Source: a virus. Taken from it: a stretch of DNA of 64,000 nucleotides. Shown here one piece after another: positions 1 through 64,000 of the stretch. Positions within the stretch are counted from its first letter, which is position 1. Each line of letters starts with the position of its first letter. The notes under the pieces were generated by a model. The model had not been told where the DNA came from and ran no database searches. It saw nothing but the letters and a program-made list of their open reading frames with translations. The position numbers were made by a program, and so were the translations under genes. Where the stretch lies: positions 32,001 to 96,000 of the IMG/VR virus record IMGVR_UViG_3300019776_000564, one strand, 5' to 3'.

Positions 1-307
1 GAGTTGTTTGGTGTAGCTCTGAAAGACGGTTTGCGAGGTGTGAAAGCGTATTATGACTCAGTAGCGTAGAAATACGCTCACGGTATAGCGCTGTGAGCTT
101 CTATAACGCGTTTTGAGAGCTTTACCGCTATAAAGATGAGTCGATGTACTGCTTGTCTTGGGAAAGCGCTCAAAACGCGTTATACGAGCTTCTAGATAAG
201 CCGTGGCAAACGTCTGTCCCAGTACCTATTGCCAACAAGTGCCAATTGCAAGCGTTTACTATGATCTCAGTGAGCAGCGACACAGCTGCCGTTACTGAGA
301 GAGTGAT

Positions 308-553
308 ATGAAAACCACAGACTTCAAGGTGCTAGCGCCGGTTGCAGTGAAGGGTAAGAGCCTTCGTGAGCTTCAAAAGGCTTTCGTGGCCTATCGTGAC
401 GACAACGATCTCGGTTCTCGTGACCTGAAACGCTATGACGGCTGTGTGTATCGCAGTGGTGTGCTTGTAGGCTACTTCTCGTACAACGGTCGCTTCTGGC
501 GTAAAACGATTCACGGTCAACCACTTCACGTCACTTCGTATCACGGGAGCTAA
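308..553 (+). CDS. hypothetical early protein
   Basis: 81 aa ORF, GAGAGAG-type RBS, downstream of the repeated GCAAGCGTTTACTAT promoter-like motif. Confidence 0.7.
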   Translation: MKTTDFKVLAPVAVKGKSLRELQKAFVAYRDDNDLGSRDLKRYDGCVYRSGVLVGYFSYNGRFWRKTIHGQPLHVTSYHGS

Positions 554-557
554 CGCC

Positions 558-743
558 ATGCAAAAGTACCAAATTCGCTACACAATCGGTGACAGCGCTC
601 GCTGCCGTTACTTTGAAGGTGAATACGAAAGCGAAGGTGAAGCTATCGAAGACTGGGAAGACTACTGCGAGCGCTTCGACGACGGTGTTGATTTCATCGA
701 TTGCCGTGAATTTGCAGAAAACGGTAAAGAGTTTATCGAATGA
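558..743 (+). CDS. small acidic hypothetical protein
   Basis: 61 aa, very D/E-rich, GGGAG RBS, coupled to the next ORF by ATGA overlap. Confidence 0.7.
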   Translation: MQKYQIRYTIGDSARCRYFEGEYESEGEAIEDWEDYCERFDDGVDFIDCREFAENGKEFIE

Positions 744-1147
744 ACAAGCTTGAACTCCGGGAGTTTCTGGAAAAGAAGGCCGCTGAGTACGCCTCGCGTA
801 ACCCTATCTATACCCATGCAGAGAGCTTTGACCAAGAAAAGCGCCTCAAAGCCAAGATTGAGACCCGTAAGAAGCCTGCAAACCTCACACAAGACGGTTA
901 TGTGGTGTATCTGAACGAGCTTAAAGTCGGCACTCACAAGACAGAGGTTAAGCCTTCAGAAGACTTGTGGGACGTAGAAATGCCCCGTTATGAGGTTCGC
1001 TACAAAGAAAGGGGTAGTACGGTAATCAAGAGATGGCGCTGCTATGCCCAAGATGCAGACGAAGCCATTGAAGACTTCAAGCACCTGTACAAGAAAACAA
1101 GCGTGGTGAAAGCTTGGATCATCGAGGCTATTAAAATTAGCGAATAG
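740..1147 (+). CDS. hypothetical protein
   Basis: 135 aa ORF overlapping the previous stop, followed by a terminator. Confidence 0.7.
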   Translation: MNKLELREFLEKKAAEYASRNPIYTHAESFDQEKRLKAKIETRKKPANLTQDGYVVYLNELKVGTHKTEVKPSEDLWDVEMPRYEVRYKERGSTVIKRWRCYAQDADEAIEDFKHLYKKTSVVKAWIIEAIKISE

Positions 1148-1155
1148 CCATAAAC

Positions 1156-1189
1156 AAAAAAGCCACTTCTTGTTAGAAGTGGCTTTGTT
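1156..1189 (+). terminator. intrinsic terminator (possibly bidirectional)
   Basis: AGCCACTTCT-tgtt-AGAAGTGGCT hairpin with A-run before and T-rich tail. Confidence 0.75.
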
Positions 1190-1336
1190 CGTCGGGTATA
1201 GGCATAGCCTATACCCTAGAACGGTAGATTGTCAAGAGCCGCGGCATAGGTTTGTTTACCAACATATGCCAATAGCAAGCGTTTACTATAACAACAGATC
1301 GAAGCAAACGACTTCGACAGTAGAGAGAGCTTTACC

Positions 1337-1600
1337 ATGATTGATTCCCAGATTCTCGCCGGATTATCCGAAGAGCACCGTGAGCGTGTTCTGAACATGA
1401 ACCGTGTAACACCGTTCTTGATGATGTGTGAAGCTGTAGGTTCAGAGGCTCTACCGTCGCAGATTGCTCGCCTCGAAGAATCTGCCAAGAAAATGTTTGC
1501 ACCTGAGTATCGCTTCTATGCTCACCGCGCTGCCGAACTTTGCGGCATCAAGCTGAACCTCGAACGCACCGAAACTGATAATGACGGTATCCCACTATGA
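1337..1600 (+). CDS. hypothetical protein
   Basis: 87 aa ORF after a second copy of the GCAAGCGTTTACTAT motif and an AGAGAGAG RBS. Confidence 0.7.
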   Translation: MIDSQILAGLSEEHRERVLNMNRVTPFLMMCEAVGSEALPSQIARLEESAKKMFAPEYRFYAHRAAELCGIKLNLERTETDNDGIPL

Positions 1601-1815
1601 TCGCCACAGCAGTTGTTCAGAAAACCGTGTTTCTCGTAATCATGGCCTGCACAGGCATGAGAGATACAGCCTGTGATGATTCTGTCTATGCCGAATCTTG
1701 GTATGGCCCAGAAAGCAAAGAAGAGTGCGAAACCTTTATCCACCGTAAAGAGTTCGACCCCAGTGACTACCTTACTCTGGGTAATCATGAATACTACGCA
1801 GTGAGGTGCGAGTGA
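1597..1815 (+). CDS. hypothetical protein
   Basis: 72 aa ORF, ATGA-coupled. Confidence 0.55.
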   Translation: MIATAVVQKTVFLVIMACTGMRDTACDDSVYAESWYGPESKEECETFIHRKEFDPSDYLTLGNHEYYAVRCE

Positions 1816-2042
1816 TGAACAACTACGGCTATGAAGTGAAATACTGGGATGCAAACGGGAATCTTCTCTGTGTAGAGGTAGTCGTAGCTGCACCCGAAGA
1901 CTGGCGCTATGCAGAGCGCATGGTTCTAGAGCAGTCTCATGTGACCACTGTAGAAAGCTCTGTGTTCCTGGGCATGACCGACACTGCACCCGGCATTCAA
2001 GAATCAACCGTTCTTGTACTGAGAGAAGCAGAGCCAGAGTAA
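1815..2042 (+). CDS. hypothetical protein
   Basis: ORF, likely start ATG 1815 (TGATG coupling) with GAGG upstream. Confidence 0.6.
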   Translation: MNNYGYEVKYWDANGNLLCVEVVVAAPEDWRYAERMVLEQSHVTTVESSVFLGMTDTAPGIQESTVLVLREAEPE

Positions 2043-2309
2043 TCTGGCTTTTAAACACAGCCGTGCCGCGGCAAACCTATAGTAGAGGTAGTCCACGGTC
2101 TATAGGCACTAGGCATGACGGTCCATGGACTCCCGGCACACAGGTCATGCGTGTATGGTTCTCTTAAGCCGTTCTAAGAGGTTTACCGCGGCGCGTCCTT
2201 GGGCCGACCCGGGTTAGTCTTCTAAACGCCTCCTAGTGCCTCTCTGAGAGCTTTAAACTGCTTGTATAGCAGCGTCAGACTGCTACCAGACATTGAGAGA
2301 GGCTCCACC

Positions 2310-2600
2310 ATGAAATTGATCTGCAACGGGTTCAAAACCACTGGTACAGACAGTGAAGACCATATCTACTTCTTCAAAGCCACTTTCAGCGGTGAAGACC
2401 TGTTTTTCGAGCTGACCAACAGTGAAATCGCCGAAATCACTGATGACGGTGATTACCAGCTCCCACCACGCTTCGATTTTGGTTTCCGTGAACCTATGAT
2501 CTGCCAGCTTCTTCACTGGATGCATACCGTCTACTGGAAAGACGAAGACGGGATTCTCGAAGGTTGCACCATCGAAATGACTCGACCAGAAGGTGTCTAA
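2310..2600 (+). CDS. hypothetical acidic protein
   Basis: ATG at 2310 after GAGAGAGG; followed by hairpin terminator 2607-2630. Confidence 0.65.
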   Translation: MKLICNGFKTTGTDSEDHIYFFKATFSGEDLFFELTNSEIAEITDDGDYQLPPRFDFGFREPMICQLLHWMHTVYWKDEDGILEGCTIEMTRPEGV

Positions 2601-2761
2601 CCAGAGCAGCCCGGTTACACCGGGCTTTCTTAGCTATCTCAGAGCCGCGGTAAGCCGATCTCAGCCAATATCAACCTTGGTCCAAAAAAGGCTATAGGTG
2701 CCGAATATAGGTATAAGGCGGGCTTTGGACATATGTGGTGTAGTCCCGCGGCGCTCTCAAA

Positions 2762-2979
2762 TGAGAATCATTCTCAGGGGCGCTGCGAATCGTTCTCATT
2801 CGCGACCGCGGTTGAGACGCATTCTCAAATGCAAATGATTCTCATTCTCAAATACGAATGATTCTCATTTCACTCAAATGAGACGCATTCTCAAATGCAA
2901 ATGATTCTCATTTTCAGACAATAATCGTTCTCATTCTCAAACAAGAATTTATCTAATTCTCAAGTGCGAATGATTCTCA
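2762..2979. repeat. array of ~9 Fur-box-like 7-1-7 palindromes (TGAGAATnATTCTCA type)
   Basis: perfect TGAGAATcATTCTCA at 2762-2776; variants at 2784, 2813, 2830, 2853, 2879, 2896, 2919, 2965; 34-bp exact direct repeat 2813-2846 = 2879-2912. Confidence 0.85.
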
Positions 2980-3098
2980 ACACCTGTCTTCTCTTATTAC
3001 ATGCGCACGCGCGCAAGTAGCACAGCAAATTAGAATGAGCAAGAATTTTTTAGTTATATGCTTATGCTTTTCCGATCTATCAAATATCTAATAATCGC

Positions 3099-3126
3099 TT
3101 GCATCAAAATCTAGTTAGTCTAATAT
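3099..3126 (+). promoter_or_regulatory. sigma70-like promoter for the island operon
   Basis: TTGCAT-16 nt-TAATAT with an AT-rich upstream region. Confidence 0.5.
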
Positions 3127-3206
3127 TCAACTCAAGCGACGCAACAACGCGACGCTAACGAAGTAGCTCAATAACGAAGCTACTCACTTCTAGAGAGAGA
3201 TATAAA

Positions 3207-3761
3207 ATGACTCAAGTTAACGCTAAAGCTGTAGCTAACAAAGAAGCTTTTGAAGTTGTTGCAGCTGAGTTTGCTGCAACTAAAGAGCAAGCAAGTGCGC
3301 AAGCTGCTCAAGCTCAAAACGACGAAGAGCGTAAAGCGTTTGCAGATGCTGCTAAAACAGCGTCTACACACGAACGCTACACTAACGCACTTGCTAACAT
3401 GAGCGAAAAAGCGCTCGCAAGTTTGAACAAGTACAAAATCAACGCTACTGAACTTGCTAAACAATCGCGTGAACTGAAAAAGCGCTCTATTGCGATCATC
3501 GAAGCGATTGTAACTAAGCAACGCGTTAACGATCGCGCACTTGACGCAGTGTTACAGTACATCGTCGCTAAAGACGCTGCGAGCATGACGCTTGAGCAAG
3601 TGCGCACGCAAATGCAGCACGAAACTACTACGCAAGCGCAATACTTCAAAACTTGCGCAATCTTTTTCAACTTCGCGCAGTACTCTAAGTCTGAAAAGAC
3701 TATCAACTTCAACAAAGACGCTACTGTCTTGAAAGAGTTGATCGCGATCTACACTGTGTAA
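3207..3761 (+). CDS. Ala/Lys-rich helical protein lacking Gly/Pro/Trp (island gene 1)
   Basis: 184 aa, codon usage typical of highly expressed genes (GCT, AAC, CGT), RBS AGAGAGAGA. Confidence 0.85.
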   Translation: MTQVNAKAVANKEAFEVVAAEFAATKEQASAQAAQAQNDEERKAFADAAKTASTHERYTNALANMSEKALASLNKYKINATELAKQSRELKKRSIAIIEAIVTKQRVNDRALDAVLQYIVAKDAASMTLEQVRTQMQHETTTQAQYFKTCAIFFNFAQYSKSEKTINFNKDATVLKELIAIYTV

Positions 3762-3771
3762 CAGTGTGCGC

Positions 3772-3808
3772 AAGCGCTCTAGAACGTCTCTAGAGCGCTT
3801 TTCTTTTC
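3772..3808 (+). terminator. intrinsic terminator built without GG/CC
   Basis: AAGCGCTCTAGA-acgtc-TCTAGAGCGCTT followed by TTCTTTTC. Confidence 0.75.
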
Positions 3809-3829
3809 TAGTCTGAGTGAGACAACGCA

Positions 3830-4129
3830 ATGAACAAGCAAATCGCTGTAAACGCGCTACAGAGCGCTACAGAGCAAGCGCTGCTAGACGTGCAAGCTAG
3901 CGTGCTGCATATGCTACAGAATCGTAGTGCTGAGACGTACTATCAGCACGCACAAGCGCTGCGACATACGCTCACATACGCTAGCACTGAGTATGTGTTT
4001 AACGCTGTTAAACGACACGTGCAGCGCACTACAGCGCAACGTGTGAGCATGAAGCAAAGTATCAGTGTATTGCGCAGTGATATACGCGCTGCTATGCGTG
4101 CAGATAAGTATTCATTGTTTGCACACTAA
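3830..4129 (+). CDS. hypothetical protein lacking Gly/Pro/Trp (island gene 2)
   Basis: 99 aa ORF, GAGTGAG upstream. Confidence 0.7.
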   Translation: MNKQIAVNALQSATEQALLDVQASVLHMLQNRSAETYYQHAQALRHTLTYASTEYVFNAVKRHVQRTTAQRVSMKQSISVLRSDIRAAMRADKYSLFAH

Positions 4130-4164
4130 GTTATTTAAACTTTTCTCTTCTTACTTGTGAGTAT

Positions 4165-4497
4165 ATGCAAATGACTAAAGTATCGTTCTCTAACGTTATC
4201 GCTGACGCTTTCAGCGCTGAACAAATGCAAGATATCAGCAAAGCAGACTATAACAATCTGCTTTCTATTCTCGACATAAAGTCAAAGTATATCGAGTTTG
4301 TTAATAACGCTGAGTGCATGCACTTGCTTATTGTGCATGATGCGCGCAATAACAAGTATGAAATTGTTAGTGTGTATATCAGCGCTAACTTAGAGCATTA
4401 TCAAGTAACGTTAGTTGATACTTGCGATACACTGTCAGACGCATATAACGAACTGCATAATTCGTTGCAACTTCTACTCAGTGAGTGCGACAACTAA
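4165..4497 (+). CDS. acidic hypothetical protein lacking Gly/Pro/Trp (island gene 3)
   Basis: 110 aa ORF, GTGAG upstream. Confidence 0.7.
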   Translation: MQMTKVSFSNVIADAFSAEQMQDISKADYNNLLSILDIKSKYIEFVNNAECMHLLIVHDARNNKYEIVSVYISANLEHYQVTLVDTCDTLSDAYNELHNSLQLLLSECDN

Positions 4498-4505
4498 GTT
4501 AGTTG

Positions 4506-4555
4506 CTTACTTACACTTTTCTAAGTTGTCAAAGTCTTAGAAAAGTGTAAGTAAG
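4506..4555. repeat. perfect 20-bp inverted repeat
   Basis: CTTACTTACACTTTTCTAAG-10 nt-CTTAGAAAAGTGTAAGTAAG. Confidence 0.9.
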
Positions 4556-4599
4556 ACGTGACCCTACTCCCTTCTAAATCCCGGATACCTGCACTCTAA

Positions 4600-4684
4600 C
4601 CTTACACAGGTAGGTAGGAAGTTCCCACACGCTCTCCTTACACAGGTAGGAACAGGTTCACAATACAATCCCTTACACAGGTAG
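4600..4684. repeat. three phased 14-bp direct repeats CCTTACACAGGTAG
   Basis: copies start at 4600, 4636 and 4671 (period 36/35 bp). Confidence 0.9.
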
Positions 4685-4779
4685 CCTTACGCTCCCAACG
4701 TCTTACGCACATACTTGATAAACAGTCAGCGCTGATAAGCAGCTAAGCACTTAACCACTAAACACTTAAGGAGTTACCC

Positions 4780-5466
4780 ATGACAGCAAAGTCCAATAAT
4801 CCAAACCAACCCGGTTCCGTGCCGCCTGCGGCGGACGCAACCTGGCTATCCAAGCTGTTTGACAGAATCAACAAGAGGCTTAACCTTTCTTCGTGCCCAG
4901 AAGACCTTGCTGCTTTCTTTGAGCAAATTAACCAAGAAGCGGAAGACCTTAAAATCCAGGAGTTCAATGAGATTTACCTGCACAAGTACGTGATGTTTAT
5001 CGCGCCTATTAAAAATCAGCGGTTAACCGGGATTGTTAACAAGATTGAGCACGCTGAAAGCGGTGTGACGTTCACTATTAACCGTGTTGTGTTGATCGCT
5101 GGTGAGCTTCTGGAAACAAACGAGGTGTTTGACAACGTACCTCTGACGGCAAGCTTTGCCGTATTCAGGAACAAAGAAAGCTGCATCAACGACATCAAAG
5201 AGACGAACAGAGCCAGAGCCAAAGCGAAAGCTGTTAGGCAAGAGGTTGAAGAGCGTCTTAAAAACGACCAAGAAATAGAGCGCAGGAAAGAAATCAAAAA
5301 GATCGCAGAGCAGATCTTGGTACAGCGTGCAGCTAACGGTGAGATTTGGGCAGTGTTTGACAATGCAGACGTTAAGGCAGTGTTTAGACAGGCAGAGAGT
5401 ATTGTTGATGGTCTTAAGAGCCTAGACCCAAGTAAACAAGACAGCGAAAACACCGACACCCGGTGA
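4780..5466 (+). CDS. hypothetical protein
   Basis: 228 aa, AAGGAG RBS, terminator at 5491-5520. Confidence 0.8.
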   Translation: MTAKSNNPNQPGSVPPAADATWLSKLFDRINKRLNLSSCPEDLAAFFEQINQEAEDLKIQEFNEIYLHKYVMFIAPIKNQRLTGIVNKIEHAESGVTFTINRVVLIAGELLETNEVFDNVPLTASFAVFRNKESCINDIKETNRARAKAKAVRQEVEERLKNDQEIERRKEIKKIAEQILVQRAANGEIWAVFDNADVKAVFRQAESIVDGLKSLDPSKQDSENTDTR

Positions 5467-5615
5467 AATGTAAGTCTCTTTCCGCTTAATAAAAGCCCAG
5501 ACCATGAATCTGGGCTTTTATTTGGCAGTCTGTACTTGCCATAGATGCAAGCGTTTAATAGACAACTAGAAACGACGCACGCTCTTTAACAGACAAAGCA
5601 GTTGATAGATAGGTA

Positions 5616-5960
5616 TTGGAGATGACTTCTATTGGAGATGTTTGGGGAGCTAAAGAAGAGCCTATAACGGTAAACGTTACCAATACTGGAGACAGCAACC
5701 CGGCAGTTGAAAGGTTTGTTGCAGACATCATGGAAGAGAAAGCTAGGCTTCTGAAAAGAATAGACGCCTTCTTTATAAATGGGCAACACGAACTGATGAG
5801 CCGCGAAATGATGCTCTACGTCATGGACGTAGGCTCAAATGACCTTGATCTTATGATTGTTGGCAATATCGAGGACATCTCGCTGACCGTCATGCGTAGA
5901 GCGGTTTACAGGCTTAACAGATTTGAAAACGAAAGGAAGATTACCTTAAGTGTCCTATAG
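5616..5960 (+). CDS. hypothetical protein
   Basis: 114 aa ORF after a GCAAGCGTTTA motif; start uncertain. Confidence 0.65.
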   Translation: MEMTSIGDVWGAKEEPITVNVTNTGDSNPAVERFVADIMEEKARLLKRIDAFFINGQHELMSREMMLYVMDVGSNDLDLMIVGNIEDISLTVMRRAVYRLNRFENERKITLSVL

Positions 5961-6171
5961 TGCGATTGAGAGTCAGGCGAGAGAGCGAAAGCTTCAAAAG
6001 ATGGAAGATTTCGAGCGTGATGCCTTGAACATTGGTGTTATCAACCAGTGTGAGTGTCACCGTAACCCGGAAGATGAAACGAAGTGGTCTATGGTTCACA
6101 TGGATCGCTTGTACAGGCTTTGGCAAGCAGGAGCGAGATACGGACAGGATCAATTGAACACTTCTAAGTAG
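5950..6171 (+). CDS. hypothetical protein
   Basis: 73 aa ORF in a tightly packed operon. Confidence 0.55.
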   Translation: MSYSAIESQARERKLQKMEDFERDALNIGVINQCECHRNPEDETKWSMVHMDRLYRLWQAGARYGQDQLNTSK

Positions 6172-6181
6172 GCGATAACCC

Positions 6182-6409
6182 ATGAACAGCGACAGCGGTT
6201 TAGATGAAAGACAGGTAAAGCCAGCACGTCTACAGTGCCTCTTTGAGCACTGTTATCTAAACACGATTAAGCACACGCCGGACTTTGCAAAAGATGAGGC
6301 CGGCAATTACATCAACCAAGAAATGCAGGATCACTATGAGCTATGGCTTAGCGGACATTGCCAGGGTGTAGTCGATCATGCTGTTTATACCGGAGAAGTG
6401 AAGCTGTGA
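6182..6409 (+). CDS. hypothetical protein
   Basis: 75 aa ORF. Confidence 0.6.
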   Translation: MNSDSGLDERQVKPARLQCLFEHCYLNTIKHTPDFAKDEAGNYINQEMQDHYELWLSGHCQGVVDHAVYTGEVKL

Positions 6410-6927
6410 CCGAAGTTAAAACAGATTGCCGTAGTTTTGATGGAATAACCGTAGGGCTGATCGACAGCATTATTACCGCAGCCCGGGTGTTGGTAGATCG
6501 TCCGCAGTGCGCCGATAGCGTACAGGAGGCGCTGAAAGACCTGCGTAGTGATACCGACGTTCGCTACCTTCTGTTGCAGGAGAACACGGATCAGAAGAAA
6601 AGCGAAAGCGCCTTTTATCTGAACCAGTTCTATAAGCGAATGTGCGCCGCGCTTGATCTGGAAGATGACCCTGTTGTCACAAGCTGGCACGAAATCATCG
6701 GGCGAGCGGAAATCAGACTGCTTCGAGCCAAAGAAAAACCCCAGTACCCGATCATTCATCGTCACGACACTATTCAGGGAATGGTGATCCAGTACGACGA
6801 GAACGTCTTTATCTGGCATACGCTGCCAACGAAGACCCGCAAAGCAGAGCAGCGCGTTGCCAGCAGTCTGAAGAAAGCTTGGGCATATCGCGCTAGCCAT
6901 CTTCGTGTAGTGAAGGAGGTGGTATGA
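6406..6927 (+). CDS. hypothetical protein
   Basis: likely GTG start at 6406 (GTGA coupling). Confidence 0.65.
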   Translation: MTEVKTDCRSFDGITVGLIDSIITAARVLVDRPQCADSVQEALKDLRSDTDVRYLLLQENTDQKKSESAFYLNQFYKRMCAALDLEDDPVVTSWHEIIGRAEIRLLRAKEKPQYPIIHRHDTIQGMVIQYDENVFIWHTLPTKTRKAEQRVASSLKKAWAYRASHLRVVKEVV

Positions 6928-7289
6928 AAAAGCTCACCGTGAAGGAGCAGATGGCTTACTCGACAATTGCACAGCTTGAGGGGAAAGTTGCAACACTCAA
7001 GAATGTCTTATCCAGCGAACTGCACCGATACAACCAGGCCAGTGACACCATCAACTATCAGGCTGCGCAGATCGAGAAGCTGGAAGAGCGGCTGAATAAG
7101 CTTCAGGCTGATGCAGATCGCTATCAGTTCCTCAAAGATCACTGCGGCGAAGTAGACTACGATGGCGGTTACACTCTGTTCTATCGGTTCCCGCAACTGA
7201 ATCGTGAACTCGACGACAAGAGTCTGCCGATTGATCACCGCTACTTCACCAATATCGACGCCTGCGTCGATCACCACAGGAATAAATAA
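6924..7289 (+). CDS. hypothetical coiled-coil protein
   Basis: 121 aa, GGAGG RBS, heptad-like N-terminal half, DADRYQFLK motif common in small phage proteins. Confidence 0.7.
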   Translation: MKKLTVKEQMAYSTIAQLEGKVATLKNVLSSELHRYNQASDTINYQAAQIEKLEERLNKLQADADRYQFLKDHCGEVDYDGGYTLFYRFPQLNRELDDKSLPIDHRYFTNIDACVDHHRNK

Positions 7290-7573
7290 TGAAGCTGTCA
7301 GAACTGAAACTGCTGGTCGACAAAGCGACTGAACGAGCTAACAAATTTGGCTTTGATCCGTTGGTCTGCACTGTGGACTTCCGCATGGGACAGACTCGGG
7401 CTAACGAATCCGGCCCGGGTGAAGAACTTCGCCACGTCAACGAAGCATGGTTGATCGAAATGCGTAGTCTGGAGCCTAGTTGCTCTAGCCTTGAGTTCGT
7501 TGCTCGCGAGGGTATGTTCGCCAATCACCCGATCTTCTACATTACTGCCGACGACACAACGGGGATTCTCTGA
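7289..7573 (+). CDS. hypothetical protein
   Basis: 94 aa, TAATG coupling. Confidence 0.65.
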   Translation: MKLSELKLLVDKATERANKFGFDPLVCTVDFRMGQTRANESGPGEELRHVNEAWLIEMRSLEPSCSSLEFVAREGMFANHPIFYITADDTTGIL

Positions 7574-8067
7574 TGCCACAAATTTTTATCCCGCCATTGG
7601 GCACTGTTATCAAACTCACCGAAGACTGGCACTTCAGCCTGTACAACGAGGGCCGGAACGAGAAGCTCCAGCAGATTACGGGCCTTTTACCACCATTTCG
7701 CGCGCTCACTGGTGGCCTGTACGAATGGCGTCAACTGAGCCTTGCTGAGCGCCGCAAACGTATCGACGAATCGGTTTGGACGCATGTGCCGGTCTGGGAC
7801 AAGGAAAGAACTGATCTCTGGGGTGGCGATTGGCATACGCCGTTTGTGTTCCGTGCCGAAACCGAGCTAAAGATCGACCGCATCTACATCCGGCAGGGTC
7901 AGAGCGATTACGACAGCGTTAGTTTCCGTACCGACTGCTGGGTGTCTAACATCGGAGATCCTTTGTTCACCAAGAAGTACGTGAACGGTCGCAAGATCAA
8001 GAGCCTGCGGTTTTGGGCGAAATTGGAAGACGTGAACAAGATAGTTGGCAACATTATTGCCCGATAA
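7573..8067 (+). CDS. conserved-looking phage hypothetical protein
   Basis: 164 aa, TGATG coupling, terminator at 8072-8111. Confidence 0.75.
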   Translation: MPQIFIPPLGTVIKLTEDWHFSLYNEGRNEKLQQITGLLPPFRALTGGLYEWRQLSLAERRKRIDESVWTHVPVWDKERTDLWGGDWHTPFVFRAETELKIDRIYIRQGQSDYDSVSFRTDCWVSNIGDPLFTKKYVNGRKIKSLRFWAKLEDVNKIVGNIIAR

Positions 8068-8184
8068 GCTAAAAAGCCCTTGAATTGTCATACGGCAGTC
8101 AAGGGCTTTTTGTTGGCTAACTTGAAAAATCTAGTAAACTCTTGCATACTTTACACATAACAGACGTACAGCGAGACACGAATA

Positions 8185-8787
8185 ATGGCTATGCCAAAGA
8201 CAATCGAAGTAGGCGGCGTTGTGATGCCTTGTCGCCAGATTAACGTCGGGACAAGCATCCTTGATGTGCCCAAAGGCATTGGTCGCAACAATCGGAACAA
8301 GTGCTGGCAGATAAAGATCATTCGCAAAGGCGAAGTTCTACTCTCCGGGCAGTTCACTGACGCTCAATATGGTGGCGCTCAGAAGTCGCTCGACGCCGCA
8401 CTCAAGCTTCTGGCCGACTCGAAGCTGGTTGAAGCGCCTAAAACACTGAAGCTAAGTGCCAGACTGTCATTATTCTGGGCTTTTAGCAGTGCGAACGTGC
8501 TGAGCTTGAGTGCAAGCTTGTACAACCAGAACACCGGCCGTAGTCACACGACCTACCTTATCAGCCACCATAAGCTGAAGTCTGGCAAGATCGACGGTCT
8601 TCATGAGAAGTTGTTAGGCGTTTACGTGAGAATGTGGGCTGAGGTGAACAACCTCAAAACGAGCGACGTCCCGGTCTTGCGAAGAATTGAGCTGGTTAAA
8701 ACCGTTGGCGACGTAATGAAGAGCAAAGAGTGGGAAGACTTCATGAGCTTGGGCGCTGAGTTAGCCGCCCAGAAAGAAAAGGCTTAA
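8185..8787 (+). CDS. putative AP2-like DNA-binding protein
   Basis: WQIKIIRKG...FTDAQYGGAQKSLDAA resembles the AP2 beta-sheet/helix motif. Confidence 0.5.
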   Translation: MAMPKTIEVGGVVMPCRQINVGTSILDVPKGIGRNNRNKCWQIKIIRKGEVLLSGQFTDAQYGGAQKSLDAALKLLADSKLVEAPKTLKLSARLSLFWAFSSANVLSLSASLYNQNTGRSHTTYLISHHKLKSGKIDGLHEKLLGVYVRMWAEVNNLKTSDVPVLRRIELVKTVGDVMKSKEWEDFMSLGAELAAQKEKA

Positions 8788-9020
8788 AGCGAATCCAGAG
8801 AAACCAGATACTTGCTTTCCAAAGCAACGTTTCCAAACCCATCAACTAAAAACCCCGCTCTCAATGCCTTGTCATCAATAATGACTGGCTGAGAAGCGGG
8901 GTTTTCTTCTTGTGCATCTGCAATCAACGAGAAAAGGTCACTCTGGCGATCACTTACGTCGATCAGTTTGAAGCCTTTACCGTCATCTACTATCAGGTAG
9001 TACATATGGCGTCTCCTCAA
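8784..9020 (-). CDS. hypothetical protein
   Basis: ORF; likely start ATG at 9005 after GAGGAG. Confidence 0.6.
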   Translation of the reverse strand: MRRRHMYYLIVDDGKGFKLIDVSDRQSDLFSLIADAQEENPASQPVIIDDKALRAGFLVDGFGNVALESKYLVSLDSL

Positions 9021-9043
9021 GAGTACGCCATTAACGTATCACA

Positions 9044-9304
9044 TCAGCCAATCTTCCGAAGATTAATACCTTCAGTATTCAGATGGTTAACGAGATCTTT
9101 GTAGCCACCGACGTGATACTGCCCGGAAGCATTGTCCATGATGATCTGGGGTAGTGTTCTTACCGGGCCGACCTTTTCTACAAGCTCTTGAGGCGTGAAC
9201 TGAGTAACCTCACTGAACTCCAACCCCTTCCGAGTCAGCAAGTCCTTTGCGTTCTTGCAGTCTGGGCAATTTGGCATGGTGTAAACGATATACAGAGCGG
9301 TCAT
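9044..9304 (-). CDS. glutaredoxin
   Basis: CPDC active site, TLPQI cis-Pro motif, HVGGY. Confidence 0.9.
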   Translation of the reverse strand: MTALYIVYTMPNCPDCKNAKDLLTRKGLEFSEVTQFTPQELVEKVGPVRTLPQIIMDNASGQYHVGGYKDLVNHLNTEGINLRKIG

Positions 9305-9382
9305 GGTGAAGTCCTATTGGTTTGAGCTAAATGTGGGTCTATGATAATGCTCGCACGATATAAAATCGACGGGGAAGTAGAT

Positions 9383-9892
9383 ATGACCACTATTGCTTAT
9401 GATGGGCGTTATTTGGCTGCCGATGGTCGTATGACCTGCGGGAATATCATCACCGGACACCAAGCGAAAAAGCTTCATCCGGTAACGATCTTTCTGCGAG
9501 GTGAAGAGCAGGAGGCAGTTGTATCTGGTAGCGGTAGCTATGCCGATATCATGAGTGCGGTTGAGTGGTTCAAACAGGGCTTTGACCCTGTAAGTTTCGA
9601 CGCTGAACAAGTCCGGCCGATGCTTGAAAAGGGTGAGGTCGACCTGCTGTTGCTGACAAGAAGCGGCGAACTGTATGGCGTAGATAGCTCGCTTCAAATC
9701 ATGCCAATGGAGTATCCGTACTCAAGCGGTTCGGGTATGCCCTTCTCGATGATGGGTATGCGCCTCGGTATGAACGCCGTTCAGTCTGTATACGAAGCCA
9801 TGAAGCATGACTGTGGCACTGGAGGTAAAGTAGCCTGCTTTGACACCGAAATCTGGGACTTCATCGACCCGGATACTGTGTGGAAGGAATAG
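9383..9892 (+). CDS. Ntn-hydrolase (HslV/proteasome beta-like) peptidase
   Basis: N-terminal MTTIAYDG..LAADGR, GSG motif, D..TGG near the C-terminus. Confidence 0.75.
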   Translation: MTTIAYDGRYLAADGRMTCGNIITGHQAKKLHPVTIFLRGEEQEAVVSGSGSYADIMSAVEWFKQGFDPVSFDAEQVRPMLEKGEVDLLLLTRSGELYGVDSSLQIMPMEYPYSSGSGMPFSMMGMRLGMNAVQSVYEAMKHDCGTGGKVACFDTEIWDFIDPDTVWKE

Positions 9893-10056
9893 CTTCTAGC
9901 GTTCCTGGCAAGCTTCTCTAAAGCACGCTAATAGCGTGCTTTTTCTTTAGCGCTATGCTGATACTCAGATATCTATAAAAGCGCTCAAAACGCACTACAG
10001 ACAGCTTCCCAATGAATAGATAATGCTCTGTTCTGAGTGCTTTTTAACAGACAACA

Positions 10057-10080
10057 AAAAGCCCTCTTTCGAGGGCTTTG
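10057..10080 (-). terminator. intrinsic terminator of the leftward operon
   Basis: on the minus strand AAAGCCCTC-gaaa-GAGGGCTTTTT. Confidence 0.8.
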
Positions 10081-10084
10081 GTTT

Positions 10085-10250
10085 CTGCTAGGAGTCGTTC
10101 CCTTCAGAAGGCAGGGTTAGAGGAGATCACAGATTTTGAGAGTTAGACGGAACCACAGCAGAATCTAACCCCTCGACAGGCTCTGCGAATTTCGTAGTGA
10201 CTCTCACGACCCACGGAGACTTGTCACCGCTACTTATTCACCTGTCGAAC
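10085..10250 (-). ncRNA. candidate structured non-coding RNA
   Basis: nested helices TCGACAGG/CCTGTCGA, GTAG..GTGAC/GTCACTAC and GGGTTAGA/TCTAACCC in a gap without a credible ORF, before a terminator. Confidence 0.4.
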
Positions 10251-10555
10251 CCAAGCAACACAACAACGCACAGCAGGAAACTTGACACTCAGAGATTACG
10301 ACAACTCTTTTCGATTTGCCATAAAAATCTTCACTCAGAACGACACGGTTTACAATCCACCACCCGAAAGTGTTTGTCGTGTGGCCGAAACTTACGACCG
10401 GGGATCAATCCGGCGCTATACAATCGGCTCTGACCGCAATCTCGGGAGTGTCTAGAATCCCAAGATGTTTTGGTCAACAAGGCTGCGTACTGAAACACCG
10501 CTAGCCGTGTCGTTCTGAGTGAAGACTTTTCAGTCTTCACCTTACAACTTACAAC

Positions 10556-10942
10556 TTACTTGCGCAGGCTTTTGGTCAGATAACCGCCAATTGCCATAGC
10601 GGAAGCTTCAAAGTTGCCGGCCCATTCCCACTCACCCAAAACCCACCGCTTGAACGTTTGTTCGTCCAGTTCAACCTGAGCTTGAACCGACATTTCGATC
10701 ATGGCGATAGCACGCTCGAAATCTTTCGAGAAGTTGCCGGGTTGTTGCAGACGAAAGTGGATATCGGACAGATCACCAGTCTTGGCGCGCTCGACAGCCT
10801 GTTCCAGAAAATCGACCGCAGCCTGCTTGAATCCGGCATCAGCGATCTTGAACTCGGCCTGATGCTTTTCCAGACCAGCGCGAAGCTTCTCCAGAAGATC
10901 AGCCTTGTTAACAGTAATCTTGCGGTCGTTACCTACAAACAT
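10556..10942 (-). CDS. hypothetical protein
   Basis: 128 aa, GGAG RBS, good codon usage. Confidence 0.8.
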   Translation of the reverse strand: MFVGNDRKITVNKADLLEKLRAGLEKHQAEFKIADAGFKQAAVDFLEQAVERAKTGDLSDIHFRLQQPGNFSKDFERAIAMIEMSVQAQVELDEQTFKRWVLGEWEWAGNFEASAMAIGGYLTKSLRK

Positions 10943-10949
10943 GGTCTAA

Positions 10950-11090
10950 CTCCGATGGTTTGTGAAAACTTAGGTCTGAACCATCGTATTGATCAGCGTT
11001 TCGTCACTGACATACGGGATTCCACTGTGGCCACAGTCCGCGTCTTTACCTTTAGACGACAATGCAAATGGCTCAGACCTAAATTTTCAA
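10950..11090 (-). ncRNA. candidate cis-regulatory structured RNA (5' leader of 10556-10942)
   Basis: 20-bp closing stem with two G.U pairs on the minus strand enclosing three hairpins. Confidence 0.45.
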
Positions 11091-11207
11091 GAAAGCAGGC
11101 TCGCGCCGGCGGCCTGCTTTCTAAGTCATCAATTCTATATTCATCGCCTCGCTTAGAGGTCGGCTCGGAGGTTTAACGGGCCTCTGCTCGACCTCTAACG
11201 AGGCAGT

Positions 11208-11405
11208 TCACTCCTTTGGAGTGGTTTCGGCGCTAGGTTTGGTTTTGATCAAAGGCAGGATCAAAACCAGAAGAAGAACTGCAAGGAACCCGTCTGCGCA
11301 CACGCTGATGATCCGGGATACGCTATCGATCACCACAATGCCAGCAAGAAGGATCATGATGAGAATCGCCCGAAGGCGACTCCCGATCTCTGTGACCCAG
11401 GCCAT
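11208..11405 (-). CDS. small membrane protein
   Basis: 65 aa with two hydrophobic segments, coupled to the terB-like gene. Confidence 0.7.
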   Translation of the reverse strand: MAWVTEIGSRLRAILIMILLAGIVVIDSVSRIISVCADGFLAVLLLVLILPLIKTKPSAETTPKE

Positions 11406-11851
11406 CAGTCTTCAAAGTCCTTCAGGTTCAGGCCCATCCACTTGGCAGCCTGTTCCAGAGCTTTGCGCTCGCCTTCGTCGATGCCGCCTTCGTCGGCGAT
11501 GGTCAGCATGATGTTCATGACGGTCTTGGCTTCTTCCGGGCTGTGCTTGAGATCGCTCAACTCTTTCTCGGCGTTCTGACGCAGAATGCGACGACCACCA
11601 TCGCGGAAGTCAGCTTCAGCGCGGTCGATGGTGTCGGACAGTTCAGCACCGAAGCCTTTCAGCATAGGGTTGTTAGCGATCAGCTTTTCGGTCTTTTTCA
11701 GTTCTGTCTCGCTCAGATCGCCATCAGCAGCAGCGACGAAGACTGCACCGTAGACGACGCCCTGCATCAGATCGCGGTTCATGTTTTTAGCCATCGCTGC
11801 CTGAGCTTCTGCGGTGGTCTTTTTGAATTTCTTGCCGAACATGCCGAACAT
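11405..11851 (-). CDS. TerB-family protein
   Basis: VAAADGDLSETE and IADEGGIDEGE duplicated metal-binding motifs; start 11851 after GGAG. Confidence 0.8.
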   Translation of the reverse strand: MFGMFGKKFKKTTAEAQAAMAKNMNRDLMQGVVYGAVFVAAADGDLSETELKKTEKLIANNPMLKGFGAELSDTIDRAEADFRDGGRRILRQNAEKELSDLKHSPEEAKTVMNIMLTIADEGGIDEGERKALEQAAKWMGLNLKDFED

Positions 11852-11865
11852 TGTGAATCTCCTAA

Positions 11866-12390
11866 TTAACGAGTCCATGACTCGATCTTTACCCTGTCTT
11901 GCGGAATTGCAAGGTTCAGAGTAAGCACACCAGCCTTTTTAGCGGTTCTGATGTACCTTTCAACGTGATCGCCGGGTTCAGACCAGCAAATCAGCATCTT
12001 TGCAACGCTCACTCGGTCAAGACCGTAAATCAGTGAGTTTGAAACTATCTCCCACTGTCTCTCTGACAAAGGAAGCATCAGAAAGCCCGGGTTTATTGAG
12101 CGAGCAAAGGTGGCATCACCACTCGACGGAGAAGTATCCGAAGGTATGGCCCAGGGAGAGTACGACTTTACAATCGCATCATCCCGGTCAAGCGATTCGT
12201 CTATGAATCCACACGGCACAAACGAATGAAACATGCCCATAGAACCACTGATGAACGCTTTGTCTGCGTTATTCTGCTCGCTGCATCGAAGCATGATGCC
12301 TTTACCTCGCATCACTTTAGCCATTCGAGTCATAAGGCTGAGAACGTCAGAAGGAGTGTTGCTTGAACCACCTGCTGCATAAGCTCTCAT
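11866..12390 (-). CDS. DprA/SLOG-like protein (divergent)
   Basis: YAAGGSSNTP...LRCSEQNNADKAF resembles the phage YAGIGSRETP...LRSGGA.GAD motif. Confidence 0.55.
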   Translation of the reverse strand: MRAYAAGGSSNTPSDVLSLMTRMAKVMRGKGIMLRCSEQNNADKAFISGSMGMFHSFVPCGFIDESLDRDDAIVKSYSPWAIPSDTSPSSGDATFARSINPGFLMLPLSERQWEIVSNSLIYGLDRVSVAKMLICWSEPGDHVERYIRTAKKAGVLTLNLAIPQDRVKIESWTR

Positions 12391-12424
12391 CTTTATTTCT
12401 CTTGTCGCTGCGTTTCGATGAGTG

Positions 12425-12453
12425 AACTTTATAGACGCTGTGTAAGGTTAGCA
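12425..12453 (-). promoter_or_regulatory. sigma70-like promoter with CCTTACACAG motif in the spacer
   Basis: minus strand TTGCTA-17 nt (ACCTTACACAGCGTCTA)-TAAAGT. Confidence 0.55.
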
Positions 12454-12552
12454 AGCGCTTTGTGTAAGTTTTTTATTGAAGCCCACTTAAGATGATTGGA
12501 TAAAAATCTCTTGCAAACCTTTCAGACGCTCGGATAGTATCCACTTCGTTGA

Positions 12553-12629
12553 TGCGGGTTAGCTCAGACGGTCAGAGCGGCGGACTCATAATCCACAGGT
12601 CACTGGTTCAAATCCAGTACCCGCATCCA
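12553..12629 (+). tRNA. tRNA with CAT anticodon (Met or Ile2)
   Basis: acceptor TGCGGGT/ACCCGCA, anticodon loop CTCATAA, TTCAAAT T-loop, encoded CCA. Confidence 0.9.
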
Positions 12630-12635
12630 GTTTCT

Positions 12636-12711
12636 TGGGGTATAGCTCAGTTGGTAGAGCAAACGGCTGTTAACCGTTAGGTCACTGGTTCGAGTCCAGT
12701 TTCCCCAGCCA
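12636..12711 (+). tRNA. tRNA-Asn(GTT)
   Basis: AACGG-CTGTTAA-CCGTT anticodon arm, GGTTCGAGTCC, G73 + CCA. Confidence 0.92.
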
Positions 12712-12714
12712 AAA

Positions 12715-12808
12715 GCGAGAATCTCGGTGTAATCCTCAGAAAGGTCTGTTGATTCACAGCGAGAGTCGAGAAATCAACCGGCGTGGTGCCGCCGTTCTCG
12801 CAGCACCA
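12715..12808 (+). ncRNA. degenerate tRNA-like element
   Basis: GCGAGAA/TTCTCGC acceptor-like stem, CGGCG/CGCCG arm, ends in ACCA, but no TTC loop. Confidence 0.35.
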
Positions 12809-12815
12809 AGATTTC

Positions 12816-12900
12816 GTCGTTTGATTCCACTCTGGGAAGTGGTAGGGGCTGTAACCCCCGAGTCGTTGACTGCGTGGTTCGATTCCATCAAACGGCACCA
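12816..12900 (+). tRNA. atypical tRNA-Tyr(GTA) with long variable arm
   Basis: GGGG-CTGTAAC-CCCC anticodon arm, TTCGATT T-loop, A73 + CCA; acceptor pairs as 8-9 bp. Confidence 0.75.
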
Positions 12901-12905
12901 AATAT

Positions 12906-12982
12906 TGGTGATTAGCTCAGTCGGATAGAGCATCCGCCTTCTAAGCGGATGGTCACAGGTTCAAGTCCTGTATCACCAACCA
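12906..12982 (+). tRNA. tRNA-Arg(TCT)
   Basis: TGGTGAT/ATCACCA acceptor, TCCGC-CTTCTAA-GCGGA, CCA. Confidence 0.92.
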
Positions 12983-12986
12983 GACA

Positions 12987-13013
12987 AAAGCCCCTTAAGT
13001 AAGGGGCTTTTTG
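12987..13013. terminator. bidirectional terminator
   Basis: AAAAGCCCCTTA-ag-TAAGGGGCTTTTT between the convergent tRNA and helicase units. Confidence 0.8.
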
Positions 13014-13031
13014 TTGTCTGAAAATCACTGC

Positions 13032-14726
13032 TTATATAGAGAGCTTTTTCAGACCAAAGGATTCAAAGTCGAACGACTTTACGATGTTCTCCCCAAATCC
13101 CGGCGTCTCCTGAATGATTCTCAGGCACTCTCTGCTGTGACTGTTAGTGTGGTTGTTCCAGTTGTCGTTGAACATGACGACAAAGCACACGTTCGGGCCT
13201 GATTTTTTAGAGCGAAGACCTCGACCGATTCTCTGGCGAACAGCCACTTCCGCTTTGCCGCCTCCAGCGAGAATAACCATCCCAACGGATGGAACGTCAA
13301 CGCCGACATCAAGAATGGTTGTACCGATCAGAACATCAAGCTTGCCGGCTCCGAGCATATCCAGAGCTTTCTGACGTTCCTCCTGCGAGTCCTCACCTCT
13401 AATGAACTCAGCACGAAGACCTGCCGCTTTGAGAAGATTCTTGAGGATGTCGCCGTGATCAGTGCGCTGGACAAGAATCATGGTGGTCAAACCATATTTC
13501 TTGGCCTCAATTGCGTGCTTCAGGATCTGGGTATTCCGACCCGGGTTCTTAACGATCCCGCGCTCGTAAGCTACAGGGAAAGCAGAGCCTCTGTTTACGC
13601 CCGCGCATGGAGTGCTATCAACGAACTTGAAGTATGGCGTGGCGAGAATGCCCTTATCGATAAGCTCCTTCTCCGAGACTCGAATGCCGATCGTACCTGC
13701 GACGGCTGCCAATCTCATGTTCGCTTCCTGCGAATCCTTCATGTTTGGGGTCGCAGTAAGTGCCAGGCGATAGTTGGCGTTCGTCATGGCATTACAGAGG
13801 TCGAAGAACCCGGTGCCGGATACTTCATGAGCCTCTTCGAGGGTCAGAAAGCCTATGCACTCAAGGAACTTAACCGTTTCGGCTCTTACCTTGGCTTTCT
13901 TGTCTGCCGTCGCTTGAGCCTTCGTTCTTACCTCGCGCTCATCAATGGCATACTTCTCGTTTACCTTTTTCTTGAGATATTCGATCTTGTCCAGAACGGA
14001 TTTATCGGCTTTTCTCAGAAGGGCCGGGTTGACTGGAAGGTTTGCCTTTTTCAGAACCTCTTCGATCTTCTTATCCAGCATAGAAACATGCTTGTCCAAG
14101 AGTCGGTTTAGCTCGATCTCAAACGAGGACTCTTCCATTCTTGATACGAGGGTATCAACGATGGCGAAGTTCACGCCATTTGGTTGAGGGTTCCAGTGAC
14201 CATCACCTAGAAAACCGATCGGTCTAGATGATTTGACCGATTTGTACCCTTTAGCCATCTGGTACATAAGCGATTTTCGAGTGGTGATGAACAGTGTGGG
14301 TAGATTCAAGCGCTCACAGCACAATTTAAAGATCTCAGACTTACCCCCACCCGTTGCCACTTGCGCTGTCATGCGCTGTAGCTGCACCAGACGCTGCATC
14401 GTCTTCGTTTGATAGTCGTATCGCGGGTCAGCAGGGAAGTCGCTCACAACGGGCTGTAGAGGGCCGGCAGGGTCTGGAACGACTTTGCCTTTTACGATCA
14501 CTCTGTAGCCATGTTTCTCCAGAGTATTTCTTACCAGTCTAACGAAGCCGGTAGGGAAGAAGTCTTTGCTCATATCGAACATTGAGCCATGAGCTACGCC
14601 CATGCCTTTGATACCACTCTCAATCTTGTAGGAGAGCAGTTCGTTCACGATAAGCCTTGCATTGCGATCTGGCTCGATCAGTCTCGCCCGCACAGCGTTG
14701 TGGACGATTTTCAAAGTTTTGGACAT
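13032..14726 (-). CDS. superfamily 2 (DExH-like) helicase
   Basis: ATGGGKS Walker A, LEEAH Walker B variant, TAT motif III, GVDVP, QRIGRGLR motif VI. Confidence 0.88.
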   Translation of the reverse strand: MSKTLKIVHNAVRARLIEPDRNARLIVNELLSYKIESGIKGMGVAHGSMFDMSKDFFPTGFVRLVRNTLEKHGYRVIVKGKVVPDPAGPLQPVVSDFPADPRYDYQTKTMQRLVQLQRMTAQVATGGGKSEIFKLCCERLNLPTLFITTRKSLMYQMAKGYKSVKSSRPIGFLGDGHWNPQPNGVNFAIVDTLVSRMEESSFEIELNRLLDKHVSMLDKKIEEVLKKANLPVNPALLRKADKSVLDKIEYLKKKVNEKYAIDEREVRTKAQATADKKAKVRAETVKFLECIGFLTLEEAHEVSGTGFFDLCNAMTNANYRLALTATPNMKDSQEANMRLAAVAGTIGIRVSEKELIDKGILATPYFKFVDSTPCAGVNRGSAFPVAYERGIVKNPGRNTQILKHAIEAKKYGLTTMILVQRTDHGDILKNLLKAAGLRAEFIRGEDSQEERQKALDMLGAGKLDVLIGTTILDVGVDVPSVGMVILAGGGKAEVAVRQRIGRGLRSKKSGPNVCFVVMFNDNWNNHTNSHSRECLRIIQETPGFGENIVKSFDFESFGLKKLSI

Positions 14727-14806
14727 AGATCACTTCCACTATTAGGTGTCAACCGCTATTGTACAACCACTGTAAGGTTATCAACCAACACTAACAAGGC
14801 AAACCA

Positions 14807-15592
14807 ATGATTGACGACGATTTCTCCGATCTTGACGACCTGGAAATGAACCTCAACGACCTCGCCGCTGTAAATGAGGCAATCGAAAAGGCCAAGATCG
14901 TACCTACAACAGAGATGGACGTTGAGTATGCAAACCCTCACGACCTTCTACCGAACCCCTGGAATCCAAACTCTGTAGACCCGGTAAACCAAGCAAAGCT
15001 TGAGAACTCCATCAAGCGTGATGGCATCAAGCGCCCTATCGTTGTTCGTCAGCTTGATAACGGCGATTTCCAGATCATCGGCGGTCAGCACCGAACAGAA
15101 GCAGCTATTGAGCTTGGCATGAAGAAAGTGCCAATCATCAACAGAGGCAAGATCAGCGATGCAGAGGCGAAGAAAGAAACGCTTCTGGACAACTATCGAT
15201 ACGGCTCAGACAACCTTGATCGACTGTCCGCCCTTCTGAGTGACCCTGAGATTGGCGACGCCGCTACCCTGCTCGACACTATGCCTATCGATGAAGAGGA
15301 ACTGGCCGAATACTTCAGCCACGTAACCTCTGAAAACATAGATATGGAGATCGAAGACGCTTTGGATGACGGCACAAAATCGGACGATGAAGACGACGAT
15401 GTTGTAGATTTGAGTACCGGCAAGCCTCTGAGAACTCACCAGATTATTCGGTTCCGCGTTTCAATCGAAGATCAGACAAAACTGGCTGAACTGCTGAAGA
15501 AGGTAAAGATTGACGAGGGCTATGTGACCTCAGACGACCTTACCAATGATGGTGACGCTTTGATTCACATGCTGAGAGATCAGTTTGAATGA
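14807..15592 (+). CDS. ParB/Srx-like domain protein
   Basis: PNPWNPN, PIVVR, IIGGQHR motifs. Confidence 0.85.
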   Translation: MIDDDFSDLDDLEMNLNDLAAVNEAIEKAKIVPTTEMDVEYANPHDLLPNPWNPNSVDPVNQAKLENSIKRDGIKRPIVVRQLDNGDFQIIGGQHRTEAAIELGMKKVPIINRGKISDAEAKKETLLDNYRYGSDNLDRLSALLSDPEIGDAATLLDTMPIDEEELAEYFSHVTSENIDMEIEDALDDGTKSDDEDDDVVDLSTGKPLRTHQIIRFRVSIEDQTKLAELLKKVKIDEGYVTSDDLTNDGDALIHMLRDQFE

Positions 15593-15756
15593 CCAATCAA
15601 AGCGAAAAGAACTCGGTAGAAGAAAGAATACGCCGGCGAGAAATTATCGAAAAGGCGGCTCAGAAAGCCAGAGAAAAAGAAGAACGAAGACCGATGAACC
15701 CGGACTACGACTTCTCCTGGGAAAACACCAATTTCGAGAGAAACGACTATGACTGA
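15589..15756 (+). CDS. small hypothetical protein (below the ORF-track cutoff)
   Basis: 55 aa MTNQSEKNSVEERIRRRE..., overlaps both ParB genes. Confidence 0.45.
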   Translation: MTNQSEKNSVEERIRRREIIEKAAQKAREKEERRPMNPDYDFSWENTNFERNDYD

Positions 15757-16441
15757 AGCCTACCAAAAGAAAGACGAGATCTGGTCTATTGACCGCCTTG
15801 TCCCTTATGCAATGAACAGCAAGAAGCACGACCCTAAACAGGTCGCTAAAATTGCTGCGTCCATCAGCAAGCACGGGTGGACTACAAGGATCATCGTTGA
15901 GCCGGATGGGACGATCATTGCGGGCCATGGTCGACGACTAGCGGCAATCGATCTGATGCAGGAGAAGGTTCCAGTTACAGTCCTTCACGGTATCAGCAAG
16001 GAGCAAGCAAAAGCTCTGCGGATCATCGACAACAAGACGAACGAAGGTGGTCACGACACTGCGATCCTCAGTCAGGAGCTTAAAGAGCTTATTCTGGAAG
16101 ATGGCATTGATATGAGTGACTTCTTCGATGTCCGGGATCTGAGCTTCGCCATTGAAGATCTTGGCGAACTGGATATGGAAAGTCTCAGTCCTGATATCAC
16201 ACCAGAAGTTGCTGAGCAAACCACCAGAACCGAGCAGCAAATCGAAGAGACTGATGAGAACGAGGTTAGCCTTACAAAGGCAATCGGCATCAGCAGAATC
16301 AGTGGTTCGCAGGCGAGAGAAATGAAGCGCTATGTCGGCTTTGCTCAGGACTACTACAACTGCGACCCAGCAGAAGCGATGCTGAGAGCGTTGGAAGACT
16401 GGTATAGCGGCAATAAGCTGGATGAGGATGACTGCAAATGA
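15749..16441 (+). CDS. second ParB/Srx-like domain protein
   Basis: LVPYAMNSKKH, IIAGHGRRLAA, LRIIDNK: ParB type often linked to phage DNA-modification enzymes. Confidence 0.85.
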   Translation: MTEAYQKKDEIWSIDRLVPYAMNSKKHDPKQVAKIAASISKHGWTTRIIVEPDGTIIAGHGRRLAAIDLMQEKVPVTVLHGISKEQAKALRIIDNKTNEGGHDTAILSQELKELILEDGIDMSDFFDVRDLSFAIEDLGELDMESLSPDITPEVAEQTTRTEQQIEETDENEVSLTKAIGISRISGSQAREMKRYVGFAQDYYNCDPAEAMLRALEDWYSGNKLDEDDCK

Positions 16442-17073
16442 CCACATATACAGTAAACAAGTCCTTTTCCAGCAACGTTGTTCGTAGCCGGCGTGTCCTT
16501 GAGGTTGCAGAAGGCTTTGGTCTTGGCCTTGAGGACAAGGACTTTACCGTATACAAGGACTTCAAGATCGATGTCAGTCAGGGTGATGTTGTGTATATCA
16601 CAGGGCAGTCTGGTTCGGGTAAGTCTCTCCTGCTTAAGGAGCTTGCAAAGCAGATCTCCGAAGAGCAGTCGGTAGCAGATATCGACCTCGTTAAGTACCA
16701 AGAGATCCCTTTGATTGACCAAATCGGTTCGAGCACCGATGAAGCCATTCAAATCCTCAGCCTAGCCGGCCTGAACGACGCATACCTGCTTGTTCGTAAG
16801 CCAAGCGAGTTGTCTGACGGGCAGCGCTATCGCTTCCGTATCGCGCTCCTGATGCAGTCAGGTTGCAAGGTCTGGATTGCAGATGAATTTGGCGCTGTTC
16901 TCGACCGTGTAACCGCTAAGGTTGTGGCTTTTAACCTTCGCAAGCAGGCTGCAAAGGTTGGGGCTACAGTGATCGTTGCTACCACACACAAAGACCTCAG
17001 AGACGAGCTTGCGCCCACTATCTATGTGGACAAACGTTTCAAGGACAAAATCAACGTTGAGGTGGCGGAATGA
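16438..17073 (+). CDS. soluble ABC-type ATPase
   Basis: GQSGSGKS Walker A, LSDGQ signature, IADEF Walker B, TH switch; no permease gene nearby. Confidence 0.88.
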   Translation: MTTYTVNKSFSSNVVRSRRVLEVAEGFGLGLEDKDFTVYKDFKIDVSQGDVVYITGQSGSGKSLLLKELAKQISEEQSVADIDLVKYQEIPLIDQIGSSTDEAIQILSLAGLNDAYLLVRKPSELSDGQRYRFRIALLMQSGCKVWIADEFGAVLDRVTAKVVAFNLRKQAAKVGATVIVATTHKDLRDELAPTIYVDKRFKDKINVEVAE

Positions 17074-17423
17074 AATTTCGCAAAAAGCCTGTTGTGATTG
17101 AAGCAACTCAGTGGTTCAAGAACGGCGATCACCCGCTTGATCATGACCCTATCGGAATCGCCAACCCGTCAAGCGTGGACTTGGCTAAGTACGACGAATA
17201 CAAGCAGTTTGAAGGCAAGGTTGTTCGCTATTTCAGAGATCCATATACCGCTGGCAGCAGCATTTGTAAGCACTGCGGTGAAACCATGCACAATCATGGT
17301 TGGATCGATACTTTGGAAGGCGGTCACATCGTCTGCCCGGGTGACTGGATCATCACCGGAGTAGCGAACGAAAAATACCCGTGCAAACCTGACATTTTTG
17401 AAGCCACATACGAGAAGGTATGA
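17070..17423 (+). CDS. phage hypothetical protein (KKPVVIEA...PGDWII...YPCKPDIF type)
   Basis: widespread phage motif with a CxxC insert. Confidence 0.75.
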   Translation: MKFRKKPVVIEATQWFKNGDHPLDHDPIGIANPSSVDLAKYDEYKQFEGKVVRYFRDPYTAGSSICKHCGETMHNHGWIDTLEGGHIVCPGDWIITGVANEKYPCKPDIFEATYEKV

Positions 17424-17704
17424 TCATGAAGCACGAAAAATTCGCAATCTGGCTGTCCGGGTTTACCGATCTGAACATGGGCAATGTGCCAACAAAAGAA
17501 CAGTGGGATCTGATCACTGAAAGGCTGGCGGAATGCTTTGACGAAGTTCAGGAGCTTTCCGTAAAGCAGCAGTACCGTTCTCCAACCTATGGGTTATTTG
17601 CAGGTCAACCTTCTGACGCTCTCTTGAGAGCTACCTCAGTGGCTGATGCGATTTCACTGGCTGCATCAACTGCCTCTGCTGTCACAAATACTGCCAAACG
17701 ATAG
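17420..17704 (+). CDS. hypothetical protein
   Basis: 94 aa, ATGA coupling. Confidence 0.6.
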   Translation: MIMKHEKFAIWLSGFTDLNMGNVPTKEQWDLITERLAECFDEVQELSVKQQYRSPTYGLFAGQPSDALLRATSVADAISLAASTASAVTNTAKR

Positions 17705-17777
17705 GCAAAACTTACACAAAGCCTAATCAAAAAGGTACTCTTTACAGAGTACCTTTTCCGTATCTGGAGCAGAGCAA

Positions 17778-18116
17778 ATGTCAGAACTAATCAAAGTGGA
17801 TTTCAAGGAACGCAAGGTTGTCAATCGAGTAGACCTTGAAGCTCCGGTGCCGGAGTGGTCTGCTAAGAAAGATCCATACTTCAAGGGTTTCATTGAAGGC
17901 ATCATCCTTAGCGCAGAAGAAATGCACAAAAGCGGTGGTGATTGGCGTCGAATGGTCATCGTGCTTCAGGATGAAACGTCTTTAGAGGGCGATGTGTGCA
18001 TTACTCTTTGGGACAAGAACGTTGTTACGGATGAGCAGGCTTCGGATATTCTGATGATTGCCTGTAACAAGATCGACATCAGAGCGGAGGAGAAAGCCTC
18101 ATATGAAGAATCCTGA
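17778..18116 (+). CDS. hypothetical protein
   Basis: 112 aa, GGAG RBS. Confidence 0.7.
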   Translation: MSELIKVDFKERKVVNRVDLEAPVPEWSAKKDPYFKGFIEGIILSAEEMHKSGGDWRRMVIVLQDETSLEGDVCITLWDKNVVTDEQASDILMIACNKIDIRAEEKASYEES

Positions 18117-18984
18117 ATTTGAAACGGTAATCGAGCTTAACCCGTCCGCTAAACCAAGATTTTCCTTGCTTGATGGGATGCGAGTAGAGAGAGGAACAAA
18201 AGATGATTGGGCGATGCTTCATGACCTTCATTACAAGGCTGAGAACCTACCTGCCGGCCCTCGTTTTTGGCGCTGCGTCACTGCTGATGGCGACCTCGTT
18301 GGTATCGTTGTGCTTAGCACCGTCAGCCTACTACTCGCCCCGCGTCATCAGGTATTCCCGAAGCTCAAACCTGGCAAAGACAGCCATTTTACTAACGTCC
18401 ACCGGGCCACGTTTCTAAACGCGAACTTTAAGCGAGCAGCAAGGATCGTTACGGACACGATGTACCGCGGTATTGGTGTTGCATACAGAATGGTAAACCT
18501 TGCCATGAGGATGGAAGGGATGAGGTTCATCGAGATTCAATCCTCGATGTCCAAGTTCAACCCATTCGATGTAAAGGCCGGGTTCAAGCACGCTCACCTG
18601 AAACCAGCGGCAGCTTATGAGCAGGGTCTGAAATTCATGCGATCCCAGTTCAAAGCTCACCCTGCGGATCATCAAGCGATCATGACCGAGCTTAATAGCT
18701 TCAGTCCTGCTCACCAGAAGCGTGTGATGACAGCCATGCAAGAGTTCTATTACCGCCACAGCGCGCGTGAGAAGACAGGGAGCAACCTCAATGCGGGTAC
18801 GAGTAAAGTACAAGCGATGGCCGCCCCACACCTTCTCAGGGAGCTTCAGCAGCTTGTGTTCGCGAGTCCAGTTTATGGGATCTGGGAGAACCCGGATCTA
18901 GGTAAAGAAATTCCACAATCGCTTCCACTCCGGGCTTTTGATTTGCAAGGCCCGAATCAACCACTGAGGTTAGATCTGCTATGA
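18103..18984 (+). CDS. GNAT-fold (Mom-like) acyltransferase
   Basis: LHY motif, RIVTDTMYRGIGVA acyl-CoA binding loop, SSMSKFNPF..KAGF. Confidence 0.75.
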   Translation: MKNPEFETVIELNPSAKPRFSLLDGMRVERGTKDDWAMLHDLHYKAENLPAGPRFWRCVTADGDLVGIVVLSTVSLLLAPRHQVFPKLKPGKDSHFTNVHRATFLNANFKRAARIVTDTMYRGIGVAYRMVNLAMRMEGMRFIEIQSSMSKFNPFDVKAGFKHAHLKPAAAYEQGLKFMRSQFKAHPADHQAIMTELNSFSPAHQKRVMTAMQEFYYRHSAREKTGSNLNAGTSKVQAMAAPHLLRELQQLVFASPVYGIWENPDLGKEIPQSLPLRAFDLQGPNQPLRLDLL

Positions 18985-19322
18985 AACCGTTGACCACAAA
19001 ACAGCGTCACCTGATTAAAGTGATCGTCATGGGGAACCTTGATGTATCGGGGAACCGGATCTCGAATGTGGATATCTATCAGATCCAATCGAGGGTTCCG
19101 TATCAGACAACCCGGGAGTCACTGATGTGCAGCCTACCTATCCTTGAGAAGCAGGGATGGATAGTGAAGGCAGGTAAAGATAACCGGGACGGTAGAATGA
19201 AGCAGACCTGGGAACCAACAGCTTTAGCTATCCGGGTTGTTAATCCATCTCCAGTTTCTAAGGAACCGGAGTATGTAGAGATCGATGGGGATGATGATGT
19301 GGTTTTGTTGGAACTGACTTGA
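18981..19322 (+). CDS. putative winged-helix DNA-binding protein
   Basis: helical N-terminus then SLPILEKQGWIVK + beta wing, acidic tail. Confidence 0.55.
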   Translation: MKPLTTKQRHLIKVIVMGNLDVSGNRISNVDIYQIQSRVPYQTTRESLMCSLPILEKQGWIVKAGKDNRDGRMKQTWEPTALAIRVVNPSPVSKEPEYVEIDGDDDVVLLELT

Positions 19323-19575
19323 TCCGGGTGCCTGCTTTCCCTTTATTAAGCTTGTTCTTTTAAGCTTGTATCTTACAAGTTGTTAAAAGGGACAAGCAGT
19401 ATAATCTTACAGAGCAAGGGCTAAAGCAATAGGTACTTGAAATAAAGTCTGAATCCCGACGAAATACCTGCAAATGGCTCTCATTTGACAATTCCGGGAT
19501 CGGCTGATCCAATGATGGCCATTACTTAAGTGATCCATTAGGCAGAGAGCCATACCCTCTGCCTACCTTTTTGCG

Positions 19576-20298
19576 ATGGATACCATGACAGAAAACACAG
19601 AAAAACCTGCATCCGGCGTTGATGATGACGAAAAGTCCAAACGCCTGACGCCTCGCGAATACGCCAGAGCCAAGCAAATGTGGCAGTCCGGCGATTACAG
19701 CCTCAAGGAAATCTCCGACACCGTTGGCGTAAGTGCCACTGCTCTCAGTCGCCGGTTTAAGCGAGACAGCGTTTCCAAAGGCTCTGATGCCAAAAAGGTT
19801 TCGGCCGCAGTCAAGCGCGCCATCGAAAAGACCAGTGCGGCTCAGGCTGAAGAACTGGCTTCTACGGCGCACGACATCAAAATGTTGGCTCTGAAATCAA
19901 TCGAGCTATTCAACAAGAAGAACTATGCGGACGTAGTTGCCTGTATTAAGGCGAATCGACCATTGGCCGAAATTCAGGGCGACTTGAAAGCTTTGAAAAT
20001 CGCCTCTGAAATCGTCAGCATGAACTACGGCACCGGTGCCAGGATTCTGGGTCTCGACCAAGACCTCAATTCTGACGACCAACTGCCGGAACTCGTCATT
20101 AACCTGATGACCGAGAATGATGTCGCCGAGCTTCGTGAGCAGCAGCGCCGTGAAGAGTTGGAGGCAAACGGTGAAATTGATGACGATGACCTGCTCGGTA
20201 CAGAGCTAAGCTCGGACGATCTTGATGCACTTGATGCGGCGCTTGACGAGGACGATGACGACATTGTTGTCGAAGGCGACGACCCGGCGGTGACCTAA
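19576..20298 (+). CDS. terS: terminase small subunit
   Basis: N-terminal HTH (SLKEISDTVGVSATALSRRF), directly upstream of TerL. Confidence 0.7.
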   Translation: MDTMTENTEKPASGVDDDEKSKRLTPREYARAKQMWQSGDYSLKEISDTVGVSATALSRRFKRDSVSKGSDAKKVSAAVKRAIEKTSAAQAEELASTAHDIKMLALKSIELFNKKNYADVVACIKANRPLAEIQGDLKALKIASEIVSMNYGTGARILGLDQDLNSDDQLPELVINLMTENDVAELREQQRREELEANGEIDDDDLLGTELSSDDLDALDAALDEDDDDIVVEGDDPAVT

Positions 20299-21566
20299 TG
20301 AAGATCACTAACGCCTCGCCTCAGTTAACACCTCTTGCGCTGAAGATCGGTCTTCATCCAAAGCAAGCAGAGGTGTTCCTTGATACGACTCGATTTCGAG
20401 TCGTAGTTGCCGGCCGTCGTTGGGGTAAAACTGCCCTAGCTAAGACGGAGATGATTCAACGAGCCAAGATACCCGGTCAAAAGATTTGGTACATCGCCCC
20501 GACATACCGGATGGCGAAGCAAATCATGTGGAACGACCTTAAAGCCTCTATCCCTCGAAAGTGGATTATTCGAGAGCATGAGACTGAAATGTCCATTACG
20601 CTCCGAAATGGCTCGATCATCGAATGCAAGGGCGCAGATAACCCTGACACTCTTCGAGGCGTTGGTCTTAACTTCGTGGTAATGGACGAGTTCCAGGACA
20701 TCCGTCCTGACACTTGGACTACGATTATCCGTCCTACTTTGGCTAAAGACCGCGGTGAAGCTCTATTCATCGGTACGCCAAAGGCTTACAACCAGTTGTA
20801 TGAGGTTTATCAGTTCGGACAAGACCCTGCTCGCAAGGCATGGTCTAGCTATCAGTTCCCAACCATCACCTCACCTTTCATCCCTGAGACGGAGATCATC
20901 GAAGCTCGCAGGGATATGGACCCTCGGACATTCAGACAGGAGTTTGAGGCGTCCTTTGAAACTATGAGTGGTCGAGTCTACTACCCGTTCGATCGTCGCG
21001 AGCATTGCAGCACAGACATCAAGTTCAACCCGGGTCGACCTATCTATGTTGGCGTGGACTTTAACATTGACCCAATGTCCGCTTGCATTATGCAGCCCCA
21101 AACAAACGGCGAACTCTGGGTGGTTGATGAGATCTTCCTTCATAACTCCAACACCCTTGAGGTTTGTGAGGAACTGGAGAGAAGGTATTGGCGATATATG
21201 AGCCAGATCACAATCTTCCCTGACCCGGCCGGCGCTGCACGTCAGCACGCTCGCGGTGAATCTGACCTTGAGATCTTCAGGCAGAAAGGATTCAATCGGA
21301 TTAAGTTCCGCAGAAAGCACCCGCTTATTGCAGACCGTGTTAACAGCGTTAACCGTTTATTAAAGGACGCATCCGGCAAAATCACCCTTAAGGTGAATAC
21401 TGGATGTACAAACGTAGTCCAGTCTCTTGAGCAAACCCTGTACAAGGCAGGCAGTCGAGATATCGATAAGGCCGCAAGTATGGAGCACATCACTGACGCT
21501 ATGGGCTACTGCATTGAACTGGAACATCCGGTCAAAAAAGTTGTTATCGTCGGACACTCTCTATAA
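20298..21566 (+). CDS. terL: terminase large subunit
   Basis: AGRRWGKT Walker A, VVMDE Walker B, IGTP, GVDFN nuclease, H..DAMGY. Confidence 0.95.
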   Translation: MKITNASPQLTPLALKIGLHPKQAEVFLDTTRFRVVVAGRRWGKTALAKTEMIQRAKIPGQKIWYIAPTYRMAKQIMWNDLKASIPRKWIIREHETEMSITLRNGSIIECKGADNPDTLRGVGLNFVVMDEFQDIRPDTWTTIIRPTLAKDRGEALFIGTPKAYNQLYEVYQFGQDPARKAWSSYQFPTITSPFIPETEIIEARRDMDPRTFRQEFEASFETMSGRVYYPFDRREHCSTDIKFNPGRPIYVGVDFNIDPMSACIMQPQTNGELWVVDEIFLHNSNTLEVCEELERRYWRYMSQITIFPDPAGAARQHARGESDLEIFRQKGFNRIKFRRKHPLIADRVNSVNRLLKDASGKITLKVNTGCTNVVQSLEQTLYKAGSRDIDKAASMEHITDAMGYCIELEHPVKKVVIVGHSL

Positions 21567-21614
21567 ACGCTTGCACTATGGTAAATAAGTCATTTACCAT
21601 AGTGCCATTCAAAT

Positions 21615-23216
21615 GTGGATACGCCCATGCCAGTTGACAGTAAGACCGCCAAGGCGATAGTTGAGAGAAAGCACCCTCTTTACGAAGAGCTTGTGCCTCA
21701 CTGGGATTTCCTTGAGGCCAGTTACAGGGGTGGGCGTGGGTGGTTCAAGAACAACATCTTCCGCTACATCAAGGAAGGTGATCGCGAGTACAAGGATCGC
21801 GTAGAGCGAGCCTATCGATTCAACCATACTCGCGAAACAGTTGATCTGGTCAATAAATATCTTTTCCGAGCACCTATTGCCCGAAACTTTGATGATGCTC
21901 CCGAGAGCGTCAGAGAGTTCTGGAATGATGTGGACGAAACCGGCCTCAGCATTGACGAGTTCATGCGGATCGTTTCGCTCAAGCAATCCATTTTCGGCAG
22001 ACCTTGGATCGTAATCGATAACAGAGTTACCGATATCCCTGAGAACGCCAGCAAAGCTGACACCAAAGGTGTTGATCTTTACGCCTATATGGTTCCGCCT
22101 CAGCAGGTTCCAGACTACGCTTTCGATGAGTGTGGTGAACTGTTGTGGGTATTGATCGAGGAGCACATCCGAGACGACCAAGACCCTATTAACGGCACAG
22201 GTGACGTTTTCAAGAGATATCGCTTGTGGACTCGCACTGACTGGATGCTGTTTGAGTTCAAGAAGGGTTCCGGCAAGTCTGGCGGTAGATGGGAACAGGT
22301 CGACGAAGGTCGCCATGATCTCGGTCTTGTTCCAGCCATTCCCGCAAACAACAGCGTAATCAACGATAAGTGGGACTGCCCGGCTCTGATTGCTGAGGTT
22401 GCCTACCTAGATCGCGCAGTCTCCAACTACGCGAGTAACCTTGATGCCATCATTCAAGACCAGTCGTTCTCACAGCTTGCGATGCCGGCTCAGGGCGTAT
22501 TACCTGGCGATGACGCTTACAACAAGGTTCTCGAAATGGGGACTAAACGAGTGTTTCTGTATGACGGAGAAGCTGGAGCCGCTCCACAGTTCCTCTCTCC
22601 TGATCCGAGTCAGGCATCGCTTATCCTTTCTGCCATTGGTCAATTGATCAACGAGATCTACCATTCGGTTGGTCTTGCAGGTGAAAGAACAAAGCAGGAC
22701 AACAGCAAGGGTATCGATAACAGTTCCGGCGTTGCTAAGGCTGTGGACTTTGAAAGGGTAGTTGCATTACTCTCGTCCAAAGCAGATGCTTTGGAAGTTA
22801 TCGAAGCCAAGATGCTGAAAATTATTTGTGCGTGGTCTGGTGAAGAACTGCCAGATGATGTAGAACTTGTTACCTACCCAGTAGAGAGCCAGTTTGACGT
22901 TCGCACTCTGTACGACGAGATCGATATTGGCATGAAGCTTCGTCTTATGGGCTTGCCGCCAATGATCCTCGAAGAGCAAGTAAATCGCCTTGTAACTAAA
23001 CTCTTCCCGGGTCTAGGTGAAAAGGTGATTGAATCGATCAAAGCAGAAGTTAAGCAATGGGCAAATGAGCCACCACCGGGAGAGACTCCGGCTGGCAACA
23101 AACCCGGAAGCGACGCTGCCGCTAAGGTCGTAGAGGAAGCAAAGCGCAATCGCGCAGCGGCCTCTGAAAAGAAAACCGCCACACAAAGCCGAGAGACTGG
23201 CAAAACCAACGGCTAA
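21615..23216 (+). CDS. portal protein
   Basis: 533 aa directly after TerL, SGVAK motif typical of portals. Confidence 0.85.
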   Translation: MDTPMPVDSKTAKAIVERKHPLYEELVPHWDFLEASYRGGRGWFKNNIFRYIKEGDREYKDRVERAYRFNHTRETVDLVNKYLFRAPIARNFDDAPESVREFWNDVDETGLSIDEFMRIVSLKQSIFGRPWIVIDNRVTDIPENASKADTKGVDLYAYMVPPQQVPDYAFDECGELLWVLIEEHIRDDQDPINGTGDVFKRYRLWTRTDWMLFEFKKGSGKSGGRWEQVDEGRHDLGLVPAIPANNSVINDKWDCPALIAEVAYLDRAVSNYASNLDAIIQDQSFSQLAMPAQGVLPGDDAYNKVLEMGTKRVFLYDGEAGAAPQFLSPDPSQASLILSAIGQLINEIYHSVGLAGERTKQDNSKGIDNSSGVAKAVDFERVVALLSSKADALEVIEAKMLKIICAWSGEELPDDVELVTYPVESQFDVRTLYDEIDIGMKLRLMGLPPMILEEQVNRLVTKLFPGLGEKVIESIKAEVKQWANEPPPGETPAGNKPGSDAAAKVVEEAKRNRAAASEKKTATQSRETGKTNG

Positions 23217-23239
23217 GAGAACAGCCAAAGGAGTAATAA

Positions 23240-24139
23240 ATGCACCGCTATATGATCAAGCTCTTGGGTCGCGCAGGCGTCTATCTGGACGATAACGATG
23301 GTAACGGCAACGATCTTCCAGGCGGTTTGACCGCAGAAGAAATCGCCGCTGCCGCAGCAGCGAAGGCTAAAGCCGATGCAGATGCAGCAGCCGCTGCCGC
23401 TGAGGAAGAAGCCAAACGCATCGCAGCAGATAAGGCAAATAAAGACCAAGACGGTAACAAGCCATCCGATACAGAAGCCAAGCTTCTGAAGGAACTGATG
23501 GCTCTGAAGGCCAAGCAGAAAGAAGCTGATGCTGAACTGAAGGCGTACAAAGACGCTGCCGGGGAAAGCAAGCCTGATGAGTTGAAGGCGTTGATCGATG
23601 CCAAGAAAGAAGCCGACCGGCAGGCACTCGAAAAGCGCGGCGAGTACGACCGTATCCTTGAGCAAGTGAAGACCGAGCATACGAAGGAGATCGAAGCTCT
23701 GAAGGCAGAACTGGAGGCTACAAAGCTTCTGGTGTCTCAGAAGGACGATAACCTTGTGGAACTGACCGTCGGCCGAGCTTTCAGTGAAAGCGCGTTCATT
23801 CGCGAGAAGTCCGTAATCCCGGCATCGATTGCCCGGAAAGAGTTTGGCTCTTACGTTGACATCGTTGATGGCGCAGCCGTTGTGTACGACAAGCCTCGCG
23901 GCGCAGCCGAACGCACCCCGATTGTTGGTGCAGACGGCAAGCCTAAAAGCTTTGAGGATGGTATTGCGGCACTGTATGCTGCACATCCTGAAGGCGCGGG
24001 TCTGATCAAAGCACAGGGCAAGCCCGGTGCAGGTTCGCAGAACGTTGATTTGGGCAACAAGAAGCCTGATGACAAGTCGAAAGATTCCGTCTCCGGTGTT
24101 GGCCGAATCGCTCTGGGTCTGAACAAGAAGAATCAGTAA
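23240..24139 (+). CDS. capsid scaffolding protein
   Basis: Ala/Lys/Glu coiled-coil protein upstream of the MCP. Confidence 0.75.
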   Translation: MHRYMIKLLGRAGVYLDDNDGNGNDLPGGLTAEEIAAAAAAKAKADADAAAAAAEEEAKRIAADKANKDQDGNKPSDTEAKLLKELMALKAKQKEADAELKAYKDAAGESKPDELKALIDAKKEADRQALEKRGEYDRILEQVKTEHTKEIEALKAELEATKLLVSQKDDNLVELTVGRAFSESAFIREKSVIPASIARKEFGSYVDIVDGAAVVYDKPRGAAERTPIVGADGKPKSFEDGIAALYAAHPEGAGLIKAQGKPGAGSQNVDLGNKKPDDKSKDSVSGVGRIALGLNKKNQ

Positions 24140-24214
24140 GAGCCTGACAAGGGCGGTGCTTTACTGGTACTGTGAAGAACTCATGTTTTAAAAGCTAACT
24201 AAGGAGTTAGTAGA

Positions 24215-25120
24215 ATGCCACTGTTGCGCGAAGTTGCAGAAACGCTGTCCCAAGAGGACATGCTCCGCGGCGTAATCGAAGAGATCATCCATCGTGACGA
24301 TCTGCTCGGCTTGCTGCCATTCAGCCGCACCGACGGTAAAGCGTTGGTGTATATCCGTGAACTGACCAACAGCGAAGGCACCTTCCTGGAAGTCAACGAT
24401 GTTGTGCCAGAAGGCACCAGCACCGTGGAAGAAGTCGTCACCAAGCTGCGAATCATCGCCGGCGACGTGGACGTTGACAAATTCCTGGACGAAACCATGA
24501 GCGACAAGAACAGCCAACTGGCTCTTCAAATCGCCATGAAAGCGAAGGGTATGGCTACCACCTTCCGTCGCGCTCTGGTTCTGGGCAACAACACCGTCAA
24601 TCCGAAAGAGTTCGATGGTATCCAGAAGCTGGTTGCTGACACCGGCAACTTCTTCGAGGCAGGTGTAAATGGCGCGGCTATTTCCCTGTCGATGCTGGAC
24701 GAACTGATCGACAAGCTGCAAGGTCGTCGCCCTGACGCTCTGATGATGCGTACCGGCACCCTGCGTGCTCTGAAGGCTCTGTGGCGCGCAGCCGGTGGTA
24801 ACACTGGTGGCATGATGCAGATCGACAACTTCGGTCTGTCGGTTCCTGCTCATGACGGCGTACCGATCATCCTGAACGACTTCATCCCTGTTGTCGCTCA
24901 TGGCACCGCGCCTTCGACCTGCTCGATCTACGCTCTGCGTCTGAACGAAGTTGATGGTCTGCACGGCCTGTACGGCGGTGAGTCTGCCGGTATCCGTATC
25001 GAAGATATCGGTACTGTGCAGAACAAAGACGCCACCCGTACCCGCCTGAAGTGGTACTGCGGTCTGGCTCTGAAGTCCACTGTATCGCTGGCCGCCGTTG
25101 TTGGCGTAACCAACGTGTAA
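24215..25120 (+). CDS. major capsid protein
   Basis: 301 aa, highly optimised codons, EFDGI motif, followed by terminator 25150-25180. Confidence 0.88.
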   Translation: MPLLREVAETLSQEDMLRGVIEEIIHRDDLLGLLPFSRTDGKALVYIRELTNSEGTFLEVNDVVPEGTSTVEEVVTKLRIIAGDVDVDKFLDETMSDKNSQLALQIAMKAKGMATTFRRALVLGNNTVNPKEFDGIQKLVADTGNFFEAGVNGAAISLSMLDELIDKLQGRRPDALMMRTGTLRALKALWRAAGGNTGGMMQIDNFGLSVPAHDGVPIILNDFIPVVAHGTAPSTCSIYALRLNEVDGLHGLYGGESAGIRIEDIGTVQNKDATRTRLKWYCGLALKSTVSLAAVVGVTNV

Positions 25121-25202
25121 GTGGAAGATTGCCTCGGCAATCTGCTATAAAGGGGCTTGGGAAACCAAGCCCCTTTTTTAATACCTCAATTAAGGTAATC
25201 AA

Positions 25203-25898
25203 ATGAAAATTCGCATTCTGGACAAAGGCTTCGCAAACCTCACCGGCCCATTCGGCACTGTCGAATTTGTTGACGGCGTTTCCGTTGACGAAGTTTCTGC
25301 CGCCGAAGCTGCGCGTCTGGGTACTATTCTCAGCGTCGAGTGTGTCGATAGCGGCAAGAACCCTTCGACCACTCAACTGATGGTTGATATCCACGCCAAG
25401 AACACAGAAGAGCTTGGTATCAAGGCTGCCGGTCTGCGCAAAGCCACCACCGTTCAGCCACAAGTTGCTGACAACCAACCTGAGAGCGTTCCTCAGGCGA
25501 GTCATGAAACGGTAAAAGCTGTTCTCGAAGGCACTCCGGCGCTCAAGTATGACTATGACGTTGAGCAGCTTGACGCTCTGGTCAAACGTGAAGGCATTGC
25601 TGGTCTGCGAGCGTTTGCAAGCGCGTATGCAGTTAACGGTCAGAGCGTTGCAACCATCATCAAGAAGCTGATGGAGCTTAAAGCCGAGAACGTTAAGCCT
25701 GAACAGGAAGAGCCAAAGAAAGAAGAGCCTACCGCTGAAGAAGTGGAAGAAGCTCGCAAGGCTGAGATCCTGGCTGAACTGGAAGCTCTCGGCAAACGAG
25801 CAATCGCTATCGCCAGCAATTCTGAACTGACCGAAGAAGAGAAGTTGGCTCAGTTGGCTGAAGTAGATGCGGCTATCGCTGCTTTCGAGCAGGAGTAA
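25203..25898 (+). CDS. hypothetical head-associated protein
   Basis: 231 aa after the MCP. Confidence 0.7.
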   Translation: MKIRILDKGFANLTGPFGTVEFVDGVSVDEVSAAEAARLGTILSVECVDSGKNPSTTQLMVDIHAKNTEELGIKAAGLRKATTVQPQVADNQPESVPQASHETVKAVLEGTPALKYDYDVEQLDALVKREGIAGLRAFASAYAVNGQSVATIIKKLMELKAENVKPEQEEPKKEEPTAEEVEEARKAEILAELEALGKRAIAIASNSELTEEEKLAQLAEVDAAIAAFEQE

Positions 25899-25904
25899 TA
25901 GGTA

Positions 25905-26729
25905 ATGGCGAGTGTCATCAATAGTGGCGCCGCCATCACTTTCCCTGTAACTCCGGGACAGAACTCGTTTCCAGCTTCAGCGGGTTCTGTATCCCTTCAG
26001 GTTACAATCGGTGATGTCGTTGTCTGGGAAGACCATACTAAAGTCCTGTGGGCTGATGCGCTGGTAAGCGGCGTAACATTCCCCTCAGCCTCTTCCGTAA
26101 TTGCAGAGCCGCAAGCCTTTGCAAAGTATTCGATCCTTCTTTGGGACGATCTCGATCAACCTCTAAACCCGGGCAGCGTCTCGTTTGAGGTTATCATCGA
26201 GTCGACCGATCTTCTTCGCGTTCTCGAAAACAGCTTTGGTCAGTGGGGAGAGTTATCGCTGCTGGCAAGAAACATGGTCAGTCTTAAGTCGTATCAGTTC
26301 GCCCAACCTGACGAACAGAAAGCGGCGTTGATTAACGCGTTCCATAATATCGCTGACGTGCATGTAAACTTCTGCCCGCCTCACAGCAGAGCGCGATGGC
26401 ATAACCAGTCTCAAATGTGGGACGGCGAGGGCGTATTCGAGGATGCTCTTGAGGGAATCTACTCAACCCGGCAGCTTACCGATGTGATTTGGGCAAAGCT
26501 CAAACCTGAAGTAAAAGACAAGCTGATGCGGGCACAGTTGATTGAGGCTAACTACCTTCTTTCGGATCAGACTCCTGAGAAGCAAAGACTTGCCGGCCTT
26601 CTGTCTCACTCTGCTGGCGAATCTGCGCATTTCTACCGAACCGTAAAACCGCTCGAACTGCCTGTCAGTAGAGCTACAGCATTGGCTTTGAAAGGAATTA
26701 TCAGCTATGTCGTTCGTATCGGCGGATAA
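25905..26729 (+). CDS. putative head-tail adaptor
   Basis: position; helical C-terminal domain. Confidence 0.55.
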   Translation: MASVINSGAAITFPVTPGQNSFPASAGSVSLQVTIGDVVVWEDHTKVLWADALVSGVTFPSASSVIAEPQAFAKYSILLWDDLDQPLNPGSVSFEVIIESTDLLRVLENSFGQWGELSLLARNMVSLKSYQFAQPDEQKAALINAFHNIADVHVNFCPPHSRARWHNQSQMWDGEGVFEDALEGIYSTRQLTDVIWAKLKPEVKDKLMRAQLIEANYLLSDQTPEKQRLAGLLSHSAGESAHFYRTVKPLELPVSRATALALKGIISYVVRIGG

Positions 26730-27411
26730 CAAAGAGATCACGGACTCTGTATCCCGGATCAGTTCGGGCTATGCAGCTTTTGAGACGACTCTTCGCGGAG
26801 CAGTTGCAGAGGTTCTCAATGGACTCGGTAACGGCCTGTACAGTCTCTCCAATATGATTCAGCCAATTGAGTCTGTAGCTCAGCGATATCTAAGCTCAGT
26901 GAGAGAGCAGACGCTTGAAGACCTCGGGAACGTGTCTGAGAGAGCGCTGAAGACCTCCGGGGCAGAACTAGACCCAAGTGTAGCGAGTAAAGCTATAACA
27001 GTCGCTGATGCGCTTTATAAGGGCTTTGGCGTAGAGGTTGAAAACTCTATCGAGAGAGCGGTTGCCAAAGACGTTAAAACCGCTTTGGACTTCATCCGAC
27101 TACAGGTTGCTCAGGGAAGGTTTCTAGCAACTACAGATCAGCTAACCCACGACCTCGAATTTACAGTTACAGGTAAAACCAGAATTGGATCAGTTGATTT
27201 CGTTACCAGAGAAGTTAATTGGGCTTATCGTCAACAGTACAACACAATCATGGTTCACGTTCTTAGCGAGCGGGGCATCGACAATGCCGTTGTTAATGGG
27301 GGTAGTTCTGACGGCATGGTTGTAAGATTGGATATTTATGACCAAATTCAGGCAAAAATATTCCATCACAACTCGAAAAGCCTTCTACAACCCCTTGACG
27401 TAGGAATATAA
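26707..27411 (+). CDS. hypothetical virion morphogenesis protein
   Basis: 234 aa in the head-neck module. Confidence 0.6.
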   Translation: MSFVSADNKEITDSVSRISSGYAAFETTLRGAVAEVLNGLGNGLYSLSNMIQPIESVAQRYLSSVREQTLEDLGNVSERALKTSGAELDPSVASKAITVADALYKGFGVEVENSIERAVAKDVKTALDFIRLQVAQGRFLATTDQLTHDLEFTVTGKTRIGSVDFVTREVNWAYRQQYNTIMVHVLSERGIDNAVVNGGSSDGMVVRLDIYDQIQAKIFHHNSKSLLQPLDVGI

Positions 27412-27418
27412 TGTTGTC

Positions 27419-27769
27419 ATGAGCGCATTTATTCCAACTACCGTAGGTTACATTCGCCGCGCATCCGATACGTTTTCGGTTACTGGCGATAAGACCTACG
27501 GAGATCCGATAAAAGTAGGGCTGTCCGTCGTCAGAATGGTTGACGGCTCACAGCCTACTTCCGTTCGCGCTGACACATCCGGCTCAAAGTCGTTTGCCAA
27601 CGAAAACGTTGAACAGGGAAGAGCGCTTATTCACCCTAGAGTGACCCCTAAAATTGGGGACATTCTTATTGTTGGTCAACAGCAGCTTGAGATCCAAGCT
27701 GTTAGACCGCTGTTCGATATGTACGGCGGCGTAGATCACTATCAGGTTGAGTTAACAACGTGGGTCTAA
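27419..27769 (+). CDS. putative head closure protein
   Basis: 116 aa beta-rich, GDIL motif, position. Confidence 0.6.
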   Translation: MSAFIPTTVGYIRRASDTFSVTGDKTYGDPIKVGLSVVRMVDGSQPTSVRADTSGSKSFANENVEQGRALIHPRVTPKIGDILIVGQQQLEIQAVRPLFDMYGGVDHYQVELTTWV

Positions 27770-28212
27770 CAGTCAAAGGGCTGCCGGCCGTTCAAGCTAG
27801 AATCTCCCGAACGGAGACGAAGGTTATGGAAGGCTCTCTAAGCGCTTTGCGAGCAATGGCTAAGCTGGTTGTAGCAGAAGCTGTTCGTAACGCACCAGTA
27901 GATACTGGAGAGCTTGAGAACGCTATTGTTGCGATAGAAGAGCGAAGCAGAACAGACCTTGGTCAATTCGGTCAGATCACGATCAGAGTTGGTGTTGACG
28001 TAACCAAGCTTGACCTTGAAGCTCATGGCGGTTACGACTACTCGATCAGGATGCACGAAGACCCAAATTACAACCTTGGCCCCAAGTCAGAAGCGAAACA
28101 GGCTGGTCAAGGCAATACCGTTGGCTACAAGTATCTTGAGCGCGCACTGAAGGACACTCAGGAAGAAATTCGCAGACGCGTAGAAAAAGCGATTAAAGAG
28201 GGTATCCAATAA
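27760..28212 (+). CDS. neck/tail completion protein (HK97 gp10-like)
   Basis: APVDTGELENAI, HE, KYLERA motifs. Confidence 0.75.
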   Translation: MGLTVKGLPAVQARISRTETKVMEGSLSALRAMAKLVVAEAVRNAPVDTGELENAIVAIEERSRTDLGQFGQITIRVGVDVTKLDLEAHGGYDYSIRMHEDPNYNLGPKSEAKQAGQGNTVGYKYLERALKDTQEEIRRRVEKAIKEGIQ

Positions 28213-28592
28213 TGAAACTGGAAGACGCTCTGATCAGCCATATTTCAGCAAACGCACCCGGCTTAGTACAGGGCGTTTCGCTGTTTCACTCTCACATGCC
28301 AGCGGGCATCGCATCTGGAGTTCTTGTGATGACCCGTGTACCGATCGAAGTTGGTCTATACACTGGTATGCGAAATGGCACCTTCCAGGTAGTATGTCGC
28401 GACGTGAGTATTCCATTGGCTCATGATAAAGCCAGTGAAATAATCAAGGCGATATCTTCCGAAGGGGTAAGGGTAGGTACGGTGAACTTCCGGTTCATCA
28501 AACCTCAACATGAACCACTGGTGTTTCCACGCACCGAAGGCGCTCAATTTGAGGCAGCCGTGAATTACATTTTTGCAGCTAACTGGGAGTAA
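28212..28592 (+). CDS. putative tail terminator
   Basis: 126 aa immediately before the tail tube gene. Confidence 0.6.
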   Translation: MKLEDALISHISANAPGLVQGVSLFHSHMPAGIASGVLVMTRVPIEVGLYTGMRNGTFQVVCRDVSIPLAHDKASEIIKAISSEGVRVGTVNFRFIKPQHEPLVFPRTEGAQFEAAVNYIFAANWE

Positions 28593-28598
28593 ACCAGA

Positions 28599-29138
28599 AT
28601 GACGAGTTCTACCGAAAACATCCGAATGGGCACCTGCCGTATTCTTTATGACGGCGTTGACCTGGGCTTCACCACTGGCGGTGTCGAAGTTACTGTCGCG
28701 ACTACTACCAAAGAGATCAAGGTTGACCAGTACGGTGACACCTTGGCAAACGAGTACATCATGGGTCGAACCATCAGCGTAAAAGCGCCGTTGGTGGAAA
28801 CTACCATCGATAACATGGCTAAGATAATGCCCGGTGCAGATCTGGTTGTGGACAACACCGACCCTCTGAAGCCTAAGAAAAAGGTTGTTGCAAAATCGGG
28901 CACCGGCATCTCTTTGCTGTCGATGGCTAAAGAGCTGGTACTGCACCCAATCGCAAATGCCGAGAATGACAAGTCGGAAGACCTGACCATCCCTCTGGCT
29001 TCTACTGCGGGTGCAATGAACTTCGCCTACAAATACGATGCAGAGCGCGTGTTTGACTGCGAGTTCAAAGGCTACGCTGACGCAGAAACCGGCGTCCTGT
29101 TCATCTATGGCGACAAGGCTGTTACTGCCCTGCCATAA
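28599..29138 (+). CDS. major tail (tube) protein
   Basis: DLGFTTGGVEV motif, position before chaperones and TMP. Confidence 0.8.
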   Translation: MTSSTENIRMGTCRILYDGVDLGFTTGGVEVTVATTTKEIKVDQYGDTLANEYIMGRTISVKAPLVETTIDNMAKIMPGADLVVDNTDPLKPKKKVVAKSGTGISLLSMAKELVLHPIANAENDKSEDLTIPLASTAGAMNFAYKYDAERVFDCEFKGYADAETGVLFIYGDKAVTALP

Positions 29139-29209
29139 TCTGGTACATTCACCGCAGTAGATCACAAATAAGCGTCCTCACTTGAGGACGCTGCACTGGA
29201 GCTTTAAAA

Positions 29210-29602
29210 ATGAACCTGCTTAATATTGACGAGTTATCCGGCCCAGAACGTTTTGTAACTATCCGCGGTATCCAATATCCGGTTGTTGATCGCAGCGTTG
29301 GTTTGATGCTCGATAGCATTCAGGCTGTAAAACAGCAGTCGAAGCTGAACGGTAAGGGCAAGGGCGCCCATGTCGATGAAGAAGTTTTCTTCTCCAACAT
29401 CATCAAGACCCTGAGAACAATTCTGCCAGAGTGCCCGGAAGAAATTGTTCGAGGTTTGAGCATGGTTCAGATGATGGCTATTCTGGACTTCTGCAACCAA
29501 GACCCGAACAAGATGGCTGAAGACGCAATCAACGAAGCCAAGAAGTCTGGTAACGAAGGCGATGTTAACGACAGCAAGGTAGTAGAAGAGGGAAAAGTCT
29601 AA
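29210..29602 (+). CDS. tail assembly chaperone (gpG-like)
   Basis: between tube and TMP genes; ends with a slippery sequence. Confidence 0.75.
   Translation: MNLLNIDELSGPERFVTIRGIQYPVVDRSVGLMLDSIQAVKQQSKLNGKGKGAHVDEEVFFSNIIKTLRTILPECPEEIVRGLSMVQMMAILDFCNQDPNKMAEDAINEAKKSGNEGDVNDSKVVEEGKV
29590..29596 (+). other. programmed -1 frameshift site G GGA AAA
   Basis: X XXY YYZ heptamer; the -1 frame is open into ORF 29674-29931 (..GKSLTVEAIDFSYVFSRFCWFYGW..VLAMPARRFW). Confidence 0.8.
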
Positions 29603-29931
29603 CCGTCGAAGCGATAGACTTTTCATACGTCTTCTCACGTTTCTGCTGGTTCTACGGTTGGACTGATACTCATGTGCTGGCAATGCCAGCACGTAGGTTT
29701 TGGATGATGGAGCGCCAGATAGATCGAATCCAAGCGGAACAAGAAATCCGCAAAATTCAGTTCTCCACACTCATCTGTCCACCTAAAACCAAAGACGCAT
29801 TCAAGGCAATCACCGAGCACATCGGCCGGTTGACTCTTGAGATAGGCGAGAAAGTTACGGTTCGACGGAACATCATTGTCGCCCCCGAGCCTGGCGCCGC
29901 CGCAAAATTCGCAAAACTGTCCGGGGGTTAA
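29597..29931 (+). CDS. gpT-like C-terminal part of the frameshifted chaperone
   Basis: -1 frame continuation of gpG. Confidence 0.7.
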
Positions 29932-29935
29932 AGAA

Positions 29936-32900
29936 ATGAGTTTGGGCCAACTGGTTCTGGATCTGAAGCTCAACGGCAACGAATTTACCGTGGGGCTGAA
30001 ATCAGCTTCAGGTCAATTGGGTCAATTCGTTGCTGGCGCTCAGCGCGCTAACAGTGTCATCAAGAGCGCTGAGCGCTCCACTTATTCGTGGGGCAATGTC
30101 ATTAGAGATACGGTTATTGGGCTTGCTCTTGCCCGTGACGCTGTACGTACTCTAAGCGCAGTTACATTTGGTTGGCAGAAGGCTATCGTCGGTGTAAACA
30201 GCGATATGGAGAGATCCATCGCTCTGATGAAAAACTTCTCGAAAGAGACCAACTCCGTAAAAGCTACATCCGAAGCCGTCTCTGACGTTAACAAGCTTCT
30301 GGAAAGAGCATCAACATCCCCATTCTCTCTCACCGCTATTACCGACGCCTTTGTTAAGCTGCGCGTTGGTGGCGTTGAGCCTGTATTTAAGTCGATGGAC
30401 ACCCTTGTGGACTCAGTGTCTGCATTTGGTGGTAGCGGCGAAAACCTTAAGCGTGCCGGCGTTGCTATTCAGCAGATGGCAGGTAAGGGCGTTGTCTCTA
30501 TGGAAGAGCTTCGTCAGCAACTTGGTGAAGCTGTCCCGACTGCAATTAACGCAATGGCTGCCGGCCTTGGTACAACTTACTCGAAACTGGTTAAAGAGAT
30601 TAGCCAGGGTAAAGTTCTATCTAAGCCAGCGATCATCGCAATGATGCAACAGATGGAACTCCAATTTAAGGGTTCCGCCGCAAACATGATGAACACATGG
30701 GGCGGCGCTGTTGCTCAGTTTGAAACTGATGCCAAGAAACTAGCCGTAGCATTCGGTGGTCTTGGTAAAGATGGCTACGAAGAAGGCGGCTATCTAAAGA
30801 CGATCACGAAGGAACTCAAAGGCCTTAACGAGGTTCTTTCAGACCCGGAGATCATCAACAGCGCCAGAGATATCGGTAAGGCTGTTGGTGAGATGATCAC
30901 AAGCCTTGCAAACGGTACAAAATGGGTTATTGCTCACCGTGAGGCGATCTATGAGTGGGGTAAGGCTCTTCTTTATCTCTGGGCTGCGTACAAAGGCGCA
31001 TCGATTGTAAGTGGGGTTCTGAAGACTGCTGGCGCAGCAACAGAAACTCTTGCAATGAAACTCATTCAGATGAGGATGCAAGGTCAGAGCGTAACGACCG
31101 CGATGGGCGGTATGGTTAGCTCTATGAGTGGCTGGAACAGCACAGCGGCTATTGCAGCGGGTGGCGCTACAAGAATCGCAACCGGGTCTAACGCTGCCGG
31201 CGTAGCCGTTCGGGCGCTTGGTGGCGCCATTGGCATACTCGCAGGCCCAATCGGTCTTGCCGCAACGCTCGCTGTCAGCCTTGGTATGGCTTACTTTGAG
31301 TCAAAAAGAGGCGCGGATGCAGCTAGAGATGCCGTTCTGGGCCTCAATGGCGCTCTGACTGATTACAACCAGCTTTCGATTCTTGGTCAGGCCAGAAACG
31401 ATAAGAGAAAGTCTTATGAAGAGCTGTACGGCCCGGAAGCTGAAAAGAACCTTGCTTACCAAAGTAAGGAATACGTAGAGCAGTACAAGAAGGAAAAAGC
31501 GGCAGCGAAAGCTGACCTTGATAAGACCGATAGCGATCTGCTTAAGGCTCGCCTGAACGTTGCTCGGACTTATGCAAATACTGAGGCTCAAGGTGTTATC
31601 TCGGCAAACTCTGCCGCAATCGCTGAGATCTCCAAGTCATACAAAATTGACTCTGCTGCCATCTATGAGCAGTTCGAGGAAGAGGCCAAGAAGAGCGGCA
31701 AGGCTTTCGACGAGGCCGGTTACAAGAATGCCTTGAAGCAACGAGGCAGCATCAAGTACCAAGAAGAGATTGATACCTACGTAGAGGCAAGAAACCAAGC
31801 TATCGAGGCTAAAAACAAGCTTGTAGCGGAGAACACGGATTCAAAAGGAAGGCTGATTGTTGATGATGAAAAACTCAAGCAGCTTGAAACCGCAAAGACT
31901 CTGATCTCCAGCTTCGATGAGAAAATCGCAGATACCAAACTCTCAATGCAGGAGCTTGGTAAATATGATCTCGCCTCTACTCTTGTAAATGGCCCAGGCG
32001 GTAAGCCAGCAAAAGCTCAGTTCGATGCAATGACCATGTACGTAGATGGTCTGAGAAAGTCTGTAGCTGGTCTTGGCGCAAAGATTGAGGAAGAGAACCC
32101 CTACCTTGCTCAGCTTGATGCAACCGTTGAAAGTCTTGGCGGCAAGAAGCTTCCAAACTTCGATGCAGTTTACGCATCCGGCGTTAAGCTTGCGGAACAG
32201 CGTTGGGCGCAAGAGAAGGCTCAAAAGGCTCTTACCTCTGCCAACAATGAATATAAGGATTCGATGGAGCGAATCGGACAGATTCAGAGGCTTATGAGCG
32301 GTAAGCTCAACAAGGCTGAAAATCTCAATCCATGGGAAAAGGCTTCTGCTGACGCAATCAGGTACGAAGACGAGCTTAATGATCTCGTCAAGAAGATGGA
32401 TGACGCAAGAAAGCAGGCTGAATCCGCTGCTGGTAGCATGGGTCAAGGTCAGCTTGAAAAGCTTGCTGAGAAGGCAAGACTTGCTGAGAAGGCTGTAGAT
32501 GACACCAGAGAAACACTTGAGAAGCTAAAGGTCACTGATACAGGCAAGGCTATGAAAAGCACTGCCGACGCCATCAATGACGCTCTTCTCAGTACCTCTG
32601 ATAGAGCAAAGGCCGAGTACGACCGCCAAACTGAGTGGGCTGATCAGTTTTACGCAAACCATAAAGATCAGTTGGAAAAAGACTCTGAGGCGTATGCTCA
32701 GTATTCCGAGTTTAGAAGGTCGCTTGACGCTCAGTATGCTCGGGAAAGCGAATCCGGGTTAGACCAATGGATTCGTCAAAACAGAGATGCAACCGAGCAG
32801 TATAAGAGCCTTTGGGGCTCTGCAATGAACAAGTTCACCGACACTCTTACCGATGCTCTGGTTGAGGGTAAGATGCAGTTTGGTGATTTTGTTAAGTACG

Positions 32901-33496
32901 TCCTCAAAGAGATCGTAAGGATTCAGGTAGCTAAGTCCATTGCTCTTGCTTCCGAACAAGCTCAGGGTGGCATTGGTAGCCTGCTCGGCCCTCTCCTGTC
33001 TATCGGCGCAAGCTTCTTTGGTGGAGGTAGCGCAGGTGCTCTTGGTAGCGCAAGTACAAGTGGCGCTGCAGCCGGTGCATCTGGCGTAGCTAACGGTATT
33101 GGTGCTGATCTCGGCAACGTAGGCGTTCAGTTCCCGACTGAGTTCGCTAACGGCGGCATCATGACGAGATACGGTCAGCTTGCTCTGAAGAAGTACGCAA
33201 ACGGTGGCATCGCGAATAGACCGCAAATCGCTCTATATGGTGAAGGTAAAACGCCAGAAGCTTATGTACCCCTGCCGGACGGCAGAACAATCCCGGTAAC
33301 TATGAGTGGCGGTGATGGAAGCTCCTCTGGTGGCGACATCCAGATCAATATCAACGTTGCAACTGATGGCTCTACTTCCTCTGAAAGCAAAGGTAACGGC
33401 GCTGATCAATGGAAGTCGATGGCAGAGAAAGTTAAAAACGTGGTTAGAGAGGAAATCGGTACTCAGAAACGCCCGGGTGGTATGCTTTATAGCTAA
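29936..33496 (+). CDS. tail tape measure protein
   Basis: ~1186 aa, Ala/Gly-rich, QMAGKGVVSMEELRQQLGE tape-measure domain, C-terminal RPGG. Confidence 0.92.
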   Translation: MSLGQLVLDLKLNGNEFTVGLKSASGQLGQFVAGAQRANSVIKSAERSTYSWGNVIRDTVIGLALARDAVRTLSAVTFGWQKAIVGVNSDMERSIALMKNFSKETNSVKATSEAVSDVNKLLERASTSPFSLTAITDAFVKLRVGGVEPVFKSMDTLVDSVSAFGGSGENLKRAGVAIQQMAGKGVVSMEELRQQLGEAVPTAINAMAAGLGTTYSKLVKEISQGKVLSKPAIIAMMQQMELQFKGSAANMMNTWGGAVAQFETDAKKLAVAFGGLGKDGYEEGGYLKTITKELKGLNEVLSDPEIINSARDIGKAVGEMITSLANGTKWVIAHREAIYEWGKALLYLWAAYKGASIVSGVLKTAGAATETLAMKLIQMRMQGQSVTTAMGGMVSSMSGWNSTAAIAAGGATRIATGSNAAGVAVRALGGAIGILAGPIGLAATLAVSLGMAYFESKRGADAARDAVLGLNGALTDYNQLSILGQARNDKRKSYEELYGPEAEKNLAYQSKEYVEQYKKEKAAAKADLDKTDSDLLKARLNVARTYANTEAQGVISANSAAIAEISKSYKIDSAAIYEQFEEEAKKSGKAFDEAGYKNALKQRGSIKYQEEIDTYVEARNQAIEAKNKLVAENTDSKGRLIVDDEKLKQLETAKTLISSFDEKIADTKLSMQELGKYDLASTLVNGPGGKPAKAQFDAMTMYVDGLRKSVAGLGAKIEEENPYLAQLDATVESLGGKKLPNFDAVYASGVKLAEQRWAQEKAQKALTSANNEYKDSMERIGQIQRLMSGKLNKAENLNPWEKASADAIRYEDELNDLVKKMDDARKQAESAAGSMGQGQLEKLAEKARLAEKAVDDTRETLEKLKVTDTGKAMKSTADAINDALLSTSDRAKAEYDRQTEWADQFYANHKDQLEKDSEAYAQYSEFRRSLDAQYARESESGLDQWIRQNRDATEQYKSLWGSAMNKFTDTLTDALVEGKMQFGDFVKYVLKEIVRIQVAKSIALASEQAQGGIGSLLGPLLSIGASFFGGGSAGALGSASTSGAAAGASGVANGIGADLGNVGVQFPTEFANGGIMTRYGQLALKKYANGGIANRPQIALYGEGKTPEAYVPLPDGRTIPVTMSGGDGSSSGGDIQININVATDGSTSSESKGNGADQWKSMAEKVKNVVREEIGTQKRPGGMLYS

Positions 33497-33520
33497 TTGA
33501 TCCGATAGATAGGCGATAAA

Positions 33521-33862
33521 ATGGCAAAAGATACTTTTGGGGAGGGGTGGCTACCTACTATCGGCCACTCCGTCGCGTACAAGCCTAATGTCAACCCGAT
33601 TAAATTTGGGGACAATTACGAAGTCAGAGTTCCATCCGGCATTAATAACAGGCCGGAGATCTGGTCTGTTTCATTCACATACAACTACGCAACGACCGCA
33701 GAAATACTGGCGTTTCTTGCTAGCCAGAACGCATACAAGTCCTTCTTCTGGAGAAGTCCTCACAATCAAACCATTACTGTGGTTTGCAGAGATTGGTCTG
33801 TATCTACAGATGAGGGCGTGAAGACCATCACCGCCAAATTTGAACAGGTGTTTGAGAACTGA
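33521..33862 (+). CDS. minor tail protein M-like (distal tail)
   Basis: KFGDNYEVR..GIN, SFFWRSP, FEQVFE. Confidence 0.85.
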   Translation: MAKDTFGEGWLPTIGHSVAYKPNVNPIKFGDNYEVRVPSGINNRPEIWSVSFTYNYATTAEILAFLASQNAYKSFFWRSPHNQTITVVCRDWSVSTDEGVKTITAKFEQVFEN

Positions 33863-33863
33863 T

Positions 33864-34601
33864 ATGACAATTCAGGAAGAAATTCAAAAGCTTGAACCAT
33901 CTGCGGTAATCGAACTGTTTGAGCTGGATATGTCGAAGCATGGCTTGGTAAGCCAATACTTCCATGCAGGTACAAATAACCTCAACTCTGGCGTAGTGTG
34001 GAAAGGCATTACCTATATGCCTTTGCCAATTGAAGCAGACGGGTTTGAGGTGAGTGCGGCCGGCAAAGTCTTGCCTAGACCTAGACTGAGGCTTGCCAAC
34101 GTACAAGGCTTATTTTCGGCAGAGGTCGACGCATACGACGATCTAATTGGCTGCAAGATTATCCGTAGAAGAACTTTTACCAGATTTCTTGACGCTGTTA
34201 ACTTTGAAGGCGGCGTAAACCCTAGCGCAGATCCTGGACAGCAATACCCGGAAGAGATCTGGTTTGTTGAACAGAAAATATCGGAGAACAAGTATCTCAT
34301 TGAGTGGGAACTTGCATCCGTATTTGACCTTCAGGGTGTAATGCTGCCTCGCAGACAGATGGTTCGTAACGGCTGCCCTTTCGGCTATCGAATCTGGAAC
34401 CCTCTAACGGGTTCATTTGACTATTCTGGTGCTGGTGATTGTGGATATTCAGGTAGCGCCTATTTCGACATCAACGACAACCCGGTAGCAGATCCTTCTA
34501 AAGATCGGTGCAGTAAGCATTACGGCGCCTGCGAGAAGAGACATCCTGCTCCAGAAAACGTGCCATTCGGAGGATTCCCAGGTGCAGTCAATCTCCAGTA
34601 A
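33864..34601 (+). CDS. minor tail protein L-like
   Basis: IELFELD, RPRLRLANV, C-terminal Cys cluster and FGGFPG. Confidence 0.9.
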   Translation: MTIQEEIQKLEPSAVIELFELDMSKHGLVSQYFHAGTNNLNSGVVWKGITYMPLPIEADGFEVSAAGKVLPRPRLRLANVQGLFSAEVDAYDDLIGCKIIRRRTFTRFLDAVNFEGGVNPSADPGQQYPEEIWFVEQKISENKYLIEWELASVFDLQGVMLPRRQMVRNGCPFGYRIWNPLTGSFDYSGAGDCGYSGSAYFDINDNPVADPSKDRCSKHYGACEKRHPAPENVPFGGFPGAVNLQ

Positions 34602-35337
34602 GCTTTACGATTTCATCTGCCAAGAGGCCAAAAAGAATTTTCCCAACGAGTCATGCGGATTAATTCTGAAGAAGGGCAAGAAGCAGAGAATTGTGGCTGT
34701 ACCAAACGTTTCTTTGCAGCCAAATAATCAGTTCCTCATGGCAAGATCTGACGTTGAGGCTGCGGCCAACGGCGAAGAAATTCTTTGCGTATGGCATACA
34801 CACTGCAACATTCCACCTAAACCCTCTGAAGCTGATGTAGCGGGCTGTGAAGCGACTTCTGTCCCCTGGGTTATCGTATCAGTCTATAAAGACGAGGACG
34901 GCCCATACAGCTTCTCAGATATGTTCACGCTCGAACCTTCGGGTGAGTTGATCGACTATATCGGGCGCCCTTATGTGTTCGGGTCGCTAGACTGTTGGAC
35001 GCTGATTCGTGACTACTACAAGCGAGAGTACGGAGTAAGTCTTGGCGAGTACCCAAGAATCCATGAGTTCTGGAAAAGCCCAACGAGCAATTTCTTTGGT
35101 GATAAGAGCAACTGGGAATCTGAAGGTCTTTACTCTATTCAAGAGTCCGAGCTTAAAGAAGGCGACTTGATCTTTTTCTCAACTGACGGCTCTGGTAATC
35201 CAAACCATGCCGCAGTCTATATAGGTGGCGACCTGATCCTTCATCACGTAACGGACAGGCTTTCAAAGCGTGACGTTTACTACGGGTATTGGGAAAAGAA
35301 CGCTGTAGCATTTCTGAGGTGTAAGCATGTCAGTTGA
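34582..35337 (+). CDS. tail assembly protein K-like (JAB + NlpC/P60)
   Basis: ESCG, WHTH..PSEAD JAB motif; DCWTL..DYY and HAAVY NlpC motifs. Confidence 0.9.
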   Translation: MQSISSKLYDFICQEAKKNFPNESCGLILKKGKKQRIVAVPNVSLQPNNQFLMARSDVEAAANGEEILCVWHTHCNIPPKPSEADVAGCEATSVPWVIVSVYKDEDGPYSFSDMFTLEPSGELIDYIGRPYVFGSLDCWTLIRDYYKREYGVSLGEYPRIHEFWKSPTSNFFGDKSNWESEGLYSIQESELKEGDLIFFSTDGSGNPNHAAVYIGGDLILHHVTDRLSKRDVYYGYWEKNAVAFLRCKHVS

Positions 35338-35941
35338 GATCGCACTGGAAGGCATTCTTGGTAAGAAATTTGGCAAGCTTTGGAATCTGCATGTTGATTC
35401 GCCGTCTGAAGCTCTTAGCCTCATCGATGCAAACCAACCCGGCATCATTTCTTGGATTAGAAAAAACGAGGATATTTACAGTAAGTACCGCGTCACCTGC
35501 GTATACGAAAATGGTGTGTCGGAGGATCTATCCGAAGACAACTACCTACTTGAAAGAGGAAGCCTGAAGAGAATTGTCTTCGAGGTAGTAATCGAAGGTG
35601 CCGGTGGTAACGGCGTATTGCAGACGGTCATTGGCGTTGCACTTATCGTGGCCGGCGTAATTATCAACGCAGGAACTGGCGGAGCAGGCTCTCCGCTTGG
35701 TACAGCGATGATCTCTGCCGGTATCGGTATGATGATCGGCGGCGTTATTCAGATGCTCACGCCTCAGCCGAAAATTGACCGAGATGAGTCCAGTAGCGGT
35801 GGTGGTAAGAAAGCATCCAGTTATTTTGATGGCGCATCGAATACTACCAATCAGGGCAATCCAGTGCCTCTCTGTTATGGTAATGTTCTCGCAGGCTCGC
35901 AAGCCGTATCCGTAAACCTCGTTATCAACCAGGTGCTTTAA
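35327..35941 (+). CDS. tail assembly protein I-like
   Basis: Ubl-like N-domain ending IEGAGG, hydrophobic segment, QGNPVPLCYG. Confidence 0.88.
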   Translation: MSVEIALEGILGKKFGKLWNLHVDSPSEALSLIDANQPGIISWIRKNEDIYSKYRVTCVYENGVSEDLSEDNYLLERGSLKRIVFEVVIEGAGGNGVLQTVIGVALIVAGVIINAGTGGAGSPLGTAMISAGIGMMIGGVIQMLTPQPKIDRDESSSGGGKKASSYFDGASNTTNQGNPVPLCYGNVLAGSQAVSVNLVINQVL

Positions 35942-35943
35942 AT

Positions 35944-38900
35944 ATGAGCGAAGAATTATCAACCATCGCCGGTGCTGGCGGTGGCGGTGGGTGTTTCAGA
36001 AAGGGCACTCAAGTACAGCTTGAGAATGGCAAAACTATTGCCATTGAGCTTCTCAAGGTTGGTGATGAGGTTCTTGCTTTCGACGAGCAGGGCAAGATTC
36101 ACGTATCTAAGGTAACGAAGGTTCACTTCCATGAGAAGCCAGAGCCTATCCTTCGCGTGAAGTTCTGGAAAGGTGAGACGCACATCACGCCAAACCATTG
36201 GGTTCTGAACCAATACGACGCCTTTGCGGAGATCAGTCGGCTCACATACCACGATGCTCTGGTTGACGGTATGGGTCATCTTAGACCAATCACACTTGCC
36301 GAGTACGTGGGTAATGAGCCTGTATGGAACCTTACCGTTGAGCCTCACCATACCTTTATTGCTGACGGCATCCGCGTTCACAACGGCGGTCATAGAGACA
36401 GATTTCCAACCGTAGCGGGCGCTGGTGGTGGCGGTGGCGGCAAAAGTGAAGGTCGCCAAGCAATCGAAGACCCGGATAGTCTTCAATCAAAGGCTCTTAT
36501 CAGCATTGTTGACGTTATCGGCGAAGGTGAGATTGGCGGTCTTGAGGATTCTGCAAAGAGCATTCTTCTCAACGGCACGCCATTGATGAACGCAAACGGA
36601 ACGATGAACTTCAAGAACGTTTCTTGGACGTTCCGTAACGGCACACAAAATCAGTTGCCGATGAAGAACTACGTGGATGCAGCTACGCCTAGATCCATTG
36701 GCGTTCAGGTTAAATACGGCGCACCGTCGGTATTCTCCGTTACGAACCCGGATGTTGATGAAGTTAACGTAGTAGTCACCATGCCATCCCTGTTTAAGCA
36801 GGACAAATCTACAGGCGACATTCACGGGACAAGCGTTCAGTATCAGTTTGCTGTAAAGGCTGATAACGGAGCATTCGTTAACTACGGCCCTCCCGTAACT
36901 GTTACCGGCAAAACATCCGGTAAGTATCAGCGCGCCACAAAAATCGTTCTGCCAAAACCAGCAGGTCGCTGGGATATCAGAATGACAAGGATTACGCCAG
37001 ACGCTCCCGATTCGTCTATCGCGAACGTCACTCACCTCGACAGCATTGTTGAGGTCGTAAAGTCTCGCCTCAATTACCCAAACACCGCTATCGTTGGCCT
37101 GACAATTGACTCGTCTCAGTTCTCTCAGGTTCCAACCAGATCGTACAAGATCAAAGGGATCAAGATTAAGGTTCCAAGCAACTACGATCCTGTTACTCGG
37201 GTGTACAGCGGTATCTGGGATGGCAGCTTTAAGAACGCCGTTTCCAGCAACCCGGCGTGGATCATGTATGACCTGCTAACGTCGAAACGCTACGGTCTTG
37301 GTGAATACATTTCCCAAAATCAGGTAAGCAAGGCTTCTCTGTACTCCATCGGCAGATACTGTGATGAGATGGTGCCTGGCGAAGACGGTGTTGATGAGCC
37401 TCGTTTTCAGATCAACACTCAGATCCAATCTCAGCAAGAGGCTTACAAGCTCCTTTCTGACATCAGCTCCGCATTCAGAGGTATGTCCTACTGGAGCGGC
37501 GGCGTAGTAGGTTTTACTCAGGACTGCCCTCAAGATCCTTCGATGGTCTTCAGCCCATCTAACGTCATCGATGGCCTTTTCAACTATGTTGGTGCATCCA
37601 GAAAGGATCGTCACAGTGTTGTGATGGTTACTTGGAATGATCCAAAACAGGACTATAAACAGGCTGTAGAGTACGTCGAAAGCCCAGAACTTATCTCTCA
37701 GCTTGGCGTTAGATCGGTCGAGACCGTTGCGTTTGGATGCACAAGCAGAACGCAAGCGCGAAGAGTCGGTCTTTGGATTCTTTACACCGAAAGGTACGAG
37801 TCCAGCGTCGTAAACTTCAGCGTCGGCCCAGAAGCATCCATGTTGATGCCGGGTGAAGTCGCTCAGATTAACGACCCAAGCAAAGCCGGTCGTAGAATGG
37901 CTGGCAGACTTGCTTCCTGCACCTTGAACTCTGCCACTTTGGATTCTGAGGTAGAGATCAAAGACGCGGAAGCGAATATCTCCATTCGTATGCCAGATGG
38001 CTCTTTTGAGGATAGAACTGTACTTGAAGGGCCGGGTAAATACACGTCGCTCACTTGGACTTCGCCGCTACCATCTGAGCCGGTTGCAAATGCGATCTTT
38101 ATCGTTTCTGAGGCAAACCTTAAACCGCTTTTGGTGAGAATCGTCAGCGTCGCTGAAAACTACGGCGAAGGTAAAGGCACTTACTCCATCACTGCGATTG
38201 AGCACAACCCCGGAAAGTATGCTGAGATCGAGCGTGACGCCCCTCACGAAATTCGGTACGTCTCTGATATGCAACTTGTGCCAGAGCCACCAACTGGACT
38301 TGTTACGGTTGATTCGATCTTCAAATCTGGCGCGTCAATCCTCTCAAGACTGTCTGTTTCGTGGGATAGCGACGACAAGTCCATTGCATCATGGACGGTT
38401 CGCATTCGCTCTCAAAATGATAGTAACTGGGAGGCGCGCGATAACATCACCATCCCATCGGTCGACTTCGACAATGTTACAGATGGTGAGAGCTACATCG
38501 TTGAGGTTTACAGCGTTAACCCTCTTGGTAACAGGTCTTCTACGCCGGCTGTTACCACTCATACAGTGCTTGGCAAAAAACTGCCTCCGTCTGACGTGAC
38601 TGGATTCGAGTCGCGAGCAGCCGGCAACCGTATGCTGTTTACCTGGGATAACGCAAAGGACGTTGACCTTAAAGAGTATGAGGTTCGCAGAGATGATATC
38701 GGCTGGGGAGACGAAGACCCTGCTGTTCTGGTATATCGAGGCGCCGCAAACTCCTTCTCCGTTGAAGAGACTGATGGCGCGGCAACAGACAGCACCCTGT
38801 ACATCAAGGCTGTGGATACAAGCGGAAACTTCTCTGAGAACGCCAGCTTGGTCAACGTCACGTTCGTTAGACCTACGACGCCAGTTATTCGTCTGAAAAT

Positions 38901-41900
38901 CTCCGATACATCCACTGTATCGGCAACAGCATCTCTTGAGTGGAACCCATCCACTTCTGACTTCGCCGTTTCTCAGTACGAAGTGACCGTGAGCAAGCCG
39001 GGTGTTGCGTCTGAGGTTTTCACTCAATCCAATACCTCTTTCCAGCTTGATATGGATTTTGTAGGTAGCGCGACGATTTCGGTTGTAGCAGTTGATGCTC
39101 ACGGCAAGAGATCCAATAGCGGTTTCAAGACTGTAGAGTCGTTAATGCCGGCCGCACCTACGTCCTTCCAGTTTCTGCCAGCAGAGGTGGGCACGCTGAA
39201 GCTCGTATGGGCTGAAGCGAACAGAACTACGCTAGCAGTAGCGGGCTATGAAGTTCGTGACGTAGACGCTAATTGGGGAGCTTTTGGGGCTATTCATAAG
39301 GGCTCTGTGCCCATGTGTACCCTCAACAACATCAGTGTTGGAGATAACACCTTCTATGTCAGATCTTTTGACACCGAAGGCAGATACTCCTCGTCGATGG
39401 TCGCCACCTACACCTACACAGGCCCTTCAATGGTTGGCGTGATTGGTCATTCGGTGAGTGACAGTGCCGTTACCTCAGCGAGCGTTCGTTTTAGCTGGTT
39501 TGAAGCAACCAGTCCATTTGGTGTGGATCGGTATGTCGCAACTCTGACAAAGCCGGATGTAATCGAGCCTGTTGTTTACACAACCAGATCCAATGAATGG
39601 GTAACGAACATTGACTGGATCGGTGATGCGACGATAGAAATTGCCGCTTACGACAATGCGGGAAATATCACTTCTGCGCCTATCACCAAGGTTGTATCTC
39701 GCGCTCGACCAAACCCAATTACAGCGGTCGACACGAACCTCGTTAGCTACGCGAACGGTAAGGTCACTCTTTCGTTTGAGTGGTCTGATGTTGGGCTTGA
39801 AACAACTCTGCCAATTGCAGGTTTTGAGATCAGAAAGACCGATTCTAATTTCGGTAAATCCGGTTTCGCTTACAGAGGTGCGAGCGCAGTAGCTCAGATC
39901 GCCGGCATCCCAACAAATGCTGACGTTAACTACTACGTCAGACCATACGATACTGAGGGAACGTACTCGGATACCTCGTTTAACATTTTCGTAGGTAGAA
40001 ACATTGGCCCTGAACCTGTTACCGACATCACTTCTGTGCCATACGGTCAACTGCTTCGCATCAAATGGAAAGCTCCATTGACTACTGGTGGTGAGGTTCG
40101 CTACGAGCTTCGCTGGAATGACGCTAACTGGGGCGTTGATGACGCTAACCGAATCTACTACGGGTCTAACCTGTATGCAGACGTTCGTCTTGCGAATCTT
40201 GGCTCAAACAAGGTTTACATTCGCGTTCTGGATCAGTTCTTCCAGTGGTCTGTGACTACTAACCATGAGTACATTTACAGCATTGCCGATCCGGTTGGAT
40301 TCACGTATCAGTTTGGTACAGCCACTTCACCTCAGATCATTCTGAAGTGGAACGCGGCCGCTCCAGCTTTTGGCTTGTCAGAGTACGTTCTGACTAGCGA
40401 CGTTGATTCGATCACCTTGAAGGCTACAACAAAGACTCTGCCTGCAACCTGGGACGGATCGAGAGCCTTTACGCTCAAGGTAAAAGACAACAATGGCAAT
40501 CTGTCCAACCCGGTAACTATTACTGCCGACATTGCGCCGCCTGTAAACTCTACCGTCATGCCGACGTACAAGTTGAGTGCGGTCAAAAACAACCTGGCTA
40601 CTATCGTTATCAACTGGACTGATGCCACAAAGGGCGCTTTACCTATCAAGGGTTATGAGGTAAGAGATACTGACAGCGGTTGGGGCACCGGTGGCGCTAT
40701 TTATGATGGTGTTCAATCTGCCTGCACGATCACAAACGTCCCTATGAACACCACCAGTACGTGGTATCTGAGAGCGTATGACGTATCGAAAAACTACGCC
40801 GCAACATCCTACGTAATTGAGAACGACGGACTCACACCGCCAAGTCAATTGACCGGGCTTTACGGTATTGCAGAGGGCACTGGGTATCGTCTCAATTGGG
40901 ATCAAGCTACAGACATCGATGTCGTTGAATATGAGGTTAGAACCTCTGACTCGAATTGGGGTCTTGCTGGTCAGGTTTATCGCGGTATTCAAGCTACGTG
41001 CTTGATCGCCAAGCCGCCAGTTGCGGGCACAACCTACTACCTTCGCGCTAAAGACGCCTATGGTCAGAGAAGTATTGCGACGACGCTGGTGTTCACTTAC
41101 CCAACTCCAGATCCGGTGAGTGATATTTTCTTCAACTTCGTTGATGCGGCAGGCACCATGTTGATTGACTGGCCGACTGCAACACCGGACTTCCGTCTGA
41201 AGAACTACAAGCTCAGCTATATGGAAGACGCGACGCTTAAGACTGTGACTACCGCTGCAAGCTCCGTTACCATCAAGCCAAACTGGTTTGGTGACAGAGA
41301 GTACAAGGTTGTCGTTGTCGATACATATGGAGTTGAGTCCAGTGCCACCGCAAGAACTGTAACGGTTGCAAAACCTGGATCAGTAACCTCGCCGGCAGCA
41401 AGTGTTGTATCCATCAAGGCCGGCAACCAGACAATCAAAATTGACTGGCCTGATGCTGCAAAAGGCTCTTTCAACATTGCTGGTTATGAGATCAGAACTG
41501 CGGATTCTGGGTGGGGAACTGCTGGCTATAAATACAAGGGCGCCGCTTCTCAAGCAACCTTGTCCAGCGTGAGCACTACTGCGGCAACAACTTGGTATCT
41601 CAAAGCGTATGACGGGTTGGGCAACTACAGCCAAACCGCAACCGCACTGACGTACAACCCTGTTCTGCCAAACGAAGTGACATCGGTTACAGTCAAGCGA
41701 GTAAAGGCTGTTCTTGAGATCTCCAGCGTAACTACCGTCAAGCCTGCTGACTTTAGCTGCGTTCAGTACCGAATCGCCAAAGTCATGCCGGGGTCTACTT
41801 CTGGCGATGATACTGGGATCGATGAGGGCGTAATCTCTACTGGTGATTTCTGGAACGACCCGGATTGCTTGATCTATAACGGAACGGAAACGTCAGATAA

Positions 41901-42045
41901 GATCAGGGTTAACATCAGCGACTTCCCTAAACCATTGTTCTCTAAGACAGGTATCACCTACCGAATCGCAGCGAGAGTGATGGACAAAGGAGGTAACTTT
42001 AGCCCTAACTCTGCGATGACCTCGATCGTAGTAGCCGCTCTGTAA
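35944..42045 (+). CDS. central tail fibre / tip protein J-like, with N-terminal Hint domain and FN3 repeats
   Basis: GEGEIGG, YPNTA, SNPAW, RYGLG J motifs; repeated YEVR...WG modules. Confidence 0.92.
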   Translation: MSEELSTIAGAGGGGGCFRKGTQVQLENGKTIAIELLKVGDEVLAFDEQGKIHVSKVTKVHFHEKPEPILRVKFWKGETHITPNHWVLNQYDAFAEISRLTYHDALVDGMGHLRPITLAEYVGNEPVWNLTVEPHHTFIADGIRVHNGGHRDRFPTVAGAGGGGGGKSEGRQAIEDPDSLQSKALISIVDVIGEGEIGGLEDSAKSILLNGTPLMNANGTMNFKNVSWTFRNGTQNQLPMKNYVDAATPRSIGVQVKYGAPSVFSVTNPDVDEVNVVVTMPSLFKQDKSTGDIHGTSVQYQFAVKADNGAFVNYGPPVTVTGKTSGKYQRATKIVLPKPAGRWDIRMTRITPDAPDSSIANVTHLDSIVEVVKSRLNYPNTAIVGLTIDSSQFSQVPTRSYKIKGIKIKVPSNYDPVTRVYSGIWDGSFKNAVSSNPAWIMYDLLTSKRYGLGEYISQNQVSKASLYSIGRYCDEMVPGEDGVDEPRFQINTQIQSQQEAYKLLSDISSAFRGMSYWSGGVVGFTQDCPQDPSMVFSPSNVIDGLFNYVGASRKDRHSVVMVTWNDPKQDYKQAVEYVESPELISQLGVRSVETVAFGCTSRTQARRVGLWILYTERYESSVVNFSVGPEASMLMPGEVAQINDPSKAGRRMAGRLASCTLNSATLDSEVEIKDAEANISIRMPDGSFEDRTVLEGPGKYTSLTWTSPLPSEPVANAIFIVSEANLKPLLVRIVSVAENYGEGKGTYSITAIEHNPGKYAEIERDAPHEIRYVSDMQLVPEPPTGLVTVDSIFKSGASILSRLSVSWDSDDKSIASWTVRIRSQNDSNWEARDNITIPSVDFDNVTDGESYIVEVYSVNPLGNRSSTPAVTTHTVLGKKLPPSDVTGFESRAAGNRMLFTWDNAKDVDLKEYEVRRDDIGWGDEDPAVLVYRGAANSFSVEETDGAATDSTLYIKAVDTSGNFSENASLVNVTFVRPTTPVIRLKISDTSTVSATASLEWNPSTSDFAVSQYEVTVSKPGVASEVFTQSNTSFQLDMDFVGSATISVVAVDAHGKRSNSGFKTVESLMPAAPTSFQFLPAEVGTLKLVWAEANRTTLAVAGYEVRDVDANWGAFGAIHKGSVPMCTLNNISVGDNTFYVRSFDTEGRYSSSMVATYTYTGPSMVGVIGHSVSDSAVTSASVRFSWFEATSPFGVDRYVATLTKPDVIEPVVYTTRSNEWVTNIDWIGDATIEIAAYDNAGNITSAPITKVVSRARPNPITAVDTNLVSYANGKVTLSFEWSDVGLETTLPIAGFEIRKTDSNFGKSGFAYRGASAVAQIAGIPTNADVNYYVRPYDTEGTYSDTSFNIFVGRNIGPEPVTDITSVPYGQLLRIKWKAPLTTGGEVRYELRWNDANWGVDDANRIYYGSNLYADVRLANLGSNKVYIRVLDQFFQWSVTTNHEYIYSIADPVGFTYQFGTATSPQIILKWNAAAPAFGLSEYVLTSDVDSITLKATTKTLPATWDGSRAFTLKVKDNNGNLSNPVTITADIAPPVNSTVMPTYKLSAVKNNLATIVINWTDATKGALPIKGYEVRDTDSGWGTGGAIYDGVQSACTITNVPMNTTSTWYLRAYDVSKNYAATSYVIENDGLTPPSQLTGLYGIAEGTGYRLNWDQATDIDVVEYEVRTSDSNWGLAGQVYRGIQATCLIAKPPVAGTTYYLRAKDAYGQRSIATTLVFTYPTPDPVSDIFFNFVDAAGTMLIDWPTATPDFRLKNYKLSYMEDATLKTVTTAASSVTIKPNWFGDREYKVVVVDTYGVESSATARTVTVAKPGSVTSPAASVVSIKAGNQTIKIDWPDAAKGSFNIAGYEIRTADSGWGTAGYKYKGAASQATLSSVSTTAATTWYLKAYDGLGNYSQTATALTYNPVLPNEVTSVTVKRVKAVLEISSVTTVKPADFSCVQYRIAKVMPGSTSGDDTGIDEGVISTGDFWNDPDCLIYNGTETSDKIRVNISDFPKPLFSKTGITYRIAARVMDKGGNFSPNSAMTSIVVAAL
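35992..36384 (+). other. Hint (mini-intein/BIL-like) domain
   Basis: C1 (CFRKGT), TPNH block B, VWNLTV..HTFIADGIRVHN blocks F/G; +1 residue is Gly. Confidence 0.88.
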
Positions 42046-42112
42046 AGTAATCAACCTATTCGCCTAACTCTGATACAGTTAGGCGAATAGTCTTTATTCA
42101 AAGGATTAAAAG

Positions 42113-44893
42113 ATGCCAGCTATTGCTACACCGAGTGTTAAGTCGATCATTCTTACAATCGACCGTCCGTATGAAGCAGACGGTATCACTCTGCGCGATG
42201 ACCTTATCGGGGTTAAAGTTTGGTACTCAACAGTCAGCGGGTTTACCCCTCTTGATGCGGGTGGGAACCAGATCGTTGCGCCGGCATATGATGGCCCAAG
42301 CCTTAACTGTGTGTTGGCCGGTCTTACAGCGGGCACCCAATATTACGTTCGCTATGCGCTCGTATCTGAAATCGATCCAACCTATATCAGTCTCTCTGAC
42401 CAGATCGCATGCACCCCATCATCTGAAGTGAGCGGTAAAGATGCTCTCGCTGTCATTCTTACGAATGACTCAAACAACGTCCCCGCAAGCAGCGCAGGCG
42501 TCGTTTCTTCTTACATTGGTACTGGCACTGATATTCTCGTATACGAAGGCTCTACTGCGCTCACAGCGTCTCTGAGTGGTGCTGCGGGAACATTCTCTAT
42601 CGGTACGCCTACTGTGTCGCCAGCGGCATCGATTACAGTAGGTGCAAGAACGTACAGCGGCGCAGCAGCCACTGTTGCAGCGCACTCTGCAATGTCGAAC
42701 TCGGTTGATGTTGTGACAATCACCTATCCGGTGGTTATCAAGACGCTTGCCGGTAGCACGGTGACGATCAACAAAACACAAACTGTTACCAAGTCAAAGG
42801 TTGGTGCCACTGGTACAAGCGGTGATAGCGCTATTACAAGCGTCCTGTCGAACGAGAACTTTTCGTTTCCAGCAACATCTGCTGGCGCCGTTTCCAGCTA
42901 CACAGGTTCTGGTACTGCGATCTACGTTTATGAGGGTGCAAACCAGCTTGCGTATGATGGTGTTGGCACAGCGAACGGCACCTGGAAGGTTGCTACTGCC
43001 GTAAGCAATATCGTGATCGGTACGCTTACTGACTCTGGAACATATCTAACGGTTGGCGACCACTCCGGTGTAGCAGCGGGTGTAGATACTTCGACCATCA
43101 CTTACACCATCACAGGTAAGTCTTCGGCCGGCGTAGCCTTCTCGCTTACAAAGGTGCAGACGTTCAGCAAAGCTAAAGCGGGTTCTGCTGGAGCACAGGG
43201 CGCTCAGGGGCCATCCGTAGTAATCACTGCCTCTGGTGCAAAGCCTCTCGTATTTAACGCAACAGATGGCGTTCTGGATGCAGGGCAGTCTTTCATTCTT
43301 TCGGCATCTACAAGCGGAATTACCTCCCCTACATATGTCTGGTCATTTGTAGGTCTTGAAGTAAACCCGACCGCATCCACAAATAGCGCGCAGAGCATCA
43401 GTGCTGCAAACTTTGGCAACTCAAAGTCAGCAACCATCACCTGTACGGTAAGCGGCGTTTATGTTGGTCAAGTGACCATCGCTCGTCTGGAAAAGAGCAC
43501 CGCTGCTGCTGGTGCAAATAACACCAGCATTGATGCTAACGGTGCAATTCAGGGCGTTTCTAGCGGTGCAGGGACGGGCGTAGCAAACACTAAAATCGCC
43601 CTAAGTAAAAATGGTGTGCTTAGCGGAGCAGGCGCATCTGAGCAAGTTAACCTTACCTACATTCCTGGCGCTCTTACTGCCGATCGTCTTATTACTGGTA
43701 CTCTTTCGGCAGATACTGAGATTGTGATTGGCGATAATGTGACTGGTATTAAGATCAGTGCGGTTGATCAGTCAATTGTTGTTAGAGGCGCAATCACATA
43801 CAAGATTTGCATTTTCCTTAAGGGCGACTTGACTCCAGCGGCATACAAGCCATCTTCGTTTGATGAAACGTCTTCATGGAATACAATGAGCGCCGCCGGA
43901 TGGACTGATTACCTCAGCCCTTCTCAAATTGTTAACGGCTACTTCTGGGTCGCTGTCGGTACAGTGACAAGAGCTGGCATGATCGACTGGTTAAATATTG
44001 GATTAAATAACGGTAACAACAAGTGCTATGTTGATCTTGCAACAGCAACAGCTAACTCGGCATATCACGCTCTTTTCCGCAACAACTCTTCGCCAACCGT
44101 TGCACCCGCGACAGGCTCTTTTGTAAACACCCCAGTTGCCCCTAGTGCTGGTCAATATCAGTGGATTAGGCTCGGCTCATACAGCCCAGGAGGTTATTCG
44201 TACAGCAACATAATGGCCTCAAACGAGAACGACAAGAGAGTTTCTTATAGCCCAATCAGAATTGGCAAAATCAACGATAACTCAGAATACGGCTACGGTA
44301 TTCAAGGCAAAGATTCTATTGGTAATCAAATCTTTAGATTGGATGACCAGGGTCTGTACCTTAAACCAAACCTGCCCTCTTCTCACGCACTAGGTATTAG
44401 CTCATTTTGGACAACGGTAACAGAAGGTAGCGAGTATCAGCTTTTTTACGGTGCCACGTCTGCATCCACTGGCATTACTACCAGCTACTATCAGTTATGC
44501 ACACTGAACGACGTAGATAGCTCGGGAGGTGCGGCAGGAATGGTCTTTCGTCTAGAGGTTATTGGCGAATTTGACAGAGTTACTAACTCCAGCGGTTATA
44601 GAACGACCCAGTACAATATGTTCAAAACTGCCGAGTTTGTAGTGAGGCCAAGAATTATAAGTGGCGTAACAACCTACTCGATAAACGAGGCGGCTGGGTC
44701 GTCGTACACGGATGGCGGTACTACGCTACCCATTACAAAAGCTGCAATTATTATCGATACAACTGGTAGCTTTACTGGCACACCGGGCGTACTTTTGAGA
44801 TTGCAGTCGGTCACACAATATGATTACTCCAACCCCACATATTCTGATTCCACAATCTGGAGATTCGCAGTGTGGAAATTCGAGGGGGCATAA
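42113..44893 (+). CDS. tail fibre / receptor-binding protein
   Basis: 926 aa Ser/Thr/Gly-rich, internal tandem repeat, after J. Confidence 0.75.
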   Translation: MPAIATPSVKSIILTIDRPYEADGITLRDDLIGVKVWYSTVSGFTPLDAGGNQIVAPAYDGPSLNCVLAGLTAGTQYYVRYALVSEIDPTYISLSDQIACTPSSEVSGKDALAVILTNDSNNVPASSAGVVSSYIGTGTDILVYEGSTALTASLSGAAGTFSIGTPTVSPAASITVGARTYSGAAATVAAHSAMSNSVDVVTITYPVVIKTLAGSTVTINKTQTVTKSKVGATGTSGDSAITSVLSNENFSFPATSAGAVSSYTGSGTAIYVYEGANQLAYDGVGTANGTWKVATAVSNIVIGTLTDSGTYLTVGDHSGVAAGVDTSTITYTITGKSSAGVAFSLTKVQTFSKAKAGSAGAQGAQGPSVVITASGAKPLVFNATDGVLDAGQSFILSASTSGITSPTYVWSFVGLEVNPTASTNSAQSISAANFGNSKSATITCTVSGVYVGQVTIARLEKSTAAAGANNTSIDANGAIQGVSSGAGTGVANTKIALSKNGVLSGAGASEQVNLTYIPGALTADRLITGTLSADTEIVIGDNVTGIKISAVDQSIVVRGAITYKICIFLKGDLTPAAYKPSSFDETSSWNTMSAAGWTDYLSPSQIVNGYFWVAVGTVTRAGMIDWLNIGLNNGNNKCYVDLATATANSAYHALFRNNSSPTVAPATGSFVNTPVAPSAGQYQWIRLGSYSPGGYSYSNIMASNENDKRVSYSPIRIGKINDNSEYGYGIQGKDSIGNQIFRLDDQGLYLKPNLPSSHALGISSFWTTVTEGSEYQLFYGATSASTGITTSYYQLCTLNDVDSSGGAAGMVFRLEVIGEFDRVTNSSGYRTTQYNMFKTAEFVVRPRIISGVTTYSINEAAGSSYTDGGTTLPITKAAIIIDTTGSFTGTPGVLLRLQSVTQYDYSNPTYSDSTIWRFAVWKFEGA

Positions 44894-44902
44894 GGGATTA
44901 AA

Positions 44903-45430
44903 ATGATGAAGCTATTTTTTAGAGGTAGACCTGAAGCTGAAAATTCAGAGGTTGTATTTTTAGTGGAAGAGTTTCTTCACAGCATTGGTATCGCAACTAT
45001 CAACTTCTCCGAGAACGGGAATACGAATGTTGCGGAGTTCGACTACCCTGATCATGAGCCATTCCCCTCTAGCGGTCTTGCGGCGCATGCAAACCTTCTC
45101 TCTGTGAATAGAGGTAGCTCTAGCTCTGTCTCGTTCACAAATGAGGGCTTTAATAGATCAGACTGTATGGGTGTTATTGATGCCTTGATCGAGCAGAAGA
45201 TCAAAGAGTATGGCTACGACAACATCGTTAGCGCCTGCTCCTACTGGAACAGCACTGTACCAAAATTCAACAGAGAGGGGAGAGCGTTTATCAAGTGGAG
45301 AGATATGATCTGGCTGAAGTGCTTTGAGATACTGGAGTCACTTGACAGCGGAATGTCGAACCTGAATATGGAAGAGGCGGTCGCAAGCCTCCCGGTATTT
45401 GAAGATATTCTGGCGAGTATCGATCAATGA
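44903..45430 (+). CDS. tail fibre-associated protein
   Basis: GYDNIVSACSY...EGRAFIKWRD motif typical of proteins next to tail fibres. Confidence 0.6.
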   Translation: MMKLFFRGRPEAENSEVVFLVEEFLHSIGIATINFSENGNTNVAEFDYPDHEPFPSSGLAAHANLLSVNRGSSSSVSFTNEGFNRSDCMGVIDALIEQKIKEYGYDNIVSACSYWNSTVPKFNREGRAFIKWRDMIWLKCFEILESLDSGMSNLNMEEAVASLPVFEDILASIDQ

Positions 45431-45666
45431 AGCAGACGCTGATTGCATTGGATCAAACGATAAACACTCTTGTATGGGCGGAAGGTGAAGGCTTCGGGAT
45501 GGCAGATGAAACCATCTCAGCGAGGGCTTGGCGTCTAAGAGAGAAGAAGAGATGGTCAACTGTAAGGAAAGTGGTGGATAAAATCTTCTTCTGGGAGAAG
45601 AACCACTGCCAGGAATCCTATGATTTTGAAAGAGATCGAAGGCAGTTACCAAAAGACTACCAATAG
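45427..45666 (+). CDS. phage hypothetical protein
   Basis: ALDQ..N, DETISARAWR, HC..SY motif. Confidence 0.7.
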   Translation: MKQTLIALDQTINTLVWAEGEGFGMADETISARAWRLREKKRWSTVRKVVDKIFFWEKNHCQESYDFERDRRQLPKDYQ

Positions 45667-45831
45667 ATAGATTAAAAGGCGACCTAATGGTCGCCTTTCT
45701 TGTATATGAGCCATATTTTTATGCGGCACATCGCCATCAATTGACTTGGCTGATAGACTATTAGCCAAATTTACTCATCTGTCTGGAATGAAACGTCGAA
45801 TGAAACTCAAATCATTTAGAGGTAAGGAATC

Positions 45832-46077
45832 TTGAGCGCATCAACCGACATCACGCTGGAGGGGGTAAGTTTGAAAATCGCCCCTCCAGCAGCAGTAAGT
45901 GGAGCTGTCCTAATGGGAATGACGCCGGCTCAGTGGATCACAACACTGACAATCATCTACCTTCTGATGTCAATCGGCCTGCTGATCCCTAAATACATGG
46001 ACAGGATTAAGCAGTTCTTCAACAAGGATAAGAACAACCGCAGTGATAAGGAGAGCAAGGAAGATGACTCCGACTAA
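45832..46077 (+). CDS. holin
   Basis: small TM protein with a charged C-tail overlapping the endolysin start. Confidence 0.7.
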   Translation: MSASTDITLEGVSLKIAPPAAVSGAVLMGMTPAQWITTLTIIYLLMSIGLLIPKYMDRIKQFFNKDKNNRSDKESKEDDSD

Positions 46078-46558
46078 AAAGATCATAGCTGCCGGCTTCG
46101 TGGGTGCAATTACTGCCGCGGCAGCATTCATTGCACCAGAAGAAGGCATCAGTCTGAAGGCGTATCAAGACTCCGTTAATGTATGGACTATCTGTAGAGG
46201 CCATACTGGCCCAGAAGTAAAGAAAGGAATGGTTCTTGATAAGGCTGCATGTGACGCTCTTTTCAAAACCGACATTTGGAAAGCAATGTCGGTTGTTCTC
46301 ACCAACACCAATCGAGAAATCCCTCAAGGTATGCTGGTCTCCATGACCAGCTTCACCTTTAACGTTGGTGAAGGTAAGTTCAAAAGCTCAACCATGCTGA
46401 AGAAAATCAACCGCGGTGATCTAGCTGGAGCCTGTAAAGAGCTTCCGCGATGGAAGTACGCAGGCGGCATGGACTGTTCAATTCGTGGCAATAACTGCTA
46501 CGGTGTATGGGAGCGCCGGCTTAGAGAGCAAACCCTTTGCGAGGACTCACTGTTATGA
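46064..46558 (+). CDS. SAR endolysin (GH24 muramidase)
   Basis: weakly hydrophobic Ala/Gly N-terminus; E-x8-D-x5-T triad (EGISLKAYQDSVNVWT); FNVG. Confidence 0.88.
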   Translation: MTPTKKIIAAGFVGAITAAAAFIAPEEGISLKAYQDSVNVWTICRGHTGPEVKKGMVLDKAACDALFKTDIWKAMSVVLTNTNREIPQGMLVSMTSFTFNVGEGKFKSSTMLKKINRGDLAGACKELPRWKYAGGMDCSIRGNNCYGVWERRLREQTLCEDSLL

Positions 46559-47010
46559 TCACCAAGGTAATATCCGTTCTGCTCGCTATCACTCTGGCTG
46601 TAGCGGCTTGGCTGTACATTGACCGTCAAAAGGTTGAGCTTGATGCTCAAAAGGCGACGATCGAACAGCAGGTTAGCCAGTTAAAAGATAGCGAGAGCGC
46701 CCTTAACGCTGAGCGAGAATGGTCTAAAAATCGAGAGGACGTTCTGAAAGCTGTGCGAGATATCAGCATGGACGTAGAATCGATGAGGACTACCATAAAC
46801 AATCAAGAAAGAGCCAATCGAAAAGCCTTTCAGGAGCTTCTGAAAAATGACAAAGAAGTCCGCGATTATATTTCTCAGCCTGTTCCTCGCAGTCTCGGGG
46901 TGCTCTACGAGCGAACCGAAACAACAGATCCCGCGAACTACGGGCCAGGTAGAAGCGTGCCCACTGACACCGTGCGTACTGCCGGGTCGACCAGTTCCAG
47001 CAACAAATGA
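46555..47010 (+). CDS. i-spanin (Rz-like)
   Basis: N-terminal TM helix + coiled coil. Confidence 0.8.
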   Translation: MITKVISVLLAITLAVAAWLYIDRQKVELDAQKATIEQQVSQLKDSESALNAEREWSKNREDVLKAVRDISMDVESMRTTINNQERANRKAFQELLKNDKEVRDYISQPVPRSLGVLYERTETTDPANYGPGRSVPTDTVRTAGSTSSSNK

Positions 47011-47113
47011 AGACTGGAAGAATGCAGTCGATGACCTTGAAAGCAAATTAACCACTTGCTCTATCAAGGTGATTGAGTGTATTCGTATCCAAGGTATCTC
47101 GCCAACGAAGTAA
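46847..47113 (+). CDS. o-spanin (Rz1-like lipoprotein)
   Basis: lipobox AVSGC, Pro/Cys-rich, overlaps the i-spanin in another frame. Confidence 0.8.
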   Translation: MTKKSAIIFLSLFLAVSGCSTSEPKQQIPRTTGQVEACPLTPCVLPGRPVPATNEDWKNAVDDLESKLTTCSIKVIECIRIQGISPTK

Positions 47114-47123
47114 GGAACGCGCC

Positions 47124-47900
47124 ATGTCCGGTAATCAAAGCCGTCAAAATCGTCAACAGCGCCGCGCCGACAAGCGTCGTGAGAATGACAAACGCCAAGG
47201 TAAGCAATTTCCTGAACTTGTACAGAAGCAAAACGAGATCGATGGTGAGCTTGAGCGTCAAGCCAACAAGATTCGATTCGGTCAGCTTGAACCTCGAAAC
47301 GAATCACAATCCCGCTGCATCAACATGCTTGAGAACAGTCGTCTGGCTGTAATCACCGGCCCAGCAGGTACAGGCAAGACGTTTATCTCGGTATCAATGG
47401 CGTGTGAAATGCTCGAATCCGGCGAGATCGAGCGCATCGTTTTGACCCGACCTATGGTTGGTTGTGACGAAGATATGGGCTTCCTGCCTGGCACCGAGTG
47501 GGAGAAATTCAAGGCTTGGATCGGCCCGGGTCTTGAAGTTCTTGAAGGTAAGCTTGGCGCCAAGAAGGTTGAAAGCTACGTTGCTTACAAGAAGATCGTT
47601 GGCGCACCTCTGATGATGATGCGTGGCGCAACCTTCCGTAACGCTCTCGTCATCCTTGATGAGGCTCAGAACAGCACCAAAGGCCAGATGCAGATGTTCC
47701 TGACTCGTCTTGGCGAAGGGTCGAAGGTTGTGGTCTGCGGAGACCTTCGTCAAAGCGACCGTGCCGGCGACGATAACGGTCTTGCTGATGTGGTTCAGAG
47801 ATTCAAAGGTAGCCGAATCATGGGTCGATTTGAGTTCGATGAGGACGATATCACCCGCGATCCTTTGGTTCGTGAAATCGTAAAAGGCTACCGGGATTAA
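47124..47900 (+). CDS. phoH: PhoH-like ATPase
   Basis: GPAGTGKT, GFLPG, RGATF, LDEAQN, LTRLGEGSK, GD..QSD. Confidence 0.93.
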   Translation: MSGNQSRQNRQQRRADKRRENDKRQGKQFPELVQKQNEIDGELERQANKIRFGQLEPRNESQSRCINMLENSRLAVITGPAGTGKTFISVSMACEMLESGEIERIVLTRPMVGCDEDMGFLPGTEWEKFKAWIGPGLEVLEGKLGAKKVESYVAYKKIVGAPLMMMRGATFRNALVILDEAQNSTKGQMQMFLTRLGEGSKVVVCGDLRQSDRAGDDNGLADVVQRFKGSRIMGRFEFDEDDITRDPLVREIVKGYRD

Positions 47901-48060
47901 CGTTTAGCCTAAGCCTGCCCTTCCCTTATTAATACTACTGCTTACAAGATAGTAGTTATTAAATAGGGAAGAGCAGGACGCGGACATAGCTCACCTCCTC
48001 GTTGCAAAATCTGCATCCTCACTTCATCATCGCAAGCTCTAATCTACAGAGCGTTTCCAG

Positions 48061-48783
48061 ATGATCACCCATGCCGGTTCCGAATGGTCTTTGCTTGAGT
48101 GCGATGCTTTGGCTCTCAAGTTTATTCCTATCAACCTCCTTCAAGAGGAAGCTGAGTTGAATGAAACCAAATTCTGGGACTATCGGTTCATGCACCCTAC
48201 TCAGGCTACTCAGCATTACGCCGAGTGCTATGCAGCGGCTCTCAAGCGCGCTGTGAGCAGGAGAACCGATCTGTGGGTAGGTCTGATGATGAAGGGCTTG
48301 AAGAAGCCGGTCATCTTTGAGCTTCCTGCGCGCGCAATCACTGGATTCTGGAGAGGCCGTCAGATGGCTGATCGCATCGGCTGCCCTTACGACTTCTATT
48401 GTGAGCACGCAATGCAGTTTGCAGACAAAGCACGCATGACTTTTCTGCCCAGTAGCTCTCAGATGTACACTAGAACAGTCCCTGAGCGTCTTAAGGGGCT
48501 TCCGTCGCTTGTCGAATACATCGTTGAGCGCTGGGTTGCTAGAACGTCTCATAGCTCATTCTACGCAACGGATGATGCTTATCTGGCTGAGAACTACGTC
48601 GAGGGTCAGGAGCAGATCCGATACCTCAATTACCTGTTCTCCAAGATAAAAGGCTCAAGCTACCCGGAAGGCGTCTTAGCTACCATTCTTGAAAAGGGCC
48701 AGGTGTCTCATGAGCAGATCCTCTTCGCATTCCCGCAATCCGGCAAAGATCTACTTCGCCGTGCGGTATCTCTTTCCCAATAG
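48061..48783 (+). CDS. hypothetical protein upstream of the helicase
   Basis: 240 aa ORF. Confidence 0.75.
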   Translation: MITHAGSEWSLLECDALALKFIPINLLQEEAELNETKFWDYRFMHPTQATQHYAECYAAALKRAVSRRTDLWVGLMMKGLKKPVIFELPARAITGFWRGRQMADRIGCPYDFYCEHAMQFADKARMTFLPSSSQMYTRTVPERLKGLPSLVEYIVERWVARTSHSSFYATDDAYLAENYVEGQEQIRYLNYLFSKIKGSSYPEGVLATILEKGQVSHEQILFAFPQSGKDLLRRAVSLSQ

Positions 48784-48886
48784 TTTTTGCCGCTGAAGCA
48801 GTGCGTATACTGCAAACGCAACGCAAACGAACCCTTGCAAGGAATAACCATGCAGATTTACACCAACAATTTTATCGGAGCGCTCT

Positions 48887-50362
48887 ATGTCTGATGAGTC
48901 AGAGATCAAAGAGAGCTTGGCTCAGCAGATGGCTAGACAGATGGGCATGGTCGAAGAGCCTGACATTGACGATGATATGGATGACGAGATCGAAACCGTC
49001 ATGCAGATGGGTCAAAAGATCGCGCCTCTTCCAACTCTCAGCGTCGATCAAAAGGGTTTCGAGTTTGAGGGCGACTTTCAGCAGAAGATCGCCGCTCTGG
49101 TTGTTCGTGACGAAGCCTTCTACCGTCGCGTAGATGGTCTTGTTAAACCTGAGTATTTCGAGGATCGCAGCCTCTCTGCTCTGGTTCATATCGCTTCGAC
49201 CTATCATGAGAAGTACAAGCGACTTCCAGAAAGATCGGAGTGGGCTGAGCTTATCAAGGATGCGAAAGCAGAGAAGGCAATCCGAGACGATGATGTCCCG
49301 GATATGGTCGTTGCTCTGAAGAAAATCCTGACCTCTGGTCTGCCGGCTCGCGATTACGCTGTAGATAAAGTCGCAGAGTTTGCGAAGAAGCAGGCTATCT
49401 CTGCCGCTTACATGATGACAATCCCGCTTGTAGAGAAGGGTGAACATGCGAAAGCTGAAAAAATCATGCAAAAGGCGTTTGCTACAGGCGCGCAGGCTGT
49501 GGTTCAAGACAACGACTACTGGAACAGTATCGAGTCCCGAACTCAGTATCGACGCGACGTAGAAGCCGGCCTTATCAAGAAAGACGGCGTGACCACGGGT
49601 TTGCCAAAACTGAACAAGATGCTCTACCACGATGGATGGGGTCGAAAAGAGCTTTCCGTTGTGATGGGTGGCGCAAAGAAGGGTAAGTCTACTGGCTTGC
49701 TTCACTGGGCAATTGCATCGTCTACAGCGGGCTTTAACGTTCTGTACGTCACGCTTGAGGTTGCTGCGAAGATCATCATGGAACGTATGGATGCAAACGT
49801 ATCCGGCGTTGATATGGCCGATCTTGCATCAAAAGGTAACGAAGTAGAGAAGGGCGTAAAGGATCGGGCAAGCCTACGCAAGCCCGGTCATCTTAAGGTT
49901 GTAGAGTACCCATCTGGCACAATGACCTGTGCAGATCTTCGTAAGGTTATCGAGTTCTACCGTGCAGAAGGGATCATCTTTGACCTGATCGTGGTCGACT
50001 ACGCCGATATTATGGCCGCAGAGATCAAATCCGGTAACGACATCAACGAATCCAAACAGGTATGGCTTGGCCTTCGTGCAATCGCTCACGATGAAAACGC
50101 CGCAGTTCTTACCGCAACACAAACGAACCGTGCCGGCTTTACTGCTGACGTAGCAAAAGCAGAACACGCCGCAGAAGACTTCAACAAAATCCGTATTGCC
50201 GACTTGGTACTGACCATCAACCGTACTGATGAAGAGAAGGCCAAAGGCGAAGCTCGTCTGTACTTCGCAGCCTCTCGTAACCAAGCTGGCGAGTTCACCC
50301 TGAAAATCAGCCAAGACCTGAGCAAGATGCGCTTCATGACTGGCATTTTGGAGATTAGCTAA
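48887..50362 (+). CDS. DnaB-like replicative helicase
   Basis: GGAKKGKS, VTLE, IVVDYAD, TATQTNR motifs. Confidence 0.88.
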   Translation: MSDESEIKESLAQQMARQMGMVEEPDIDDDMDDEIETVMQMGQKIAPLPTLSVDQKGFEFEGDFQQKIAALVVRDEAFYRRVDGLVKPEYFEDRSLSALVHIASTYHEKYKRLPERSEWAELIKDAKAEKAIRDDDVPDMVVALKKILTSGLPARDYAVDKVAEFAKKQAISAAYMMTIPLVEKGEHAKAEKIMQKAFATGAQAVVQDNDYWNSIESRTQYRRDVEAGLIKKDGVTTGLPKLNKMLYHDGWGRKELSVVMGGAKKGKSTGLLHWAIASSTAGFNVLYVTLEVAAKIIMERMDANVSGVDMADLASKGNEVEKGVKDRASLRKPGHLKVVEYPSGTMTCADLRKVIEFYRAEGIIFDLIVVDYADIMAAEIKSGNDINESKQVWLGLRAIAHDENAAVLTATQTNRAGFTADVAKAEHAAEDFNKIRIADLVLTINRTDEEKAKGEARLYFAASRNQAGEFTLKISQDLSKMRFMTGILEIS

Positions 50363-50493
50363 TGCTAATGCGCGAGAAAGACCCAAATTACGTTAACCCT
50401 GACGAAATCTGGTCTTAGATCTTATCCCGTAACATCCCAGACTCAAGCGCACATAATCGCTGCGCTTGAGTCTTTTCTTTTGAGGAAGCAAAA

Positions 50494-50796
50494 ATGAGCG
50501 ACGAAAACGAGAAAGAACCCGTAGTGAACAACTACCACACTCACACCGTTGAAAAGCATCCGTTCGTGATCGACTGGGATTGCATGGTACCAATCATGGC
50601 CTGTCTGTGCATTCTGGCAGCAACTGCTGCAATCGCCTGGGGTATCACCACCTACAACATTAACGCCAACGAGAAGATGGCCGAAGCTATCAAGAATGGC
50701 TCTCACCCAATGGACGCTTACTGCGCTTTTGATGGCAGCAGCGATAACAAGGTGTGTTTGGTTCGCGCAGCGGTAAGCGGTAAGGAGGCTAAATGA
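50494..50796 (+). CDS. membrane protein
   Basis: 100 aa, one TM segment. Confidence 0.65.
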   Translation: MSDENEKEPVVNNYHTHTVEKHPFVIDWDCMVPIMACLCILAATAAIAWGITTYNINANEKMAEAIKNGSHPMDAYCAFDGSSDNKVCLVRAAVSGKEAK

Positions 50797-51077
50797 AAGA
50801 TTTCGCCAAGCTGTTCACGTTCAAAGATATCGGTCAGGTTCTGGTCACTCTGGATGAAACAGAGAGCGAGGCAAATATAGGCCCGGATATCCATATCTCG
50901 TTCAAGCCTAATAATCTGGGCGTGTGCTCTGTAATTCTTGGTAACTTCGGCAAGACCGCTGACGAAGCTTGGGATGCAGGCGAAGATGCCTTCGGTAAGA
51001 TCGATGAGGAGTTCGCCTACAAAACAGCGAAGAAGGTCATCGATGAATACTCCGGCCTCTTTGGCGGTGAGAAGTAA
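50793..51077 (+). CDS. hypothetical protein
   Basis: 94 aa, GGAGG RBS, FAKLF...GQVLV. Confidence 0.7.
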   Translation: MKDFAKLFTFKDIGQVLVTLDETESEANIGPDIHISFKPNNLGVCSVILGNFGKTADEAWDAGEDAFGKIDEEFAYKTAKKVIDEYSGLFGGEK

Positions 51078-51340
51078 TGACCCTGCCTGATTATGAGATT
51101 CAGGTTTCAGGCGATGGCGGAACCTGCTGGGTTCACTATAACGATGGGTCTACCATTGGCCGCTTCTCTAAAATATTTGGTGTCGATTGCCATAGCAGCA
51201 TGACAGATCAAATGGCAGGCAAGTCTCAGTGCATGTGGTGTACGCACGAGCCACCCGGAAAGACCGAGTGGGACCGCTTTCGCGCTGTTATGCTTGAATC
51301 GTACAGCGTTGTAGTTCCCGAAAACCTGATGACCTTTTAA
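51077..51340 (+). CDS. hypothetical protein
   Basis: 87 aa, Cys/His-rich. Confidence 0.65.
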   Translation: MTLPDYEIQVSGDGGTCWVHYNDGSTIGRFSKIFGVDCHSSMTDQMAGKSQCMWCTHEPPGKTEWDRFRAVMLESYSVVVPENLMTF

Positions 51341-51352
51341 GGATCAACTAAT

Positions 51353-51598
51353 ATGAGTCGCAAAACCAAGCGCAACGCAACGGTTAAGCCTGTGCGCAAA
51401 ATGTCCAACGGTGAAGCCTACACGCTGAAGAACTGGCGTGAAGTAGCTCGACTGGCCTTCGGTGATAAGTCACCCGCAGTTGAGTATCTCGACAACGAAA
51501 TCGAAATGTTTGGCGAGAAGTTCCACCCCGAACTGGACGAGCCGGCAATGAACCTGCTCCTGGCTACCATTGATGATCATGATATCCAGGTGAAGTAA
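51353..51598 (+). CDS. hypothetical protein
   Basis: 81 aa. Confidence 0.65.
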   Translation: MSRKTKRNATVKPVRKMSNGEAYTLKNWREVARLAFGDKSPAVEYLDNEIEMFGEKFHPELDEPAMNLLLATIDDHDIQVK

Positions 51599-52704
51599 TG
51601 ACCAAAGCTAAGGACAACTCCGAGATTGAGGATCTTGTTGATCTGGTCGACATGGAGGACTTCTTGAGCTTTGAAAGCATCGACTACCGGGTCACTCGCG
51701 GGCGATCCGGTACTCAACTAAACCTTAAAGAATGCCCCCGCTGCGGGGGCAGAGACTGGAAGGTCTACCTAAACGCTGAGACAGGTTTGGGTAGTTGCTT
51801 TCATGGTTCATGCTCTGATCAACCCGGTTTCAACAAGTACAGCTTCATCCATCACCTGAACGATAAGAGCCACCGTGAGACGATTCAAGCCCTGAAGCGA
51901 TACGCCAAGAGCTTAGGCTGGACATCGAAGCGTGTGCGCGCTCCTAGACCGCCTGATGAGAACCCCGATGAGATCATCATCCCAACAAGCACCCAACTCC
52001 CCGTTAACGGACGAACTCTCAAGTATCTTTCGGAGCGGGGATTCGGCCCTGAGCTTGCTGATTACTTTGGGTGGCGATACAGCAAGTCGGGAGCGTACAA
52101 GTACACCATCGGTGGTGAAGAGAAAGAGCAGGACTGGTCAAGCAGAGTCATCATTCCGGTATATGGAATCGATGGGCAGCTTGTTACCTTTCAAGGGCGA
52201 AGCATAGAGAAAGACCCTTTCAGGAAATATATCTTCCCGCCAGGATTAGCAGGTGCCGGCCGATTCATTTACAACGCACATAATGCCCTTGGTATGAAAG
52301 AGATCGTTCTTGGTGAGGGCGCCTTTGACGTTGCCGCAATCAAGAAGGCTTTTGACGAGGACATTACGTTCAGAGATATCGGTATCTGTGGAACGTTCGG
52401 TATGCACCTCTCTATCGCAGAGTCAGGCGGTGAGAAGGATCAGCTTAGCGACCTGAAGAAGCTGCAAGAGGCCGGTCTTCAAGAGATAACCATGATGTGG
52501 GATGGCTCATCTGATGCAATCCTCAATGCGATAAAAACCGGCATCAAACTGCGGAGCTTCAGATTCAAGGTGAAGCTTGCAATCTTGCCTGTGGATAAAG
52601 ACCCTAACGAAGTTGATACAGAGGTTGTGCGTCAGGCTTTTGTTAATGCCAAAGAGATAACGCCTCTATATGCCGCTTCAATAATGTCAAAATTCAGTCT
52701 TTAG
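51598..52704 (+). CDS. DNA primase (Zn finger + TOPRIM)
   Basis: CPRC...CFHGSC, YLSERG, FQGR, EGAFD, KDPNE. Confidence 0.88.
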   Translation: MTKAKDNSEIEDLVDLVDMEDFLSFESIDYRVTRGRSGTQLNLKECPRCGGRDWKVYLNAETGLGSCFHGSCSDQPGFNKYSFIHHLNDKSHRETIQALKRYAKSLGWTSKRVRAPRPPDENPDEIIIPTSTQLPVNGRTLKYLSERGFGPELADYFGWRYSKSGAYKYTIGGEEKEQDWSSRVIIPVYGIDGQLVTFQGRSIEKDPFRKYIFPPGLAGAGRFIYNAHNALGMKEIVLGEGAFDVAAIKKAFDEDITFRDIGICGTFGMHLSIAESGGEKDQLSDLKKLQEAGLQEITMMWDGSSDAILNAIKTGIKLRSFRFKVKLAILPVDKDPNEVDTEVVRQAFVNAKEITPLYAASIMSKFSL

Positions 52705-52731
52705 ATAGAGACGCTTTCGAGAGCCATTCCC

Positions 52732-53508
52732 ATGCAATTCTTCACGCCATATAAAACAACAGACCTAAAGACCCTCGAAACCGTATATGTGAAGTGGCCC
52801 GACATATCCGGCAAATCTGGATATACGGAAGTTGCTCATTCCATATCACCAGTAGATTCAAAGGTTAATGTATTCCCGACATCGATGATTGTTTGCTCCC
52901 ACCCTGAGGGCAAACAATGGATGTCAATGTTCATACCGATGAACAAAAGCGGTTCATACGGTATTTCTTTAACTTGGTGGGGTAAGGATCTTATAGTAAA
53001 GGGTCAGTGCCAAGCCAAGTCCGTAAGCGAGTCCGAATGGTACTCAGTTGTAAAGAGCAAGGCTGTAGGTAAAGGTTACGAAGTAGAGCAGTATATTGGC
53101 AGAACAGTGCCTCTGAATGTCGGCCAATCTTTCGTTAGCGATATCGCTAAAGATAATAAAGGTGGCAGACTTCACTTTATGGCCCTTACCTACGATCAGT
53201 ATATTGCTGTGATTGCCGACTCGTGCGGAATCGCCGGTATCGGTTCAATAATGGCTCAAGCGATAGATAATATTGTTCCAACTTCAAACTTTATCTCCTT
53301 TATTGGCAATAAGGGCGTTGATATCAACGCCCTTATTATGGGTGAGGTAGAAAAACTATCGCCTGGATCTACTGAGCGATTAGTTGGCGAAGCTTTTGTT
53401 AGTCACAAGTTTGGCTCAAGCCCACTTGTTAACTCTCAACCAAGAAAGCAAGAGCCTGTTATTGACCGAGAAGAGGTTTATGGCGGTAGCTGGGGAGGCT
53501 TCGCTTAA
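52732..53508 (+). CDS. hypothetical protein
   Basis: 258 aa, more AT-rich codon usage. Confidence 0.7.
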   Translation: MQFFTPYKTTDLKTLETVYVKWPDISGKSGYTEVAHSISPVDSKVNVFPTSMIVCSHPEGKQWMSMFIPMNKSGSYGISLTWWGKDLIVKGQCQAKSVSESEWYSVVKSKAVGKGYEVEQYIGRTVPLNVGQSFVSDIAKDNKGGRLHFMALTYDQYIAVIADSCGIAGIGSIMAQAIDNIVPTSNFISFIGNKGVDINALIMGEVEKLSPGSTERLVGEAFVSHKFGSSPLVNSQPRKQEPVIDREEVYGGSWGGFA

Positions 53509-53577
53509 CAGCTAATGCCATGTAAGCCCTGATAAGCGCTTGTACTATACAAGCGCGCTACTAACGAGATCATCTAT

Positions 53578-54237
53578 ATGACCGAACCTCAGAAAGACCC
53601 CGAACTCATTGCAATCGTGCCAGTTGAAATGAGTATGTCAGGGCGAAACTCTCATTACTTCTTCTGTCACCGTCGCCAACAGCAGGTTAGCTACGCCGTC
53701 TGTCTTCACACGGTGAAGGCTATTGAAGATGATCGCAAGTCCGGTCATACGTTCGATGACTGCCAGCGAGCCTACTGCCACAATGACTGCGAAGCGAAAG
53801 TCATGAAGGCTCAGGAAATCTCGGCCGGACACGCTCTCTTCTATAAAGAGCGTGTGACGCCCGTCGCAGTAAAAGCCAAGTCCTCTGCTGCGGATGGTGC
53901 AGTCAGTAGCGGCAAATACGATATGTCGAACCCGAGCTACGCGCGCGGTTGGGCAATCGGCGGTCGTGAAGGCTACAGCACTGACAAGCCTGTTCCGAAG
54001 CGTCAATCACCCAAACCTACTCGCAACATCGGGCCGATCAAGAAATCCGGGTTCGTTGAAGAGGGCATGGCTGATGTTGTTAACGTGCTTATGAAAGAGC
54101 ACGAAGAAAGCAAGTCTGTACCTAAACCAAAAGTCGCTGAAACTCCGGCTACTGACAAATCATCCACTCGCCCACTGCCAGGTGAATCCACTGCGGACTT
54201 CATCAAGCGTCGGGCCGCACTGAAGGCAGGCAAATGA
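53578..54237 (+). CDS. hypothetical protein (Cys-rich N-terminus)
   Basis: 219 aa. Confidence 0.7.
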   Translation: MTEPQKDPELIAIVPVEMSMSGRNSHYFFCHRRQQQVSYAVCLHTVKAIEDDRKSGHTFDDCQRAYCHNDCEAKVMKAQEISAGHALFYKERVTPVAVKAKSSAADGAVSSGKYDMSNPSYARGWAIGGREGYSTDKPVPKRQSPKPTRNIGPIKKSGFVEEGMADVVNVLMKEHEESKSVPKPKVAETPATDKSSTRPLPGESTADFIKRRAALKAGK

Positions 54238-55643
54238 ACTCCAATCAGATCATGGATATGGTCAGCAAAATCGCTGACACATCCGGCAAGAACGACAAGC
54301 AAGCGCTACTGGCTATTGCGATGGAAGATCCGACTTTCGCTAAGGTGATGAACTACACCTACAATCCGTTCATCACTTACGGCATTCGGCCTAAGCGCCG
54401 TCAGCTTGAGTCCTTGAATCGGTTGTTCAACGATCAGACCTGGACTCTTCTGGATAACCTTGCGAGTCGTCGTCTTACTGGTGATGCGGCAAAGTCCGCT
54501 GTAAGCAAGGAAATGAACTCGCTCGATTCAATGAGCGCCGAACTTCTGTGGCGTATCATCAACAAGGATATGAAAGCCGGGTTCAGTGAGAACTCCATCA
54601 ACAAGGTGTCGAAAGACTTCATCCCTTGTTCACCTTATCAGCGCTGCTCTCTACCGAAGGATGTAGACTTTGAAGGGTGGCCCTGGGCACAAGGTGTAAT
54701 CAGCCAGATCAAGGCTGACGGCATGTTCTTCAACGGCGACGTAGAGTCTGAACTGGTCAGCTTCACAAGTCGTCAGGGTCAGCCTTTCCCAGTTGAAGGC
54801 TTCGAGCAACTGATGAAGGACTTTGCCGATACTTTCAGCCCACTGCTGAACAACTCGGTGTATCCAGACTACGACGAAGGCATTCAGACTCACGGTGAGC
54901 TACTAGTCAAAGGTACAAATGGTGAGTTCCTGCCACGCGAAGTTGGTAACGGCCTCATCAACAAGCTCTGCAAGGGCACGCCTCTTCCAGAAGGTCATAG
55001 TCTGTTCGCTGAACTGTGGAACATCATTCCTAAGAAGTGTGCAGTCAAGAAAGGCCATAACACTGCGCCGTATCTGCAAAACCTTCGCACATTGAACTCC
55101 GCGTTGGGCGTAGTTAAAGCTAGCCGCAAGGAAGTTTCGATCCAAGTTATCGAAACCAAAGTGGTGCGAACCTACGCTGATGCGATGGAGCATTACTACG
55201 CTGCTCGCCGCTGTGGGCTGGAAGGAACCATTGCAAAGAAAACCACTCTGGAATGGAAGGACGGCACTTCTAAAGATCAGGTTAAGCTGAAACAGGAAGT
55301 TCCGGTTGAACTTGAAGTTGAAGGCTTTGAAGAGGGTAAAGAGGGCGGGAAGACTGCCGACACCTTCGGCTCGCTGAAGTGCAAGTCCAAATGCGGAGCG
55401 CTGAAAGTCAACGTAGGCTCCGGCTTCTCTGATGAGCTTCGCGCAGAGATTAATGCCAATCGCGATGATTGGATGGGCGCAATCATCACCGTTAAGGCGA
55501 ACGAAATCATGTACGCCAAGCGTGGCAAGCTGGTACACAGCCTGTTTCTGCCGATCTATGTTGAACGTCGCTTTGACAAGACCGAAGCCGATACCTTCGA
55601 TCAGATCGTTACCCAATTCGAGAATGCGGTGAAAGGCGTATGA
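54234..55643 (+). CDS. ATP-dependent DNA ligase
   Basis: KADG motif I, HGEL, EGTIAK, KLK, VGSGFSD, SLFLP..R.DK. Confidence 0.92.
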   Translation: MNSNQIMDMVSKIADTSGKNDKQALLAIAMEDPTFAKVMNYTYNPFITYGIRPKRRQLESLNRLFNDQTWTLLDNLASRRLTGDAAKSAVSKEMNSLDSMSAELLWRIINKDMKAGFSENSINKVSKDFIPCSPYQRCSLPKDVDFEGWPWAQGVISQIKADGMFFNGDVESELVSFTSRQGQPFPVEGFEQLMKDFADTFSPLLNNSVYPDYDEGIQTHGELLVKGTNGEFLPREVGNGLINKLCKGTPLPEGHSLFAELWNIIPKKCAVKKGHNTAPYLQNLRTLNSALGVVKASRKEVSIQVIETKVVRTYADAMEHYYAARRCGLEGTIAKKTTLEWKDGTSKDQVKLKQEVPVELEVEGFEEGKEGGKTADTFGSLKCKSKCGALKVNVGSGFSDELRAEINANRDDWMGAIITVKANEIMYAKRGKLVHSLFLPIYVERRFDKTEADTFDQIVTQFENAVKGV

Positions 55644-55834
55644 CGACGCTGCCTCGCTACAACTTCATGGTGGTAATTGGAGCCGAAGACCGCAGTGAAC
55701 TTCGCCATATTACGGTGTACGCCGAAGATGAGGTTCACGCCAGAAGTATGGGTGATGTCGCTGCCGAATCGATGCGCGAGGATTTCCATAATGGTCGAGA
55801 GTTCTACGTGGAGTTAGTGACAGCACTCGAATAA
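55640..55834 (+). CDS. hypothetical protein
   Basis: 64 aa, ATGA coupling, terminator 55841-55869. Confidence 0.6.
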   Translation: MTTLPRYNFMVVIGAEDRSELRHITVYAEDEVHARSMGDVAAESMREDFHNGREFYVELVTALE

Positions 55835-55919
55835 CTACCTAACTGGGAGCCGCAAGCTCCCAGTTTTGTTTCTGCATAATAGACGCTGATTTGACGCAAA
55901 CAACATCCATTCAAACAGG

Positions 55920-58007
55920 TTGGAAAACATGGATCGCATTCAACGCATTGCCATTATGAGAGAGGCGATTACCAAAATCGCCCAGATCCTCTCTGACGGC
56001 AAAGTTCTCGTAACTCAGTCAGGTGTTAAGGCGTTCGTTAAGTACGACGAGCGCACTATGAAAGCAACTCGCGTCAACTTGCCAATGATCCCGGATGACG
56101 CAAGTGACGAACTGATTGAAGCTGTTCAGGGCTTTCTTGACAGCGAGATCTCCAAAGTCCTCTATGCGGACGGCAAGTCCAACCTGCGTGCTGCGCACGA
56201 AAACATGGCCTCGCTGTACAACCCGCTTGAGTCCTTCTTTTGCGAGAAGGAAATGGTCAAGAACTTCCAGGGTTCTCGCCATAACCTCGCAAACATGCAC
56301 CAGACTTTCGTGGACAAGTTCATCACGCCACGACTGAAAGAAGCTCTCGCTAATGGCGCAGAAGAGCAAGAGCTTTTCCAAGTTCTCGCAGTTCCCGCAT
56401 TGCGAGCGTGGGGCGGCCAAAAGTTCTTCCAAGACTACATGAGCGATAAGTGGTCTCTGATCGCCGGCATTCAGAAGCAGCTTGATCCGATTGCCAAGAA
56501 AATGCAGACCATGACCAAAGCGTCTGACTGCTATGACATGGCGAAGCAGATTCGCAATGTCGTAATGGGTGAGCCGCCTGAAGGTGATGGTGACAACCCG
56601 TTCGGTGATGAAGATCCGAGCAAGAAAGGTGGCGGTGGCGGTAAAGGTAGCAGCGGTAAAGGTGGCAAGGGTGGTAAAGGCGCCCCTCCACCAAAAGCTA
56701 ACAAGGGCAAAGGTGCAGGTGAACTAGGCGACGAAGAAGAGTCTGAAGAAGACGAGGACGAAGAGTCTTCGGGTGGCCCGGGCGAGAAGTCTGAAGAAGA
56801 CGCAGACGCAGAAGACGGCTCCGGCGTCGAAGATGATGACGACCTGGAAGAAGACGAGGAAGGTGAAGACGGCGAAAAGCCCGACCCTCGTAAAGAAGAC
56901 GCCCAATCCGGTGCCGACGGTCAGTCCAATCAGCAAGAGCGTGAGAAAGGTACTGAAGATACCGAGTCCGCTCAAGCCGATTACGGCGGCGCGAACTTCA
57001 TGAAGGACTTCGACTGGGACAAGGTTCAGGACATCGGCACTGAATTTGGTCAGTACGTTACCGATCTGTGCTCGACAGAAATGGATAACGAGGACTACAC
57101 GGTCTTTACTCGCGAGTGGGATCAGCTTGAGCCTCCAAAAATCCCATCGAGCTACAGTCCGAAGTGGCTCGATGACCTCGAAAAGTCAATCGCTGGTATG
57201 GTTGGCCCTGTTGCGCGTCAGCTTGAGCGTGCTTTTGCCGCACGTAACAAGTCTCTGACTCAGCAAGGTCTTCGTAAAGGCAAGCTGTCTTCCAACAATC
57301 TGTATCGTCTGACCGCTGGTGACGATCACATTTACAAGAACAAGATTGAGCACAAGACCCGAGAAATTGCTGTGTCTCTGGTCATCGACTGCTCCGGCTC
57401 TATGGGTGGTTCCAAGATCCATACTGCAATGTGCTCAGCGTGGGTGCTTGCTGATGTTCTCGGTCGACTCGGCGTCGATTGCGAGATCATGGGCTTCACT
57501 ACTGGCGACCTGTACGCTCAGCGGTCTAAAGACCTGTACAAAGAAATGTGCGACGCAAGTAATGCCGGCCGTGAGTTCGACCGCTGTGAGCCGTTGCGAC
57601 TTCCTCTCTTCAAGAGCTTCCAAGAGAAGTTCTCGATTGAGGTCAAGAAGCGAATGGCGAGTTACGCTCACGTTCAGTCTTCTATGGCGAGCAACATTGA
57701 CGGCGAGTCCGTTCAATACGCCTATGAGTCTCTGTGTCGCCATGCAAACAAGGGTAAGCGTAAAGGCAAGATGATGATCGTCTTCAGCGACGGTCAACCT
57801 GCAGGCGGCGTAGACAGTCGTAAGCTGAACGCCCACTTGAAGGCTGTGGTGAATCGAATCGAGAAGGACGGCACTAACATTGTTGGTGTAGGCATTATGT
57901 CCAACTCTGTCCAGCATTTTTACCGCAAGAACGTCAAGCTGGATAACGTTGCTGAGCTGCCGGGCATCGTCCTCAAGCAACTCCGGGACGCTCTGCTTTC
58001 CGCTTAA
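55920..58007 (+). CDS. CobT-like vWA domain protein
   Basis: acidic linker, DCSGSM MIDAS motif, NIDGES, SDGQP. Confidence 0.85.
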   Translation: MENMDRIQRIAIMREAITKIAQILSDGKVLVTQSGVKAFVKYDERTMKATRVNLPMIPDDASDELIEAVQGFLDSEISKVLYADGKSNLRAAHENMASLYNPLESFFCEKEMVKNFQGSRHNLANMHQTFVDKFITPRLKEALANGAEEQELFQVLAVPALRAWGGQKFFQDYMSDKWSLIAGIQKQLDPIAKKMQTMTKASDCYDMAKQIRNVVMGEPPEGDGDNPFGDEDPSKKGGGGGKGSSGKGGKGGKGAPPPKANKGKGAGELGDEEESEEDEDEESSGGPGEKSEEDADAEDGSGVEDDDDLEEDEEGEDGEKPDPRKEDAQSGADGQSNQQEREKGTEDTESAQADYGGANFMKDFDWDKVQDIGTEFGQYVTDLCSTEMDNEDYTVFTREWDQLEPPKIPSSYSPKWLDDLEKSIAGMVGPVARQLERAFAARNKSLTQQGLRKGKLSSNNLYRLTAGDDHIYKNKIEHKTREIAVSLVIDCSGSMGGSKIHTAMCSAWVLADVLGRLGVDCEIMGFTTGDLYAQRSKDLYKEMCDASNAGREFDRCEPLRLPLFKSFQEKFSIEVKKRMASYAHVQSSMASNIDGESVQYAYESLCRHANKGKRKGKMMIVFSDGQPAGGVDSRKLNAHLKAVVNRIEKDGTNIVGVGIMSNSVQHFYRKNVKLDNVAELPGIVLKQLRDALLSA

Positions 58008-58102
58008 TTCCCATTGAACGCCCAGTTGTGAGCGTAGAAAATACGCTCACTTTCAAACGTTACATAGAAACACTTCAACCATTAGATAGAGAGGATTCAC
58101 AA

Positions 58103-59332
58103 GTGAGCAACGACAAAATCAAGTGCCAGATCTGCGGCGAAGAAGTACACAGCATCGCTAACCACCTCAAGACTGCGCACGGTGAAGACTCCGAAACCCC
58201 GATGGATCTGGAAGCGTACCGTGCAGCATACCCTGGCGCTGATCTGCTCTCTGAAACCGCCAAGAAGAAAATGGCTGAAATGAAAGCCAAGCGTGAAGCT
58301 GAAGAAGCGAAAACCGCCTCTGCTGCTCCAGCGCCAGGTTCCAAACCTGCTCAATCGGGCGACCCGGATGTAGAGCAAGTGTTCTTCCACGAAGCCTTCC
58401 GCTTCCCGAAAAGCACGAAGTCTGCTCTGACCAAATCGGGCAACGGCATTCCTTGCACTGCTGACGCTCGTAAGGGTGGCGATGACGAGCACATGGTTCC
58501 AGCGTGGTCTGACAACTACATCCTTAACCCCGATCTGACCAAGACCGTCATGATGGCAATGGAACTTCGCACGCCGATCTTCCTGTATGGTCACTCCGGC
58601 GTTGGTAAGTCTTCGATCTTCAAGCAAATGTGCGCTGGCTTGAACCGTCGTCTGTTCCGCTTTCAGCACACTGTCGATACCGAAGAGTCGCACATCGTTG
58701 GTCAGTGGGTCGTCAAGCCTCACATCAACCCTGATGGCTCCGCTGTATCGGTTACTGAGTTTGAACTCGGCCCGCTGCCTACTGCGATGCTGAAAGGCTG
58801 GACTTACCTCGCTGACGAAATCGACCGTTCGTCTCCGACCGTTCTGTCTGCGTATCAAGCGATCCTCGAAGGCGAGCCGCTGATCATCAAAAACGCCCCA
58901 GCGCATTTGCGAGTGATCCGCCCTCACCGTCTGTTTGCGTTCGCTGCAACTGGTAACACGAACGGTACTGGCGACCAATCCGGTCTGTACCAAGCAACTC
59001 TGACTCAAGACGCCGCAACCATCGAGCGTTTTGGTGTAGTCGCTATGGTTGACTACCCACCAGAGAAGCAAGAGATTGCGATGATCGCCGCTGCTACTGG
59101 TCTGAACGAAGCGGACGCGAAGAAAATTCGCCAGTTCGCAGACGAGATCCGTAACAAGTCGTTCCCGAACATCGTGTCGCTGACCATCGGCCCTCGCGTT
59201 GCCATCAACATCGCTCGAATCGGCATGATGAAAGCGGACTTCGTAGAAGGCGCAATGTACGCCTACTGCAACCGTCTGCCAGAAGCAGAGAAAGAAGCAG
59301 CGTTGGGTGTTGCGAAACGTATCCTGAGCTGA
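58103..59332 (+). CDS. CobS/MoxR-like AAA+ ATPase with N-terminal C2H2-like Zn finger
   Basis: CQIC..HL..AH; GHSGVGKS, LADEID, ATGN, ERF; GTG start after GAGG. Confidence 0.85.
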   Translation: MSNDKIKCQICGEEVHSIANHLKTAHGEDSETPMDLEAYRAAYPGADLLSETAKKKMAEMKAKREAEEAKTASAAPAPGSKPAQSGDPDVEQVFFHEAFRFPKSTKSALTKSGNGIPCTADARKGGDDEHMVPAWSDNYILNPDLTKTVMMAMELRTPIFLYGHSGVGKSSIFKQMCAGLNRRLFRFQHTVDTEESHIVGQWVVKPHINPDGSAVSVTEFELGPLPTAMLKGWTYLADEIDRSSPTVLSAYQAILEGEPLIIKNAPAHLRVIRPHRLFAFAATGNTNGTGDQSGLYQATLTQDAATIERFGVVAMVDYPPEKQEIAMIAAATGLNEADAKKIRQFADEIRNKSFPNIVSLTIGPRVAINIARIGMMKADFVEGAMYAYCNRLPEAEKEAALGVAKRILS

Positions 59333-59413
59333 GAGCATGACCTACGCGCTTAGCGCATAGTTGAAAAGCAGGTCTTCGGACCTGCTTTTTTGTTTCTGCT
59401 AATAGGAGTTGGT

Positions 59414-59959
59414 ATGAGCTACGACAAACCCGGATGTTTTGGGAATGCCATCACTTACAGCAATAGATCGTTGGTATGCGGAGAGTGCGAAGAAAGCCAG
59501 TCATGCGCTCTGGCTGCTCGTCAGAGGATCGAAGAGCTTCGATCCATGATAAGTGTAGAGCCGATCCTTAGAATGTCCCACAAGCAGCCACAGAAGCTTG
59601 AGAAGCATCCTGAGGTGTATGAAGACTTACCCGCCGCAGCCCAGAAAATAATTGCTACGCTTCCTATTGAAGCGCAGAACTTAGCTGCTCAACTGGTTAG
59701 GATGAAAGTCAATTTCAGGAAGCAGCTACTGTCAGGTGTTAACCCGATAAGGCATCAGAAGCCGCTCGCTGTATCAGTCCTTTTTGATCTTCTTCTATCT
59801 GGTCAGGTTGACAGGTTGACATACCTAAACTCCCTGAAGGAGAGACTGGGTTACACAGATACGGTATCGGCAACTCAAGCATCGATCAGCATAAAGGCTT
59901 TAACAGGATTGGGTATCGTGAAAGTCGAGGATGAAAAACTTGTTATCAGAGGCTTATAA
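59414..59959 (+). CDS. hypothetical Zn-binding protein
   Basis: PGCFG...CGEC...C; start after GGAG. Confidence 0.65.
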   Translation: MSYDKPGCFGNAITYSNRSLVCGECEESQSCALAARQRIEELRSMISVEPILRMSHKQPQKLEKHPEVYEDLPAAAQKIIATLPIEAQNLAAQLVRMKVNFRKQLLSGVNPIRHQKPLAVSVLFDLLLSGQVDRLTYLNSLKERLGYTDTVSATQASISIKALTGLGIVKVEDEKLVIRGL

Positions 59960-62900
59960 ATGAAGAACCTATTGGGTGCAAAAACCCACTTCTCGCTTGG
60001 CGAATCAATCTACGACCCGGAAGCTCTAGTCAAAAAGGCAGAGCTTGCCGGGTATGAAGGCATTGTGGCGACGGATGTCGATTCAATCGACTCGATGCCT
60101 ACTCTGTCCGGCAAGTCAAAAGGCTTGAAAGTGGGTCTTGGTGTACAGATCGCTGTAGTAGAAGACCTAAAATGGGAAGCTGCAAAGCGCGGTGAACCAA
60201 AACGAAAGCCCAACCCGGTTTTCGTTACGACCTTGTTCGTCAGAAACGAAGAAGGCTTTAAGGACATCTGCGAGCTTTTGACCCTCGCACAGTCAGAGTC
60301 CAACTACTGCTCCAAGCCTGCTCGTATGCAAATCGATATGCCGCAGCTTATCGATTTCGTATCTCGGGGCAACCTGACTATGACTCTGGGAAGCTCTTAC
60401 AGCGCGCTACAGCTTAGAAAGCGCGAAGAGATCATAGACGCACTGTGCGATCATTTGGACGTCTCACAAGTCGTCTCAGAAGTCGTACCAGTTAACTCTA
60501 TGTTCTATGACGCGCATAATGCGCAGATGCTGAAGCTGAAGCTGGATCGGGGCATCGAAGGCATCATTACTCGCCCAACTCTCTATCAAAAAGGGGAGGC
60601 GAAGTTCCGAAACACAATGAACTCCATTCTCTCCCACGACCGCGTTGATAGCGTGTTCAGACGAGAGCCTGCTGAGGATCTTCATGTTCTTGAATGCGCC
60701 GAGTTGGACTCTGAAGTAGAGCGCCTTTACGATCGTCTGGTTGCAGCCGGGTCAGATCCATTCAAGACTCAAGGCTTCTTGGAGAAAGCGTGTGAGAAGA
60801 CGGAGAAGTATTTCACTGACCATCCTTATCAGTGGAAGAAGATGGCTCCTTCTCTTCCCGTAATGTCGTCTAACCCGCGACTGGACATCATTGCGCTGTG
60901 CAAGAAAGGTTGGCGTGAGCGTCTCGGCAAAGAAGTATTTGGGTACAAGCCAGATGCTTCGATTCTTCCTGTCTATCAGGAGAGGCTTAAATACGAGCTT
61001 AGCGTTCTAAACAAGATGGGCTTTGAACCGTACTTTCAACTGGTTCACTTTATTGTGGATTGGTCTAAGAAGAACAAGATCATGGTTGGCCCGGGTCGTG
61101 GATCTGTTGGCGGTTCGTTGATCGCTTTTCTTATGGGTATCACCGACGTAGACCCGGTGAGATTCAACCTCATCTTTGAGCGATTCATTAACCCTGAGCG
61201 TATCGACTTGCCAGATATCGACCTCGACTTTATGTCGAGCCGCCGTCAGGACATTGTTGATCACTTGGTTAGCGCCTTCAGTGAAGACTGCGTTGTCCAA
61301 ATCGCCAACTACAACACCATCGCTGGTGCCGGCGCTATTCAAGCGGTGAGCAAAGCCTATGGCCTTCATGAGAGCCAGTACGAGTGCTCCAAGCTCGTAC
61401 CTAAGGAGTCTGGTGTTCCAGTTCCTCTTGAGAAGGCCGTTGCGTATGTACCCGAGCTTGAGAAGCTTGCTCTTAACCATCCTGAGGTTTGGGCAGCATC
61501 TGTAGGTCTTCAGGGCACGTTCAAGAACTTCGCGAAGCACGCGGCAGGTGTAGTGGTTGCTGGTTGCGACATCGTTGAACGTGGCGTTGTTAACCGACGT
61601 AGCGGTGTTGGTATCGTTAACTGGGACAAGCGTGTCGTCGAAGACTTTGGTCTGATCAAGCTCGACGTACTCGGCCTGAGTAACTTGGACATTCTCAGAT
61701 TGTGTCAAGATTACATTCGCGAGAGCGCCGGCATTGAGGTCGATTTCACATCGCTACCTCTTGATGACAAGAGGGTCTTGCAGTCATTCGCTGAGGGTAA
61801 AACCTACGGTGTATTCCAGTTTGAATCCGGCGGTATGCGTAAGCTACTAAAGGATCTTGGTTCTGGCGGCAACCTGACGTTCGATGACTGCGTTGCAGCA
61901 ACAGCTTTGTTCCGACCCGGCCCTATCCAAGCTGGTCTGATGGATATGTATGTCGCGATCAAGAAGGAGTTTCAAGAACCCGAGTACCTTCACCCGAACA
62001 TGAAAGCCGCTCTTGAGCCAACGATGTCAGTAATGGTCTATCAGGAGCAGGTAATGCAGATCTCGCGTGACCTTGCTGGGTATACATTCCCTGAGGCAGA
62101 CGGTCTTCGTAAGATCATGGGCAAGAAAGACCCTGTGAAAATGGCCGAGCAGCGAGACAAGTTCGTTGATGGCTGTATTGCAACGTCAGGTCTTGATCAT
62201 GGTACGGCGACGTTCATCTTTGAGCAGATCGAAAAGTTCGCTGGTTACGGCTTCAACAAGTCCCATTCTGTGGCGTATACCCTGATCTCGTATATGACCA
62301 TGTGGGTCAAGGTCTACTATCCAGAAGCGTTCTATGCAGCCTGCTTGTCGATCTTGGACGAACAGAAACTCGCCGGTCTCGCCAAAGATGCTCAGGCTAA
62401 CGATATCTACATCGTACCTCCTGATATCAACCACAGTTCCGGTCGATATGAAGTTGGCTTTGATGCTTCAAGAGGTCAAAAGATTCTGTATGCCCCATTC
62501 CAGTCAATCAAAGGCATGAGCGACAAGTCGGCATCCGCAATCGTAGAGGCTCGTAAGAAGCTAGGTAGGCCGTTCAAGAACAAAGCTGAGCTTATCCTTG
62601 AGGTAGACCGTCGCGCCTGTAATAAGCGTCACCAAGAGCTTCTGGATAAGGTTGGAGCGTTCAGTCTGATCGAACCCGGTCAGCTTCCTTCGAGACACCC
62701 GGATCGTCTTCGCGACCAAAAGGAACTGTTACCGGGTATCGTCGTTAGCAACGTAAAAGCCGAACGAGTGATCGAAATCACTGGCGCGGTAAGCGCTGAG
62801 CTTATTCAGATCGTTGAGGACTACCAGTCCAACAAGGGCTGTGACGGCTGTCCGTTTATTGGTCGAGCGCACCCACAGCCTGTCTTGGGTAAGAAACCTA

Positions 62901-63352
62901 AGGTGATGATCGTGTTGGACGGCCCTTCCTACAAAGAGGAAGAGAAGGGTCAGATGATGGTCGGCGACACTGGCAATTTCATCAAGACGGCTTTGCAGAA
63001 AGCTGGACTCAAAATGTCCGATGTCTACGTGACCAGTTACATCAAGGCTAGAAAGCTCAAAGAGGAAGAGATTGAGAACACCACTGCCAACGGTTGTGGC
63101 AAGTTCTTGCAGCGGGAAATTGAACTGCTGAAACCTCCGGTCATTGTAGCTTTGGGCAGCAAGTCTGTAAGACAGCTTGTGCCGGATATCAAAGGAGGCT
63201 GGGAAGAGAACTGCGGCAAGTCTTTCTTCGATCCTAAAACAGACTGCACCGTAGTTTCTGGCTTCAATCCGGCAATGATCTGCTTCGACGGAGCCAAGCA
63301 GTCACTTCTTGACGCGGTATTCAAGCAAGTAGCCGACATATTCGACTTATAA
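59960..63352 (+). CDS. dnaE: DNA polymerase III alpha subunit with C-terminal UDG-like domain
   Basis: PHP (THFS), GPGRGS, PDIDLD, KHAAGVV, GVFQFES, FNKSHS motifs. Confidence 0.93.
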   Translation: MKNLLGAKTHFSLGESIYDPEALVKKAELAGYEGIVATDVDSIDSMPTLSGKSKGLKVGLGVQIAVVEDLKWEAAKRGEPKRKPNPVFVTTLFVRNEEGFKDICELLTLAQSESNYCSKPARMQIDMPQLIDFVSRGNLTMTLGSSYSALQLRKREEIIDALCDHLDVSQVVSEVVPVNSMFYDAHNAQMLKLKLDRGIEGIITRPTLYQKGEAKFRNTMNSILSHDRVDSVFRREPAEDLHVLECAELDSEVERLYDRLVAAGSDPFKTQGFLEKACEKTEKYFTDHPYQWKKMAPSLPVMSSNPRLDIIALCKKGWRERLGKEVFGYKPDASILPVYQERLKYELSVLNKMGFEPYFQLVHFIVDWSKKNKIMVGPGRGSVGGSLIAFLMGITDVDPVRFNLIFERFINPERIDLPDIDLDFMSSRRQDIVDHLVSAFSEDCVVQIANYNTIAGAGAIQAVSKAYGLHESQYECSKLVPKESGVPVPLEKAVAYVPELEKLALNHPEVWAASVGLQGTFKNFAKHAAGVVVAGCDIVERGVVNRRSGVGIVNWDKRVVEDFGLIKLDVLGLSNLDILRLCQDYIRESAGIEVDFTSLPLDDKRVLQSFAEGKTYGVFQFESGGMRKLLKDLGSGGNLTFDDCVAATALFRPGPIQAGLMDMYVAIKKEFQEPEYLHPNMKAALEPTMSVMVYQEQVMQISRDLAGYTFPEADGLRKIMGKKDPVKMAEQRDKFVDGCIATSGLDHGTATFIFEQIEKFAGYGFNKSHSVAYTLISYMTMWVKVYYPEAFYAACLSILDEQKLAGLAKDAQANDIYIVPPDINHSSGRYEVGFDASRGQKILYAPFQSIKGMSDKSASAIVEARKKLGRPFKNKAELILEVDRRACNKRHQELLDKVGAFSLIEPGQLPSRHPDRLRDQKELLPGIVVSNVKAERVIEITGAVSAELIQIVEDYQSNKGCDGCPFIGRAHPQPVLGKKPKVMIVLDGPSYKEEEKGQMMVGDTGNFIKTALQKAGLKMSDVYVTSYIKARKLKEEEIENTTANGCGKFLQREIELLKPPVIVALGSKSVRQLVPDIKGGWEENCGKSFFDPKTDCTVVSGFNPAMICFDGAKQSLLDAVFKQVADIFDL

Positions 63353-63420
63353 CCCGTGTAAACCCTGAGAAAGAGCGCTTAAATAGCGCTCGACTCACTC
63401 ACATAAACAGCGAGATCCCC

Positions 63421-64000
63421 ATGCCCACAGAAGTAAACGATATTGACGAATTGGAAAGCCTTCTCTCTGGCTTGAGTCCCGATGAACTCGGCCAGTTGGA
63501 TGAACTGGACGGTCTTGATGACCTAAGCGGTCTGGAGGAGCTTGACGCGCCCCCTGCCGAACCAGTCGCAGCAAAGCCAACTCGCAAGCGTCGTCTCAAG
63601 CCTCTCAAAGAAGAACCCGAAGAGCCTGAACTGTCGGCTCTGAACGTTGACACCGCTACGGGCAAAGTCACCAGTGACGACCCGGAAGTAAACGGTGACG
63701 ACGATCTCGCAGCTTTGGCTGATCTCGACGAGAAACCTGAAAGCAAGCCGGTGAGCGATCCGAACCTGCTCGCTGAGCAGGTAATCGAACTGATGGTAAA
63801 AATTCCAGAAGAGTTCGGCTGCTCGACGGAAGAAGACTACATGGAAGTCTTCGGCTCAGTGCTTTCTGATATCGACGCAAGTTCGACTATCGAAGGCATC
63901 GAAAAGAACATGCGCGCAGCATTCGAGGCGAAATTCGGCAAAGCAGTTGATCCTGCTGAAGTCGAAGTCGAGAAGGTTGCTGAGAGCACCGAAGAGGTCG
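63421..64000 (+). CDS. highly acidic protein (truncated by the window end)
   Basis: ATG 63421, frame open to the end (MPTEVNDIDELESLL...). Confidence 0.7.
   Translation, partial: MPTEVNDIDELESLLSGLSPDELGQLDELDGLDDLSGLEELDAPPAEPVAAKPTRKRRLKPLKEEPEEPELSALNVDTATGKVTSDDPEVNGDDDLAALADLDEKPESKPVSDPNLLAEQVIELMVKIPEEFGCSTEEDYMEVFGSVLSDIDASSTIEGIEKNMRAAFEAKFGKAVDPAEVEVEKVAESTEEV

Follow-up and report, generated by a model that had tools for sequence, protein, structure and literature searches.

Among the closest described counterparts of the locus reported here are the clustered Fur operators of E. coli, in which overlapping sites follow one another at offsets of 3 or 6 bp (Chen et al. 2007, PMC2189734). 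These clusters reach at most ∼142 bases, and 83% of them overlap a promoter (PMC2189734). Sites for host master regulators are also known from phage DNA and include the Spo0A boxes of the virulent phages phi29 and Nf (PMC2731898) and the CtrA sites of alphaproteobacterial phages (PMC9437464). In both cases, clusters of sites for a host global regulator lie near early promoters or genome landmarks, and a lytic phage reads the state of its host. Temperate phages are known to carry Fur boxes themselves; in lambdoid phages, for instance, a single operator in front of sitABCD serves one iron-related cargo operon (PMC6969025). A counterpart of a different kind is the injection stop signal (iss) of phage T5, whose "Repeat Region 3" is composed of copies of direct repeat C and palindromes E–J (Davison, bioRxiv 10.1101/866236). 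The function of the T5 repeats was called impossible to guess in that work, where Fur goes unmentioned, and a 2026 T5 preprint assigns no function to the iss repeats. In the literature that we searched, no paper connects Fur with the iss repeats of T5 or with arrays in virulent phages.

The array described here shares with the E. coli clusters the 7-1-7/hexamer architecture, the 6-bp offset, and a sequence like that of the ryhB, gpmA, fepA-fes, entC, and fecI operators. It differs from them in that it spans 225 bp with at least 10 units, resides in a virulent-type genome, does not precede an iron gene, and does not overlap a -35/-10 region. As compared to the Spo0A and CtrA sites, the regulator (Fur) and the signal (iron) are different and the copy number is much higher, and as compared to the sitABCD type, an array in front of an early unit stands in place of the single operator. 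New in this analysis are a case of such an array outside the T5 family, together with a wider survey across IMG/VR, the origin of the array from one or two ancestral sites that were duplicated in tandem, and its position beside a CC/GG-free early unit. Our working hypothesis, which we hold tentatively and at a little less than even confidence, is that the array serves as a landing pad for host Fur and that the upstream edge of this unit is thereby closed off by a barrier or gate, with titration of Fur as a secondary effect. If Fur binds, many unrelated virulent phages would have independently built, where their earliest genes begin or end, oversized pads for a single regulator of the host, and would have gained a direct readout of host iron as well as a means to sequester a global repressor.

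Architecture of the array and its locus

The window analyzed here is a stretch of 64,000 nt that corresponds to bases 32001–96000 of a 108,018-bp single-contig virus record. The record is an IMG/VR entry rated 100% complete. It is a circular assembly whose ends overlap by 90 nt, and the phage genes lie almost exclusively on the + strand. The features of the locus, in window positions, are as follows.

2607–2631, + strand: terminator-like GC hairpin with a T-rich tail, read from the sequence, which closes the upstream small-ORF operon (last ORF 2262–2600)
2641–2811, no strand assigned: non-coding element, conserved, that carries TATAGG repeats and three motifs of the GCCGCGG type (CCGCGG at 2645, 2746, and 2806)
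2755–2979, + strand: Fur-box-like array of 10 direct-repeat units of ∼22 nt each, non-coding, 225 bp
2762, 2784, 2813, 2830, 2853, 2879, 2896, 2919, 2942 (degenerate), and 2965: core starts
2836 (with 2830) and 2902 (with 2896): extra overlapping cores at a 6-bp offset
2813–2912, + strand: recent tandem duplication of ∼3 units with a 66-bp period, in which an exact 34-nt repeat occurs (2813–2846 = 2879–2912)
3099–3126, + strand: sigma-70-like putative promoter of the CC/GG-free operon (TTGCAT, 16-nt spacer, TAATAT)
3207–4497, + strand: CC/GG-free operon of three genes (ORFs 3207–3761, 3830–4129, and 4165–4497)
4508–4556, + strand: hairpin with a perfect 20-bp stem, read from the sequence, which closes the CC/GG-free unit

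The original prediction, made from the sequence alone, described a dense array of about nine Fur-box-like operators directly upstream of a GG/CC-free operon, containing a perfect palindrome, a set of variants of it, and a 34-bp segment that recurs exactly at a distance of 66 bp. Each of these elements was found where it had been placed, and the units number 10. The perfect palindrome is 15 bp long (2762–2776), the listed variants are all present, and both copies of the 34-bp repeat are intact. Each unit contains one 7-1-7 Fur-box-like core; the units are spaced 17–29 bp apart, mostly 23 bp, and Tandem Repeats Finder returned a 23-bp period with 7.1 copies. Across the 108,018-bp genome, sites within two mismatches of the array core fall exclusively within the array, and a weight matrix built from the array scores its units at 17–28 bits and all positions elsewhere in the genome at less than 16 bits. 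The density of the array is far above the chance expectation. Downstream, GG and CC are absent from 3072–4562, a stretch that takes in the start of the first operon gene at 3207, and just two occurrences fall within 2810–4562.

A run of palindromes of this kind could act as a structured RNA or as a single-stranded DNA hairpin element, and the RNA fold z-score of -6.0 versus shuffles speaks in its favor. Any palindrome array yields such a z-score, however, and single hairpins would have 1-nt loops. A search of Rfam returned no family and a chance-level hit only, and a terminator lies just upstream, with no evident promoter before the array. We consider a role as structured nucleic acid to be very improbable.

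The putative promoter at 3099–3126 is conserved in phage nickie and its relatives (see below), and its assignment relies on this conservation because the element falls below a strict consensus scan. It begins 120 bp past the last array unit, which ends at 2979, and the array overlaps neither its -35 nor its -10 element. This distance counts against the Fur landing pad as well, and it makes a classical operator role unlikely. The earlier suggestion that the array provides iron-dependent operator control of the island is weakened accordingly.

Scans with Pfam and PHROG of 10 flanking ORFs, including the three operon genes, returned no family, and no Fur-family gene (PF01475) is encoded by the phage. 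The flank at 2751–3250 has a GC content of 38–39%. The hairpin at 2607–2631 was not called by a strict scan; an equivalent is found in nickie, ZY21, and Nican01. Between the hairpin at 4508–4556 and the next gene at 4780, a 14-nt repeat occurs three times (∼4601, 4638, and 4671). The first two array units are interleaved with the last two GCCGCGG-type motifs. A second cluster, with seven CCGCGG motifs, lies ∼4 kb upstream at genome positions 30711–31144 (∼1.3–0.85 kb before the window start), and a 19-nt exact repeat links the clusters of three and seven copies. The two clusters flank ∼3.5 kb of small, variable ORFs and are both also present in nickie and its relatives, in a layout reminiscent of T5 repeat regions 2 and 3. 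Separately, both the start and the end of the contig (genome positions 1–120 and 107929–108018) lie inside a ribonucleotide reductase-like gene, based on a motif read by eye, which could bear on any link to iron.

Resemblance to E. coli Fur operators

The operators used for comparison were those of E. coli; the phage record is metagenome-derived, and its host may differ. As compared to the 7-1-7 Fur consensus TGATAATNATTATCA, the array cores carry 2–4 mismatches out of 14, most of which are symmetric and change GATAAT to GAGAAT or GCGAAT. The preference for GAGAAT/GCGAAT hexamers over GATAAT counts against Fur, as it could reflect a different binder. The units at 2830–2850 and 2896–2916 match the 21-bp double Fur box at 17 of 21 positions, and the overlapping site pairs 2830/2836 and 2896/2902 have a 6-bp offset, one of the two found in real Fur clusters.

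The likeness extends to individual E. coli operators. A weight matrix was derived from the ten phage units alone and scanned over 18 kb of E. coli ent/fep DNA. The top four hits were at fepA-fes, fepB-entC (two hits), and fepD-entS, all within three Fur-controlled intergenic regions that make up ∼4% of the scanned DNA, and none of 500 column-shuffled matrices reproduced this result. A pattern derived from the array, with two mismatches allowed, gave 77 hits in MG1655 versus 23 for the reversed control. The matches include the promoters of gpmA (with no mismatch), ryhB, yoeA, sufA, sodA, mntH, bfd, fhuF, fhuE, fecA, and fecI. Regulation of these genes by Fur is well established. Three matches with at most one mismatch lie outside the classical targets, in the yjgL coding region, at ylcI-nohD, and at ybeQ. 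The array itself gave no blastn match among 5,426 E. coli genomes. By these measures, the array sequence cannot be distinguished from known E. coli Fur operators.

Taken together, the consensus, matrix, and pattern tests uphold in silico the Fur-box identity that had been proposed for the array, while none of the three roles proposed along with it (a sponge, iron control, or a roadblock) was demonstrated. We infer both that host Fur probably binds the array and what such binding would do. The consensus match, the 6-bp offset, and the E. coli matrix and pattern results are counted in favor of the Fur landing pad. Also counted in its favor are the size of the array, which at 225 bp exceeds the largest E. 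coli Fur cluster (∼142 bases), and the combination of no Fur gene, no family among the 10 flanking ORFs, and no homologues of T5 pre-early proteins. ArgR, IHF, Zur, MntR, LexA, and CRP/FNR were considered as binders and rejected, since, judged by their consensus sequences, the half-site spacing or sequence does not fit.

Two observations from the MG1655 genome may be recorded here. In the DLP12 prophage, a near-perfect Fur core (580592–580610) precedes nohD by ∼225 bp, and a similar site is located at 1636591–1636609.

Lineage-specific expansion and occurrence in unrelated phages

The structural genes of the phage share 75–79% nucleotide identity with the P. syringae Nickieviruses nickie, ZY21, phiK7B1, Nican01, and hairong. 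The first protein of the CC/GG-free operon is 81–87% identical in four Nickieviruses and 54% identical in hairong. When this protein was used to search for further relatives, nickie alone was recovered in IMG/VR and none in metagenome contigs. The syntenic regions of the Nickieviruses retain the terminator, the GCCGCGG motifs, and the promoter, and the Fur-like array is absent from them. At the orthologous spot they carry 0–4 degenerate, GC-richer sites of the same geometry, with none in nickie. In the sites of ZY21, Nican01, and hairong, the 7-1-7 geometry is retained along with the outer bases but the inner bases are not Fur-like, and these GC-rich sites of the P. syringae relatives are poor Fur boxes. 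Two units of the array can be traced to such sites.

2784–2827, + strand: ancestral pair of units (2 and 3), whose orthologues in Nican01 and ZY21 are two sites with a separation of 30 bp

Unit 2 is identical to the first Nican01 site at 13 of 15 positions, with flanks that can be aligned by eye, and the second Nican01 site is a GC-rich palindrome. Because the relatives have 0–4 degenerate copies, the array is a lineage-specific, AT-rich tandem expansion of one or two ancestral sites. The absence of the array from the relatives indicates that it is dispensable for the basic function of the locus, and a lineage-specific expansion would be in keeping with an accessory, host-specific role. Since nickie has no such site and the orthologues elsewhere are GC-rich and poor as Fur boxes, the array need not descend from a Fur site. 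In the P. syringae relatives, a tiny minus-strand ORF of 30–63 aa separates the degenerate sites from the early promoters (2751–2942, 1002–1094, 1007–1096, and 1012–1167 in extracts L002, L142, L143, and L144, respectively). This ORF is missing from the present phage, and the expanded array is found in its place.

The divergence of the orthologous sites bears on a second explanation, in which the array consists of operators or iterons for a phage-encoded protein, either a product of the CC/GG-free operon or a replication initiator, and its likeness to Fur boxes is incidental or secondary. The GC-rich sites in ZY21, Nican01, and hairong, with their different inner bases, speak for such a system, and the binder could be among the neighboring genes, all of which are without a known family. 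In addition, the ∼17–22-bp direct repeats, spaced ∼22–23 bp apart and located beside DNA of 38–39% GC, resemble an iteron origin. Against an origin, DnaA boxes are absent nearby. It is also difficult to reconcile a binder encoded by the operon with a first operon protein that remains 81–87% identical where the sites differ strongly in both sequence and number. The same motif occurs, moreover, in unrelated phages that share no neighboring proteins, and GC-rich phages keep the AT-rich motif exactly. On balance, we regard a phage-encoded binder as unlikely, though it deserves consideration alongside the Fur landing pad.

The evidence from unrelated phages comes from a scan of IMG/VR with a two-site pattern followed by a matrix filter, in which loci were counted when at least four matrix hits fell within 300–350 bp. 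The two-site pattern is weakly specific, and by our estimate chance alone would give hundreds of hits to it. The counted loci comprise arrays of 4–9 sites in at least 14 further IMG/VR contigs. Except for one 87-nt match, these contigs have no DNA similarity to T5 or to this phage, and they share no flanking proteins with it. Their GC content ranges from 38 to 61%, and those of 53–61% GC keep the AT-rich motif and the exact three-hexamer Fur architecture. A motif that is common to phages without shared neighbors and that stays fixed in GC-rich genomes argues for recognition by a conserved host protein. Fur is the sole candidate host protein whose known sites match, as judged by sequence.

The genomic contexts of the IMG/VR arrays are varied. 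Some arrays lie in divergent promoter regions, others immediately before consensus promoters, and those of two contigs adjoin terminase genes. In T5 and in phi92-like phages, the array is located between convergent genes, which makes a single shared role in transcription doubtful. In one IMG/VR contig (L060), an array of at least five sites precedes two packaging genes, one small-terminase-like and the other a lambda-type large terminase, and Fur sites beside packaging genes, as in DLP12 and L060, may recur as a theme. In the phi92-like phages outra (1730–2330 of extract L018) and KP13-26 (1760–2330 of extract L019), the array region is annotated as empty. The array there lies between a consensus promoter that drives a short, GC-rich, structured-looking segment and 3–4 AT-rich repeats of ∼60 bp.

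Comparison with the T5 injection stop signal and possible roles of the array

A blastn search with the array returned non-coding DNA of T5-like phages (phiR2-01, AAS21, and KEY) and of phi92/phAPEC8-like myoviruses. In T5 itself (NC_005859), Fur-like units are located at 9522–9716, inside the annotated iss (9140–10149), between the DnaA-box repeats and nine GTGCAAATCCGAC repeats, and this T5 block matches 637 phage records. The T5 units bracket the estimated shear point of first-step transfer at ∼9618. Common to the T5 iss and this phage is a unit of roughly AAATGCGAATGATTCTCATTC, and an array of the T5-type AAATG-GAAT-ATTCTCATT unit is present here. Both have 7–10 direct copies in a long non-coding region that borders the earliest-expressed genes, with a second type of repeat adjoining.

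The two loci differ in several respects. The T5 iss has paired DnaA boxes in inverted repeats, which are absent near the array of this phage; the window contains two DnaA-box matches (44495 and 52590), versus ∼4.9 expected by chance, and neither is near the array. The downstream GTGCAAATCCGAC repeats of the T5 type were not found near the array, and the T5 pre-early proteins A1, A2, and dmp gave no tblastn hit at E ≤ 0.1 against the whole phage. In T5 the array lies between convergent units, whereas here a promoter and operon of the same direction come after it. The T5 iss is located ∼8% from the left end, inside a long terminal repeat; the present phage is represented by a circular assembly with the 90-nt overlap, and is not known to have a terminal repeat.

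These comparisons bear directly on a role in staged DNA injection, which the original prediction had raised as a host-protein-bound roadblock. The suggestion gains from the presence of the array module inside the T5 iss and loses from the absence here of the other iss components and of A1/A2. In its broader form, the array would belong to a signal that halts or marks DNA during staged entry or packaging, with the CC/GG-free segment 2812–4562 transferred first. Several features are in line with such a role, including the position of the T5 array around the shear point, the left edge of the CC/GG-free zone, which coincides with the array, the arrays beside terminase genes in two IMG/VR contigs, and the two clusters of another repeat around ∼3.5 kb of small ORFs, as in T5 repeat regions 2 and 3. 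On the other hand, close relatives retain the locus with 0–4 weak sites, A1/A2 homologues, DnaA boxes, and GTGCAAATCCGAC repeats are lacking, and a circular assembly with a 90-nt overlap does not give the physical ends of the genome. We also know of no mechanism by which a cytoplasmic protein halts DNA entry. We therefore rate a stop or landmark for entry or packaging as improbable. A bolder version joins this idea to Fur. Fur arrays would be a general phage device, iron-loaded host Fur would hold the incoming DNA at the T5 iss, the CC/GG-free segment 2812–4562, being without restriction targets, would be the first-transferred segment here, and entry or commitment to infection would be gated by iron. 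We consider this a long shot.

Another proposed role is that of a sponge, in which the replicating phage DNA titrates Fur and derepresses iron uptake or iron-sparing, for example to feed the phage ribonucleotide reductase. The contig starts inside a ribonucleotide reductase-like gene, as read by eye, and the array offers 10–12 sites per genome copy, a number recently raised by tandem duplication. The array also exceeds any host operator in size and overlaps no promoter. An E. coli cell contains ∼5,000–10,000 Fur monomers, which would be matched by roughly 100–200 phage genomes. The proposal is thus possible quantitatively, but it does not extend to T5, which destroys host DNA early; a sponge is impossible for the T5 module, as T5 degrades host DNA within minutes. 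New iron-uptake proteins would also act slowly relative to a lytic cycle, and the array is present in single copy at a fixed, conserved position beside other cis elements, which suggests a local role. We find it improbable that a sponge is the primary function.

For the Fur landing pad that we tentatively prefer, the following model can be drawn. Iron-loaded host Fur would coat the ∼225 bp continuously with 10–12 dimers and create a nucleoprotein block, flanked on one side by the terminator of the upstream operon and on the other by the conserved early promoter. As a barrier or gate, this block would depend on the iron status of the host and could insulate the early unit from upstream read-through, from spreading silencing proteins, or from DNA translocation. 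As genome copies accumulate they would soak up Fur, making titration an unavoidable consequence of replication. The array is the same module as the block of palindromes and direct repeat C copies in the T5 iss.

It should be noted that T5 carries a further site of this type. At 233–247, ∼230 bp from the left end and in the 3′ part of dmp, the T5 genome contains a perfect canonical 7-1-7 Fur core, for which the chance expectation is ∼1e-4 per 12 kb.

Follow-up and report, generated by a model that had tools for sequence, protein, structure and literature searches.

DNA that enters the cell ahead of the remaining genome is familiar from the first-step-transfer DNA of T5 and the left end of T7, and the T5 block reportedly lacks sites for certain restriction enzymes, as described in work by Davison. 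Short DNA words are also read in infected cells by host defences, among them type I-F CRISPR systems, whose protospacer adjacent motif (PAM) is CC. Viruses themselves mark or cut DNA at frequent sites, examples being the chlorella virus enzymes M.CviPII/Nt.CviPII at CCD, phage Mu Mom and the 7-deazaguanine DpdA systems. In T4, an early operon carries a ~200-aa DNA-binding protein and a ~100-aa partner (MotA/AsiA), and many later promoters combine a good -10 box with a special upstream element in place of -35. Phages moreover avoid short motifs such as restriction sites and CRISPR PAMs (PMC4246573, PMC12174588), and P. aeruginosa phages show a mild genome-wide depletion of CC (PMC12174588). The locus described here differs from these cases of avoidance, which are mild and genome-wide, in that its exclusion is absolute, confined to one unit of 0.9-1.5 kb with sharp edges, and spares the rest of the genome. 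It is like them in that selection appears to purge a short DNA word read by something, the word here being that of the I-F PAM.

The window analyzed is a 64,000-nt stretch of a 108-kb phage genome (positions 32,001 to 96,000 of IMG/VR record IMGVR_UViG_3300019776_000564). Dinucleotide counting reveals that neither GG nor CC occurs on either strand from 3073 to 4562, an island of 1490 nt. On the + strand, the GG-free stretch extends over ~2811-4582, and the only CC within ~2807-4561 are at 2983 and 3072. These counts agree with a first-pass annotation made from the sequence, which had reported the GG/CC-free interval, the longer GG-free stretch and both CC positions. Its estimate of well over 100 expected occurrences also holds, as ~138 GG+CC are expected from the base composition of the island and ~113 at the genome odds ratio of 0.81. 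The genome-wide dinucleotide count that it had proposed identifies the island as the longest CC/GG gap in the 108-kb genome, where the runners-up measure 173, 109 and 101 nt and the log10 expected number of such gaps is -63.6. No other 2-4-nt word gave an independent signal in the genome-wide gap scan. General restriction-site avoidance, already discounted by the annotation, is rejected because palindromes are enriched inside the island (GCGC, TGCA, CTAG and TCTAGA).

The two edges of the island differ in character. The left edge is fuzzy because the zone 2812-3072 is already almost GG/CC-free, with two CC only. Immediately to the left lies a Fur-box-like array of approximately nine 22-23-nt repeat units (2755-2979), which belong to repeat families D1 and D2. 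The right edge is sharp and is marked by a conserved element, AAAGTCTTAGA. In the window, this element (GTCAAAGTCTTAGAA, 4528-4542) is held in the loop and right arm of a 20-bp inverted repeat without a T tract (4506-4555, + strand), and the first CC after it lies 20 nt further on, at 4562. An Rfam search with the 20-bp hairpin returned nothing but a spurious miRNA-like match. Apart from L008, every Nickie-like locus has the element at this edge, as do L012, RHEph10 and RHph_N1_15, and its orientation is always that of the backbone + strand. Beyond it, the + strand enters a CC/GG-rich flank (4563-4684) that contains CCTTACACAGGTAG three times (4600, 4636 and 4671) as well as a CCCTAC...CCCGGA block; in relatives, the first copy lies exactly 72 nt past the edge element. 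Enrichment of CC/GG is general to the flanks, where the upstream side is GG-rich and the downstream side CC-rich in nearly all loci.

This arrangement recalls T5, in which a short block of early genes is needed before the remaining genome and a repeat/palindrome array marks the inner boundary, much as the array adjoins the island in this phage. At 74%, the array (2755-2979) resembles the repeat region 9246-9365, which forms the inner end of the terminal repeat in phiR2-01, and similar arrays occur in AAS21 and KEY. The T5-like loci examined carry no CC/GG-free island, their longest gaps being 94-133 nt at 39% GC. Homologs of A1/A2 were sought in the genome by tblastn with all ORFs of the T5-like loci L005, L023 and L024, which include A2 whole and A1 in part, and no match was obtained. 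Unlike the T5 block, the island excludes a word of 2-3 nt at the cost of three amino acids, a far heavier constraint than the avoidance of a 6-bp site; a terminal position and two-step entry like those of T5 would be conjecture here. The window phage was assembled as a circle whose ends overlap by 90 bp. No public record was found to start or end at the island edge or the edge element, the assemblies being circular. L007 and L010 do have contig ends close to the island, which were set aside as uninformative, being an assembly overlap of 127 bp in one case and a fragment in the other.

Three genes occupy the + strand of the island. As the annotation had stated, Gly, Pro and Trp are missing altogether from their products, ORF1 (184 aa), ORF2 (99 aa) and ORF3 (110 aa). 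The large proteins of the same phage contain 8.1% Gly, 4.4% Pro and 1.4% Trp, from which ~55 such residues would be expected in 393. This composition arises because the DNA of the operon is kept free of CC/GG. Ordinary Gly/Pro content, which the annotation held would speak against its reading, is not the norm among homologs, 64 of the 77 ORF1 homologs being devoid of Gly, Pro and Trp. Searches of Pfam and PHROGs gave no significant match for ORF1-3, a word-index search with ORF2 matched ORF2 alone, and the protein atlas offered no usable lead for ORF2 or ORF3. The AlphaFold2 model of ORF1 (3207-3761; pLDDT 95.9) presents an N-terminal helical hairpin and a C-terminal winged-helix DNA-binding domain. 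Residues 105-184 align structurally with the winged helices of TubR, AntR, MepR, MarR and ArsR (Z 7-8.7, rmsd 2.2-2.5 Å over 72-75 residues). From this model, ORF1 is predicted to be a winged-helix (MarR/ArsR/TubR-like) DNA-binding protein, a membership that applies at the level of fold only, as Foldseek E-values are weak and no Pfam family is assigned. The gene is followed by an intrinsic terminator (3772-3810, + strand) with a 12-pair stem and a T tract, which avoids GG/CC as previously claimed. ORF2 (3830-4129), preceded by the ribosome-binding site GAGTGAG, emerges as a conserved partner of ORF1 from alignment with island ORFs of L001-L004, L007 and L010, and its relatives share a C-terminal ...RSDIRA...(Y/F)AH motif. 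ORF3 (4165-4497) is missing from the Nickievirus islands and has two small homologs, both without Gly, Pro and Trp; it is an add-on to the conserved ORF1/ORF2 unit.

Inspection of transcription signals reveals two kinds of promoter. A candidate promoter for ORF1, P1, consists of TTGCAT, a 16-nt spacer and TAATAT (3099-3126, + strand) and is kept in relatives as CGCTTGCA(T/C)-N16-TA(A/G)(T/A)AT. It is conservation rather than strength that suggests this role; P1 matches the sigma-70 consensus at 7/12 positions only and failed a consensus scan, and its description as a strong sigma-70 promoter was rejected on that count. The idea that the island is the sole unit that sigma-70 could drive was likewise rejected, given a conserved TTGTCA-N17 arrangement, a putative further promoter, at the right edge. 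The second kind comprises at least 15 promoters of the form CC-N8-CC-N13-TAnnnT, in which CC-N8-CC replaces the -35 box. All are on the + strand and none on the - strand, and each is followed by 45-80 nt of GG/CC-free DNA and by ribosome-binding sites of the GAGAG type, the type that also replaces GGAGG within the island. The first such promoter to the right of the island (4685-4715, + strand) precedes a gene for a 228-aa protein (4780-5466), and Nickievirus loci carry the same promoter family. The likeness to T4 MotA/AsiA thus concerns gene sizes and promoter architecture. Unlike MotA and AsiA, to which they have no sequence or fold match, the island proteins are encoded in a dinucleotide-free operon, for which T4 has no equivalent.

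The window phage belongs to a superfamily of ~105-117-kb siphoviruses and phage-plasmids, the hosts of its relatives including P. syringae and Rhizobium. Ten related phage loci, drawn from Pseudomonas Nickievirus, metagenomic relatives and Rhizobium phage-plasmids, possess a strict or near-strict island at the same position on the backbone, always to the left of a helicase(-)/ParB/ParB/ABC ATPase/terS/terL block. Strict islands of 876-1490 nt are present in the window, in four Nickievirus genomes, in the IMG/VR loci L007, L009, L010 and L011 and in RHph_N1_15, where 1150 nt lie free of the word within DNA of 59% GC; near-strict islands are those of L008 and RHEph10. When metagenome and genome collections were scanned, L020-L022 were the only loci gained. 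Comparison of these sequences indicates that the absence of GG/CC is under purifying selection, because a GG/CC would arise from 24.5% of possible point changes in the island, yet only one is left after the 673 or more substitutions that separate the ORF1 genes of ten phages. The island genes of the Rhizobium phage-plasmids lie on the opposite strand, are not homologs of ORF1 (hhalign probability <1%), have no relative in Pfam or the PDB and nonetheless encode proteins without Gly, Pro and Trp; the exclusion is independent of the gene content and strand of the unit.

Not all relatives follow this pattern. In L013/L021, all 34 residual CC are TCC, and GCC/GGC, ACC/GGT and CCC/GGG are absent over 1.29-1.44 kb. 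This lineage bans VCC/GGB only, not CC/GG, which suggests a sequence-specific reader whose specificity drifts. SSU5 and Stenotrophomonas phage ANB28 have the backbone in common, and a CC/GG island was not found in either; at the syntenic position, SSU5 shows no more than a marginal CAGG/CCTG gap. The window and the Nickie-like loci combine ORF1, the strict island and the CC-N8-CC promoters, and SSU5 lacks all three. L012, L014 and L022 keep the putative recognition helix of ORF1 although their islands are leaky, weak or absent. The remainder of the genome has a rho(CC) of 0.81 versus 0.84 in the island-less SSU5, and in L013 VCC stands at 1.1-1.2 and TCC at 0.99 of expectation. That is to say, the banned word matters in the island only, and CC/GG and VCC occur at ordinary levels elsewhere.

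The rule works on DNA, not on RNA or codons, because both GG and CC are missing, promoter DNA is included and the unrelated Rhizobium genes on the opposite strand obey it. The promoter DNA concerned is non-transcribed, and a GG/CC-poor upstream zone of 200-300 nt is included as well. A rule of mRNA or translation, in which GG/CC would be avoided because an endoribonuclease cuts there, CsrA/Rsm binds GGA, ribosomes pause at Shine-Dalgarno-like sequences or the Gly, Pro and Trp tRNAs are attacked, would suit the use of GAGAG-type sites in place of GGAGG in the island and after the CC-N8-CC promoters. It does not explain why GG/CC is missing also across codon boundaries and in intergenic, promoter and upstream DNA, nor why the symmetric rule is unchanged for the Rhizobium operon on the other strand. 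The one form that L013 tolerates, GGA/TCC, is the core of Shine-Dalgarno and CsrA sites, and on this ground codon-, tRNA-, Shine-Dalgarno- and CsrA-level rules are rejected; an RNA-level explanation is already mostly refuted and we give it hardly any weight. The strand symmetry and independence from gene content would equally suit a physical or chemical cause, such as avoidance of the A-form propensity of GG/CC steps while an end segment is packaged or ejected, or of GG as an oxidative hot spot with the GG-rich flanks acting as sinks, and the GG-rich upstream and CC-rich downstream flanks of nearly all loci fit such a cause. We regard it as improbable, given that tolerance of TCC with a ban on VCC in L013/L021 looks like recognition by a protein rather than a property of the GG/CC step, and given that close backbone relatives manage without an island.

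Two further explanations invoke a protein reader. The annotation had proposed a PAM desert, that is, a first-injected module that type I-F or Cas9 systems could not target and that would express anti-CRISPR proteins. In its wider form, the island would be the leading end of the genome, lacking the word on which a host nuclease depends (the I-F PAM, that of another CRISPR system or the site of a frequent cutter), and its products would neutralize defence before the rest of the genome enters. The word itself fits, as CC on either strand is the I-F PAM and none occurs over 1490 nt; island gene content differs among lineages, as it does for anti-defence genes; and the sharp right edge, with its conserved element followed by a conserved block and three repeats, recalls cosQ-cosN-cosB, while the fuzzy left edge in this phage borders on the array with its likeness to the inner end of first-step-transfer DNA in T5-like phages. 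Against this stand the strict islands in phages of Rhizobium and P. syringae, which to our knowledge rarely carry type I-F, and the ban on VCC rather than CC in L013/L021, VCC being no PAM that we know of. The word is furthermore not depleted outside the island and is enriched in its flanks, the GG/CC-free zones beside promoters are left unexplained, and the lack of records or contigs ending at the edge element, together with that of A1/A2 homologs, gives no sign of a leading end. We consider host defence an unlikely cause, if one still to be reckoned with. Somewhat less likely again is that the reader of CC is none other than ORF1, perhaps together with ORF2 and RNA polymerase, acting at the CC-N8-CC promoters and the CCTTACAC repeats, and that its own operon is purged of CC/GG to avoid binding, blockage or mis-starts. 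The winged-helix fold of ORF1, the position of its gene beside three phased CC-containing repeats and the shared presence and absence of ORF1, island and promoters speak for this. The Rhizobium phage-plasmids, however, keep a strict island without an ORF1 homolog or CC-N8-CC promoters, the putative recognition helix persists in loci with a leaky, weak or missing island, and the purging of each single CC/GG far exceeds what removal of paired sites would need.

We tentatively favor a reading, to which we assign appreciably less than an even chance, in which the island is a DNA-level safe zone for the regulators needed first, shielded from a reader of duplex DNA that is specific to the phage lineage. 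The banned word would be the target of a factor acting on duplex DNA. This factor would pass down the phage lineage and not come from any one kind of host, since hosts span P. syringae and Rhizobium and the position of the island is fixed on the phage backbone, and it would most plausibly be a mark or other activity on the remaining phage DNA or on host DNA. As the one unit out of its reach, the island could be transcribed from incoming DNA by unmodified host RNA polymerase, and its products might then open the next stage, here the CC-N8-CC promoter family, with an expression timing that is itself presumed. The link to transcription in this lineage is suggested by the 15 or more such promoters and the DNA-binding fold of ORF1. 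A broader statement, for which we see a chance only a little short of even, is that the superfamily possesses an undescribed activity that reads a 2-3-nt word in duplex DNA (CC; VCC in one lineage; possibly longer elsewhere), and acts on essentially all DNA of the infected cell, the phage booting from a word-free operon. Other groups of phages might have arrived at such an operon on their own.

The safe-zone reading is close to the second proposal of the first-pass annotation, in which virion DNA is modified at GG/CC so as to obstruct host RNA polymerase and an unmodifiable bootstrap operon is read first. What stands of that proposal is its better fit to vertical inheritance and to a lineage-specific word, and with modest confidence we rank readings of this kind above the PAM desert; its more general claim, that a rule at the DNA level constrains the proteins and that the unit behaves as an untouchable early module, is strongly supported. 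Its candidate modification enzymes at 14.8-19 kb did not survive. The 14.8-19.3 kb cluster encodes two ParB-like proteins, ABC-type ATPases, a phrog_886 protein and small proteins, and no GNAT, methylase or transglycosylase was detected there. The phrog_886 protein (308 aa) yields a single-sequence AlphaFold pLDDT of 33 and shows no relative of solved structure. A survey of ~75 ORFs, many of which lack a functional assignment, yielded no C5 or N4/N6 methylase, TGT/DpdA, GNAT or other family of base-modifying enzymes, and six-frame searches of the genome for PF00145, PF01555 and PF01702 returned nothing, though enzymes of unknown family could escape such searches. That no modification gene was found counts against the safe-zone reading, as do SSU5 and ANB28, which share the backbone without a CC/GG island. 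A further objection is that, if elongating polymerase can cross the marked word in all other genes, no reason is apparent for freeing the whole unit and not just its promoter. The M.CviPII, Mom and DpdA systems resemble the proposed reader in being virus-encoded with a 2-3-nt specificity that varies by lineage, as the difference between CC and VCC suggests here; they differ in that no such enzyme was found in this genome and that we are aware of no report of an unmodifiable early operon in any of them.

Literature searches found no description of such CC/GG-free islands, and we know of no phage strategy that gives up three amino acids in conserved functional proteins to bar a dinucleotide. A cost of this size implies a strong and so far undescribed reader of duplex DNA in infected cells, which could be a new DNA mark, a nuclease that cuts at frequent sites, a protein that coats DNA or a defence. 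Because lineages differ in the word they ban (CC or VCC), the gene behind the reader is expected to vary along with the word, which provides a handle on the reader. GG/CC-free coding DNA is in addition a natural case of protein design with a reduced codon set. For the phages themselves, master control over an unusual class of promoters appears to lie with the island operon.

The island, window 3073-4562 with its three + strand genes (ORF1-ORF3), is free of GG and CC. A direct count returned zero between window positions 3072 and 4562, as the first-pass annotation had claimed, and leftward to about 2810 there is no GG and just two CC (2983 and 3072). The same annotation expected more than 100 such words, which is borne out by an expectation of ~138 from the island's own composition (43% G+C), or ~113 if the genome odds ratio of 0.81 is applied. 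Across the phage genome (108,018 bases; assembled as a circle with a 90-base overlap), no other CC/GG gap approaches the island in length, the next being 173, 109 and 101 nt. All strand-symmetric words of 2-4 nt were scanned over the whole genome, and CC/GG was the sole independent outlier (log10 expected number -63.6), where each of the remaining top words includes CC or GG. The rest of the genome shows no depletion of the word, with a rho(CC) of 0.81 here versus 0.84 in SSU5, and the flanks are rich in it (GG 300-600 nt upstream, CC in the first 200 nt downstream). Gly, Pro and Trp, also reported missing, are indeed absent from ORF1 (184 aa), ORF2 (99 aa) and ORF3 (110 aa), compared with 8.1%, 4.4% and 1.4%, respectively, in the same phage's large proteins; GCC, ACC, TCC, CGG and AGG codons are never used. 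Of the palindromes described as abundant, GCGC and TCTAGA are enriched in the island, as are TGCA and CTAG, and the island therefore shows no general avoidance of palindromic restriction sites. Full-text literature searches turned up depletion of PAMs and restriction sites at genome scale, and no absolute, operon-sized dinucleotide exclusion. None of the nearest known precedents has this defining feature.

In its large terminase the phage is closest to the Pseudomonas syringae Nickievirus phages (95% identity), ahead of Rhizobium phage-plasmids (58%) and SSU5-like phage-plasmids (56%), and gene order is common to all. Inspection of the homologous place reveals GG/CC-free stretches in Nickievirus nickie, hairong, ZY21 and Nican01 (1083-1137 nt) and in metagenomic relatives L007, L009, L010 and L011 (876-1292 nt), and a further metagenomic relative, L008, has 889 nt with two exceptions. 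Exclusion is strict over 1150 nt in Rhizobium phage RHph_N1_15, in DNA of 59% G+C, and extends over 1.2 kb with seven exceptions in Rhizobium phage RHEph10. SSU5 and Stenotrophomonas phage ANB28 were examined and have no CC/GG island; among other compared loci, L014 shows weak depletion only and L022 none. All three amino acids are missing in 64 of 77 ORF1 homologs (identity down to 44%). When ten ORF1 genes are aligned by codon, no fewer than 673 substitutions are required, of which only one creates GG/CC, where 24.5% of random point changes would give rise to GG or CC. Judged from these sequence comparisons, the DNA word itself is under strong purifying selection.

Further differences among the relatives were observed. 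G+C is ~50% in this genome versus 53-56% in Nickievirus, and the early regions share little despite the 95% identical TerL, which together suggest a host shift with rapid composition change. In the syntenic region of SSU5 (record 95,138-96,971; L026 45138-46971) lie the longest gaps of that genome for CAGG/CCTG (1833 nt), CGGC/GCCG (1494 nt) and CC/GG (154 nt), all statistically marginal. The L022 contig carries a Saccharibacteria MAG label and looks like phage; its ten copies of GACCGTTCGTCGGAAAA, all on the same strand, probably represent a further family of promoters or operators.

The banned word shifts between lineages. Distant relatives L012, L013 and L021 carry ORF1 at 32% identity, and their island at first seemed leaky, with 34 CC/GG in 1.2 kb. 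Inspection of L013 (9700-10900) and L021 (5700-6900) reveals that all 34 residual CC, counted on either strand, are TCC with A, T or G as the next base, and that no GCC/GGC, ACC/GGT or CCC/GGG occurs over 1.29-1.44 kb. The banned word in this lineage is VCC/GGB, with TCC/GGA tolerated, and outside the L013 island VCC forms are as frequent as TCC or more so. Five GGGAAAGGCTGGCGATC copies lie upstream of the island in the L013/L021 lineage.

The exclusion operates on double-stranded DNA and is tied to the locus rather than to the genes found there. GG and CC are both missing, codon boundaries and intergenic DNA included; the promoter lies inside the free zone, and in most loci the preceding 200-300 nt hold only 0-4 GG/CC. 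In the Rhizobium phages the island is found at the corresponding point of the backbone, to the left of ParA(-), helicase(-), ParB, ParB, ABC ATPase, terS and terL, and holds two genes on the opposite strand without Gly, Pro or Trp, where the 188-190-aa protein has no homology to ORF1 (hhalign probability <1%). The annotated + strand gene of RHEph10 at L028 4105-4785 (gp148) is probably mis-called; the minus strand there has an ORF of 188 aa, which is preceded by a GAGAGA ribosome-binding site and is homologous to an annotated minus-strand RHph_N1_15 gene.

The island has a fuzzy left edge and a sharp right edge. On the left, about nine Fur-box-like repeats of 22-23 nt form an array (2755-2979) similar to the one found in T5-like phages at the inner end of the terminal repeat. 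A putative promoter, TTGCAT-N16-TAATAT (3099-3126), kept in relatives though only a moderate consensus match, is followed by ORF1 (3207-3761), a canonical terminator (3772-3800), ORF2 (3830-4129), ORF3 (4165-4497) and a 20-bp inverted repeat that lacks a T tract (4506-4555). The right-edge element (GTC)AAAGTCTTAGA (4528-4542, backbone + strand) marks this edge in every Nickie-like locus (Nickievirus genomes and metagenomic relatives) but L008, and also in L012, RHEph10 and RHph_N1_15; counted on the locus sequences, GG/CC returns 1-28 nt past it. Beyond lie a conserved CCCTAY...CCGGA block and then CCTTACAC repeats, two to four in number; in eight loci the first of them lies exactly 72 nt after the edge element. 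The layout of this conserved non-coding module (window 4528-4684; L001-L004, L007, L009-L012, L028, L029), with GTCAAAGTCTTAGA, the block and the repeats at fixed spacing, recalls lambda cosQ-cosN-cosB; its TTGTCA could alternatively be a -35 box.

ORF1 matches no sequence family. Its predicted fold (pLDDT 95.9) combines a long N-terminal helical hairpin with a C-terminal winged helix, and residues 105-184 resemble TubR, AntR, MepR, MarR and ArsR/SmtB-type DNA-binding domains (Z 7-8.7, rmsd 2.2-2.5 Å). The L022 homolog has ordinary composition (14 Gly, 6 Pro, 1 Trp), and therefore the ORF1 family itself does not require the odd one. Every Nickie-like locus has a recognisable ORF2 homolog in its island. 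ORF3 is missing from Nickie-like islands and has two small homologs (35% and 27% identity), both without Gly, Pro or Trp; its domain is repeated ~12 times within one giant protein of the representative library (P0080, 2675 aa).

Transcription of the genome is almost all on one strand. CC-N8-CC-N13-TAnnnT sites followed by at least 45 GG/CC-free nt number 15 on the + strand and 0 on the - strand, with + strand examples at window 1259, 2229 and 4685 and at genome 1058-34229, 85518 and 100818. These promoters precede gene blocks, with leaders that carry hairpins and GAGAG-type ribosome-binding sites. The same family, with consensus CCgACAcatGCC...TTGCAAGCGTTTAcTAT, is present in Nickievirus loci and was not found in SSU5, the L012-L014 group or the Rhizobium phages. 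Its presence therefore indicates a CC-reading step in promoter recognition in this lineage, for which ORF1 is the obvious candidate.

Candidate modification enzymes had been proposed near 15-19 kb. Window 14.8-19.3 kb instead encodes two ParB-like proteins, an ABC-type ATPase, a phrog_886 protein and small proteins, with no GNAT or methylase detected. Six-frame searches returned no C5 methylase, N4/N6 methylase or TGT, and no phage-encoded DNA-modifying enzyme was found in the genome, where about half of the ORFs have no assignment. Among the assigned products are a DnaE-type polymerase with a UDG domain fused to it, DnaB, primase, ligase, RecA, a gp32-like protein, SbcCD-like nucleases, RNR, ThyA, DHFR-like and CobT/MoxR-like proteins and an HNH homing endonuclease. 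At window 59960-63352, the DnaE-type DNA polymerase III alpha carries its uracil-DNA-glycosylase-superfamily domain C-terminally, at residues 978-1082.

A reader, that is, a factor recognising the word on duplex DNA, is well supported, with a 2-3-nt specificity that drifts among lineages and to which the operon must stay invisible. A cause at the RNA level is the least credible alternative: an mRNA-, codon- or tRNA-level rule cannot account for a both-strand, promoter-wide exclusion together with unrelated opposite-strand Rhizobium genes, and Shine-Dalgarno-like and CsrA-binding explanations are excluded because L013 tolerates GGA/TCC. A physical or chemical cause is judged unlikely as well. 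Blindness of the island to its own ORF1 is doubtful, being weakened by the Rhizobium islands; since these exist without ORF1 and without CC-N8-CC promoters, the island is independent of both. Ranked above it, and still improbable, is a leading end or PAM desert, which draws on the sharp, conserved right edge with its cos-like layout and on the T5-like array on the island's other side, whereas several observations weigh against CRISPR specifically.

We tentatively place first a bootstrap safe zone, despite no enzyme having been found, because the evidence fits a phage-borne reader better. One word is banned across phages of Pseudomonas, Rhizobium and a host with ~50% G+C; this sharing, the fixed backbone position and indifference to the word elsewhere in the genome fit a phage-owned reader better than the defence of one host type. 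Such a reader could be either a mark on the phage's own DNA or an activity directed against DNA of other origin.
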